Positions 1 through 64,000 of a stretch of 64,000 nucleotides of DNA are shown here, in pieces. Every line of letters begins with the position of its first letter. Position 1 is the first letter of the stretch. Source of the DNA: Nitrosopumilaceae archaeon (GTDB taxonomy: Archaea; Thermoproteota; Nitrososphaeria; Nitrososphaerales; Nitrosopumilaceae); the NCBI GenBank assembly GCA_965207375.1, contig CBDBMG010000001.1:96001-160000 (forward strand), written 5' to 3'. The notes under the pieces were generated by a model, which was not told the DNA's origin, did no database searches, and saw nothing but the letters and a program-made list of their open reading frames with translations. Position numbers and translations under genes: made by a program.

Positions 1-527
1 GACAGATCATAGTACTGTAACAGTGATATCCTATCACTAAAATACTCATGAGATGGTGAATTGAAAAATATCCATAAATTTATCAAAAAGTATAGCTAGC
101 TACATGACTTAGCTAATCATATCCATAGTTGGCATGCATGATTTATAATCCACTCAGTGCATGAGTCTCGAATTAAGACATCTAACATATTGCTTGCATT
201 TGATTAATCCAATGATCTTTATAGGTATAGTAGCTATATAGTTAGCTACATTAACATTGGTAAGCTATGATTAGAATACAAAAGACTCATAGAGACAAAC
301 CGTGTTGTAGCTATATACCTATACATACAGTATAGCTATATATACACATGCATGCTGTGGTAATACTGAAAATAACCAAAAACAGCATTTGAACATATAG
401 CTAGTTAGCTTTGCAAATATAGGTATCAACAATAATAGTTAGATGGCTATATAGCTATACATACATGTATACATGCACCACATGCATGCATGCATATAGC
501 TATACAAGAGTGGGCCAAAAGTTCATG

Positions 528-700
528 CACTGTAAAAATTATATGTAGCTATAGGCAGCAAGTGATGTTCACTAATATTTTAAGTGATGTTCACTGAAAA
601 TATTAGTGAATAATAGAACATCACTGAAAATATTAGTGACCATCACTGTGCTGCCACTATATAGCTATAGCTACTCACTACATAGTTTTTACATGCAGTG
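528..700. mobile_element. Small CACTG-ended MITE with internal direct and inverted subrepeats
   Basis: cactgtaaaaa ... tttttaca(tgc)agtg; internal agtgatgttcact / aacatcact and aaaatattagtga repeats. Confidence 0.5.
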
Positions 701-1569
701 CATGTTATAGCTATAATTGTCTCAGTGCATGCATGTCAATATAGCTATAGCTATATAATATAACGGCCCAGTTAGCAATTTACGTACATTCTATACATGC
801 ATGCATTCGTATTTGCATGAATGTACCGGTATACCATGTATACCATGTATACCATGCATAACGTAGTTATACGTCACAAAAGAAAATGGCTGGTGAAAGC
901 AGTTTTGAAACGTGGGTTAAAGAAAACGGTGGAAACGACCAATTCATTGCTATATTGGCATCATTTGGCTTCACATCAAAACTTGCATTAGGTAAGCAGT
1001 GTCTGAAGATATAGTTAGTTTATTAATCACGCAGCCCGGTCCGCTATTTTTACTACTTTCAGTCACAGTGAGTCGGGCCGCGGTTTGCCGGGCCAGTGTA
1101 TATTCGCCGAGTCGGGGGCGGCGACCCATGCACATGCATGTGTATCAGCGGTCTGGGCAGCCACTACTAATATAGCTCTGAGCTATAGCTAGCGACTACT
1201 TTCACTGAGTTCTGTCATCAAAACCGCCAAGATCAAACTGAACTATTCTGTGAACTTGCCACCGTGCACGTGCCGGGAGGTTCGATTAGCTATGGCCGTT
1301 TTTCCCGTCACGGGCCGGGTCCCAACGATGCGTATATACGTATAGCTACTGATTGAATACATTATATGTAAAGCCGCTTAGCTTGCAATTGTACATGTGT
1401 ATCATAGGCGGTTATAGTTAGCTATGTATTATCAGTGAGTTGCAACTTTCTCACGGGCCATATCAGCTATATACGTGTATTATGCCGGCATGCATGCATG
1501 GTATGCATGTAGCTATATAGGGGGTCTGTAGCAGACCAGTTAATATATAGTTCAGTTTGCATTTCACTC

Positions 1570-2140
1570 TTTAGTGGATGCATGCAAGTGCTGCACTAAG
1601 GAGTGCAGCACTTGCACTCTTGTGGCTTGACTTAGATCAGCTCATTCAGCTTCACCTTGTTTGTGTGATGTTCCATCAGTACCATACTGTAGCTCACAAG
1701 GGATCTCATTGAAGCCGACTATACATTTTGGTAACCACACATCTTATTATACTAGAACCCAGCCCCACTTTGCTAATCTTAATCGCTTGCTGCCACAAAT
1801 AATTGGAACGATTTACCATCACATGCATCTATAATAATATATATAAAGCAAATGACGTCTTTTTCTGAGTTTTCCGAGCCGCCAAACATGATTTGTTGAA
1901 CTCATAATTTTTTTGTTGGTTTTTGTAGTTGTGTGATTATAATGTTGTTGTCATGTTGTATTGTTATTGTGTATGTCTATTATATATGTATATATATATG
2001 TTGTATTGTTATTTTATATAGCATGTTTATTGTATTATATGGTTGTGTGTTGTATATTGTATGTTATATGCCTCCAGCAAGGAAGAACGGCAATGTCAAT
2101 TGCTGGGAGGTTAAAAATCATTAATCAATTAATCAATTTC
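1570..2140 (+). mobile_element. 3' end of a non-LTR retrotransposon in HECT intron 1
   Basis: Degenerate RT C-terminal 'WNDLP', T-rich UTR, stem ctccagcaa...ttgctgggag and (AATC)n tail. A related tail (gcaaggaagaacgg...atcaatcaattaatc) is at 52385-52450. Confidence 0.55.
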
Positions 2141-4472
2141 AACCAGAATCGCATGCTTGCATTATTTTGGGATGTAACTATGTAGCTAAATAGCTAGCTA
2201 GCTATATAGCAGGGGTTTGGCATTTTACTGACAAATAGCTATAGCTACTGGACGTTGTGTTCCTCTAGATCTGCTTGCATGATGTGTCTAACTATAGAAC
2301 TATAGTACATGCATGTATAGCTATTATGATATAGATAATAGGTATATATACGCAGTCACAGTAGCTATAGCTGTAGTTGTGTCTTTTCAATCCAGCAAAC
2401 CTTTGTATGGATTCTGAAGACTGCGAAAGACTCTTAGCACAAATGAATTGTGGACAAAAGTGCTTATTACGGGGGCTGATCAGTGCTTCTAAAGACCAAA
2501 ATCGAGATGTATACAAAGAATCAGTGCAAAAAACAAACAATTTAAAGGGAATAACAAAAGGGAGAGATCTCCGTAGTACTCTTGGGCAACTTTTCAACAA
2601 GCAGATGGGCAGAATGAATCATCAAGAAACTGATAAAGGTCTGAATGCAGGTCTAAGTAATGTTGATGTTGCAGGCCCAAGCAATATTGCAAGTCCAAGT
2701 CAGTCTCAGAAGTGCAAGATGAAGGGGAAAGGCAAGTATCCAGCTAAAGGTCCCATTAAAAGAAAAGTAAAAGAATATCGGTTAAGAGTGGTTGGTTTAA
2801 GGAAGATGTGTTCTAAGGCTCCAGTTGGTACTATAAGAGAATCGCTGATGAAGAGTGTCTGGGTACGCGAAAATGCACTAGCTGAAGAGGTAACAAGGAA
2901 GATATGTGAGGCTTTTAACTGGAATTATGACAGAAGCACTATACAATACATGTATGCCAATGGAAGGTACTTGCGTGCAGCTAATTTAGAAGATGTTGAA
3001 AATGCTGATTGCTGGGATTCAGAAGCAGTACGAGTTCTGATGGGTTCTGGCTGCCTGTATGTTGTTAGGAAAGTGCGGGAGGTTGAGCATGTGAAAGTGG
3101 ATGAAGGTGCCACTAGTGATGATGAGGATGATGTGCACCTTGTACCTTTAAAAGAAAGTGATATAAACATGGCAAATGATTTACCATCAAAGGTGGGATA
3201 TTATGTACGTAGCTATATAGCTATATAGCTATGTTATTTTATTATGTAGAGTAATCTGGAAACATTAAAGGAAATTTTTCATACGCTACCTCAGGATGAA
3301 ATAGAAAAGGCCTTACAACAGTATGGTTTTAGTGAAGCTGTGGATCATTTGTTGGGTTGTCAAGGAAAATCCACTCAACATGTGAACAAGATAATGAGGA
3401 CCATGAAACGCTTCAAGATACACAGTTACAGCAGAATTTGGCAGAGAACTCAAACTTGGACCTGATTGACTTTGAGGTAACTACATATAATCATGATTAA
3501 TATACCAGATAGCTAAGTAGCTATAGTTATTTTATCATGATCAGCTATACTACGTGTATATAATTATATGGTTTCAAAGATAGCTAACTTTATGTTGATA
3601 TATAATGTCTTTAGAGGAGTCCATTGCTTAATAACAGTGGTGGCACTGCCACCAACCCAATCATTGTTGATCATGGTGAGACTCCTAAAGAATCATTGTC
3701 ACTGCAGTCAATACTATATATGCATCAGAATGAAGTATTGGATCCATTAGCTGAGTATATCTTATCAGTTGATAGATCTACTCCTGAAAAGCTTTGGCAA
3801 AGTGCTGTTTGCTTTTATAAAAATGCAATCGTAAAGCCTGGAAAACTTTGTAAAGAACTGGTGATTCAGTTTGATGGAGAAGCTGGTGCTGACTCTGGAG
3901 CTCTACGGCGTGAATTTTTTGAAGATATAATCTATCAGGGAAATTTGCGCCTTTTTGAAGGTGAAAATGACAGACGAATAGTAAAGAAAGATTGGGGACT
4001 GGAAGTAATCTGTGAAATATTTGGAATGATGGTGGCCCATTCAATTATGCAGGAAGGCCCAGGCTTTCCTTGCTTGAGCCCCTGCATGTTTCAGTATCTT
4101 GCAACAGAAATGAGTGATGAATGTTTTCCAGTGAAAGAAGACATCCCTTTGAACATCGCAACACATGACCTGCTAACATTTATTGAAGAGGTAAGTAACT
4201 ATTGCCAGGGTATCAATCATTATTTCATCAGTATTTATAGAAAGTTTCCATGCAATTTGGAAAAATAGGGTTGATAATGTACAATACACTGTGTGCACAA
4301 TTTGTTAATAACAGCAACAAAATTAATAGCTAAGTCATACAGGGACCAAATATATAGTGCATGGTTATATTTCAGGCTACAAAGTAACTAGTACAGAGAG
4401 GGCCATAGTTACCAGTCAGGTTTCAGTTACGTACCTTAAGCTGAGTAATAATACTAGACAAAATACAATGTA

Positions 4473-4942
4473 TTGTGGGGGCTAGCCTGAGCAACGTCAC
4501 AACACGCATATTTTAATTGCGCATAAACACGTTTTCACAAAATACATGTACATGTCATGAATGGAACCTTCAAGCCTTGCAGTTGGCTTGTTTACGAATC
4601 ACAGGTGCTAGATACTACAAATTCCACACCACGCTAACAGGCGCTCCATGTTTCAACAACATAAGATAGTGCTAGGTAAAATTATTATTCATTAGCGATT
4701 GATAAACTTGCTTCTTAGTATAAGAACCTGTTTGTTCATGTTGTTTGTCACTACATGTTTGTTGAACAAAGCAGTGCACCAAACCCGCCTTAAACGCTGC
4801 AATCAACAACTGAAGGTACCCCGTAAATTAATATTACTCTTGTATATTTTTGTGTCATGAACGTACGGACAGAACAACAGAGAGACAGACCGACCGCACG
4901 AACTTCACGTTTATGTGGGGCTCGCTCAGGCTCACCCCAATT
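4473..4942. repeat. Non-autonomous interspersed repeat with inverted ends
   Basis: ttgtgggggctagcctgagc ... gtggggctcgctcaggctcaccccaat; internal acagacagaccgaccg microsatellite. Confidence 0.5.
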
Positions 4943-7594
4943 ATGATGCACTAATCTTAAGCTTAGTGACTAAAATTTGTTACATTCAATACTCTCTAAT
5001 AAAATAGATTAATGATTGGTTACTGCATTAGTAGAGTATCAATAAACAAGTGTTAAATTTAATGTTGGAATTCTTAAAATTTGCTATAATATCACCTGCC
5101 AGTTATGCCAGCATTTTAAGCATAATAGGTGGATAAAAGTATCCCTACTTCCTTTTAAATTAAATTATTCTAGTTTGTTTGTTTTTATACCATACTTGCA
5201 TAAGTATATAGTTTGCATAATCATATGCATATTATAAATCAATATGTCCTTGCTTTCCAGGCACCTAAAAACATTACAGGCACCTACTTAATTTTTTAAA
5301 TGTGCTTGTAAACGAGATCGTTAACATGGCAATAGTGAAATACATTCAAAATCTATAGCTATTCGTCTTAACTCAATTGGCTGATCCATAGATTAAGCTG
5401 TTACTAGCTGGTACAGCCTACTACAAGGTGAGAAATATAAACAATCAAACCACACAAGTTGTTGTCATGGAGTTCCTTATTAAATAACAGACAAATATGT
5501 AGGCTGTGAGGGGGCTAGGTAATAGAAGACTAGGGAGACATATAGGAAGACTATAGCCTGACTAGGTGCAGGCATACGTACTTATGTAGGATACCATGGG
5601 TGTGCATGGCTGACTATATTACTATAGCTATTATTATAGGCTAAATATATAGGCACAAGTAAATAAAGACTATATGCGGAAATCTATAGGTACACACACG
5701 CACGCATGCACACACGTACACGCACGCATACACACAGAGTAAGCTTGAGGCTAAGAAGGCCAATTAGACTAAGTACATATATAAGCATGGGAGACTATGT
5801 AGCTACGTAAAGTGTGCATCTAATAACAATGTGATGAGCACTCTGCAGTGTCATAAATACACAACACTTTTACGGTAATATAGCTAGGTAGGCTTAGATA
5901 GGCAAAGGGCTATAATTATTATGTAGACATAGAAACTAGGTAGTGACTGGATTTGCAAAAACCAAAATCTACTTAATGTTATAGCTACACTCAAATATGT
6001 ACTATCTAGACACAGTAACAATATAGTTATAAGAGGCCAGGTCTGCTTTTAGACGACCCTGTCAAGTCATGAGGAGTCACAACAGAGCCTGTGGGCATTA
6101 ATAAGGTGGCATTGGGCGTCAAACTACTCCCAAAGTCTACCTCTGCCCGTGCTATGGTCTGGGTCCACTGTGGCTGTTTCTGTCAGTTACTGAACAAGCT
6201 GCAGCTTGCATGGCTGCCTGAGTGTTCTGGTTCCTGAAACCCCACTTGTACGTGACACTCGTGATATTACAGAAAGTTTACAAGAACCACTCAAAAACCA
6301 GTGATTTCAACTAGCTGTCAACTTGCTAGCTATAAAACCAGTATTCTTCTGGTACAAATCTGCCATGGCTATACAATCAAGTTTCAGTGAACCGCAGTGT
6401 CTTGAATATTTCAAATTGGAATTTCTTGAATACAAATTGTGACAATACAGTCGGTTTTCTTAAATCATGCCATGCATAGCATTTATTTAACTATAGGGCA
6501 GGTACATCTGCTAGTCTGTTAATACTATATTAAAACAGTTAACACTAGCTACGTTATATAATTATGCTGTTTAAATTAATTAGCTAGCTATAGCTTACTG
6601 TTAATACAGCTCAATGATGCATCCAGTGAGGAAGACATTGACAAATTAACCATCAAATGCTTACATTCTGAACAACAGTGGATGGTGCATAACAAATGTC
6701 ATTACACCTGCTAACAAACTTCAGTTTCTACAGCACTTGATTCATGATGAAGTAATCATAAAACGTGAGCGTAATCTGAGAGCAGTTTGTCGTGGTCTCG
6801 ATTATTTACATCTTGGGAGATTAATAAAGATGCATCCCAATGTTACACGTGGGTTGTTTATTGCAGAAGAAAATGCTGAAATTACAGCAGATGGTTTCCT
6901 TGCACTGGCCACATTTGATGAACCAAAGAATGAGAACCAAGCAAAAGCACTGGATTATTTTAAAGAATTTATCAGTTGCATTGAAAGTAAGAGCTAGCTA
7001 GTTAACAATAGTTAGCTATACATTTATAAGCACAACATATAGTCGAAACTTGAAAGTAGCTATATAGTAGCTAGTCCATATAAACTATAGCTGTATGATC
7101 TCTTTTACAGGAGATAAAACACGGAATGTTTCTCTACCATCACTATTGCGTTACACCACGGGATTATCTAGCATTCCACCCCTTCAATCAAGTTCAATCA
7201 AGGTTACTTACCAGCTAAATGATGAGGATGCAATTTACCCTATGGCTCAAGTATGCTTTTCAAGGCTTACTTTACCGGTGGTGCACAAGAGCCAACAGTC
7301 ATTTAACGATGCATTTGTAAAGGCTTTGGAGTTTGGTGGTGGATATGGGAACATATAGTTAGCTAGGGAAAAGCTAAATTTCAACAAACAAGGACATAGC
7401 CATGATTATTATTGTAATTGATTTCACACATAGTTAGCTATATAGCTAGACTATCTATATTGTGTAGCTATAGCTATAGTCGTAGTTATGTGATATTTGC
7501 TTATGTATGAATACACAATTAAGGATTCTAATTAGCAAATTATTAGATGGCTAACTACGTAAGTACCTATTATGCAGTTTAAGTAACAAAGGAG

Positions 7595-10500
7595 TCACTG
7601 ATTGCAATGGCTATGTACGTATCTTCTAACTTGTAAGTAAGCGTCAATACCGTAGTCACCAGTTGCATCTGGAGAATCTATCAAGTGACCACCTACCAAA
7701 GTATTCAACTCGGCATATTGCTGTGAACTCAAAGGATTATTGGTATCTGGCACCATAATATTTGGCAAATCAAGCAACTCAGAATGTACGGAATACTCAG
7801 AAGGTATTGATAATGAATTTGTGTTTCCAAATAAAATGCCACATGTATACAATTGTATTGGCGTCTTGTTGTTTTCAGACGTTAGGGCATGATTATTCCA
7901 TCCAGTCATGAAAGTTTTTAAAGCATCGTTTATCTTTTGCATATAAACAAAATGAAGACAGAATAGATCCAATTCTGAAGCTGGATCAAGAATTCCATTA
8001 TCTTCCAAATGATAAAATATTTGATAAAACACTGAAAGTACACATCTGTATGTGTCTCTCCACAAACGTTCTACTCTTTGGTTATGGACAGATGAGCCAG
8101 TTATCATAGGATTCCTCTTGTGTCCATGAATCAGCATGTATTCAGCAACCTAAATATGCACAGTCATAAAAAGAACCAATTGCAAGTTAATTGTTCACAA
8201 AAGGCAATACAATAGACTAAGTGACAATTATAGTGATCAAAAACTTAAGCTAAATAGCTAGCTATATATATATAACTTAAAGCTAAATCTATAGTTAGAT
8301 AGACTAGGTAGCTATGTAGCTATGTAGCTAAATACATGCTATCTACCTTGATATTTTCACCCCCCTTATCACTTCTGACACGATCTGGAAGGCCATAATC
8401 TCTGACTGCACCCTCAAACAAATGAAACACTGTTTCACTCCTGTTGTTATTCGAACAACACAAATACACAATAAATCGAGAGAAACCATCTATCCCACTA
8501 TGCACTACCAGCCTCCACCTACACAGAAAAATTATTATAGTGACTTTTAAAAACCATGTTCTATGTAGCTACCTTATTAATTTGTGGTTCCCATCTATAT
8601 GCCATAGGGCATTTGGGTAAGGAACTGAGTACACCCTTCTTCTAATGGGAGATGCCCATCGTAAAGCTGAATTTATTGGATCTACTTCAGATAAACATTC
8701 ACGTAATCTAACAGTGGACACATGGATGCCCCTTGAATTGAGTATACCTCTCAACATACTCTGTCCAATATCTGGCATTCCTTGTTGAATATCTGACACT
8801 ATGGATTTTAAATCATCATCTGTGATATCACTAAAGCCAGTAAATTCTGTGCCAACTAATCCTAAGTTTGATCTTATGTTGTACATAGTTCTTCGGCTTA
8901 CACCGAACATAACAGCAATTGTAGACCATGTAAATCGTAATTCTCTAAGAAAAATTAGCTGCTCTTCCTTTACGATAAATCTAGGCCTACCACGTCTACC
9001 TGTGTACTCTCTCTCAGCTCTTAAGTTATCACCGGGAGCCGACAGTGTTACTCCAGCTTCAACATCATGCCAACGATCTTGAATGATTTTCAATGATTCT
9101 ATTAGATCCTCAATATTAGACAATATTTCATTAACAGAAGCTCCGTGCCTTGTTTCACTGTTTAAACCTTCCAATATATGAATAATTACATATTAGAGAT
9201 GTACCGATTCACTGATTCAGATTGGTATTTTAACTAATATATTTAGTCCCATGCTAATAGCGTAAACATCATCTGGTAACATTAGTTTACTTTCTTGATT
9301 CTGGGAGCCAAGATTTTGGCTGTCCAATCAGATACGAAGATTATATAATCCACTTAAAATATTAGAATATCGTTAAGTATGGAAGGTTTAGCGCCATCTA
9401 GAATACCCTATCCTAAAATAAAAATATTTTAATAGCTGTGTATATTATTTGGACAGGGAATAGATTTTCCGATACAGCACATTAACCGACACAATATTTT
9501 AAGTGGGTTGTGAAACTGTTCGAACTTAATTGGGTAGATTTGAACTTCCGGAATCAAGAAAATGGACTAATGTCACCAGACAGTGTTTTCACAATTAGTG
9601 TAGGCCCAGCTGGGGACGCCATAATTTATGTAAACACTGAGGATAGCACTTAAAATTTTCAGACAAATATCAACCTACACATAGCCATAGCCCGTGCAAA
9701 TATCCAAAAATTTGTACTTGTGGGATTATTACTTTTTGGTTCAATAATTACATGTTTGCATAGTGTAATATTAATACAAACCAGTGAATGTGTTGCTAGC
9801 TATAGCAGTATCAGGTAGGGCCCAAACGAACTTAACTGGATTCGAATGTTCGTTCGAACGAACGAACGAACATTCAAATGTGGATTGAGTAATTCGAATT
9901 ATACAAGAAGCATAATATGCAGAAAGGAGTACAGTAATTTCCATTGTTAGTGAATATGGCATCTGATCTGATATAATTGCTGGGCAGTGCTAGTCTATTT
10001 AGTCTATTGGTAATGACATTTTTGGGTGGTCAGGTGGTGGCCAGGAAGCCATACCTTATACAAACACTGAAGTTAACACTTGTACTGTAACAGCCTACCT
10101 ATACAGAAGTGTTATTACGTATTTATAACCTAACAGATGATGAAATCTTTAATTTGTGGGATACCACCAACCTTATTTTGGGGACATTTACAGAGTAATA
10201 GTGACTTATTGATTATATCGGATTGGTTGTATTTATCAGTTTTAACATTTTGTTTCTATTGACTATCGGAATATCGGCAAAAAGTCATATTGGTGCAACT
10301 CTACTAGGAATGTAGCTAAATGATATTTCTTCATAAAAAATAATCACATGATTTATTGCTTTGATTGAAGCTGATGTCTATTTAGTAAAGTTTAACTGTA
10401 ATCTATATACACTTATATGTATGTCATGTAAATTCGAAAGATTCGTGAACTTTCACTAATGAATGTTCGAACTCAGGTAATCCAAGTTCGTTTGGGCCCT

Positions 10501-11842
10501 AGTATCAGGTAACCATTTTACGATTAGTATTGATAGAGTTTTTAGTAGCTAAATTGGTTCGATAGGTTCATATTTACCGGATTGGTACATCTCTATTATA
10601 CATACAGTTTCTAGCTATATTCTTAGGCCATTCCAAATAAGTGGGTAGTTCCCATCCTTTGCCTGCATCATGTCTGAGTATCTGCATTGAATGGTCAATA
10701 TTGTCAAATTATGCAAAAATGTGCTGTGCTGCTAGCCTAGGGACACACTGATTATGCCAGCACAAGTGCTGGTAGCTTAAAGCATCAAGCATAATGCATA
10801 AGAGGAAGTGTTTGGCTAGGTATTTAAAAACAGGGAAAATTTATATCAAAAGATTGATATACTCTAATAGAGCAGTCATCATAATTAATGCACCTATCAA
10901 TGTCAAGCCCCACTCCCCCCACCCGGGCATAGGTGGGGATTTGTAAAACCTGTAACTAAAAAGACATACCCCAGGGGCAATATTTTTTGCAATGCCCCTC
11001 TCTAGACGCACCCAATATCCTGGGGCAATGTGGGAGTTCATTCTGTGTAAACATATATAGAACTTTCATGATCGATTGCTGGCCTGTTGCGTTTACCTAA
11101 ACAAACCAACACTTGCTTTTCGTTCGACTCTGCAATTTGTAAATTATTTTATGAAAATATTTTTAAATTTTTACAAATAACTACAATTACAAAATCCCCA
11201 ATAGTGGGGAGTGTAATTCTGGCAAAAGATGCACAAATCCCCATGTACGCCAGGGTGGGGGGGGAGTAGGGCTTCACATTGATAGGTGCATAACATTGCA
11301 AGTATAAAATACATTAATGAATAAATGACAATAAGCCTCCCTCCTTCATCAAAGTTTCGGAAACTACACATTGGCCTTTCATGATTGATGAAGTAATATG
11401 CAAGCTAAGGTACCGGCATAGCTAGTTATATGTAATTTAACATATCTAGTAGCTATGCACTATTTACATCATCAGCAGCTACCTTAAACTTATACGTAGG
11501 TATGTAGCCATTAGCAGAGAGCTACTAAGGCTTTTGAGTGTCACCCTAAACGAAAATGTATCGGCTATAGTTACTACACGTAAAATGTGTTTAAAGGTGA
11601 GCATTAAATAAGGTGAATAATTAAACACGTCTTTACAGATTGTAAGATCCAAAGACAGTAATGTTATAGTACATACATGATTCTTGTAAAGCATCAATGA
11701 TTGAACGCAATACACTAAGATAACATTCCAACTTCACTAATGCTGTCTCCGCCACGGCTACAGAAGCATTTTCTTCTTTTGAACTTAATAACTGAAGAAA
11801 AGAAGCTAAATCAGTGAAAAATTCTTCCCACAAATCCGCCAT
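7595..11842 (-). CDS. Spliced DDE integrase/transposase of IS3/IS481 (rve integrase-core) type, ~495 aa, apparently intact
   Basis: Exons 11842-11677, 9167-8573, 8518-8347 and 8149-7595 sum to 1488 nt in frame. Motifs: GRPRF, HTH-like [23 protein letters not shown] (D), [10 protein letters not shown] (D), [11 protein letters not shown] (E), WNNH. The acceptor at 9167 is weak. Confidence 0.88.
9816..10501. mobile_element. hAT-type MITE in integrase intron 1
   Basis: TIR tagggcccaaacgaactt / aagttcgtttgggcccta; perfect 8-bp TSD gtatcagg. Confidence 0.9.
10889..11290. mobile_element. PIF/Harbinger-type MITE in integrase intron 1
   Basis: TIR tgcacctatcaatgt(c/g)aagccc; TAA on both sides. Confidence 0.8.
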
Positions 11843-11996
11843 TTGTATCGGTGTAGTCGCTTGTAGACAATACTCATTACTGGATATCGCGGAAAATCGA
11901 TACCGTAACCGTATCGATATCACATAGTCTAGTTCTTAATAATGATACCAACTTTCGATCGAAATCGATGCGTCTTATAGTTAATTTTTGTCGCCA

Positions 11997-12120
11997 TAAA
12001 ATTCGATCGAAAATTTCAATCAGTGTGAAAATTCGATCGATAATTTGGATCGATGTGAAAATTTGATCGATAATTTCAATCGATGTCAAATTTCAATCAA
12101 AAATTACTGATCGATGTGTT
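11997..12120. repeat. About four degenerate ~30-bp tandem repeats rich in palindromic ATCGAT (subterminal array)
   Basis: aaaattcgatcgaaaatttcaatcagtgtg / aaaattcgatcgataatttggatcgatgtg / aaaatttgatcgataatttcaatcgatgtc / aaatttcaatcaaaaattactgatcgatgtg. Confidence 0.85.
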
Positions 12121-12171
12121 TAACTTCGATGATGTTTTACAGATGAATTTTTGCCCAGAAAACGCGCCATA

Positions 12172-12246
12172 TGTTTTAGAAACTTACATAATCACTGAGG
12201 GCATAGCCCGAGGTGATTATGTAACATTCCAAAGGTTTCTAGAACA
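12172..12246. repeat. Hairpin repeat with gagggcatagcccgag core
   Basis: tgttttagaaac-ttacataatcac-[loop]-gtgattatgtaa...gtttctagaaca; related hairpins near 28360-28415 and 46238-46337. Confidence 0.65.
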
Positions 12247-14589
12247 ATGTAGAACCGATGGATTTGAACAATAACTAATTTAGACTATGGTTTGCTAGCG
12301 TCTATTGCGCATGACATTGTTCCCCAAGACAATTCCAAAGGTATCTAAAACAGCGTAGAAGCGATCGATTCAAACGATAACCAAGTTAGCGAATGCCTAG
12401 CCACCATGTATATCATATAAAATTGCATTGCTATCATTATACCTCGATTTATTTTCAGCAATAGGCTAGGCCATATGTAGGATAAGTTAATTGCCATAGA
12501 AATGAATTTAACCAATCGAAAACTGCGTGCATCACAGCTGAGTAGTTAAGCGGTTTAATAACCCTGCTTGAGTATCTGTCGCATTTTAAAAGCCTAATTA
12601 CAGCAAAAATATCAAAGCATACTACACATACCATAGTCTAATATATATTTTTAGCAGATAAATTTTCGAGGATTAACTAACACAACCTTTTCATGGATAA
12701 AACTTGCTGTAAGGTAGCTAATTGCCATAAGGATACACACTATCCAGTTAATGGCGCCCTGCACTAAAAGTGTCAGACCGTCTTGGGTTCGGGCCGTCCA
12801 TGCCTTTCAAGTTCTGGTATAGCTCTTCAATATTCATTTTACCTTTCATTTTTACTCCAGTTCTGTAAGTATTCCTTCACTCGATCGCTCTCTATAAGTT
12901 CGGATACTTTGTGTATGGGCATCGGATATCTGGTACACAAAAATGGCAAACTTCCTCAGGAGGCCATGCTATATAGCTAGCTGCAATGGTACGTAGTAGC
13001 TATGCTCAGCTGTAAATTTAGCTCTGCTTTTTGCTGAAAGCTTGGAATACGTTCCACTAGCACTCTTGTCTAGTGCGCTCCGTGTCATCTGGCTCCACCA
13101 CAACGGCAGGCCCACCTGATGGCTAGGTAAATTATAATTTTCGTGGTTTAAATTTCGAGGATAGAGCAAAATCTGTGAAAACCTCAAAAATTTCCCCCAC
13201 GCAAAATTAACCCGCTATACAGTATTCTTTCAAGAGATAACAAGGTATGTATAAGTAGTCATTTAATAATGAAAGCATACTACATATCAATCAATAGAAT
13301 ATTGATAACCCTCTTTAGCTGGTAATAATTAACATATTTAAAAGTTTATACATATCAAAATTTCCTTTAAGCACATAGCTAGCTACTACGTAGGTTGGAG
13401 ATATGAGTATCAAGTACTGCAACAAGCTCTATAGGGATCCAACGAAAAATTGTGTAAACACTCTAATAGAACGTACGCCAAAAACCATCTTTAAAACTTC
13501 CTATGCTGTTGAAAAAACTGCCCAGATCCTCTTTCAATACTACTAAGACTATTACCGAAGTATAAAAAGCCTAGCTATATGGTATCTATATTTTTCATGT
13601 TTTTGAAAATATCCCAATTTCTCCATCTTCTTCTTCTTCTTTCGTGCATCTACAGTCCACACAAAGTCAAAATCAGAAATAAAAACTGCTGGCGTATCTT
13701 TAAAATGCCCCTACTCAGGTCTGTGATATTTTAAAAAGTTCGTTTTCTAAAGGGATTGGAAGATATGAGCCAAAACTTCCTCCATAAAGATCGAGAAGCC
13801 ATACGAACGCCCGTGGTGCATGTGCCAAAACGACCTCAACATTATGTGACCCATCTTATTGACGCCATACTGCCTGTTATAAGTGATTTTATAACTGAGC
13901 AACGTATTTCAGCTATTGATTTCAACCCTTTATTTTCATCGCTAGAAAAATAACTAAGTCCTTTATTTTCCACGTCATATATAACTGTTGAAGGTGGAGA
14001 ATAACACAGTGGATTTATCCATTCTAAGGTAAGTGCTATTGTGTGTTGTGTTAATTGTTGTATTTAACCACCGCGCGTGCTTTTGTCCTGGAAGTCGGTA
14101 TGTGTGCGCACGTCTGTGTGTGTCCGCCCCTCGGGCTATTAAAGTCATTGACGCCTGAATAACCAATTTAACAAGTCCTACTGCTTTTCAGTTTCTTATA
14201 AGGCACTGGCTATCGATACTATTGATGGGAGGGGCCTTAGTAACGAACCGCGTCGTGAGTTACTGCCAAAGAGGAGCAAGGTTACGCGGTATTTGCTGTT
14301 CATTACGCGGTAAAAGCCGTTTAACCAGTTGTACATTACTAACAAGACGGAGCGCTTCAGTTTTAAAAGTAGGCGTGCTGTGCGGGTTGCGAAGCTTACA
14401 AAACAAGACTGGCCTATAGTGTTACACTAATGCGTGTAAAGAGGCCGCTAGGGAGGCTTATGAGAGCAACCCTGAAAAGAAAAAGGAGGCTGTCAGAAAG
14501 ATTTATTACGTGAATAGTAAAAGATAATTGTTCATACATTTCATATGCAGGTGTCACTGTCCAGCAATGGACATGAAAAAACTAAAGAA

Positions 14590-14876
14590 ACTAGTAAATA
14601 TAAAAAATTGTTAATTTCAAAAAGGAGAATAGGGATCCTGAAAAAACTACCTAAACAAGGTGAAGATAGTGAGAGTTTGTGATTTTATTATATTTGAGTT
14701 CCCTATTTTGACTGTTGAAATGATATATGTAGTTGACCATACTCTCAGCTACTGTCAAAATAGGGATCTCAAATATAATAAAATCACAAACTCTCACTAT
14801 CTTCACCTTGTTTAGGTAGTTTTTTCAGGATCCCTATTCTCCTTTTTGAAATTAACAATTTTTTATATTTACTAGT
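14590..14876. repeat. Near-perfect fold-back (123-bp arms, 41-bp spacer) ending a TAGGGAT-family repeat
   Basis: Arms 14590-14712 and 14754-14876, one mismatch seen. Confidence 0.92.
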
Positions 14877-15469
14877 CAAATCATCAACTGTCAGCACTGG
14901 CATCTTATTATCAGCAACTGGTGCTTCAGTTACCAGAATACATGATGTAATATGAAAAGATTAAGCTAGTTTTATAATTTCCCTTAGAAACACAAAGTAT
15001 TTCTGAGCAACTATCTCTCAAGCTTGCAATATGTGATTATTCACATGAAAATTATGCTCTATAATCAATAAATAGAAACTGCATGTGGCTTTACTCCTGC
15101 AGAGCTATCATTTGTATGGCAACATTTGGTGACAGCTCTACAATGAGCTCAAAAATTAGCAATATAAATGATTTACTGAGCATTCTGTAACTGCACAAAT
15201 TCATTCACTTTATAGTTTGCTGCATATGTAGCACACAATGGTAGCTACTAAACTGGAAAGTGTTCTGTTGGGATTTGGAATAACTTTTTCTGTAAGTAGC
15301 TAGAAATTTGAAACAAAAGTCAATAGCTACACAGTAACACCATATGAAAACTCACCCAATCAATACTAATTTAATCATGTGATCTACGCTATTAATCTAC
15401 AAACCACTAATACTGAACTTAAGTGTAACTAATGCTATAGCTATGTATTTTGAATTTTGCATCTTATTT

Positions 15470-16385
15470 GCTAGCTACATAATGTAACTTCCTTAAGCAT
15501 GTATTGTTGGATTATGTATGACTTTAGTTCACAAACATCGTAAATTGGATTCTTAGTGAGACTTTTATTTTAGCAAATTGCTGGTTTCATTAAATTTAGC
15601 CACTAGCTAGCTAGCTATTGTTTGTGTCATGTGAAGTGCCCTAGCTAGCCATGGGAGTGATGTGTACTGTTACATCAATGGCACCACATATGCCAAATTA
15701 GTGATGTACTGATAAGAGGTTTTCCCGATTAATTGATATTTTAATTTGCTTAGTGACCAATATCAATAACCAATCCAATGTTTATATTTTACTCTATATC
15801 TACATATTTCATGCAATATTGCAATATATTTTCTCAACTTCATATCTCAATTTCATAAATAAAATTTTGTCAGGTAGTTAAAATAACATCAATTATAATA
15901 CCCCAATTATCTGCTAATATTATACCGATTACCGATGTCTTTAAAATGTTGCCGATAAACCAATTTCCAATCTTTTCCTGAGTAATTGGTGCATCACTAT
16001 GCCAAGTGATGTGTACAAACATACATACCATTGATACTGCATTGTACGTACATTGAACATGTTGATAAAATTATGAAAACAGACCTAGTAGATATTTTGC
16101 ATGAAGACATCACTTTGCCCCTCAGCCTCCTTATTTTGCCCCCCTTAGCCAAAATTTTAAAAGAAACCCTGATGGTTTTACTGCTACTGTTACAATCAAT
16201 TTGGTACATCTAGTACTGTCAAGTACATAGCTAAGTACTTTAGAGCTTATTCAACAAGTCACATTCATAGCTACATACAACAAAAATGGATTTACATATA
16301 CACAAAAAGACCCTGTGATAAGACACACACAGATATTTATAGATCCTAACCAGGCACACTAACCCTAGTTGTAAAAACTGCCTAT
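15470..16385 (+). repeat. Paralogous intron segment, diverged copy of 38416-38975
   Basis: Shared blocks such as ggtttcattaaatttagccacta, gctagccatgggagtgatgtgtactgttaca and ttttgcatgaagacatcactttgcccc. Confidence 0.85.
15699..15999. mobile_element. Old hAT-type MITE, absent from the paralogous segment at ~38.6 kb
   Basis: TIR tagtgatgtactgat / attggtgcatcacta; TSD tgccaaat / tgccaagt. Confidence 0.7.
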
Positions 16386-16666
16386 GAAGTGCATCCGTCC
16401 ACTTTGTATCTCTCCATGAAGTGTATGTATTTTGCCCCATAAAGATTGCACTATATGATAATATACATTAACTTGGAAACTAGCTATATAGTAGCAAAAT
16501 ATATATTATGTCTTTCACTTTGCATCCAAATAATTTCTTGGTATATATTACAATTCCAATGATACAATTGTCTGAACATTTATTTCAGCTCTAATATCCA
16601 ATAGTGCTAACTACTAGCTAACTAGCTAATTAGTTACAGAATAATTTTACCAGTGCTTTTGTGTAG

Positions 16667-19600
16667 TTAATTGTGGACATCCTGGAGCTATAGCTAATGG
16701 AAATGTTACTCTTACAAGCACTAATCTGGGCTCCACTGTAACCTATACCTGTCATGTACCATTTGTCCTGTGTGGTGATGATACAAGGACATGTTTAACT
16801 ACTGGAATGTGGTCAGGATCAATACCCAGCTGTAATTTGATCAGTGAGTACCAGTATTTATAACCAGGAACTGTTACTGATTTACATTGGTCTACAGGGA
16901 GTGTAGTTACAGTTAAACGTACCACATATACAGTTAAAGAGAGTGATGGTTTTGTTGATATTACCATATTAGTTGATACACCAAATTGCCATGCTATCAG
17001 TGTAACTCTCCACCCAAAAGAACAAACACCTGTAGATGCTACTGGTAAGATTAAGAATCAAGCTTGTTAAGATATTCCCTATCATCTCTTTAGTTGCTGA
17101 TTTTGATAGCACTCCTATTAGAGTTACTATTTTGCCTGGAGACACTGATGTTACAGTGTCCATTCCAATTGTAAATGATACAATAGTGGAAGGAGAGGAG
17201 AGGTTTGATGTCCTGCTTGAAGCCAGTGGTATTGGAGTAGTTTTAGGAGATCCAAGACAAGCAGAAGTAACTATTGCTGGTAAGAAGAGTGAGATTTTTA
17301 TCATGGACCACGATAGTGGTTCAAATAATCTGTAAAACATCAAAACATCATACAAACACTCTAGAATTCCTTTATATGTACAATACGTATATGGTGTAGC
17401 CATAGTAATAGTAATAGCTATAGCTATAAATAATATCCCACAGGTATTGCATGATCTATGCCTAGTGATAGTTTATAAGCGGGAATTTGTTAATTGACAA
17501 GCCAAAGTCACTGTCAATTCACCTACAGTTAACCATATACGTAACACAGTTACACATTGTGCGCAGTACCATATTGGGTAGCTATAGTGAACTAGCTATG
17601 TAGATGTGCATGGTTCACAAAAAGAAAGCACAACATCTATCAACTTCAATGCAAGAACAATAAACCAAGCAATTTTTATGAACATGATTGATGAGAAAGT
17701 TGAAGAGATTGAATCGATGATAGCTACATCATACTTTGACCTTGTACATTTGATCAGCAACAATATTATCTTCCAAGATTATTACTTAACCGATGGCAAC
17801 AAAAGTAAGTGATAATTGTGTTTTTGTTTTCTTTAGCTATACTAGCAATCCATTGACAGTACCCAACTTTTTCTTTAGTAAACTAAAGGTAAACTGACAG
17901 CATTAATTATGCAAATGTTGAAAGTCTCTAACTGTGGATCAACCGATCAAGATTTAGACACAAAGTAGCTACAGAGCCAGAAATAAGGGCTATGAAGTGT
18001 TCAGAAACATGTCAACACAAGATAACATCTAACTATGTCCATTAACATGTTACAGAATATGAGCAACCAAATATTCAAAAGAACTAGCTAACTAGCTTGC
18101 AATATAGTTGTAGTGGCTAGCTAGCTAGTGTGTAAAAAGTTATAAAAGGTAGGCATATTTTAATATGCCATATTGTATTTGTTTATTCACACTTATAAGT
18201 GTTTGTACAGTGACACCCCTGCGGCACAAAAAGGAAACGAATTGAAAAGGAAAATACCATAACAGAGTAAGCGATATACTGTAGCTAATTGTGACTTATC
18301 CCTACATAGCTAAGTGATGAGCGTGTTAGTAGCTACAGGTAAGGATTATTGTAATAATAAATTCAGGTTTGTATGTAGTGATGTTGCCAGTGAGTTAATT
18401 GATGCTTTAGCAAAAAACTTTAACTGTTATATCAAGAGTCCATTATAGGCTATATGGTTAACTAATGAACAAAAATCTTCTTGGGTATCTAGATAAAATT
18501 AATTCACTATATTTGACACTACCATAAGTGGCAAAATGTTCAGTGGAGGGATTAAACTAAATGGCATATGCAAACTTTCATTTTTAGTTTTGGTATAAAA
18601 CCTCAGTACCAAATATAGTTCATAATTGCATTCATAACATTAAAGATAAAGCATACTGGAGATAGAGTATAACTTAATTGTAGTGCAGTGGGCCCTAGCC
18701 CCCCCAACTCTGAAAAGGCAGGGGTAGAGCCCTCTAAAAATAAGCCAGTGTATGCTCTAATATAACAGTCAATACCAAGCAGTGGATAGGGCAACTTTAT
18801 AAATTTCAATACCAGCAGTGCTAGTCTCCCAACTCTAATTTGCTTCTGCCACCTCTGTGACTAAGAGGATAATAGGTGGGAGCTAGAATAGTTAAGTTTC
18901 CCCCAACTTTGCAAATGGAGGAGCGAAGTACCCCAAAAACAATGATTTGTGATGTCATAGCTGTATGTACATTGTACACATCATAATAATGTTACTGTCA
19001 TAGTAATAATGTTACTGTCATAGGGACCTGTATATTGATGATAGCTGCAGATAGTATATATATACGTATAACGTACGTATATAGAAGGTAATTATAACGA
19101 ATAATTATTATACTGAATAACAAGTCTTCTTATCTCCACACCCATAGATGCAATGAAATTATATGACTACAGTTGAGTCAGCATGCATGCATGACTTTTG
19201 CATTATATCTGTCAACCATGTAAGTACATACACCTAATTGTATCATGATGAAAAATTTTAAAGCATTTATTGTCCTTAAAAAAGCATAACTACATTACTA
19301 GCTACATAGCTACACATGCAGTTACCCAATTAATGGTACAAATTTGACACAATAGAATTTAGATTGTTTGCTTATTCACAAAGGAAATGGTTTATTGAAG
19401 GTGTATGGCCAGTTAGATGTGCAGACAAGCTCCTTTCAGTCCCTACGTCTTTGATCAGAGTGGAATGGTGGCACAAACTGTTTGGCAATATGACTGTGTA
19501 AACTTTTCCATAATTAATATAATCTCCACATCCTACTGAATGATTTAGTGATTTTATTGTACATAGATTGTAATCGTGGGGTATTTTTATTAACACCCAC

Positions 19601-20820
19601 TCAGCTGACTCAGGAGCTCGAGGCACCATCATTAATGCCACAGTGACAGTGACATACAGGTACCACAGAACATATAGTTGGCTGATCTGTCACTATATAG
19701 AGTCATGAGTCCATCATATCTTGCTCATATGCATGTTGCTGTACAGCATGTACATGATAAAATCTATGTCACTGGGGTTAATAGTTATATTTATTTTGGC
19801 ATTATTTATTGTACCTCAGCCCTAATATAGCTAGCTATAGCTATAGGGTCATAGCTATTATTGTAAACCTATAGCAACAATTTTTGTAAAATTTTTCGTG
19901 ATCATGATCCTTGCAATTTTATATAGCTATAGTACTTAAAATTTTATGTCTGCAGTTGTGAATACTTCTATATCTAGCTATATAGCTACAAAGTGTACCA
20001 TAAAAAGTAAACGAACTAGCATTTAAAAAATTATAATTTAGAAAGGGAGTAGGGATTGCAACAAAAAGTAAGGAAACAAGTAGCAAACTAGCTATAATAG
20101 TTGGCTAGCCTGAGAGCACCCAAATCTACAAGATTTAATCCCTACTTTGGTAGATGTATAGCTTCATATTTAAGCATCATGCATATGCATATAGCCTGTC
20201 AAAGTAGGCATTAAATCTTGTAGATTTGGGCGCTCTCAGGCTAGCAAACCATTATAGCTAGTTTAATAAAGTGCATCTGTCAATATTTCCCCATCAAAAA
20301 ATTGCACTATACTGTAATTCACAACAATTCATACACTATAACAAAGTACCTACGTATGTTAAAAATGGTTATAATACAATAATTATATACTAGTATATAA
20401 GTGCTTATCTTTTGTGTTATTGTTTTAATAGGAGCTAGCAGTGATAGTAGCTCAGATGATAATAATGGAACAATCATTGCTTTGGCTACAATATTGGCTA
20501 TTGCTGTATCTGGACTGGTGATTTCTGTAATCATTAATGTATTCTTTATTGTACAACGTAAACAATCAAGGTATGTTATAGCTAGTAGCTGTACATTGTA
20601 TGTACGTAGCTATATAGCTATTTGTTAAAGATATGATGTTAATCAGAGTAGCATTGGATGCAGTGATGTCAAGCAATCAGTATCAAGAGACAACACCATT
20701 ACAGATACTATGAACAAGCATAATAAACCATCTGCAGAATATGAACTTGCACAAGTTGAGAATATAAATCTTGGTTGCACTGTTAAAATGGATACTAATC
20801 CTGCTTATCTGATCTTGTAA
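16667..20820 (+). CDS. Gene A, 3' portion: Sushi/CCP - Calx-beta - transmembrane - cytoplasmic tail with YxxL-like and NPxY motifs; 5' exons not in window
   Basis: Exons 16667-16843 (NCGHPGAIANG...WSGSIPSC), 16898-17044 and 17094-17279 (YTVKESDG...IPIVNDTIVEGEERF), 20432-20570 (IIALATILAIAVSGLVISVIINVFFIVQRK) and 20631-20820 (...AEYELAQV...KMDTNPAYLIL*). Frames are compatible and all introns are GT-AG. Confidence 0.8.
17606..17806 (+). pseudogene. Degenerate Calx-beta half exon in a gene A intron
   Basis: TTSINFNARTINQAIFMNMIDEKVEEIES resembles vtF.ag.t...v.i.i.dD...E..E and ends at gtaagt; no clean acceptor. Confidence 0.35.
20000..20264. repeat. 3' fragment of TAGGGAT-family repeat with ~70-bp fold-back
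   Basis: aaactagctataat...agatttaatccctactttg [~50-nt spacer] caaagtaggcattaaatct...attatagctagttt. Confidence 0.75.
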
Positions 20821-21294
20821 GAAGTCAGAAGTGTAAACATAAACGATGTACTGATCATATTTCCATTAAATGTAACTACCCTAAATAATTGGCTATGTAT
20901 AGTTGTAATTATACCTGTGGTGTGTGTAATATTATCTTTACCAGCTAGCTAGCTAGTAGTGTGTAGTAAATAGCCATTGCTATGCACATTATTCTGTTAT
21001 CATTAAATATGGTAGTAGCTACATAGCTATTTAATAGTAGGGATTAGCATGAAAATAGTTTTCAACTCCATAACAAGACCTTACAGCAAGAAATGTATTG
21101 GCAACTCAATAATACTATATGTAAACGTTGTACATGCACTTTCTAAATGCATGAAAAATTCCATCAATGCAATTTGTAGCAAAAGAATTCTTACGACTGC
21201 CTGCTGACCTATAAGTGACCTTCCTTAAGACCTAAGAGTATGGCTCCAAAGTTTTTACTCAACAAAGGTATAAATTAATGTTAAAGATAGACAG

Positions 21295-21945
21295 CTACCA
21301 GTACAGTCAACAACTCTATACTGTTTCACTGCATGGAGAGATACAAAGTTAATTTGTTATGTACTGTCATTAATGATATTCATGTCAATTATTCATTACA
21401 AATAAACTGGTACAAAGGAAATAAGCTCATAAATACCAGTGAGAAAACATAATTTGCTATATAATGAAACCGTTAAAGATTCTAGACAACTTATATAATT
21501 AAATCAACACTAACACTTGACCTTGTAAACCCTACTGATGATGGAGTGTACACAGACAAGAACTTTCAATCATTGTGATCTGCACTCTGAATCAAAAACA
21601 AATTAATCATTGAATGTGAGTTTATAGCTAATAATAATTTAATGTTTCTTCATTCAGATGGTCCATGTGTTTCCATAGTAAATCAGTCACCTTACATGAC
21701 TACTGTGAGCAGTGTGGGGACAATAATTATACTGTCAAGCTAGCAGTAAACCTATTCCCACAGTACAGTGGTACAATGATAACTTTCTTGTTTAGCTACT
21801 TATCTCCATCAAATTTCCAGGTGTTTTTAGTTCCACACACTACAGTGTACACTTGTGTAGGTGTATATTATGGTGAGAAACATAATTATAGGATTTACAA
21901 ATTGTACATGTAGCTATAGCCAAAAGGTAAGGGAAATACTTAAGC
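21295..21945 (+). pseudogene. Decayed copies of gene B Ig exons 6 and 7 (48299-48945)
   Basis: Shares aattattcattacaaataaactgg, tttgctatataatgaaac, cattcagatggtcca, gtaaatcagtcaccttacatgactactgtg and aaaaggtaagggaaata; contains indels and stops. Confidence 0.88.
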
Positions 21946-22239
21946 ATTTAACAGCAACTATATGTGCATGGTCTTATTGCCATAAAAATTTTTGAGTCTT
22001 TCAAGTTTAATAACTCTTTTCTGAACACAATAGTTTAGCACTAACTTCACCATGTAGCTAGCACAAATCCTAAGCAATTCAATAAAACTTACAGAATTTG
22101 AATAGCACCTACAGAACAAGAGATAGATACCATAATACACATGGGTGTATTTTCGGGCAATAAGACTGGTTTTGTCAGACCGGGTCACATATAGCTATAG
22201 CTATTTTTGCAGTTAGCTATATAGATAGTAGTTAGCTAA

Positions 22240-22740
22240 TTATTACATATAATAACTTGGCCAATTGATAGTTTTCAACATACTAGTACTATCATAATGA
22301 TTTTCTAATATTGAAACTCTAGATCTAGGGATTTGTCAAAATTTTATCATTCAAAGTTTCTCCAGCAGCTATAAAGCTGTTGCATTTAGCTACTCATCAA
22401 ATTTTACCTAACCCTGTAGTTAGGCCTAATTTGTCAAAATTTTCCACTGTCAAAATTTTGTGTTAGCTATAGCTATATCAGCTAATATGAATATAAATAA
22501 CATGAATAGTTAGCTAGATATATGTTAGCTACGTATGTAATATGAATTATAAACAGTTAAATGCACCTATAAACTTTTCCTTTAACACACATTTATGTAC
22601 AACAGCTTGTCGTATTGCTGCATTTAATTTAATTAGCTAGATAGCTGGTGTAGTTACGCATGTATAGCTAGATCTAGTTTATAGAAATTAGCTATTTTTT
22701 CTGAATGGTGTGAACATGTACGTACGTAGGTGTGTGCATG
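22240..22740 (+). repeat. Diverged copy of gene B 3'UTR/downstream region (49350-49920)
   Basis: Shared ctaatttgtcaaaatttt, agctaatatgaatata and ttaacacacatttatgtac..agcttg. Confidence 0.7.
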
Positions 22741-23029
22741 TTTGTACGTCTACTCTACATAGCTACGTATCGATATTGTAGTTTATAGCTAATAATATAG
22801 CTAGTTATATTAGCTATTTTAATTTTATGTTGTTATAGCTATTGTACGTATAAATAGTTGTTGTATCTTAGTTGGGGGTATCCCTATAGGCTCTGCCTTT
22901 GTACCTCCAGTGTTATTAATTATAATTAATTAAAGAGAAACATTGATGAATGACCCTTCAAGAAGGTAGCTATCCTGAAGGCGGTAAACACCTAATTTCT
23001 CATTATTGACCAATCAGTCTAACTCCATA

Positions 23030-24230
23030 GGTCTGTAAATCCATCAGAATCCATCCCTTGTTGGAACGTCAGAATTATTATGTCAGACTCCCAATTTGGT
23101 TTGTCATAAATGTTCTACCACTCATTTAATTTACTGCCATGTTTCTCAGGTTGCTTGTGAAATGCAATATCACATTATTTAACAAGTGACATGATATACG
23201 TAGCTAGTTACTATCAAAATCAATGCAGGATCACATGTTTGTCAAATTTTTGGCTATGTGCTGGAATTTAATTTGCTAGCACAGTCTGAAGAAGTGAACA
23301 GTCACCCTCCTTAGTTGTGTGATGCAAACAATTTCACTGAGGATCAATAGTAATGTGAAGTACAAAAAGAGGTCCTAAACTTGAGCCTTGATCATGATGA
23401 AGCACACCAGCTGAAACATGTACATGTGCCCACAGAGGTCCATTTAAAACAATGTGTTGGCGATGTTTAGTAGGAAACTTGAGAGATCTAGAACACTACT
23501 GTATGTAATACCATGTTTTTCAGGTCTGTAGAGGAGTGGTTTTGAAAGCCACCAGAACCTTCAACATAATATATTTTTATGTGTGCATGCTGCTGCAAAG
23601 AATTATAAGGCATTTTTCTCTCTAATGTTGCCAATTCTTGAGTCTACTTCACCAGCTTGGCTGCAATACACCAAAAAGGTGAGCACTTTCAAAATGCTAT
23701 ATATACGTGTAGCTATATACACGTGTGCCCAAATACCTAGAGCCCAAAGTGACTACATAAACGTTTTCATATAGCCACTGGTGAATAATCCGTACCTACA
23801 TTCTACATACAACAATGGGAGGGTAAGGTTGTCAAAAGGAAGTCACCTTGCTGACAGTAGGAATTGGTGAGTGATAGGCTTCAATTTTCTGTGGTTCACC
23901 CAACTCCAAATTAAAGAAATTTCAAGTCTGGTTCAAGTCGAACTCCTAAGGTCAATGGTTGATGGCTTGATGCTGCTCTAGCTGATCAAACAAACAAGCT
24001 ATCAAAATCTTCTCTAATACAGAAAACTGGATAATCACTAGATTCGGCAAATATCACCTGCTTCATGGATTGATAATCACTATATATTGTCGTATAGCTA
24101 ATTATAAGTAGTGTCCCAAGTATCGCGTGATCACTTCTGCCTAAAGGATCACCAAAACAAATAATTATGTTTTCTCCACTAGCAATTAAGTACAATATCG
24201 GATTTTTCTGACCATCCAGATCTATTGCCG
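23030..24230. mobile_element. Degenerate non-LTR retrotransposon fragments on both strands
   Basis: Plus strand SDSQFG..CSTT and AFFSLMLPILESTSPAW (RT-like); minus strand GDPLGRSDHAIL (AP-endonuclease end motif). Confidence 0.55.
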
Positions 24231-24260
24231 CTTTATGAGACGTAATCGTTGTTGCGTAAG

Positions 24261-24270
24261 ATCACGTGAC
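24261..24270. promoter_or_regulatory. E-box (ATCACGTGAC) upstream of gene B start, conserved in gene C promoter
   Basis: Identical 10-mer at 51846-51855 upstream of the paralogous first exon. Confidence 0.45.
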
Positions 24271-24339
24271 CATGGCTCGCGTGATATTTGAGAGGTGAAT
24301 CTTGGTGGTGGGCATGTTATTTCAGTTTAATGTACGAGA

Positions 24340-27300
24340 ATGAAATTATTTGTACAATTTGTGCTTTTGATGTTACTGTCATGTAATGACCCATGCTGCA
24401 GCGAGAAAACCTTCATTCCAGGATGCGGTACGTTCTGCATTCATATGATACCCGGTCAGATAGTTGTACGCATATGTAAAGCCAGGCAAACTTGATCACT
24501 TGTTTCTTATTACCACCCGCATGACTCCAAACACTACCGCCTTAAATTTCAGTATCATTAAGTACGGTAGTACTTAATAGTATCATTAAGTACGGTAGTA
24601 CTTAATAGTAGGGATCGATAAGGAATGTATGGAATGCGGAATTTTCGCACGTCTAAAAACCCACCTTACAATATGCTTTAGCCGAAAAAACCAACTTAAA
24701 CGCACTGGCACAGCTATAATAATGCTTTACATTTGTTTAACAAAGCGAAATGTCGATTATTTCGATCTATAGTGAATTTTAAAAAATTCGAAAATCACCT
24801 GGATTTCGTCTGCCAGTCTGCCGGACTGCCGTAAGACCGAGTTCCGCTAGGTGTATGGCTCCAGAAATTCAGCACAGCAAAGATTATCCCTTCCCATTTA
24901 CGAAACTGTTGTTCCGAAGACGATTTATCCACTGCGCCATGGTGATTCTTTTATACTTCCTTTCTTTACTTTCTTCTCTATCGATTGGAATGCGTAAACA
25001 ATTTCAGCTTGACCACAACATTCCATACAAGGTGTAAACAGGTACAATAATGCGCGCCTGCCGTTTTATAGTTACAAATCGCTTCATGCATGGAATGTTG
25101 CATATCTCCTCGATGTTGTCAGAGGGAATGTTGTGTTACGGCTTAGAAGCATTCTAGGCTACAATACTTAAATATTACGCATGCGCATACACACACGTGG
25201 TTGCTATCCCATTACACAAAAACACACAGCATCAACTTACGCCACATCCACTGTTACATTACTTGATAACTAAAAACGACTATACTCTATACGACTCCAT
25301 AAATTATAACTAAACTAATTCAACTGAAACGCACACCAGTCTTAATCTCGCACGCCAGATTAATTGACGCGCCAGACTAATTTACGCGCCAGCCGCTTAT
25401 CGATGTTCCTGATTATAAGCTGAACATCGACAAGCGGCTGGACAAATATATTCGCTGTTTTTAAAGGACGTAATTTGCTTGCACAGCTGCTTTGCTATAC
25501 AAGCAGGTTGTTAACAAGCGCCTATAAAGAAGCCATAATTATGTAAGCGCCTGTATAATTTTGTGTAGCTGCTATATAGGCACCTGAATGATTATTATAA
25601 TGCCCTAACAAACTAGAATAATAAAAAATTTAAAATTTAAATGGTGAGTAGGGATCGAAGGGATCCACTAGTACAGTGCTACAAAAAGTAAGGAAACAAG
25701 AAATAAGATTCTGGCACGAATGAACACTGAAGATTCTGGCAAGAGATAATTTATAAAAGTTTAATCCCTACTTTTGGCAAATGTACTATAATGACTAATA
25801 TGAGCCAAAAGTAGGGATTAAACTTTTATAAATTATCTCTTGCCAGAATCTTCAGTGTTCATTCGTGCCAGAATCTTATTTCTTGTTTCCTTACTTTTTG
25901 TAGCACTGTACTAGTGGATCCCTTCGATCCCTACTCACCATTTAAATTTTAAATTTTTTATTATTCTTGTTTAGAGTAAGTGCTGGTATTATGGGACATG
26001 TAAGTGTTATGTGATCTCTACAGTAACATATTATGCATTGACATCTGAATTTTGGTTACCAGAGACCTTTGTCATTACACTATCTGTGAAAGTAGTTCCA
26101 GAAATGCAGCTCATTTTATTGCTTGAGTGGAAGTCTCATAAGTTCACTCCCTGTTGTACCAATTATGAGGCATGTGTGGGATTTATGAGACATGTAAATA
26201 TCACACTATAATGAATGCTATCATGTTATAACTTGACACCAGATCTTCTGAAGTAGTTACGTAACTTGCTGGAATAAGGTGAAAATTCATATGCATACCT
26301 GTCTTTGAGCAAATAGTGCAAAGCTATATATATGCCACACTCTGATGCAAAAACATCAGGCACATGTTCTGGGTTCATGCACCGTATTTAGAATATTCAT
26401 AATAGTTCTCTATCTCTTCAGTGGCAACAACATAGACAGGAAAGGGCTTAGCATTATTGTATTTTTGTTTATCTGGACAAAACTTGTACTGTCTCATAAT
26501 TCCCCCTGTCTCATAATACCAACGCTTACTCTATGAATTCATTATTTATTCAAATTTTAAAATGTCTTCACCTCTCACCCCATTGTAAAAAGTATCGAGT
26601 TTGGACTACTCATAACTGATGATACCTTTCTTGGCATTTTATGCACCTGTTAAATAAGTTTCAGTCCAACCAGCTCATTCTGCATGGTTATGTAGCAGCA
26701 TACATTGAAGTTATACAGTGAATAACACGGACTGGCTCGACTCATTGCACACACCTGACCTTATAGTTAGTTATCTCATTTAGTTTTGTAATCATGCTGT
26801 TGTAATTGCTTGTGATCATATTTCTTTTTATCGCTGCTTTGTTCTCTTGTACTTTGTTCTTTTGTATTTACTCTGTATATAAATGCTACATCAGTTTCAC
26901 TATTATGACAGTGGTGTTTTCTGTCAGTATAACTGTTGCGGGAATCTCGGCCGACTTACTTACAGTTATATAACAAAATAGCTATGCACATGTGGTTGTG
27001 TAATGGTAAGGTGAGGTGATATACAAAAATGGGTTGGCAAAATTAATGTTGTTAATCTAGTGCTATGAAGTGAAAACTATCAGGTGACTATTTGCAATAA
27101 TTTTCACAGAACCAACCCCTTATTTATGAAACTATTTTTAAGAGCTGCCTTTTCTAATAGCTATGACAGATCAGAATCACACAAAAATCATTACACCTCT
27201 CACAATGAAGACCACTGAATAACTTATCACCAAGGTAAACAGTTTAGGACATAAGCCCTGTCTTTAGACGTCTCTGCATGTGCATTTTTATCAAAACCGC

Positions 27301-30300
27301 AAATTTTAATTGTGACTTGCTATCAAGATGGGCATCATTTTAACTGAGAAGTAAGATATGTAACTAGTCACCAGATAGCTTTCAGCAGCCAGAGTTAGAA
27401 ATTCATTTTGTGCATTGGTATTCCAAAATTTTCATTCATAAGATGTACAAAATTTCTGTAAAACCTTCAAATAGGAGATTTTGCATTTGAACCAGGTATA
27501 TACTTTACAAGGGCACAATGTTTAATGATTATTTTTTACAAAGGGTGCCAAGTTTGCAGAAATAATCTTCTATGCTTATGTACTTAGTCAGGCTATAATC
27601 TCCTATGCTAGTTATCAATGTGACAAGGCAAAAATGCAGACAGAAGGACAGATAGCTTTTCAGCTTTATATTATCATATAATATTGACATCCTTGAGGGG
27701 AAAGATCACATGATTAGCAAAATATATAACATGGCCTTTTATGTGATTAAAGGTAGTCTGCAATGGAAAAATGACTTGGGCTTATATTTTAGCTTAGTGT
27801 TAGTAATGAAGATTGGCATGTGTAATTTGGTGATATTCCGCTTGGTTTAGCTACTACAGGAGTTTTAGGTTTCTTACATCACACAACATCACATCGGGAA
27901 TAAGAACACGCACGTTTGTATGGAAATGTATGGAATTCGTGTGCTTCTTGGATTATCAGCTAACAAAGAAGCTTATTGGAGCACCTTTGTATTTCTAGCA
28001 GTAATATACACGTGTGGACATCGATAACATCTGTTATAACAGAGCTTTATTCTTAAAACGAGAATTGTGAAAGGCGGACATGTACAAGTGGGCCAGATAA
28101 CTAGCAACCCATGGCTAGTTTTGTCCAGTTTTGTTCACTGTATGTCTGTTGTTCCAATTGCTATGTATTGTCGGATAGAATGGTGTGTTAGTCAGCCTCA
28201 GTCGGCTTTAGCATTTTGATTAGCACAACTACGTGCACTAAATGATTGGAATTTTCCATGTCACACAGTGATGGCAGTGGATCCAGTCTTCCTTATCATC
28301 GCAAGGTTACTATCACACATGGTAAAGACATATACTAAATACAGCAGCATTACTGGAAGTCATGCTTTGCCTGATAAGCCCAAGGGCGAGTGCAGACATA
28401 TCAGACAAAGCATGAGTGTTTGTGTTACAACTATTTTGTATACCCCCGCTATGCATGCATCAGGTTGCGGATAAAGGTAAGCAAAAGGTTTTACATATAG
28501 AGCACAGCATTTACTAAGTCCTGGACTGCACTGTGTTTTGAATAATAAAAAGCACATGTAATTTTCCATTGCAGTCTACCTATAAAAGACTAAAATTTAG
28601 ATTCTATGTGATTAAACAAAACACTCAACATTCTATTGTCTGTACTCACTAGACTGTAGTTAATGATAATTTTAATAAACCTTGTCATACAGTCATACCT
28701 GCTCTTTGCCAAGTAGTGTAATTTACAAGTTTAAGACATGAAATTGTGATACAAAATTTGGCCATCTTTGTATCTCTCTACGCAAAACAAGATGAGTTTT
28801 AGTGCCTTCTGCCAATACAATGTGTGCAATAAAACTTTTTTAAACCAGGCGCGCGCCGGCCGAAGGCCGGCGCGCGCCTGGTTTCTTAAAATCACTTCTG
28901 TGCGGATGTATGTGTGTGTGTGTGTGTGTGTCCGCCCCCCGGGCTATTAAAAACTATTCACGTGAAATGAAGTCTGAATAACCTATCAAACAAGTCCTAC
29001 TGCTTTTCAGTTTCTCTGTACGGCACTTGCTATCGATACTGTTGATGGGCGGAGCCTTAGTTACGAAGCGCGTCGTGTGTTACTGCCAAAGAAGAGCAAG
29101 GTAACGCTGTATTTGCCGTTCATTACACGGTAAAAGCCGTTTAACCAGTTGTACATTACCAACAAGACGGAGCTCTTCAGTTTTATAAGTGGGCGTGCCA
29201 TGCGGGTTGCGAAGCTTATAAAAGAAGACTGGCCTGTAGTGCTACAGTAAGAATTTCAGCATAAAACAACTTTATACTACTTTCAAAAAGTTTTATCACT
29301 AAAGTACTGGAGTACAAAGCGGGTTTAAACAGAAGAATTTAATTCGCATGCGTTGCTATGTGTTCCTTAGTGATGAGTCTCTGCTCACGTGACTTATTGG
29401 TAACATCATTAAGAACTATTATAATACATTGAATAACAGTAGATTAACAGTGGTTTAACTTGCACACAGTGCCTGGTTTTTAGATGGTAATACGTCAACT
29501 TGTTATCTGATGTCACATATACTTGCGGAAGTGACGTTTTGTAACTTTGAAGCTTAATATCTCAATAATACACCATAATTTGATTATAAAAAATGTTGTT
29601 TTGTGCATTGCAAGATTAAATCAACATATCTAACTAAGCAATTCATCTAAAAGTAGACTAGCTCTTTGTTTTGAAAATCCCATATTCACCACCTCTCGCA
29701 CCACTTTTATCATTTTCATATGACTGGCAATGCATTGATTCAGAGGACATGCTCTCTTTGTCACAAACTTGCTAGGAGAGAAGTATAACGATCAAAAACT
29801 AGGCTTTCTTATATTGTGACGTATTCACCTCAATTATAGGTCGTGATATTTGTTACCAAACATATGAAGTTGTATTAATGTATTGGAATATTGGATAACA
29901 TTACAAAAACAATCGCAATGCCCGGGTGAATGTGGAATAAAGGACGTAGATTAGCTGAAGTATAATACTGTATTTCACGATATACATTTGAATTACACAA
30001 ACTGCTCATCTGGAATGGCCACCTGGTTGTATATAGCAGCATGGCAACAAATAAACATTACTAGTGACATTGTTTTGCTTTTTATACTATTAACTGACTT
30101 AAATAACTCACCAAAATGATAGTTTCATGTGCCCAACTTGGATGCACGAGACTACCAACCTAACGACATCAAAATTAAACCCACAATCAAAAATATTTGA
30201 CTCTCATATATAAAGGTTTGGTGAAATCTTTCAAGCGGTATAGTCATTAGAATACAAAAAGGAGTTGTACACTTGGTTATACAACTTTTCCATTCCACAT

Positions 30301-33300
30301 GTCAACAAACTGTGCAACATCACATTTGTGGCACTGCATGAGTACATAATTGCTTGAAGGGACTGTACAACTAGGAATTTGTTCAGGATTTCATTTTAGT
30401 TTGTTTATTGATTAAATATTGTTATAGCATAATTGTATTTTATTTTACTCTCAATATATATATTCTAAATTATTGTTGTGTTGTATTCTGTAGATCAAAC
30501 TAATGAAGGAAATGAATTCTTTGTGGGATTTTTTAGAAATCGATTCAGTAGAACTGATGAGCCTGAGGTGATACCTCCAGTTCTCTGGATCACAACTAAA
30601 GAGTCTATGCCAGTCAACTTTGAAGTGTTCACTTTTTATGGTCTTCTTACTAGTGGTGTAACAACTCCTGGAGAAATAACATATGTTGACATACCTCTTG
30701 GATTTGTTGTGTTTGATTCATCTAAAGATAGTGAAACTGATTCGAGGTTTAAAGGAATTTATATTAAAGCACAAGATGACAGAAGGATTATTGTGTTTGG
30801 TCAAAATGAAGAAGTAGCATCCAATGATGCTTATCTAGCATTACCAATTATTTCACTGCCAGCAGGAAGGTCTTATGAGTACATTGCAGCATCAATATTT
30901 GGAGGTTCAGGTACTGTTTCACAAGCTAAAGATAGTGTGGCTCTAATTATTGGAACTGAGAATGATACTGAGATAATCCTTGAACCATCTATTCTCATCA
31001 GGCATCCCTTGGCTGCTGCATTAGCTGGTAGACAGTTTATTCCTGGAACTCCTGTTCAGTTTCGTACTGTAACTATTCAGAGGTTTCAGACATTTTATCT
31101 TCAGGTTCGAGGTGGAGATATATCTGGTACTCGTATAATAGCAAATAAGCCAATATCTGTTTTCTCTGGACATGAATGTGCTAATATTCCATTAGCTGGT
31201 GAGCCTTGTGACATACTGATTGAACAACTTCAACCAATAGATACGTGGGGAACTGAAGTAGTTACAGTTCCACTGAGAACAAGGAATGGTGATGTACTAA
31301 AAGTGTTTGCTTCACAAGACTCTACTACAGTTAATGTTACATATACAGACATCAGTAGTGGCATGGTTACCAGTGATAGTTTTAGTTTCACACTTAATCG
31401 TAATGGATTTAGAGAGTTGGGGGGTACTTCAATAGTGGCCACAGGGGCTATTGATGACTTTGCCTTGATACAGTCTAATAATCCAATTGCAGTATTTCAG
31501 TTTAGCAGAAGCTTTTCAACTGATGATAATATAATATCTGATCCATTTATGTTGTCAGTACCATCTTGTGGACAATATCGTAACAGTTATGCAGTAGCTC
31601 CAGCTCCATTTAATGAAACAATTGAAGGCACTATTTCAGGACGAGTTGCATATGTTAACTATACTAACATAGCAGTACCAGCTGAGTATTTTAATGCTAG
31701 TTTAATAACAGTTAATAATAATCCAATTAATGCCTCAGAGTTTAGGCCAATCAAGAGAGCAGATAACAGCATATGGGGCTATGGAGCACAGTTACTACTT
31801 GATGAAGGAGCTCAAGTGATAAGACATCAAGATCCAAATGCAGCTCTATCAGTAACATTGTATGGATTCAGTAACCGACAGTCATGGGGTTGTACTGGAG
31901 GGACAGGTCTTGCTCCTGATGCTCTTTGTGAGTTGTGAACATCTGTTATTGTATGTAAGTGTCACTTATGTCAGTGATCTATAATTTTTGGTAGAACCTT
32001 TTTGTTCTCAAGGGCGCAAAGTTGTGGTCATTTCATGTTTACTGTTAAGCAGCTGTTGTCCCTTTGCTATTGTTCATTATAGTTACAGTGTGTGTATATT
32101 TGTACTTGTAAGTTACCACTAATACTGTATAGCCTAAATTTTTCAAGGGGGAAAATTTTTGATGATTTCGAGTTTTTTTGACCAACCACGAAAATTTTAT
32201 CCTTGAAATATTTGTTCTATGCTATAATTCAATACGGGTGTGTGGAAAACCTGGAATGCCAGATCAACCCGGGATAGCCGGAACGAGCTTATTTTTGCGA
32301 TTTGATGTGCCACATGATTTTATATACAACTCTTTCAGTGTTTAATTTTAAGCATACGATATAAAAATATATATAACTATAGCTGTTATGAATAACTAAA
32401 AGGCTCCCAATGCCTTATTAAGAATGGCATATTGTCGGTATAACTAATACGCGTGCTCAAGGGAATAACCACTCACGCGATTGCTACCCATCCAAACACC
32501 CCTCAAAGGATTAGTACTAACTGTGTTTGAGGTATAAGTAATAGTTCCCTACAACTTCTTACTTTCTCTAAGTGAATGAATAATTTTAGCACGTAACTTA
32601 AGCACCCAGTAAGGTGCATAAGAGTCGGTTACACCTCTTCTCAGTTAAATGTACCTATGCTTAGATTTGTGCTACGAAAAAGCACAGAGTTGTAGGGAAC
32701 TATTATTTATACCTCAAACACAGTAGTACTAATCCTTTGAAGAGTGGATCAGCAATGATAAGCAATCACGTGAGTGGCTAATTCCTTAAGCATGCGCATT
32801 AGTTTACCGACAATATGCCATTCTTAATAATTCATTAAACAAAGCCTTGGGAGCCTTTTAGTTATTCATATAACAGCTAGCTATATATTTGTTTTATGTC
32901 GTGTACTTAAACACTGAACTGAAGAGTTGTATAAAATCACGTGGCACATCAAATTGCAAAAATAAGCTTGTTTCGGGTTGATCTGGCATTCCAGGCTTTC
33001 CACACACCCATTCAATACTGTACTTCTGCAATCCTCGAAAATTTTATCTATGAAATTGTTAAATTCATGATTCCACAAAAATTTAACCCTTGAAAATTTA
33101 GGCTATATGGTAACACTTTCTCATTTATGATACCATGGTTACCAAATGATATTGAATCATTTGATTATCTGTAGCTGTGGTCTCATTTGAGACAAATGGA
33201 GGATCAGGAGTTACCATAGTAATATCAGAGAGGGCAGGCTCATTGGTAATAGTTTTAGTACTCAGTGAAGCAGTTGGTGAAGAAGTCAGTGTTTTTGTAT

Positions 33301-36300
33301 TAGCAACAGGCACAACTGCTAGAGGTTTGTTGAACTTAATCTGTGCATTAACAATTTTATTCAGTTGTTCATTTATACGTAGCTGGTGAAGATTTTGGAC
33401 CATCTCAAGTTTATACAGTAACCTTTCCTGCTGGATCAACAAGACAATCAGTGAACATTCCCATTATTAATGATACTGTTTCAGAGCTTGATGAAACCTT
33501 TCAATTAGAACTCAGTGTTCCTGAAGCAGCTGTTAGAGCTGGTGTAATAGATGGCTGTGATCCATTTACTCCTAGACAACCTGTTGAAATCATTGATGAT
33601 GATGATGGTAAGTTGCACATCAATATGATTTATCATTAGTATGTTAATTGTAGTGTAAATGATAAAACAATTAACAGCATTGTGTAATAATATCAAGAGT
33701 TCATAATATATATAGAGAGGAGAGTGTCCTACTATACAATAGGCTGTACAAACGCGTAGCGTGAAGTTATGATGCAATACCATCGTAACTAAGTAATCAC
33801 GTGATTTTTTTACCGTTGCCAAGTCTGCTTCCGGCTGTTTCCGCAACGTTATCGTTGTTACACCAATGGTAGGGAATAGTCCTTCAAATGGGCCTTTCGG
33901 GCATGCCTTCCATTATACTCTACCTTTCGATAACGATACTCAACATGCAGTTAACACGCGCGCGTTAAACGAATATTTGATAAATAACGTAAATATACGG
34001 GAATACTTCACGCTACGCGTTTGTACAGCCTATTGTATAGTAGGACACTCTCCTCTCTATATATATTATGAACTCTTGATAATATGATATCACTGAATGC
34101 ATTGTGTGTATGTACATTATATTGCATATACGTATATGTGACTGTCACTGCAAAATCCAGCCATGTTCGCACCAAAACTGAAACCAATTTTATTGCACAA
34201 GCTTAAAAATTATTTAATTAACCTTAACATGAAGATTGCATCATCTGTTATGTAAAGCGTAGTAATCAGTGGTCTAGAATTGCACATGTGTACAGTATAA
34301 AACATCAAGGTTTCCTGTTGTATTACATTTTAACTACTGTGTCTCTGCTGGCCAATGTGAACTGGTATGCTTTTCTGGAGGAATTTTGCCAACCCTGTGG
34401 TGTCACGATAAAGAGAATAGTGCCTATCATAAAGGGCACCAATTGGGTGGCCATGACCTGGAACTGTTCCCATTGCCTTGGCCTTGTGGTGTGGTGTGGA
34501 GGCTTTTCCTACTCTAAATGGTTGATCCACCTCCCACCCCTCTCTCCCATTCCACCCACCTGCCCCCTCAATGATGGCTGGATTTCAAAAGCCCTGAAAT
34601 CCAGCCACCAGCTGTTCACAAGATTAACTCTATGAATAATTGCTGCTAATATAAGACAGCCAGCTATAGAGAGCTCATTGTTTTAATATTTTGAAATGGT
34701 ACTTATTTCTCGAAATATTACTAAGTGCAAACTAGGCTGGTTTCACTATTGCCATCGTAGTTAGCGTTATGTACTGTACATACAAACACTGGATTTGTAT
34801 ATATGTAGCAGCTCACCACTTATATAGTCTGTCTTAGCAGTAAGTATGCATTTTGTAACTACCTTAAACCAAGTTATTATAACAAAATACACTAATTTTA
34901 GCAATTTTAGTGAGTAGCTGTACTAAAATTTACTAACACTAATTATAAACATTTTGATTGATACTCTCTAATAAAGCAGTCACCAATGATTGGTGACTGC
35001 ACTATTATTGCTGTGTAATTGCTAAATTTAGTATTTGCTAAATGTGCAATCATAAATATCACTAACTTCATACCTTACCCATATTGAATAACTAACATTA
35101 TCTCCCATAACTATATTTTACTTACAATAGTTAGTTACTACTGTTGAAATTAGAGGTGGACCGATAATCAAATATACCGATATTCCGATAAACGATATAT
35201 TGGCTATGAAAATCACCAATACTGATACCAATCTTGCGTTACTCTAGGTATTCAGTCACTATACAAAGTTAGATTGATATTATCCACTATGTAGAATAAT
35301 CCAAATTGCTGCTTTATCAATTCACTACAATTATAGTATAGATTGATCAACAAAACTTTCACCGATATGCCGATATTACCAATATTTGTACCAATACCGA
35401 TATTATATTGGTAAGCCATATATTTTTACCGATATGCCTAATGCCAATATTGGTACCGACACCAATACTGATATTAATATCGGTGCACCTCTAGTTGAAA
35501 TAATAATTAGTGGCAAATACGTAGCCACATTGCTTTAAGGTGGCGGTATAGCAGTAACCCACGCAAGTAATTAAAACTTACAAATGGTTATATTTATGAC
35601 AGATTGACTAACAATTCTATTAATAAACAAGGAGAGTTCCATTCCACAAAGCCCAGGTTGATCCAGCAATTTTAAACATATATAATCGCCTATGGGCGCC
35701 AGCCACGATTTCTGTAGATACAGTGAAGCTTTCTCTATTATTTTTCGTACAACACATTAACTATATTAAACGAAAAGTTTTACATATCGTTAACAACATA
35801 CGACATCGTAACTCGCAAGATAGACTACCCTACAGAAACAAACAATCTTGTATGTCTTCATCTTTAAATGATACGATAAAAACCAGCTATCCAGACACGT
35901 AGGATTCTTTATCACCCACTAACCATTCATTGTGCTGATTTTTGTAGCCTTTTGATAAGTAATTTTGAAGTAAAGGCGGATTTTATGCCAACGATGGAAA
36001 ATAAACCACAAACTCGCCACACACAATGAATCATTGGAGGCGCACGTGTCACATGTGATTTTGTTTACTACTACATTACTCTTTATCAGTGAAGAAATAG
36101 GTGCTATTATATAGTGCGCTAAGTGTAACAAAGAATCTTATGATGGTTGGACAGAGCAGAAGATCCTCATCGTTCCAAAACGGGGCAACTTCTCTAACTG
36201 GTTGACAAGAAACATGGCGAGGACTGGCTAATTCCGGCGGCATGGACCCCATATAGAAGCAGTATAGATGCGGATAGATGGTATTCTTCCATACATCTTC

Positions 36301-39300
36301 ATCCGAATAAATTCTCTGTACAACAAGATTGTCAATTGTTGCTGATAGCGTCCACACTACAAAATCGCACCATTGTCTACAGGTAATTTGCAGTTGGCCT
36401 TGTATTTGATAATAGTAGTTGTGTCCTTTCTTTAGCTGGTATATCATTAATGTATTGCAGAAAAAAACTTGATTTGTACTGTTTTTCAGTATAGAGATCC
36501 AATAATGGGATTTTCTCTGCACAAGCAGGATAATTGATTTCAACCAAATCGTATGGTTGTCTTTTACTGGGGTCGGTTACTAATCCATCAGGTGATGCAC
36601 CCATCCAATTAGCCTGCAAGGTAGAATTGTACACAATAATCAAGGTACTCTTTACATTGAATCTGCACAGAAAAATACATTCCTATGGAATGATAGTGAG
36701 CTATGTACGTATGTATGTAACTACCTGAAAATCTATGTGAAAACCTGTCTTTTGTACAGTTGCATCGTTGTGATGATGCTTCTGAAGATATTCCAGGTAC
36801 AAGTCTCGAGCTCTAAGCTCATTATCATGGCCATATACTTCATGGCTTTTGTTGTGCGTGATTTCGAGTATAAAAGTCTAATTACTAGTGGAGCATATTC
36901 CGCTCTTCGCTTGATGATTTCCCCAAAGGAAGAAGCAGTCACACATCCTCGACACTGCACAATCCATTCTCCTGATTGATTGTCTCCCTGCAACTGTTCT
37001 AATACTTATATGATGTATTTCCTCATTGGACACCTGCCAGTAGTGATCAACAACAATATTAATTTTTATGTTTTATCACCAACCTGTAGACGTGTCAAGT
37101 ACTCTTGACAGAGTTGCTTCAGTTCATCTGCAGATATATCTGGTTCTGCTGGATCACTGCCATATGATGTGTCAGGTGAGGAATTGACTGTAGATTGTCC
37201 ATATTGTGTCATTAATCGTTGTTTGTTATATTTCAAGAGAATTTTTCGTGCAGTGTCTTTATTATGCTTCCGCTTTCTTCCAATGGTAAACTTGTCACAT
37301 ATAGAAGATTGTATTCCCAGATTGTTTAAAATGGATGTTGTCCAGCCAGGACCATTTTGTACTTGTAATGCAGCGGCCATTGATCTATGCTGAAAGGAAC
37401 CAGACTGAACTCTGTTATAAAATTTGCCCCCATCCATTTTGCATCTAATGGACATGAAATTTTCCGTTATATTAGTGGTCTTGTTTTGTACAAGTTGAGC
37501 AGCTTTGGAAACCAATCGATCCCCTGCTGCCTGCTGCCTGCTGCCTGCTGCCTGCTGCCTGCTGCCTGCTGCCTGCTGCCTGCTGCCTGCTGCCTGCTGC
37601 CTCAACATCATGAAGAAAATCAGGAGGCAGTTTATCAAGAGGTGATGTTCCTGTGATCAGTAAGTAGTAATTAAAAATCTAGAATAATAAATTTATTATT
37701 GCTTTACCTGTAGGCTTTTTGGACTTCTGCTTGCAGAAAGCTGAGTTGCACTGATCATGCAAGCTGAAGTAATGACAGGGACCATTCCTTAGGTCATGGC
37801 GAAGCGCTGTGATGTCAGAAGTGGTGCTATGCATCTTAATGGCACATCTTGCTCCGTGCGTGACACATTTCATCATAGCCTGTGATAGTCTATATTTACC
37901 ACGATACTATAGTTTATCATTACAGAGTGCTTCCAGCCTGTTTCGATAGCATTTTACCGCATGGTTAGCACATTCTACTTTAGTGATGTCACGACCATAT
38001 GTCGGAACTCTAGTCACTACACTGTGGTAAACTGAACTATCACCATCTCCTATTAGCCAAAGATATCTCAGGCCATGCATGATTTCTGTGAAACTTACCC
38101 AATCAATATTAATTTTTAAAACATCTACTATATAGGCCTGTTTTCACAATTTTATCATGTTCAATGTACAATGCAGATGTCAATGGTACATAGCTATGTT
38201 TGTATACATCATTGGTGCCATTGATGTAACAGTACACATCACTCCCATGGCTAGCTAAGGCACATGACACAAACAGTAGTGGCTAAATTTAATGAAATCG
38301 GCAATTTTCTAAAATAAAAATCTCACTAAAAATCCAATTTATGGTGTTTGTAAACCAAAGTTATACATCATCCAACAAAAGATACATAAAAAAGTTACAT
38401 TAGCTATGTGTATTTGCTACATAGCTAATGTAACTTTTTTATGTATCTTTTGTTGGATGATGTATAACTTTGGTTTACAAACACCATAAATTGGATTTTT
38501 AGTGAGATTTTTATTTTAGCAAATTGCCGGTTTCATTAAATTTAGCCACTACTGTTTGTGTCATGTGCCTTAGCTAGCCATGGGAGTGATGTGTACTGTT
38601 ACACCAATGGCACCAATGATGTATACAAACATAGCTATGTACCATTGACATCTGCATTGTACATTGAACATGATAAAATTGTGAAAACAGGCCTATATAG
38701 TAGATGTTTTGCATGAAGACATCACTTTGCCCCCCAGCCTCCTATTTTATCTGATTTTGCCCCTCCCCCAGCCAAAATTGTGAAAGAAACCCTACTGGTA
38801 TTGTTACAATCAATTTGGTACATCTAAAACTGTCAAGTAAGTGCTTTGGAGCTTATTCAACTAGTCACACTGACATTGATATCATAAAAAGGATATACAT
38901 ATGCACAAAAACACCTTGTGATAAGATACACACAAATATTTATAGGTCTAAATCAGCCCTAGTTGTAAAAACTGCCTATTGTATATCAATCCCCAATTTG
39001 TTTCCATGCTCTTTTGATCTGTAAGAATTTATTGATTTTTAGTTAAGTTATTCAATCCCTATTCCCTTTTTATATTTTACTCTTTGCCCACACATGCAGT
39101 GGCCACTTGTACCTCAAGTAACCAAAATACTTCAGAGTCTGTGTGCACCTGTCCATTAAGTAGAATTACATTGACTTCTAAATTGGAATAGGTTGATTAA
39201 ATCCATATTTGGATATGTGTCATTGGCACCTGCATTCTAGGTGTGAGTGTGTGTGTTCGTGCAAGTTCATAGCAATACATGCATCATAAAAATTATTGTA

Positions 39301-42300
39301 TTTCTAAAGATTTTGAATTGATGTTAGAGACACACATAGCTACAGGAACTAGCTATATTTGTCTCATAGAATCATTGCAGCTGGCAGTATTTGCATATCA
39401 TCTGCATGTGCAGCAAATGTTATATCCTGTTTTTGCACTCAGGTTTGCCCCACAATGCTATTAGCATCTGTTTAGTTTATACCCACTGTTATTAAGTATG
39501 GCATAACTCAATATGAAACATTATGGTTTCTGGCATTAGAAAATTCTTTAGCCTTTCATGCACCGGCAAGACTTTCGTGCACAAGAATTAAAATCTATTT
39601 ATAGCTACACTCCTTTTATTACATAGCTAGATACAAAGCAACAATAGATGGCCAACCCTATATTCCAAAATTTTGTTATTTACTTTATAGTATTTTTGTA
39701 TAAGTAAGAGAGTTGTGATACTGAAAGAAATATATAACATTTCAAGTACCAAGAAATAAAATTTGTTTGCAGGTGATCAAAAAATGTTTTGGGAACCTAA
39801 CTACGTATCAAGACTCACTATCGTGAGTCACAAGGCTAAAAAGAACTCATGATGGTTGAGGGATAGTACTTGGGGGAATTACAAGAGAAAAGCCCAAAGT
39901 ATTAATCCTCCCCTTTTTTACAAATTTATTTACTCTGCATACTTTATATAAGGTTTCTTGTCAGGATTTGCTTATAACTATAACATCTGTTTATGTATAT
40001 CCTAAACAAAAACAGCCTGGCTACAAGTACGAAGCCAATCAGACGCAACAATGGTTATAATCGACCAAAACCTCTGATATCAAGTAAAGCCAAGAAGTTA
40101 AACATTTTATTAAAAATCCTTTTACTTGAATGACATACAATAGTTTACAGGACATTTTCACAACTATGATTGGCTTTGTCACTTGGCCACCATCTTTTAT
40201 AAAGGTAGCCAAGTGACAAAGCCAATCAGTGTTGTGAAAATGCCCTGTAAACTATTGTATGTCATTCAAGTAAAAGGATTTTTAATAGGGCTGTGCGATA
40301 ATGGAAAAACCTATATCTCGATAATGCCGGTAATGCGCTACAAAATTATCTCAATAACGATAGTTATCGTGATAAAATTATGATAGGGTATTATGCATAC
40401 ATTTGGATTTTTGTAATTCCAAAATTGTTTTGTGTACTAATGTATTTGTATGTTTTGTGTAATATACAATAGTATCCGGAAATTTACTATTATCACGATA
40501 ATAAAATTATTATCTTTATCACGATAATGAACTTATTATCTCGATAATAGATTTATCTAAATTATCGCACAGCTCTAATTTTTAATAAAATGTTTAACTT
40601 CTTGGGCTTATATACAGTTGCTTATAATCATTGCTGCTTATGATTGGCCTCCCACTTCTTTTTACAACCAGGCTGCTTTTGTATACATCACACTTTATAT
40701 TGTTAAGTAGGAATCAACATGGAAAAGTTGATGTCAAAATTTTATGCCTACAATAAGCTTTACCGTTGGTGATGATGTAAAAACACTGTAATCTGAAAAT
40801 GCTGATGGTGTGATCTGTAGAGAATTCAAATTTTTCCTGGTACTATGGGTGGGCGGTATCACAAAAATGGAGACGGTACGGTATTATTTTAAAATATCAC
40901 AGTATTACTAAATATCACGATATTGTCATCATCATAATGTTCAATTGTTATTGCATCTCAGTGCATCAAAATTCATCTAAAATCTCATCATTAAGTACGG
41001 TAGTACTTAATAGTAGGGATTGGTAGGAAATTATATGGCTTCCGGAAAAATTTGTGCTTTAAAAATCAACCTTGCAATAGGATTTACCCGAAAAAACCGC
41101 ATTGGTAAGGCTGTAATGATGCTGTACCTTGGTTAAACAAAGCGACGAGTCAAATATTTCGACCTACAGCCAACTTTGAAAATTTCGAAATTAATCTGTA
41201 TTTCGCCTGCCGTAAGATCGGGTTGCGCTAGGCCCGGTGTAGAGCTCCAGAAATTTCACACAATAAAGGTAATGGCGGCGGATTTACAAAAATGTTGTTC
41301 CGAAGACGATTTACCCACTGTGCCATGGCGATTCCCTTTATCCTTTATTCCCTTCCTTGTTCTTCTATATTCCTTTAGCAAGGTGCTAATCTCACCGAAG
41401 ATGACGATAGCCTGTTTAATACGGCTTCTGCTTATTACATCACACAAAAACCTGGCTTGCACGTGATATAATTAGTTACAGTGGCACGATGTTTTCGCGT
41501 GTACTTTATTACTTTGTAAACTTCGAGATTATAGCCTTGGACAAATAGCTTTTGTGTTTTCGAGTGTTATTTGCTATCATACAGCTACTTTGCCATGTAA
41601 GCGCGTTGTTAACAAGCGCCTGTAAACAAGCATAATTATTACGTAAGTGCCTGTAACATTTTGCGCACCTGCTAAAAGATTATTGAATGCTTAGCATGTA
41701 TAAAAAGTAAACAAACTAGAATGATAAAAAATTAAAAATTTAAAAAGGTAAGTAGGGATTGAATTTTGGATTCAATAGTGCTACAAAAAGTAAGGAAACA
41801 AGGAATAAGATTTTGGGACGAGAGAACATTCTGGCATGAGATAATTTATAAAAGTTTAATTCCTACTTTTGGCAAACCTATAAAGTGAGCATCTCATGCC
41901 AGAATATTGTTTCTTGTTGCCTCACTTTTCACAGTGTAGATAAATCTCTACTTAGTTTTTAAAGCTTTAGGACACTGTTATACCATTACCGTCCTGAAAC
42001 ACGTCACTGCAGCAGTCAGCAGAAAATGTGAGGTGAAACACAATCCACACCTTCTCCTGTAACATGTTTGTCTTACCATTATTATATAGTGAAACAATGA
42101 TGGTAAAATTTTTATATGATAAGTTTATTGTATATCTACATAAAAGTTGTTCAATAGTGAGTTGCATGGCCATGAAAAACAGGCTATCCAATGGCTACTG
42201 AGAGTCTATTTACACTAGCAAAGTGTACAAAAACCAGAAAACAAAAGTAACCTTTCCAAAACTTGAATTCTAACCTTTCCACAACCTGAATTGCTTCCTT

Positions 42301-45300
42301 ATTGCTCGTATTAATTTATTAATCCAATATGTATTGCACTTTTACACAGTAAACACCTAATACTAATATATAACTTGTATGTATTATATTGAAATACTAC
42401 AGTAAATAGCCAATAGAAATGCTATAACACTTGTTTGTCACATATCTTGCTCAATCAAAAACTGTAATACGCTTATACTAATTAGTAGTTTACATTGCAT
42501 TAAACAAAACCATTCGCTTTCTAAATCATTCTCTGCTGGGTAGTACATGTTGTTGCCACTGTTGCCAAAGTTTCTAATAATTTGTTTTGTGAAGCGTGCT
42601 ACATAACCATACCTCTTCACTAGCGTGGATTGCTGTAGTATTTGGAATTAATTGCACTGCAATTAATTAATTCCAAATACTATAGCAACCCATACTATTA
42701 CATATACTAATTTATGAGTTGTGATATCAAATTTGGTAGACAAGGCCTGTGCAGGTAACTACGTATGCTGATAATGATGATCCAAGGAATGCATTTATCA
42801 AGCATATAATATGCAACTTTAGTGGACTGTGGGATACCAGAGATACCAACTAATGGAATAGTCAAGTTTCAAAGTACAATGACAGGAATTATTGCAACTT
42901 ATGAATGTAATGAAGGATGTGTTCTTGACGGAGTGATTCAACGAGTTTGTGAGGGCAATGGTCAGTGGTCTGGCAATGTACCACAGTGTAAAAGTAAGCT
43001 AATCATTTTCATTAAGGTTGTAGCTACGCACATAGTTGTTAATAGTACAGTAATAATGATAATCATTAAATGAGTCAATAATGACTTAATGTTTTTAAAA
43101 TTTGATCTATAGCTACCTTATATAGGCCAGGTATTATTAATTTTAGTGATTTTAGCAAATTAACATAGCATTTATTATCTTTTGCATAGGCGAGATACTG
43201 TACTGTATTGCAAGTGTACTGTATGGAAAATACAGTACAGTGGTTGGCAAATACAGCACAGTGGACAGTCCAGAGGTATCAAAAATCTAATTAAGGGAGA
43301 GATTATCATAGACCGCATAAACAATGCATCAGTAAACAACGTAGTAGCTAAATCTCAATGTTAGTCGATATTTTAGTAGCCTTTTTATTGTACTATTCTA
43401 TTCAATGCACTTTGCATGGACATGTTAACTGGATTCAATTTAGGATGCTACTGTCATAACAAATTACATAAGTGTCTAATCAAAATTACTTTTGTTCAGA
43501 TTAGCATATTTTATGCTAATTTCAAGCACTGCTTTAAGTTTATTGTTTTGCATGAGAGGGCGCCAGTTAAACATTAGCTCTCATGTTACCTTCTCTTATT
43601 TGCTAGCTTATTTGTTGTAAGAAATTATCGCCTAAAGATCCTGGATCATTAGATCTTACTAAAAATCGGTTTGTAAGAATCTCGGTAAGGCCAACATTTA
43701 TCGATACCTTGTTTCCTGTCCACTACCCACATCTGTTTTTAGGCACTGCATCAAGATTTATTGCGTATTTCAGTATTTAGAAATATACTCTAAATTTCTT
43801 AATTACATCTGCATTCTTTGTATATCAAAATCTAATATTTAGCCAATCATATCACGGAGGTGGCGAACCCATAGCTATCTACTGGCTTCTTTCAGGGTTC
43901 CATTAGCATTAAACAGTGGACTTATCAGTAAAGAATATTTTGTTTAGACATTTTGTCCGACCAAAACTATAAATGTTCAGACAAATATCAATTTTGGTCA
44001 GAAAATGTCCAATGGCCGACCACTATTTCAAGCACTGCTAAAATGGCTAGTTGTGTGAGGATTTTCAGTACCTACACAACTATCCACTATTTCAGGATGG
44101 ATACTATTTAAAGTGAATGCATGTAGCTAGCATCTTACCAAGTGTTACTAAACTTGGGAGCTACGTATGTCTCCTGTACTAGATTTGTATTTCTGCACAA
44201 TAGAGATGTTGCAATTGGCATGTCTGATTATTGTACCTGCATGGTGCCTATACTGATGGCTGTATCATAGATACCAGTCTGGAAAGTCGGTATGTGTGCA
44301 TATGAGTGTGTGTCCCCATCCCAGAGCTATAAAAGACTATTTATATGAAATAAAGTAATTTAATTGTATAGTGCCTTGTTTTTGGATGGTAAAACATCAA
44401 CTTGGGCTGGGTATTATTATCATAGACAAATTTTAGCAATTTTTAGCTGCTCGGGTTTGATTTTTCAATAGTTAATAATATTCATGTATAGGCCTGAGTC
44501 GATTATGCCAGCATAATTTTTAGCATAATAGGTGTGCAAAAGCATCAAGCATAATGCCAGCATAATAGGCATGATTTTGCGAATGCGGGCGCAAGCTGCA
44601 TATTTAAACTTAATTTCAACATTTTTACAGTCTAAAAACTATAAAATACTCTTACTCCACAGCTCCACTGCTAGGCAATGCTTCACAGTTTAAGCTTCTA
44701 CAACTCCTTTATAGTCGCTATATTATATTAGGCATCACTAAAATGGTTATAACAACTACTGGCATGTGACAGGTCAGATTTTAGGCAGGTTTTTGCATTA
44801 AACTGTGTATTATTACTAGCATAATTGACTGTGGAGTAGCATAAAATCTAGCATAATAGGCACAAAATTGGAGCAATGCCAAAAAGCATAATAGGCAATT
44901 TTCAGAGCATAATAGACTCAGGCCTATTCATGTATACAGTCATGTAATGTATACATCAGAGTTTGTGCCAGCCTTTGGCTGGTGTGTGCTTTGAACACTC
45001 AAAACCTGGTTTTTGTGATACTGTTATCAGTTTTGGTCATATTTTATACGTACATGATAACATCACTACTTATGCGATACATATGTGACCCTATCCTCAT
45101 ATCATTTTTTATTATTCATAATTCTAATGATAATTTGGCAGCTATAGCTATTTGTAGTAGCTATAGGAACATTTGAACTTGATACTGTTTGATAGTTATC
45201 ATGTATTTTCCACAGATGCTGCTCCCAATATTATAACTCAACCTATTGAAGCAAGTGCTGCTGCTCCATTTAGTGCCATGTTTACTTGTTCTGCCAAAGG

Positions 45301-48300
45301 ATGTGGTGAACTAGAACTAGATGTAATCTGGCATAGGCAAAATGGACCTTTACCACAAAAAGCTTATTCTACAATGACAACATCAGTGAATGAAACCACA
45401 AGTACTCTTACAATTCCTAATGTAGCCATTGAGGATATTGGTACATATTATTGTGTTGTGTGGGCCAGCAATATAGCAACTCAGTCTAGAATGGCAAATT
45501 TGCATCTTGCAGGTAAAGCATGTTTTGAAATTATGTTTGTTTTTATGACATTGCTTAGATCCACCGTTACTACCAGTAGTAGCAGTTGCTCCTGTAGTAA
45601 ATCTTACTGTTAATAATTTTAATTTGACAATGAAATGTATACCAGATAACAATCACTCACTCTATACATATACATGGATAAAGAAAAATGAGATTCTTTC
45701 ATCAAGGGCCCAAGGAATTAATTCACTATGCCTGACGATTGTTAATTTGAGACCAAAAGATTCTGGAGACTATCAATGTGTAGTAAGTAACAGAACTGGC
45801 AAAATTAGCTCTAATTTTTCTACTGTGAACATTACAGGTAAAAAGAGATGGTTGTATTATACTATTCAAATTACTTTTTCATGTTTACTTTTGTAGTGTC
45901 TTCACCAATAATTATAAAGCAACCAGATGATGTGAATGTTGCAGTATATAATTCTGCTTCATTTATGTGTGCTGCTTGTGGTTATGGTTCAATAAAGATT
46001 GTATGGAAAAGAGTAAACTATACTTTACCTATTACAGCTGATGTGACTGAAGAGGAGTCATTGAATCAGCTCACTAGTACACTAAGAATTTCTGAAATAG
46101 TTGGTTACTACAGTGGACAGTACTACTGCATTGCTGAGAATAAGGCTGGGAAAGTTACTTCTAAAGTAGTTAATCTTCATGTACAACAAAGTAAAGGATA
46201 ACTACTGCATGTATAATGGCTATACACATACGCCAGGGAGTCTACGAATTTTATAAACCCATAGGCCCGAGGCTGTAGTGCACGAGTGCAGCGAGGGTGC
46301 TACTAAGAGTCTGGGGGTTTATAGAATTTGTAGACTCTATATGATACTATTTGTCACTTCGACCGACAATTTTCGTAAACAAATATTAGTGGTCACACAA
46401 AATCTAGGCACCATGGTGACCACATAGCTATTACTTAAGTGCCTGCGCATCTCATGTAGTCATGACAACTGACAAATCGATATGTGTGGACCTCAGCTTG
46501 CCTAACTAACGAAGTGTATCATCTAAACCTGTTGTTAAAGAGTAAGTCAATATTGTATTAGCTGGTTTTTTAACCGTAAAAGGCATTAAATGCATTGGAA
46601 GGTGTTTGTATTATAAGAGTGTTTTTAGTGCCTAAAGGTGTGGAGTATAAGAAAACAAGGTGGAGTATAAGAGATTTATGTCCCAGCTAAAACATGTGAC
46701 ATAGATATTATATTGTCAAACATATTTATCACATCACATGGCAATCAACTATGTAGCTAGCTATAAAGCCACAGCAGTGGCGGGCTAAACACATGTCAAG
46801 TAGTCACCCTTCCAAGTGGGCCCACTGATTTGTGCTCTAGATACCACCAAAAGTAGCCAAATCAGTAGACAACATCACTATGTGGCAATTTACAGCCAAT
46901 AGCTTTTCATTAACAGCCAGCAGAGCCAATTGAAGACAATCCGGGCATTACATAGGAAACGGTGGCATTAACTACTAATATAATCACAGGCCTAGGATGC
47001 TATCTTTAGCATTTGAATTTCTTTAGAAGCTAACATTTAAATACCTGGTGTCTATAGCTATATCTGCAGTTGGAAAATTTAGCTATAAGCGAAGAAGTGT
47101 CAGTTAGCTACAGGAGTTAGCTAAGTCCCTCAATTCTACCACATAATTATATTATTTGTGCATGTTTGTAAGTATAGGGACTATCAGTGTAATTATTACC
47201 GTTTGCTTTCAGTCCGCCACCCAGAAATGATTATGTCATTTGAAAACATCACAGTGTTTCCAAACCAGGACATACATTTAAACTGTTTAGCATTAAGCTC
47301 AGGAGTATTAATGTATGACTGGAGCAAGCGTGATGGACATTTACCACAAAATGCAACGCAATCTTGTGTTCGCAAAACCTTTTTTAATTCATTTGGTGGT
47401 GAAGTTACACTTGTTTATGATTTGGCAATTCACAATATTCAACCGTCAAATGAAGGATGGTACTGCTGCACTGCTACTAATGAGGGTGGGAATACAACAG
47501 AATGTCAATGGCTGGAAGTTAACAGTTAGTTGCAAATGTAGTTTAACTCTTGAACAAATTATAACTGTTTTGCTAGATCTAAAACAATATTCTCATGTAT
47601 GTATGTAGCAGTGGCAGATCCAGAAGGGTTTCTGCAGCAGAAACCCCCCTTTGAAATCTTGGAGATATGTTTGCAAGCATAAAAACTAATAGCTACTTTA
47701 TTTAATTCCCATCTTCATAATAATCACCAACATACAATTAATTTTACCTTAAAAGGTATCTAGCTACAACTTTGTATTTTGATCTGTGGTAATGTGTGCT
47801 TGAGACAAACAATATATAGTGTATAAAATACTATTATGATAAACGATATTGTTATATACGTACATATATGCATCATGATAATGGTACAGTTGTAAAATTA
47901 TTTTTATCATACATCACTACTCCTAACCAAAATGTTATAGCTATATTGTTACAGCTCTTCCCAATATTACTATGCAACCAACATCAGTAACCTTCAAAGC
48001 AGGAGACCTAAATGTAACAGCATTATCATGCAAAGCTGTCGGAATAGAGCCCTTTTATTATCAATGGGATAGATACCACTTGTTGAGTGACAGTTGGATA
48101 AAACCCTCTCACAGAGCTGTGGATATCACATCACCAAACCTGAAATTTAGTATTATTACAGAGGAAGATGAAGGTGCTTACCGCTGTATTGTCACCAATG
48201 ATGATGGTAATGTAATATCTGACAGTGCTACTGTTTTTGTGTACGGTGAGTATTCATAGATATTATAACTATGCTGTGATACTACAAAATATTTGTAGGT

Positions 48301-49180
48301 CCTCCTGTTATTATTTTGATCAGTAACTCTACAGTTTCACTGGAGGGAGACAAAATTAATTTATTATGCACTGCCATTAATGATGCTCATGCCAATTATT
48401 CATTACAAATAAACTGGTTTAAAGGAAATAAGCTTATAATACCAGAGAGGAAACGTATTTTGCTATATAATGAAACTGTTAAAGATTCTAGACAACTTAA
48501 ATCAACACTAACATTTGATGTTGTTAACCCTACTGATGATGGAGTGTACACATGTCGAGCTTTTAATCATCCTGATTTGTACTCTGAATCAAAAATAAAT
48601 TTAATCATTGAATGTGAGTTAGCTAATAATATTGCCGCAATTTAATGTTTCTCCATTCAGATGGTCCACGTGTTTCCATAGTAAATCAGTCACCTTACAT
48701 GACTACTGTGGGTAGTGTGGGGACAATATACTGTCGAGCTAGTGGTAAACCTATTCCCACTGTACAGTGGTACAAAGATGACTTTCCTGTTAATCCTCTT
48801 TCGTCAAATTTCCAGCAAGTGTTTTTAGTCCCAACTGATACTCCACACACTACAGTGTACACTTGTGTAGGCGTAAATTATGCTGGAGGTGAGAAGCATG
48901 TAGGATTAGCAAACATTACTGTAATTGTAAAAGGTAAGGGAAATAAATTGCTAACTTAAATATAGCTACAGAATTTTACTTGAATACTACAGATGTAAAA
49001 CCTTGCCTTCCACTTCTTGAAGCTCCCAAGAATGGAGAAAGAACTTTGATTAGAATGAATGGCTTCGTAAAGTACATTTCATTCAGCTGCAATTTAAATT
49101 ATGTCTTGAAAGGCCAGTCCTTAGCAGCATGTATTAATGGTGTGTGGAGTTCATCAACACCAACATGTAATACACAATAG
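24340..49180 (+). CDS. Gene B: secreted multidomain protein, signal peptide - IgGFc-binding protein N-terminal (FcGBP-N) domain - Calx-beta - Sushi - 7x Ig - Sushi, ~1438 aa
   Basis: Exons 24340-24427 (MKLFVQFVLLMLLSC...), 30494-31927 (SNDAYLALP, ANKPISVFSGHECA, EQLQPIDTWG, DPFML), 33175-33324, 33383-33607, 42823-42993, 45216-45512, 45559-45837, 45897-46190, 47213-47524, 47955-48245, 48299-48613, 48661-48933 and 48993-49180. All introns are phase 1 GT-AG, all internal exons are multiples of 3, and the total is 4317 nt open. No TM segment. Joins across the long introns are inferred. Confidence 0.82.
24553..25972. mobile_element. TAGGGAT-family non-autonomous element with 5' hairpin and 3' 169-bp fold-back
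   Basis: Starts with a tandemly duplicated hairpin attaagtacggtagtacttaat followed by agtagggat; arms 25610-25778 and 25804-25972 with a 25-nt spacer; homologous to 40988-41930. Confidence 0.8.
27751..28581. mobile_element. Kolobok-like non-autonomous element
   Basis: TIR aggtag(t/a)ctgcaatggaaaa; TTAA on the left, ATAA on the right. Confidence 0.7.
28840..29505 (+). mobile_element. Helentron/DINE-like non-autonomous repeat
   Basis: GC hairpin aaaccaggcgcgcgccggcc-gaa-ggccggcgcgcgcctggttt, (TG)n tract, subterminal gcctggtttt at ~29475. Related copies at 14065-14430, 44270-44405 and 53880-54430 (reverse). Confidence 0.65.
32125..33110. mobile_element. TA-flanked (Tc1/mariner-type) MITE interrupted by a MULE-type MITE
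   Basis: ta|ctgtatagcctaaatttttcaaggg ... cccttgaaaatttaggctatatgg|ta. Confidence 0.7.
32236..33009. mobile_element. Mutator/Foldback-type MITE with ~350-bp TIRs
   Basis: gggtgtgtggaaa.cctggaatgccagatcaaccc at both ends in inverted orientation; perfect 9-bp TSD attcaatac. Confidence 0.92.
33694..34078. mobile_element. Young MITE with perfect ~74-bp TIRs, P-element-like ends
   Basis: caagagttcataatatatatagagaggagagtgtcctactatacaataggctgtacaaacgcgtagcgtgaagt perfectly inverted; 7-bp TSD ataatat. Confidence 0.88.
35151..35493. mobile_element. hAT-type MITE
   Basis: TIR tagaggtg(g/c)accgata; 8-bp TSD gttgaaat; internal accgata subrepeats. Confidence 0.9.
35539..38095 (-). mobile_element. 5'-truncated, inactivated Kolobok/Mutator-like DDE transposase fused to a YqaJ/lambda-exonuclease domain
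   Basis: Minus-strand MHGLRYLWLIGDGDSSVY...KVECANHAVKCYRNRL (38080-37930, followed by an in-frame stop), TTNITENFMS, GASPDGLV...VEINYP and YYYQIQGQLQITCRQWCDFVVWT, with frameshifts; terminus TTAA|GGTGGCGG at 35539. Confidence 0.78.
37523..37602. repeat. Perfect 7-bp tandem repeat (CCTGCTG) x ~11 inside the dead transposase ORF
   Basis: Read directly from the sequence. Confidence 0.95.
38118..38710. repeat. Long palindrome, ~292-bp arms, 9-bp spacer, made from host intron sequence
   Basis: Arms 38118-38409 and 38419-38710 with about three mismatches; the right arm is collinear with the single-copy paralogous segment at 15470-16100. Confidence 0.92.
40010..40680. mobile_element. Fold-back MITE centred ~40197, interrupted by a hAT MITE
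   Basis: aagaagttaaacattttattaaaaatccttttacttgaatgacatacaatagtttacag inverted; arm continuity is restored on removing 40286-40585. Confidence 0.75.
40286..40577. mobile_element. hAT-type MITE
   Basis: TIR tag(g/a)gctgtgcgataat; 8-bp TSD atttttaa. Confidence 0.9.
40988..41930. mobile_element. Second copy of TAGGGAT-family element with partial 3' fold-back
   Basis: Same 5' hairpin and body as 24553-25778; atctcatgccagaat after the terminus is the reverse complement of attctggcatgagat. Confidence 0.78.
44489..44926. mobile_element. hAT-type MITE
   Basis: TIR taggcctgagtc(g/t)attatgc; 8-bp TSD ttcatgta; agcataat subrepeats. Confidence 0.9.
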
Positions 49181-49904
49181 TAGTTGCTGATATCTACATA
49201 TCCAGCTATGTATACATGTAGCTATGACTAACTTGGTAGCTATAATATTGATATTGTTTTTGTATAATCTATAGGCAGCTAGTTGGCTACATCGCCATAA
49301 TTTGAACAGCAATGACTTTGCAATTATAGCTATATATAGCTAGATTGCATGCACACATAGCTAATTGCCCAATAATAATATTGACATTTTGCAACATACG
49401 TAGCTATAGCTAGCTACAGTGATTTCCTAATCTAAAACTTAACTTTATAGCTAGTTGTAGCTACGTATGTACCATACCACGTAAAATTTTGATGGAAAAT
49501 ATTGACGAAGCTGACTAATTTTACCGATTTGTCAAAATTCAAATTTTTTTTAATAATAGCTAATTCATTAAATGTTTGTAGCCAGCCTGTGGCAGCCACA
49601 CCACCATTACTACTACTCCAGCAGCATGTTTGTATGTAGCTAAAAGTGTTCTAATTTGTCAAAATTTTCCACACTTGTGTTGGCTACATGTTAGCTAATA
49701 TGAATATAGACAGTATGAATAGTTAGCTATGTATGTTGTTAAATGTAACTAAACACTTTTTTAACACACATTTATGTACACAGCTTGCCATATTGCTTCA
49801 TTTATTACTTGCATTAGCTAGCTAGCTAGTTAGTATGTTTTAAACCATGCAAGTGTAGCTAGCTACATCTAGTTATATTAGCTATTAGCTATTGTCTCTG
49901 AATG

Positions 49905-50195
49905 TGCATGTGTGTTGGTGTGTGACTGTGTGTATTGTGTATGTGTGTGCGTATATGTATATGTGTGTATGTGTGTGTTGTATGTTGTGTACTGTGTGTG
50001 ACTGTGTTGTATTCTGTATGTGTCTGTGTGTGTATGTGTGTGTTGTGTAATGTGTGTGTGTGTGTGTGTGTGTGTAACTGTGTGTGTGTAGTATGTATGT
50101 GCAGTATGTACGTAGTTATGTGTAGTGTGTGTGTGTGTAGTGTGTGTGTATATGTGCTATGGCATACAGTGTGTGGGATGTGTGTGAGTGTACAT
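49905..50195. repeat. Degenerate (TG)n microsatellite
   Basis: Read directly from the sequence. Confidence 0.9.
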
Positions 50196-50542
50196 GAGGA
50201 TGGGTATTGTATGCCTCATAGGCATCACATAGCTAAATGAAAAATATCGGTATTGTGTGATTGGCCGATTAGTTAACTTTGTTTAGGCCAAAATTTATCA
50301 ATACCTGTGCAATGCCTGCATCTGTTTTAGCCACCGCATAAATAATTTTATAGGTATCCTGTTTGTACCTAAGAAGTTAGCTATAGATATAACATTTTGC
50401 TAAAGCTATAAAAGAAATTCTTTGTATAAACTGTAGCTAAGCGTATAGCTACATGAAAATTTGATACATGTATACCAAAATGGCTAGTTCACAGAAAACA
50501 TCATGTAGCTATAGCTAGTTAATCACATGATTATGAGAACAG

Positions 50543-50660
50543 TATAGCTATATAGCTATATATAGCTATATAGCTATATATAGCTATATATAGCTATATA
50601 GCTATATATAGCTATATAGCTATATAGCTATATATACTAGGTATATAGCTATAGCCTTAA
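50543..50660. repeat. Self-complementary (TATAGCTA/TATATAGCTA)n tandem array
   Basis: Read directly from the sequence. Confidence 0.9.
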
Positions 50661-52097
50661 ATTTTTAATAAAATAGCTATAGCTATAGCTATTACTATAG
50701 AAGCCCTATGGCTATATATATGTAGCTATGATAGTATAATTTTAATTCCAATGTAATTCTCATAGGTCACTAGGCTCTTGTTATTGCAGCTATATTCATC
50801 AACAATCAAATCCCTCTTATTGTTGGCATATTAATCTAATCAACATGTACATAAATGAGTTTTCTAAATAATGCAAATTATGACTCTTTACATGCACTTT
50901 TTAATCATGTTAATTGAGCCATATAGCTAGAACTTGAACAGTTGCATAGGGATATAGCAAATGTCATTCCTAACTAATAACTTCATAAAGGCTGCAATAA
51001 AATTACTTATATATCTGGTGTTAGCATATCCATTATGCTAATATTTTGCGAATATTGTGGACCAAACCTTTGGGTACAGAAAGCAGATGAATAAAACAAC
51101 GAAACGCTCTATTAAAGCAGTCAGGTTTGCAGTGTGTTACTCTAATAGAGTGATAAAATATTTGAGTCAATGAAACTGTAGAGGATAATGTGGACAGGTA
51201 GTTATATATAAGGAAATTTGAAACCTGAGATAATTTCTCAGCCCTATAATAAGGGCAAATTAATTTGCTTATATATAGGACCCCAAAGTTGCTAAGGCCA
51301 GCCCAGCCTGGTCATCATGTAGTTAAAATAGCCATGCAGCTGGCTGTAAAAAGTGTGAGGCCAATTGCAATCAGAAGCAGCATCACATCTATATGTATAT
51401 GCATGCAATAGGGTATTTTTCACAACTATACGATTAGCTTTGTCACTATAGTAATATAATTGGTTAGCTTTACAAATAATGTGATTAAAAAGATGTCCAA
51501 GTGACAAAGCCAATCATATAGCTATGTATAGCTAGTTGTGAAAATATCCCATCTTTAATTAAGGGGGCTCGAGTGTATAACAGCGGAATGACTGCTGGAC
51601 TCAATGGTGCCAAGGAATACCATTACTGCATGTGCGAACTTCGGATCAACTGGAAGTTTGTGCATATAATTTATGTCAGTTGATCCGGAACTTCTGGACC
51701 AGCGAAAGCTATAGCTATGCAATTAATCAAGTATTAACATTCAAGCGAATCACTGGCTTTACTATGACCAAACCTAAAATTCTCATTCTTTGTCTGACGA
51801 TTTTATGGCAGGTGTAAAAACGTCACCTTCATCCATTATATGAAAATCACGTGACTATCGGATATTTGCGAAGCTTGGATAAGATGAATCCATAGATATA
51901 CACGTGGGCTATATAATGTATGGTGGTGGCCGGAATGTTTATTTCATGATCAGTTTAATCGATCAGTGTACGAGAGAACTGAATGAAATGTTATTTATAC
52001 GATTTGTCCTTTTGACGTTATTGTCATGTGTTGATCGTTGCTATAGTGAGTAGTGAGAGAACCGTCTTCCTTCCTGGACACGGTAAGTTCTGCATTC

Positions 52098-52146
<49 letters not shown>

Positions 52147-55100
52147 CTGGTTAGTTGTACACATGCATGTGTAAATTTTGCCAGGCCGGCATCTCTTTTG
52201 TTTGTGTATTTTCTTTTCTTGTTTGTGTATTTTTTTGGTTGTGTATGTAGTTATTAAATTTTGTTGTACTGTATAATTGTATGTTAGCTAAGTGTACGGT
52301 GTATATATGTATGCAATTACAGTGTATGTGTATGTATGTAATCATGTAGTTATATTTATGTAGCTGTATGTATGTATTTTATATTTCTCTGGCAAGGAAG
52401 AACGGCCATGGCTGATTGCCAGAGCATAATCTATCAATCAATTAATCATCATCGCCCTCCGCATCACTCACTGCCCCAACTTCCAGTGTGTTTAAAAATC
52501 CCACAGATTATGGAAACTGATTCAATTTTCAGTCCCAGCGCAATTTAAATTTTGTGCATTGGTATCCAAAATAACAAAATAGGAGATTTTTGGATTTTCT
52601 GTGAATCAGGTAGCTAGCTAGCTATACGTAGACTTTACTGCAAGGTGTTGTAAATTGTGGGCACAATTGAGGGGTCAGTCACTTTTCCTCAGTAATCATG
52701 TGTGAGATTTCGAAATCATGCAGCTCTGATTTTAATCTGATTTCTGTGATTTGAAAGTGTCACCGGCATTATGCATGAGATTTGCCGGGTGATCTATGAT
52801 TTATATTTGAAAGGTAGCTACATATTAATTTCTGGAAATATCAATATGGCCAAGTTTATGAGTTGCGAATCAATGGATAGTGATACCCTTGGGATACTTG
52901 TTGTTAATTATATGTTTCAGATCCACCAGCTCCTACATTGTTATGTTTCACCACCTAAATTTTGATGATGTCATCCATTATTGCATCATTTCAACATGCT
53001 ATTTTAAAATTTTATGCAAGTAGCTAATTACTTAGCTGTGTGTACACTGTATACAACACTTTAAAAACTGTATGAATACTAAAGTACATTTTAATTCTTC
53101 ACCATTTAATAATAAAGATTGTAATAAATAATGAGCCCGCCCACCTGGGGTAACTCCCTGATCTGAAACATATAATTACCAATAAGTGGCCTAATGTTTT
53201 ACTTTAACAAGATATTTATTAACAAAGGAAATTCAGCTCTGTAGAGTACAATATAGCTAGCTAAGACTTAACCAGACGTGTGCCAGCAACACCTGACAAC
53301 TCCAAATTTGATGGCTATATATGGCCCTGTTTATAAATTAATATAGCTGAAATTTGCTTTACTATAAAAGGAATAAACTGTGTAGAGATTACCACTTTTT
53401 CTACTCACTTTTTCTACTCACTTTTAGTGCTACCTTAATTAATCACATTTATTATAACAACTTACTAAACCATAAAGACTTCCTTCAAAAGACTGGTAAC
53501 TGGTTTATTCCTTACTAGGTAGTGATAGACCATTAGTAATATTCATGACTTACCTATTATGACAGCACATCTAACTACCTATATCCCCAAAAACTTTTGG
53601 CCACATGAGGCATAGACAATATAAGGCCAAATTATCAGACTAAATAATCTGATATGCATGATCACTTCTGAAATTATACAGACATGTAATTATTTACAAA
53701 CAAATTGTTTTGATTTGCACGTACTGTGTATAGTGCAAAATTTTTGTCAGAGTATAATATAAGTCAGCCATTGGCTAATTTCTGACCAATTAAAGCATTT
53801 GGCAAATCAAAAAATTTAGTTGAACAAATTTAACACACAATTTTATGGGGTTAGAAGTTTGACAAATGGCCAACCATGCAAACAAGTTGATGTTTTAACT
53901 TTTACCATCTAAAAACCAGATGCTGTGAAAGTTAAACCACCGTTAATCAACTGCTAATAGTATTTAATGATGTCACAATTAAGTCACATGAGCAAAGACT
54001 CACCATTAAGGAACACATAGTAACCTGAATGAATGCATACAAATTTAATTCTTCTGCTTAAACCCTTAGGTCAGTCTTCTTCACAACCCACACAGGACGC
54101 CCACTTTAAAACTAAAGCGCTCTGTCTTGTTAGTAATGTACAGTTGAGTAAATGCCTTTTACCGTGAAATGAACGTCAAATACAGCATCACTTTGGCATG
54201 AATTCATGACACACTTTGTTACTAAGGCCACAATCATCAGTTATATTGATAGCAAGTGTCATATAAAGAAACTGAAAAGCAGTAGACTTGTCACAGTTTG
54301 ATTGGTTATTTCACATGAATGGTTTTTAATAGCCTGGGGGCGGGGACACCCCCACAGCCACAAGTACACATACTGATTTCCCAGACGAAAGCAGTTTCAA
54401 GAAACCAGACACATGCCAGCCTTTAGTTTGTGTGTCTAAAAACTTTTATGCAAAACAATTATATGCTCTTACGTGCTGGTTGTTTTTTCTTTTTGTTGCA
54501 CACTTTTCATGGGCTTGTTTGAACCCTAGGATTGTTATTTTCAATTTTTCATTCTATCCATCATGTTTATTTCTCTAATAATTCACTCATTCTATCAATG
54601 ATTTTTACTAGACCAGCATTCTCCTATGTATGTATACTCTACAAGTCCAACAAAATTTACACACTTCAGTGTACTTGAGAGAAATTTTTACACAACTATT
54701 TTGATGATGACTTTATAGCATCGTAAAACTTGTAATAGCTGGTACTTAGGTGGTGCCAGATTCCTCTATCGTCGGTTATTGATTCTAATGATATACATAC
54801 ATCGACACTTCGAAATTGTAACATGTGAGTTTATCAAAATAATTATTAAGGATTAAACTTTTTATGTGACGTAATTAGATACTGAACAGTTGTCACATTA
54901 AACAATTAAACAAATACATGTCATCCACAATGCTCCTGGCCACTGTTCCGTTTCTCCACCTACAACAATTCATATACTATTAGAAAGCATGTTACAAAAA
55001 ACAAGGTTACATGAATATCTTTATAATAAAATTATATAAGTATATGGCAGTAAATTGTTCATGCTAAACAAATTCATAACTTTTAAGTGTCAAATTCTTC

Positions 55101-55239
55101 TTTATATGTAGATATCGCCTAAGTGAGATAAAAACATTTTATTAGAGTACATTAGTTTTTATCTACAACCTTACTCTAGTAAAATCATGCTCACACTACT
55201 GCTATAAGCCACGTAGGTACATATTTTCAACCCAATAAT

Positions 55240-55482
55240 TGTGACCTGGTATGAGTAAACAGGGCTTATGTGCACATAAAAATTGACCACATTCAAACTT
55301 TAATAGCTTTATAAGGAATCATATGACTCTAATATAATTTACACCATTTATGCAGCTTTTCATAGCGAGTCTTGTGCAGCTGTAGAATTCTAAAATCTTA
55401 AACAGTAAAGGAGATATGTACTGTTGTATGAATAGGTGTATTTTGTGTACATATAAGTCCGGTTTTCTCATGCCGGGTCACA
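55240..55482. mobile_element. TGTGAC-ended MITE
   Basis: tgtgacctggtatgag...ctcatgccgggtcaca, flanked by ataat on both sides; related ends at 22190, 34137 and 5943. Confidence 0.7.
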
Positions 55483-55557
55483 ATAATTATGATTGATGAA
55501 TATTAATTACTTGCCTTCTCAGTTGTTGTTTTGTTCACACAGTTTTTAATGGCATCT

Positions 55558-57827
55558 CCTCAGAGGGCTAATATTTTTTTGGACGAGGTTTCAACTTTGA
55601 AATTTTTTTAATATTTTCTTCGGATAATTAAAAACAGTTGGTTATTATGGAGGCTGTTTGCTGCACGTGACGTTCGACTTTCCTCTGCTGTACTAAGGAT
55701 GAAGATTTGATCATGTAATGGGTGTGTTTTACGCAGTGGCAATAATTAAAGTGGACTACTATAACTGTTCAAATGGCGTTACGAGTACATGCTTCACGTG
55801 AGTGTCAGTATACTAGCTATTAATGTTTTGTGCATACTTTTCATAATGATATTGCTGTGTTACGATATAGACTCTTAGTATTAAATGGGTAGCCACTATA
55901 TGTGACCGGATTTTGGAAAACAGTTCCAAATCACACATGAAATCCAGTGTATTTCTGCATGTATTTAATGATATTTCTACTTACGTATGTGTATGTATTT
56001 ATGGAATATTTCTTACATTCTTTCAGTAATTGGAACATTGAATTCCTTGTAGTGCAACAAAATATTATTGGGAATGCAATACTTTTCATGTTGCAGTGAT
56101 AAATATACTGAAATAAAAATGTGTGATTTGGAACTTTTTTCCAAAATCCAGTCACATATTAATTTTTATCATCACTATTGTATGCCTGTAGGGAGCCACA
56201 CAAGTTTGTCTTGGCCGAGCCCTGATGTGACAGTGTGCTCCAAAGAATTTAATATATAAAATCGTAGTATCCAGTGGAGAGATCATGTATACAAGACTAC
56301 GTATACCATGCAGGAATACTGCATGCTTGATTTATCTGTTCATTGTTCTTGTATTATGTCATGATTCCTTTACATTTTGTGGTTTCTGTGGATGGCACGA
56401 TGGGACATGGTTCTGCGTTCCTACAGTGTCTTACCAATGGATTCTCTCGCCAGGGTTAGGGTTAGATCCTCTCTTGGATTGGAGTCTGCTTTATGTTCAG
56501 ATTGTTCACCATTATCAACTGACCTGTTTCAGGGGATCGTGTGTGCACTGGTATAGTGGTACCAGTATTAATGATGGAACTGGTTTCCCTGATGTTCTAC
56601 TGAATTAGTTGGTTTAGAAGCCATCCACAGTTCAGCCTAGTCTATAAGAGAATGTATGAGGCAGGGGATAAAATTATGTGTATGTTTGTGGCAGGAATAA
56701 TACATAATAATTGATTACTCAAATTGTTTAATGTTCACAAGCATGCATAGCGGACATGGCACTGCTCCTGATAATCAAAGTATATCAAATTCTTAGACAT
56801 TATTATGTTGTCCTCCATAGCTACAAATAGATCTCATGACTTGTAAGTCCAATCTCTGAGACTTGTATAAATGGACTACAATACACATATTGTTCAGTAG
56901 CTGTTTCCATGGCTAAAATGAATCTAAAAATCTACTATTATGATCATTATTGTTATGCATACCTAATGTTGAATGGTTGCTGGTGGCCTGTCTTTACAGT
57001 CATGTGACTACATGAATATAACAGACACAACAATAATTATATACAACTATAATAGCTACCCATGTACTACAAGATGTACCAAGCAAATACAGAAGGTATG
57101 TGCAAATATTATAATGTAATGTGTTCGTGAGACAGGCCTGAACAGTAATTGCTGCTGCATAGTAACACCAGCAACTTGAAAGACATGTGCTACATGATCT
57201 TTATTGAAAGTAGTAAGTTGAACATCACATGCAGCAAATGCACACATTACTTGCCCAACCATTTGTAATTACCTGCATGAATGGAATTCAACTGGTAGTG
57301 TCACATTAGCATTAGGCTCTACCTGAATACAAGCCGTCCTTGATTTCACTGTAGCACAAAATTAAAATCAAGTAGTATTCCTGCTCTCACATGATCTCTG
57401 ATTTTATATCTTAATTTCTTCAGAGCACACATCAGGGCTCGGCCTATAGACAAAGCTCCTACAGGCATACAATAGTGATGATAATTATACAAACAATATA
57501 GTGGCTACCCATTTAATAATAAATGTCTATAACAGCAATACAGTATGTACAAAACATTAATACACACTCACGTGAATCACGTACTCGTGACGCCATTTGA
57601 ACAGTAAAAGCAGTCCACTTTAATCACTGCCATTGCGTCAGTACTATGAAATACACGTACTTCATGATCAAATCTTCATTCTTAGTACAGTAGAGGAAAC
57701 TCGAACGTCACATGTAGCAAACAGCCTCCATAATAATCAATTGTTTTTAATTATCCGAAGGAAATATACATTCAAGAAAAATTTCTAAGTTGAAATCTCG
57801 TCCAAAATAAATATTAGCCCTCAGAGG
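55558..57827. mobile_element. ~2.3-kb non-autonomous DNA element with ~250-bp diverged TIRs
   Basis: 55558-55805 is the reverse complement of 57563-57827 (gagggctaatattt..ttggacgag, ttattatggaggctgtttgct, gaagatttgatcatg); no clear TSD. Confidence 0.75.
55901..56156. mobile_element. TGTGAC-ended MITE nested in the 2.3-kb element
   Basis: tgtgaccggattttggaaaacagttccaaatcacacat / atgtgtgatttggaactttttccaaaatccagtcaca. Confidence 0.8.
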
Positions 57828-57964
57828 TATGGAAACATTTCCATAATGGCAAATTAAATTCCTCTGGGATTTCACTTTTTTCGTCATTTACTGCAGCTAT
57901 CAACCCAATATATATGGGAAGTTCTTTCTGACTTCTTCTGTTGTGTGTTTCAACTGAGAATGTC

Positions 57965-58425
57965 TCACATCCATATGCTTTTGTTTAGGATAGACTTAGT
58001 TGAGAAATCCAACGCCAACCCATGTTGCTGCAAGAAATCAAGACCTAAAATTGCAGGCATAATGAGATAACTAACCACAAGTTGTACTGGTGAACCCATG
58101 TTCTGTATACTGACTGGGGTTCTGACATAATTGATGACTGAAAGTGGTGCACCTGACACTGTCTTTAAGGATAATTGTGGCATTGATTTTGTCACAATAC
58201 AATATGTTTGTGTTTTGTGCTAACAAGGATATGGATGATCCTGAATCAAGCATTACTTCAGGAACCAATATTTCCTACAATCATAGCTGCTTGTATCTTG
58301 GTGGTAGCTAGCTACTGTCACAGTATTAGTGGGGCTGCTTTCTACTGGAGATATCGGTTGCCCCTCAGAGGCATCCCCCTTTAGTTTTCCTGCTGTTGCA
58401 AACAGTTTGCTGCTACATGACCCTA
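57965..58425 (-). mobile_element. Decayed Gypsy-type gag-protease fragment
   Basis: GHVAANC (zinc-knuckle end), VMLDSGSSISLL (aspartic protease) and PAILGLDFLQQHGLALDF, with frameshifts. Confidence 0.72.
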
Positions 58426-59019
58426 CCTGTGTACTAATTATCTAACCAAGCAAGACTAGTCAGCTTGTGTTCCAGTTTATCGGAAGATAATACAGCAACA
58501 TAACACCATAGATTATATTTAATATGGTAAGGTGGAGGCCCCGACTCCATAAAATCTCGTACAGGCCCTTAGAAATCTTGAAATTTGAAATCTATAATTT
58601 CAGTATTTTCCAATATTAATCATACAATTGAGCTTTGTTTCTGTCGTAATTCAAAATTTGTAAATACATAGAAATTCATTCAAAAATTGTAAATACAATT
58701 TAAAATCTTGCTGAAATCTTTGCAGAAACCTTGAAATCTTGCTCAAAATTGGAATCTTGTACAATATTTTTCAGAGTCGGGGACCCCTCATAGTAAGGTA
58801 AGACAGTGTGTGAGACCATGAGCATCGCACAAGCTAGCGAATGGCCACTCATGATAGCTGATCAATTGTACTGAGAACAGTATTACTCTGCAACCCGCTT
58901 TAAAATGTAATTTGAAAATATAATTATAAATATTTGAAATCAACTAAAAATCAGGCTGATTTCAAAATTTATACAGGATTTTGGAGAGTGTCGGACCTCT
59001 CAGAGAAATTAACCACGAG

Positions 59020-59480
59020 GATGCCATGATGTGGGCAGCTATAATGCTAGAATACTGCATGGGCTATATTTCGGCTGCTTTGCCTGGGTGAGATGTGGCT
59101 TGGTGCAGTGCATGATTCATTTGACAGAAACACTCACGGAAGGGTCCATAGATAGATAGCAGCTATCAGTAGAACAGGTGGCCCATTGTGCCCAGTAGCA
59201 GCAATTCTGCATGGCATGGCCTCATGTTTCTTGATAGGTCTGATGCGATCCATTAACAATTATTTGTTAAAGCACACCATTGAAGCATCCTGAACTTGAC
59301 TTAGTCTACCTTTATATTCATATATAACTACCGGCTGTACATGCAAGGTACTCAACAAGGTGGGGGTCAATCTTAAATTCTATGTAGGCTACAGCTTGAG
59401 CCTCAAGGCAGCCACAACAGCAAGGGCTGGGTGTCACTATGTATGATCAAGTGAGAAGGTCAGTGGCACAATTGGCAGGG
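59020..59480 (+). mobile_element. Highly decayed tyrosine-recombinase (DIRS-like) relic
   Basis: Remnants AMMWAA, CPVAAI and YVGYSLSLKAATTA (compare GHSFRIGAATTA), in order but in broken frames. Confidence 0.45.
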
Positions 59481-62400
59481 CTTCATGCAGTATGCCTGCC
59501 ATGCATGACTCTTCAGTCCTCAGTGAGGAATCGTTGTAGTGTTATGTACATTGCCAGATATTCATCCAGGGCAGCACTGAGTAATGTCTGCGAGCAAAGC
59601 AGTAGTTATATATCTAGGCGGGAATATAATGTGGCATTGGTTCTGGCTATAGCAATGGTTCTTAGCTTTGTATACAGTATAATTATTAACAATCAGTCAG
59701 ATTAAGGAGCCCACATGGTGGTTATAACAAAGCAGCTTAGCAGCAGCAGTCAACCAACTTATGATTTTCCACACAGACTCACACACAGAACATCATTGAT
59801 GCACAAGGAGGCATGGCTGGATGAGGACGCTTTAGGTAAAGGATTTTTTGGGCAGAGTGTCTTTGGCAGTGTATAATTGCTCGGTTTGGCTGGAGCCAGG
59901 GAAAATATTGAGTAGTATACAAATATGCAGCTGCTAGAACATGAGTTAATGATGCAATCACATGATCAGGTGGGAGCAATAAAATCACATGAATGGAAAC
60001 CCTATGAAAGGAGATGCTTCTACCCAACCACCAAATATTTGTAAGTCTCATCAGGAAGTGAAGGCAACATGTATATATGTGTATATATATGTACAGCTGG
60101 CAAATGTAACAAGGCGAGCTAGGGTATGTTTTACTATAGCAATATCTTTTGTTGCAATGATCACCTATTTTAATATTGCCCAGCCCTACTGGCTAGCTAG
60201 CTAGTTGCAATCTAGCTACACAATTAAACTGTTCTGCAGCTTTGAAAAATGATTTCCCAAAGCATATCATAATTACCCAGACACTCCAACACCATACCTA
60301 CTTAACTTATTTATCTACTTAATTGAGCAAGCCAATACACCACAACCATACCCATTGGGGTTTTGCGCCACTAGCAAGCCTAGCGGGCCACTTGTTATCA
60401 TAAACAATGCACACAAACAGCAAACTCCAAAACAACAAAAAACAGCAAAAAATGCAAGGGTACAAATGCAAGGGTACAGCGAGAGTGAGGGCTAGCAGAA
60501 AAACAGCAAAAAATGAAATAAAAAGTTCTGGACTACCCAGCCCTAAAGTAGTCCAAGGGAAAAAACCTGGCGGGTACACTTTAATTTATTTATTTATTTA
60601 TTTTACCCGCACAGGAAAAAACCTAAAACGCATCACTCTCATGTAACTGTATGCAAAAAAGTCTTTGAGGCATCCCATTGGTTGTGCTCCAGCTGATCAC
60701 TCTTCATCTTCACCAACACATCAGCCAGCAAAGGAAAACCTCATCATGGGTGGGATGGGGGGCAACCTGCTTAACAATGAAGAACACGTGGCGTAGAATG
60801 AGAATTCACACATTACTTACCCTTATATAGCCCATGTCACGTGACCTGTCACTTGACCTCCGATATTTAATGGGAGCTTATTTTCTGTCTAATTCGATTC
60901 TCTCAACCGACAGAAAATACATAAGTAATTCATTGTAGGAAGTAAAATTGTTAGAGGCTTGAGCCCTTCATCTGCATGTAATGCCTACACAAGTTACTGA
61001 ATGGTGAAAGAACGTACGTACCTCTACCTTAGTGTTACATGCTGGAATTGTTAACACTGATTGTTGCCCAAATCCCTGTAATATCTATGGTTTATGGGAG
61101 GTGCTTAATAACCAAAATATCATAATATTGTAATCATTGTATCAGTACTGTTAATCACTAGTAGGTATTATTTCCATTATTTATTAACTATTGTATAATT
61201 ATTTTGTAGACCAAAGTAATGAAGAGAATGAGTTTTATGTGGAATTTATCAGAAATCGATTTGGTAGAAGTGATGAACAAGAAAGGATACCTCCAGTTCT
61301 TTGGATCACGACTAAAGAGTCTATGCCAGTCAACTTTGAAGTGTTCACTTTTTTGGACTTATTGCTAGTGGTGTAGCAATTCCTGAACAAGTAACATATA
61401 TCACCATACCAGTCGGATTTGTTGTGTTTGATTCAACTGAAGATAGTAGTGAGGATACACGGTTTAAAGGAATTCGTATTAAAGCACAGGATAACAGAAG
61501 GATTGTTGTCTTTGGTCAACATGAGGAAATAGCATCCAATGATGCTTATCTAGCCTTACCAATGATTTCACTGCCAACAGGAAGGTCTTATGAGTACATT
61601 GCAGCATCAATACATGGAGATTCAGGTACTAATTCACAAGCTAAAGATAGTGTGGCTCTAATTATTGGAACTGAAGATGACACTGAGATAATCCTTGAAC
61701 CATCTGTTCTCATCAGGCATCCCTTTGCTCCAGCACAAACTGGTAGACAGTTTATTCCTGGAGTTTATGTTCAGTTTCGTACTGTAACTATTCAGAGGTT
61801 TCAGACATTTTATCTTCAGGTTCGTGGTAGAGATATATCTGGTACTCGCATAATAGCAAATAAACCAATATCTGTTTTCTCTGGAGATGAGTGTGCTGAT
61901 GTTCCATTAACTAGTGAACCTTGTGACATACTGATTGAACAACTTCAACCAATAGATACATGGGGAACTGAAGTAGTTACAGTTCCACTGAGTACAAGGA
62001 GTGGTGATGTACTAAAAGTGTTCGCTTCACAAGACTCTACTACAGTTAACGTTACATATACAGACATCAGTAGTGGCATGGTTGCCAGTGATAGTTTTAG
62101 TTTCACACTTAATCGTAATGGATTTAGGGAGTTGGGGGGTACTGCAATATTTGCCACAGGGGCTATTGCTGACTTTGCCTTGATACAGTCTAATAATCCA
62201 ATTGCTGTATTTCAGTTTAGCAGAAGCTTTTCAACTGATAATAATATAATATCTGATCCATTTATGTTGTTAGTACCACCTTATGAACAATATCGTGACA
62301 ATTATGCAGTAGCTCCAGCTCCATTTGATCCTTCAATTGAAGGCACTGTTCCAGGACGAGGTTCATATGTTAACTATACTAACATAGCAGTACCAGCTGA

Positions 62401-64000
62401 GTATTTTAATGCTAGTTTAATAACAGTTAATAACAATCTAATTAATGCCTCAGAGTTTAGGCCAATCAGGAGAGCAGATAACAGCATATGGGCTATGGGG
62501 CACAATTACTACTAGATGAAGGAGCTCAAGTGATAAGACATCAAGACCCAAATGCAGCTCTATCAGTAACATTGTATGGATTCAGTAACCAACAGTCATG
62601 GGGTTGTACAGGAGGGACAGGTCTTGCTCTTGTTGCTTTTCGTAGGTTGTGTTATCTTTTATTGTATGTAGCTGATTGTTAATGTATCTGTCACATGAAA
62701 ATGATGGCAGATGGAATTTTAACCAAGACAGCAGCAAGTAATGACTGGATGACTGTTGCTCTATTATCAAAGAGTAATTTCATCTGCCATCATGCAGTAC
62801 GTGTGAACAAAGTTTGCAACTATGTATAATGAAATTGTGTGACCTCAGTACAGATGTGCCAGCAGCTGCTACAACAGCTATAATCTATTGCCATAGTTGC
62901 AGTGCATATATTTTGTTACCACTAATAATCACATAGCTAGCTTGTATATAGCAATTAATCCCAAATTGTATAGTTTTAATAGCCTTGAGCATAGCAATAT
63001 TCAGTCATTGCACTCTAAAATAGCCAATCAAACTTCCTACTGACTGAATGAGTACTCCATAGTCCATAGAAGAATTTCTCGATGCTATCGTTTTATACTC
63101 AACTAGTTAGTCGACTAGTTTATAACAAATGCTAGCGTTGATGCAGTTGAACTTGACTCCCTGCTTCTACTAATTTTATTCAGAAGATGGGATATTTAGC
63201 CATCGATGCTATTTCAAATGACATGCCCACTTATCGAGTCATAGTGTTTAGCTGCCTTGTACAGACCTGTGCTATACTGAGGCTTTAGATAAATCAAAGT
63301 TACTTTCAGCTGCAGCAGATCGAGATGTGCACGCTGGTGTTGGGTAATGGGGTTTGATAGCAGTTAAACGCATCAACATGCTCACACTCACTCGCGTAAC
63401 AAAAAGTTTATGAACTAATAAAAACATGCAGTGACTAAATCCCCAACCACCGACCTAAGGTGTCGAAGTCCAGTGCTTTACCAATTGTGCAGTGGATTGC
63501 TGTGATCAATGGCTGTCTGGATCGACACAGGTATCTATGGGGCACTCATGTCGAAAAATTAAAGGTCTTAGAAACTTTTAAAAATAAACTTCATCATACC
63601 AGAAGACGTAGCTATCACGTCAAGCAAGTCTGATGTCGATCCATGCACCCACGGCCAAGATACTGACCACGGATGGACAGACAGAGAGACAGACAGACAG
63701 CTTTTCAGCTTTAATTATATAGTAGATTCTAAATGCGCTGCTACTAAAACAAGGAAGCGAACAAGATTTGCGACCGTGCCTCAGGTTGCGTGCCTCAAGT
63801 TAGAGTGGGCATCGTAGGTCGTACTGTGTGATTAGTAGCCAATCACACATATTTTTGTGCAATTCAAGAATGATTGTACACATAACAGTCAAAATTGTAT
63901 TTTGCTTCACCCCATTCAATTACTTGACTGTTACTGGTACAATGCATGTGATTACCTATACTAATATAGAGTTAAAGAAAATTCAAAATGTTTACCATCA

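What the first reader, a model, noticed from the sequence alone, without database searches (positions are those of the whole stretch)
886..12171. Intron-containing IS3/IS481-type transposon that carries its own HECT E3 ubiquitin ligase
Seen: an open 4-exon DDE integrase (D-D-E in WHIDGNHK / RSDKGGEN / QRVERLW) and a 6-exon SAM-like + CUE-like + HECT gene converge with only 236 bp between their stops, next to a repeat-rich candidate terminus. Established: this integrase core belongs to the bacterial IS3/IS481-retroviral integrase lineage, HECT domains ligate ubiquitin through a C-lobe Cys (present, AQVCF), and CUE domains bind ubiquitin. Inference: the two genes move as one element (probably Repbase IS3EU-like; I cannot confirm here whether HECT cargo is already described). 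The ligase may be an accessory factor that degrades host silencing proteins, modifies target chromatin or controls transposase turnover.
Basis: partly seen in the sequence, partly recalled or inferred. Interest (0 to 1): 0.85.

Follow-up and report, generated by a model that had tools for sequence, protein, structure and literature searches.

The report
Transposon carrying its own ubiquitin ligase
This is an old copy of a cut-and-paste DNA transposon that carries, besides its integrase-type transposase, a HECT ubiquitin ligase gene, and the same two-gene layout recurs in many related elements from other animal-derived sequence.

Summary
The window holds a 4-exon DDE integrase gene on the - strand (495 aa, open, Pfam rva_4/rve). 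Tail to tail with it lies a 6-exon HECT gene on the + strand, 236 bp between the stops.

Both lie inside one 18.7 kb element. It has 154-nt terminal inverted repeats (96% alike) that start TATGG...CCATA and a 6-bp target duplication (TGTTTT). A paralogous empty site confirms the boundaries. The left end lies 6.5 kb outside the window; the right end is base 12171.

These are the hallmarks in print for IS3EU/GingerRoot transposons. The pairing is general. Of 48 metagenome loci found with the integrase that had at least 1.5 kb downstream, 38 carry a HECT-like gene on the opposite strand. Seven further insertions in four families have TATGG termini and 6-bp duplications enclosing both genes. Integrase and HECT trees largely agree, and the catalytic Cys is conserved.

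Corrections: the window assembly's HECT frame is broken at two places where contigs of two other runs carry extra bases. SAM-like is unsupported. CUE is weak here but clear in the closest relative.

The ligase's role is inferred, not shown. I found no paper that describes HECT in IS3EU.

The parts
1..885 (.). Interior of the element upstream of the HECT start. The element continues leftwards out of the window to G000:C2:89457 (window -6543). The left inverted repeat is C2:89457-89610 = L008 5457-5610, with its copy of the target duplication at C2:89451-89456.
   Evidence: LINE-like reverse-transcriptase fragments fill part of the 7.3 kb between the left repeat and the HECT start.
886..991 (+). 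HECT gene exon 1 (predicted: ATG, then donor GT at 992).
   Evidence: Read from the sequence. In phase with exon 2. No RNA evidence and no Pfam hit.
2396..3192 (+). HECT gene exon 2: helical N-terminal part, a disordered linker, then a conserved domain of about 100 aa with a ubiquitin-like (beta-grasp) fold.
   Evidence: Homologous exons on the same side of the HECT domain in L009, L023-type, L033, L085 and L003. AlphaFold2 pLDDT 85-90 for residues about 120-200. Foldseek hits are RA/RBD, ubiquitin and SUMO folds at E about 0.01, none at or below 0.001.
3250..3476 (+). HECT gene exon 3, CUE-like. The frame breaks inside it in this assembly, at an A-run behind 3365.
   Evidence: Pfam CUE 13.8 bits, below the cut-off. 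L009 equivalent 25.8 bits. X1 and X4 contigs have one more A behind 3365 (table 4).
3615..4190 (+). HECT gene exon 4: start of the HECT N-lobe.
   Evidence: 66% identical to P0001, which carries Pfam HECT. Aligns to profile positions 23-163 of the HECT profile built here.
6610..6986 (+). HECT gene exon 5: rest of the N-lobe. The frame breaks near 6647 in this assembly.
   Evidence: P0001 reads through both frames. X1 and X4 contigs carry 8 more bases behind 6647 (table 4).
7111..7358 (+). HECT gene exon 6: C-lobe with the catalytic Cys (AQVCF), then the stop.
   Evidence: Pfam HECT 28 bits, positions 232-305 of 306. The Cys column is at least 90% conserved in 14 aligned rows.
7359..7594 (.). 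236-bp spacer between the two convergent stop codons.
7595..8149 (-). Integrase exon 4: the E of DDE and the C-terminal region, with the stop.
   Evidence: Pfam rva_4 E 1.2e-37. An X9 contig joins it to exon 3 (table 8, record 26).
8347..8518 (-). Integrase exon 3: second D (RSDKGGEN).
   Evidence: Pfam rva_4 E 1e-24 and rve E 6.6e-8. Borders. The X9 contig piece is 8345-8516.
8573..9167 (-). Integrase exon 2: helix-turn-helix-like N-terminal part and the first D (WHIDG).
   Evidence: Pfam HTH_23 E 5e-4, below its cut-off, and the start of rva_4. Borders.
9807..10500 (.). Small nested insertion of about 0.7 kb with inverted ends, inside integrase intron 1. It is absent from some contigs of X1 and X9.
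   Evidence: table 5: joint 9806>10501, with 11 bases that fit either side. Related copies elsewhere on C4.
11677..11842 (-). Integrase exon 1 (ATG at 11842).
   Evidence: In phase with exon 2, giving the open 495-aa frame. An X10 contig piece begins at 11675 (record 15).
12018..12171 (.). Right terminal inverted repeat, ending ...GCGCCATA. It contains tandem 30-mers (array 11998-12118).
   Evidence: 148 of 154 bases complementary to C2:89457-89610, and only these two copies in the 4.3 Mb held. Tandem repeats.
12172..12177 (.). Right copy of the 6-bp target site duplication, TGTTTT.
   Evidence: Empty-site paralogue at C4:308310-308420.
12178..12277 (.). Remainder of the palindromic, MITE-like sequence into which the element inserted.
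   Evidence: (I11).

Best explanation
WHAT IT IS. An autonomous-type DNA transposon of the IS3EU/GingerRoot kind, 18,715 bp (G000:C2:89457-108171; window -6543 to 12171). Its whole coding content is two convergent genes: a DDE integrase-type transposase, and a multidomain HECT E3 ubiquitin ligase (helical N-terminus, ubiquitin-like fold, CUE-like segment, HECT domain with catalytic Cys). The rest of its length is later debris (LINE fragments, a small nested insertion).

HOW IT MOVES (inferred from the family). The integrase binds the repeated 30-mers in the 154-nt terminal inverted repeats. It cuts at the TATGG...CCATA ends and inserts with a 6-bp stagger.

STATUS OF THE LIGASE (shown by comparison). 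It is an integral, long-kept gene of this transposon lineage, not a neighbour and not a recent capture.

WHAT THE LIGASE DOES (inferred, not shown). It is made by the element and ubiquitinates a protein at the site of transposition. My first choice is the integrase or strand-transfer complex itself, or a protein bound to it, so that the very stable complex is removed and host repair can close the gaps. Counter-silencing of a host repressor is nearly as likely.

THIS COPY. It is old and probably immobile. Its arms have diverged 4%. It holds nested insertions. The 4.3 Mb held contains only this copy and one integrase fragment. The assembly's HECT frame is broken at two places where contigs of two other runs have extra bases.
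For: BOUNDARIES.
- 154-nt inverted repeats, 96% alike, found only at these two places in 4.3 Mb.
- Both start TATGGCGCG and are flanked by TGTTTT on both sides.
- The two flanks joined with one TGTTTT align without a break to a paralogue at C4:308310-308420.
- In print: IS3EU has TA..TA termini and mostly 6-bp duplications (PMC10045372, passages). Fungal IS3EU ends are TAYGG..CCRTA (PMC12730594, passages). GingerRoot has a 6-bp duplication and 100-150 bp inverted repeats (PMC6839031, abstract and passages).

GENES.. One contig of run X9 joins integrase exons 2, 3 and 4 across both introns (table 8).

RECURRENCE.
- Of the 80 best metagenome loci found with the integrase, 48 have at least 1500 nt downstream. 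38 of those 48 have a HECT-like frame on the opposite strand. For at least 3000 nt downstream the count is 23 of 28.
- They come from contigs of 7 accession series and about 25 distinct lineages (my grouping on the tree).
- Pfam HECT: 6 of 7 full-length downstream frames are over the cut-off; the 7th scores 18.1 bits.
- In the window's own 4.3 Mb, all 5 Pfam HECT C-lobe matches lie within 26 kb of an rva_4 match.

OTHER BOUNDED COPIES. L023, L024, L028 and L082 (one family, copies 94-99% alike), L068, L085 and L033 (the same insertion as L035) have TATGG termini and identical 6-bp flanks, with both genes inside. L033 and L085 are only 7.2-7.4 kb, so they hold little else.

LONG ASSOCIATION.
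- Trees of 16 elements share 6 of 13 splits. Shuffled labels give a mean of 0.23 and a maximum of 4 in 10,000.
- Mantel r = 0.82, reached by 0 of 10,000 shuffles.
- HECT-bearing elements occur in nearly every major branch of the integrase tree.
- The catalytic Cys column is at least 90% conserved.

HINT FOR THE ROLE. A sister clade (L030) has an AAA ATPase gene in the same convergent position (Pfam AAA E 6e-16). Fungal IS3EU carry an alpha-kinase gene in opposite orientation to the transposase (PMC12730594, passages).
Against: - No assay, and no evidence of HECT expression or of contact with the integrase.
- 10 of 48 informative loci show no HECT, and two integrase clades have none.
- Two copies with both termini have unequal flanks (L071, L018).
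- The trees disagree on L013, L036, L056 and L069.
- In the window's own genome two other integrase loci have the nearest HECT 12-25 kb away on the same strand. One HECT-like copy there (L001/L006) has Tyr or Phe in place of the Cys.
- Copies within one family differ by under 1% with dN/dS near 1, so they say nothing on selection.
- Repbase, where IS3EU families are described, could not be consulted. The integrase was not compared with Repbase IS3EU proteins.
- The kind of library of run X9 is not on record, so its intron-less contig could in principle be a processed DNA copy.
Confidence: 0.85

Rival explanations
1. The ligase is an integral gene, but it works against the host rather than on the transposition complex. 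It would mark a host silencing or restriction factor (chromatin repressor, small-RNA pathway protein, DNA-damage sensor) for degradation, as some viral ligases do.
For: This uses the same comparative evidence that the gene is kept. The N-terminal parts differ strongly between families. HECT identity across families is about 20-30% where integrase identity is about 40-45%, as expected for a part that tracks changing host targets. Some relatives carry other N-terminal pieces, such as weak V-set matches below the cut-off.
Against: No target is known. The AAA ATPase and alpha-kinase found in the same slot in other IS3EU lineages do not point specifically to counter-silencing. Faster change of the ligase may simply reflect weaker constraint.
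Confidence: 0.3
2. The HECT gene is a passenger: a host gene captured once or several times and carried along without any role in transposition.
For: DNA transposons do capture host genes. Fungal IS3EU and other superfamilies exchanged TET/JBP genes passively (PMC12730594, passages). A relative of this HECT family sits in one predicted firefly protein together with a MULE transposase domain. 10 of 48 informative loci lack it.
Against: The position, orientation and catalytic Cys are kept over integrase divergence down to about 40% identity. The two trees largely agree. Compact 7.2-7.4 kb elements consist of just these two genes. Young copies 94-99% alike keep both frames open.
Confidence: 0.08
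3. Chance neighbours: an ordinary host HECT gene that happens to lie beside an integrase-only transposon or a domesticated integrase.
For: In the 4.3 Mb held, this HECT gene has no second close copy. The partial integrase copy on C3 stops 153 bp short of the HECT stop.
Against: One pair of inverted repeats and one target duplication enclose both genes. The same pair recurs in 38 of 48 informative loci and inside the termini of four other families.
Confidence: 0.02

Closest known systems
[quoted passage not shown]
   Same: A DDE transposase of the integrase type, TA..TA termini (here TATGG..CCATA), a 6-bp target duplication, and inverted repeats of about 150 nt (features as given in PMC10045372, PMC12730594 and PMC6839031: passages and abstract).
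   Different: None of the four papers in which I looked for the word (IS481EU, GingerRoot, Hydractinia, fungal TET/JBP) mentions a HECT or ubiquitin gene. None of the 62 library papers that hold 'IS3EU' also holds 'HECT'. Here the ligase is a regular second gene. The Repbase entries themselves were not available.
Fungal IS3EU families with alpha-kinase and TET/JBP dioxygenase genes (PMC12730594)
   Same: The same superfamily features: 6-bp duplication, TAYGG..CCRTA ends, and a second enzyme gene in opposite orientation to the transposase (passages).
   Different: The accessory enzyme is a protein kinase (plus a DNA demethylation enzyme), not a ubiquitin ligase. The hosts are fungi.
Cellular HECT E3 ligases (E6AP/UBE3A, AREL1, Rsp5)
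   Same: HECT domain with the C-lobe Cys. The close homologue P0001 matches the E6AP HECT domain (1c4z) at E 4e-8 and AREL1 at E 8e-7.
   Different: Encoded inside a mobile element, and multi-copy in some genomes. One 90%-identity cluster holds 15 proteins of sturgeons under several locus names. The N-terminal architecture differs, and sequences are very divergent (Pfam scores only 18-36 bits).
Other transposon- or virus-encoded enzymes of the ubiquitin/SUMO system (Ulp1-like and OTU-like proteases in some DNA transposons; viral E3 ligases).
   Same: A mobile element that brings its own enzyme of the ubiquitin-like modification system.
   Different: Those transposon examples are proteases that remove the modifier. 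This one would add it.
Phage Mu transpososome disassembly by the ClpX unfoldase. Recalled from memory, used as an analogy only.
   Same: A DDE strand-transfer complex that must be actively taken apart. The AAA ATPase in the L030 clade and the HECT ligase here could both feed protein removal.
   Different: In Mu the unfoldase is a host protein. Nothing here shows that the ligase acts on the integrase.

Membership tests
IS3EU/GingerRoot DNA transposons | DDE transposase of the IS3/IS481-integrase type | tested here: met
   Pfam rva_4 E 1e-24 and 1.2e-37; rve E 6.6e-8. D, D and E conserved in 20 relatives.
IS3EU/GingerRoot DNA transposons | Termini TA..TA (TAYGG..CCRTA in fungal families) | tested here: met
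   Both arms start TATGGCGCG. The same TATGG start is seen in L023, L068, L085, L033 and L018.
IS3EU/GingerRoot DNA transposons | Target site duplication of (mostly) 6 bp | tested here: met
   TGTTTT on both sides. Empty-site paralogue. Seven further insertions have equal 6-bp flanks; two do not.
IS3EU/GingerRoot DNA transposons | Terminal inverted repeats of about 100-150 bp (GingerRoot) | tested here: met
   154 nt, 148 of 154 complementary.
IS3EU/GingerRoot DNA transposons | Transposase groups with Repbase IS3EU / published GingerRoot proteins in a tree | not testable with these tools
   Repbase and the papers' supplementary sets were not available. Named relatives are only 'uncharacterized' or 'integrase catalytic domain' proteins of sponges, fishes and a tunicate.
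IS3EU/GingerRoot DNA transposons | No HHCC zinc-binding N-terminal domain | not tested
   Only a weak helix-turn-helix match (HTH_23, E 5e-4) was seen in exon 2. I made no explicit search for HHCC.
HECT E3 ubiquitin ligases | HECT domain recognised by sequence | tested here: met
   PF00632 scores 28 bits against a 23.9 cut-off on exon 6. P0001 (66% identical to exon 4) carries PF00632 and matches the E6AP HECT domain.
HECT E3 ubiquitin ligases | Catalytic Cys in the C-lobe | tested here: met
   AQVCF in exon 6. The column is at least 90% conserved. Exception: L001/L006 have Tyr or Phe.
HECT E3 ubiquitin ligases | Thioester formation and ubiquitin transfer | not testable with these tools
   Needs an in vitro assay.
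CUE (ubiquitin-binding) domain | Pfam CUE at or above the gathering score | tested here: inconclusive
   Window exon 3: 13.8 bits against 21.1. The same position in the closest relative, L009: 25.8 bits, E 8e-6. Four other relatives' frames gave no hit.
SAM domain | Recognisable SAM profile at the N-terminus | tested here: not met
   No Pfam family at E up to 0.1 on exon 1 or exon 2. The model shows 4 helices of low to middling confidence. The domain would span an exon junction that I could not submit joined.
G2E3-type ligases (considered from memory) | PHD/RING-like zinc fingers before the HECT domain; annotated as G2E3-like | tested here: not met
   No zinc-finger family on any exon. The names of 20 relatives' clusters were E3A-like, TOM1-like, Itchy homolog, HECT domain-containing or uncharacterized, never G2E3.

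The most novel reading that the evidence does not exclude
The HECT ligase is an obligatory cofactor of transposition, which would make this the first DNA transposon lineage that depends on its own E3 ubiquitin ligase. IS3EU elements would then have a modular slot for one convergent protein-modifying or protein-removing enzyme (HECT ligase in most animal lineages, an AAA ATPase in a sister clade, an alpha-kinase in fungi). That enzyme would clear or mark the integrase complex, or a host factor, at the insertion site.
Probability: 0.35. Interest if true: 0.85.

Novelty: new variant of a known kind. Interest (0 to 1): 0.72.

Why it matters
1. It adds a ubiquitin ligase to the short list of enzymes that DNA transposons carry, and gives a concrete, testable system: two genes, defined ends, and young copies 94-99% alike with both frames open.

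2. It bears on how stable integrase complexes are resolved, or how elements evade host control.

3. It matters for annotation. Relatives of this ligase form a large family: 789 clusters at E up to 1e-30. Public records name them as host genes: 'E3A-like', 'TOM1-like', 'Itchy homolog'. One 90% cluster holds 15 sturgeon proteins under several locus names.

4. Reports of expanded E3 ligase families may partly count transposon copies. Examples are 20 'G2E3' copies in a sea cucumber (PMC9700323, passages) and G2E3-like unclassified repeats in Cottus (PMC5638112, passage). This link is a lead only: I did not test those sequences.

Tried and rejected
SEARCHES THAT GAVE LITTLE.
- An inverted-repeat search inside the window alone found no termini, because the left arm lies outside it. 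The arms appeared only in a comparison with the whole contig.
- The word-based protein search with HECT exon 4 ('longer') gave one hit. With P0001 ('longer') it gave none.
- One paper (Kojima 2019 review) is not held. Supplementary files and Repbase were not available.

INTERACTION AND EXPRESSION.
- Complex prediction (integrase exon 4 alignment against HECT-protein exon 2 alignment): no verdict.
- No RNA holder was listed for the stretch. No contig of X9 or X10 was listed on the HECT exons. Neither says anything on expression.

SELECTION AND BOUNDARIES.
- dN/dS among copies of one family is near 1 but rests on under 1% divergence, so it is uninformative.
- The target duplication could not be confirmed for the L013-L020 family (L018 flanks differ; the others show one end only) or for L071.

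OWN GENOME.
- The loci at C4:294-316 kb and C4:494-521 kb have integrase and HECT 12-25 kb apart on one strand. I did not resolve whether they are decayed pairs or separate elements.
- L001 and L006 are not independent copies. They are part of an inverted duplication of more than 26 kb at 98%.

IDEAS DROPPED.
- I expected relatives to be named 'G2E3-like' (memory). The names seen do not support this.
- The SAM-like idea found no support.

Full report
THE GENES.

On the - strand, four exons with GT-AG borders (11842-11677, 9167-8573, 8518-8347, 8149-7595) give an open frame of 495 aa. It carries Pfam rva_4 (E 1e-24 and 1.2e-37) and rve (E 6.6e-8). It is 65% identical over 419 aa to an uncharacterized protein of the sponge Dysidea avara. 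The three acidic residues lie in columns that are invariant or at least 90% conserved among 20 relatives.

On the + strand, six exons (886-991, 2396-3192, 3250-3476, 3615-4190, 6610-6986, 7111-7358) encode a HECT protein. The last exon passes Pfam's HECT cut-off (28 against 23.9 bits) and holds the Cys. The stops are 236 bp apart.

TWO FRAME BREAKS.
In the window assembly the HECT frame breaks in exon 3 and in exon 5. A 362-aa homologue (P0001, 66% identical) reads straight through the second place.

I laid the contigs of four runs on the stretch. Runs X1 and X4, from two studies, carry one more A behind 3365 and eight more bases behind 6647, at full depth. Each of these puts the frames in register (table 4). 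The same contigs differ from the window by further small insertions, deletions and base changes. I therefore read them as another allele or individual, not a correction of the assembly, though I cannot exclude assembly error at the A-run.

One X9 contig joins integrase exons 2, 3 and 4 at the predicted borders (table 8). That fits a spliced transcript, but the library kind is not on record.

THE ELEMENT'S ENDS.
No termini appear within the window alone. Against the whole contig, window 12018-12171 has one inverted copy at C2:89457-89610, with 148 of 154 bases matching. There is no other copy in the 4.3 Mb held.

Both arms begin TATGGCGCG and contain tandem 30-mers. Both are flanked by TGTTTT. 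The flanks are the two halves of a palindromic MITE-like sequence. Joined with a single TGTTTT, they align without a break to a paralogue on C4.

The element is thus C2:89457-108171, 18,715 bp. Its left end is 6.5 kb outside the window. The 7.3 kb between the left arm and the HECT start holds LINE-like fragments and low-copy sequence.

COMPARISON WITH PRINT.
TA..TA termini with 6-bp duplications are given as the mark of IS3EU (PMC10045372, passages). TAYGG..CCRTA ends are given for fungal IS3EU (PMC12730594, passages). A 6-bp duplication with 100-150 bp inverted repeats is given for GingerRoot (PMC6839031, abstract and passages), which groups with IS3EU. All four features are met here. A tree with Repbase proteins could not be made.

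IS THE PAIRING GENERAL?
In the window's own 4.3 Mb, all 5 Pfam HECT C-lobe matches lie within 26 kb of one of the rva_4 loci. Only the window and L001/L006 show the convergent layout there, and L001/L006 are one inverted duplication.

A scan of metagenome contigs with an integrase alignment gave 573 confirmed matches, of which the tool kept the best 80. I marked HECT-like frames by three rounds of blastp from seeds taken from the window, P0001 and the own-genome loci. The counts are:

| Sequence downstream of the integrase | Loci | With a HECT-like frame on the opposite strand |
|---|---|---|
| at least 1500 nt | 48 | 38 (usually starting 100-600 nt past the integrase match) |
| at least 3000 nt | 28 | 23 |
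| under 1500 nt | 32 | 4 |

Near-identical copies inflate these numbers. By my grouping on the tree, about 25 lineages are positive and about 8 informative lineages are negative.

Pfam confirms HECT on 6 of 7 full-length downstream frames; the seventh scores 18.1 bits.

The negatives include:
- a clade (L030, L075) where L030 has an AAA ATPase gene in the same convergent position;
- a family with unrelated insertions downstream (L078, L079, L081);
- single loci next to HECT-bearing relatives.

BOUNDED COPIES ELSEWHERE.
In one family (L023 and relatives), copies are 94-99% alike over about 9 kb. Four copies (L023, L024, L028, L082) have exact TATGGCAAGCG termini with equal 6-bp flanks. One (L071) has unequal flanks.

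L068, L085 and L033 (the same insertion as L035) are three more families with TATGG termini and equal 6-bp flanks. In all of them the integrase and the HECT gene lie between the termini. L033 and L085 are only 7.2-7.4 kb. L018 has both termini but unequal flanks.

CO-DIVERGENCE.
For 16 elements with enough of both proteins, trees built on profile-stitched rows share 6 of 13 splits. Shuffled labels give a mean of 0.23 and never more than 4 in 10,000. Patristic distances correlate at r = 0.82, reached by none of 10,000 shuffles.

The window pairs with L009 in both trees. The trees disagree on L013, L036, L056 and L069. The catalytic Cys column is at least 90% conserved in the alignment of 14 rows.

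THE LIGASE'S OTHER PARTS.
A domain of about 100 aa in exon 2 is shared by the families. It folds with pLDDT 85-90 into a beta-grasp. The best Foldseek hits are RA/RBD, ubiquitin and SUMO folds, but only at E about 0.01.

CUE is below threshold in the window and above it in L009. SAM is unsupported.

The HECT family is large: 7840 representatives at E up to 0.001 and 789 at E up to 1e-30. Named members come from bivalves, sturgeons, a bichir and a firefly. They are called E3A-like, TOM1-like, Itchy homolog, HECT domain-containing or uncharacterized.

WHAT IS SHOWN AND WHAT IS INFERRED.
Shown:
- the genes and the element's ends and duplication;
- the recurrence and enclosure of the pair;
- the broad agreement of the two trees;
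- conservation of the Cys.

Inferred: cut-and-paste by the integrase at the repeats, and any role of the ligase.

I favour ubiquitination at the transposition complex or of a host factor bound there. My reasons are that the other enzymes found in this slot (AAA ATPase, alpha-kinase) also act on proteins, and that DDE strand-transfer complexes need active removal (the latter from memory). Counter-silencing is close behind.

NOVELTY.
- 62 library papers hold 'IS3EU'. None also holds 'HECT'.
- One paper holds 'HECT domain', 'DNA transposon' and 'transposase' together; by its title and abstract it concerns bacterial Death and TRADD-N domains, and I did not open it.
- Searches for HECT/transposon/integrase/G2E3 and for G2E3 with 'transposable element' gave nothing on this.
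- Repbase Reports and supplements were not searchable, so an unpublished note there cannot be excluded.

I rate it a new variant of a known kind.

THIS COPY.
It is old: the arms are 4% diverged and it holds nested insertions. It has only a 1.2 kb integrase fragment as kin in the 4.3 Mb held (C3:521164-522335, 91%). It is probably no longer mobile.

Noticed in passing
L030 115-4475 (metagenome locus); relatives L075, L046, L087: A sister clade of the integrase has an AAA ATPase gene (Pfam AAA E 6e-16, AAA_lid_6) plus a 254-aa frame of no known family in the convergent position where HECT sits in the other elements.
   Followed up: partly
Protein P0171 (firefly Photinus pyralis, 975 aa): A relative of this HECT family is predicted in one protein together with a FLYWCH finger and a MULE transposase domain. 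It is either a second transposon superfamily with this ligase or a merged gene model.
   Followed up: no
G000:C4:133539-160000 and C4:932212-892541 (L001, L006): An inverted duplication of more than 26 kb at 98% that reaches to within 127 bases of the contig end. It holds an intron-less integrase (415 aa, open in L001, one stop in L006) and a convergent HECT-like C-lobe with Tyr or Phe in place of the catalytic Cys.
   Followed up: partly
window 9807-10500: A nested insertion of about 0.7 kb with inverted GGGCCCAAACGAAC ends in integrase intron 1. Some contigs of X1 and X9 join 9806 to 10501 with 11 bases that fit either side, as for an allele without the insertion or a long target duplication.
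   Followed up: partly
window 12172-12277 with G000:C2:89423-89456; copies at C4:308310-308420, C4:63421-63497, C4:306130-306186: A small palindromic MITE-like repeat that served as the insertion target of the element.
   Followed up: partly
window 14098-14430 and 13431-14876: A short repeat of about 330 bp with more than 60 copies in the 4.3 Mb held. It lies inside a 1.4 kb repeat with its own 126-nt inverted repeat (14590-14715 / 14751-14876), of which several copies are 94-97% alike.
   Followed up: no
G000:C3:521164-522335 and C3:522974-523102: A 1.2 kb fragment of the window's integrase gene (91%, introns included) that ends 84 bp past the stop. A HECT C-lobe-like fragment of another lineage lies 640 bp beyond its 5' side, suggesting insertions of related elements next to each other.
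   Followed up: no
L023, L024, L082 flanks: Copies of the L023 family sit in a GC-rich tandem repeat (unit with ...GTGTCTCGCTCGCTACGCTCGCTCGCCAATAA...). Two insertions have the same 6-bp duplication, CGCTCG, which may reflect a preferred target.
   Followed up: no
whole window: The motif TAGCTATAGCTA and its variants are scattered at very high density through introns and intergenic DNA, and they produce many short chance inverted repeats.
   Followed up: no
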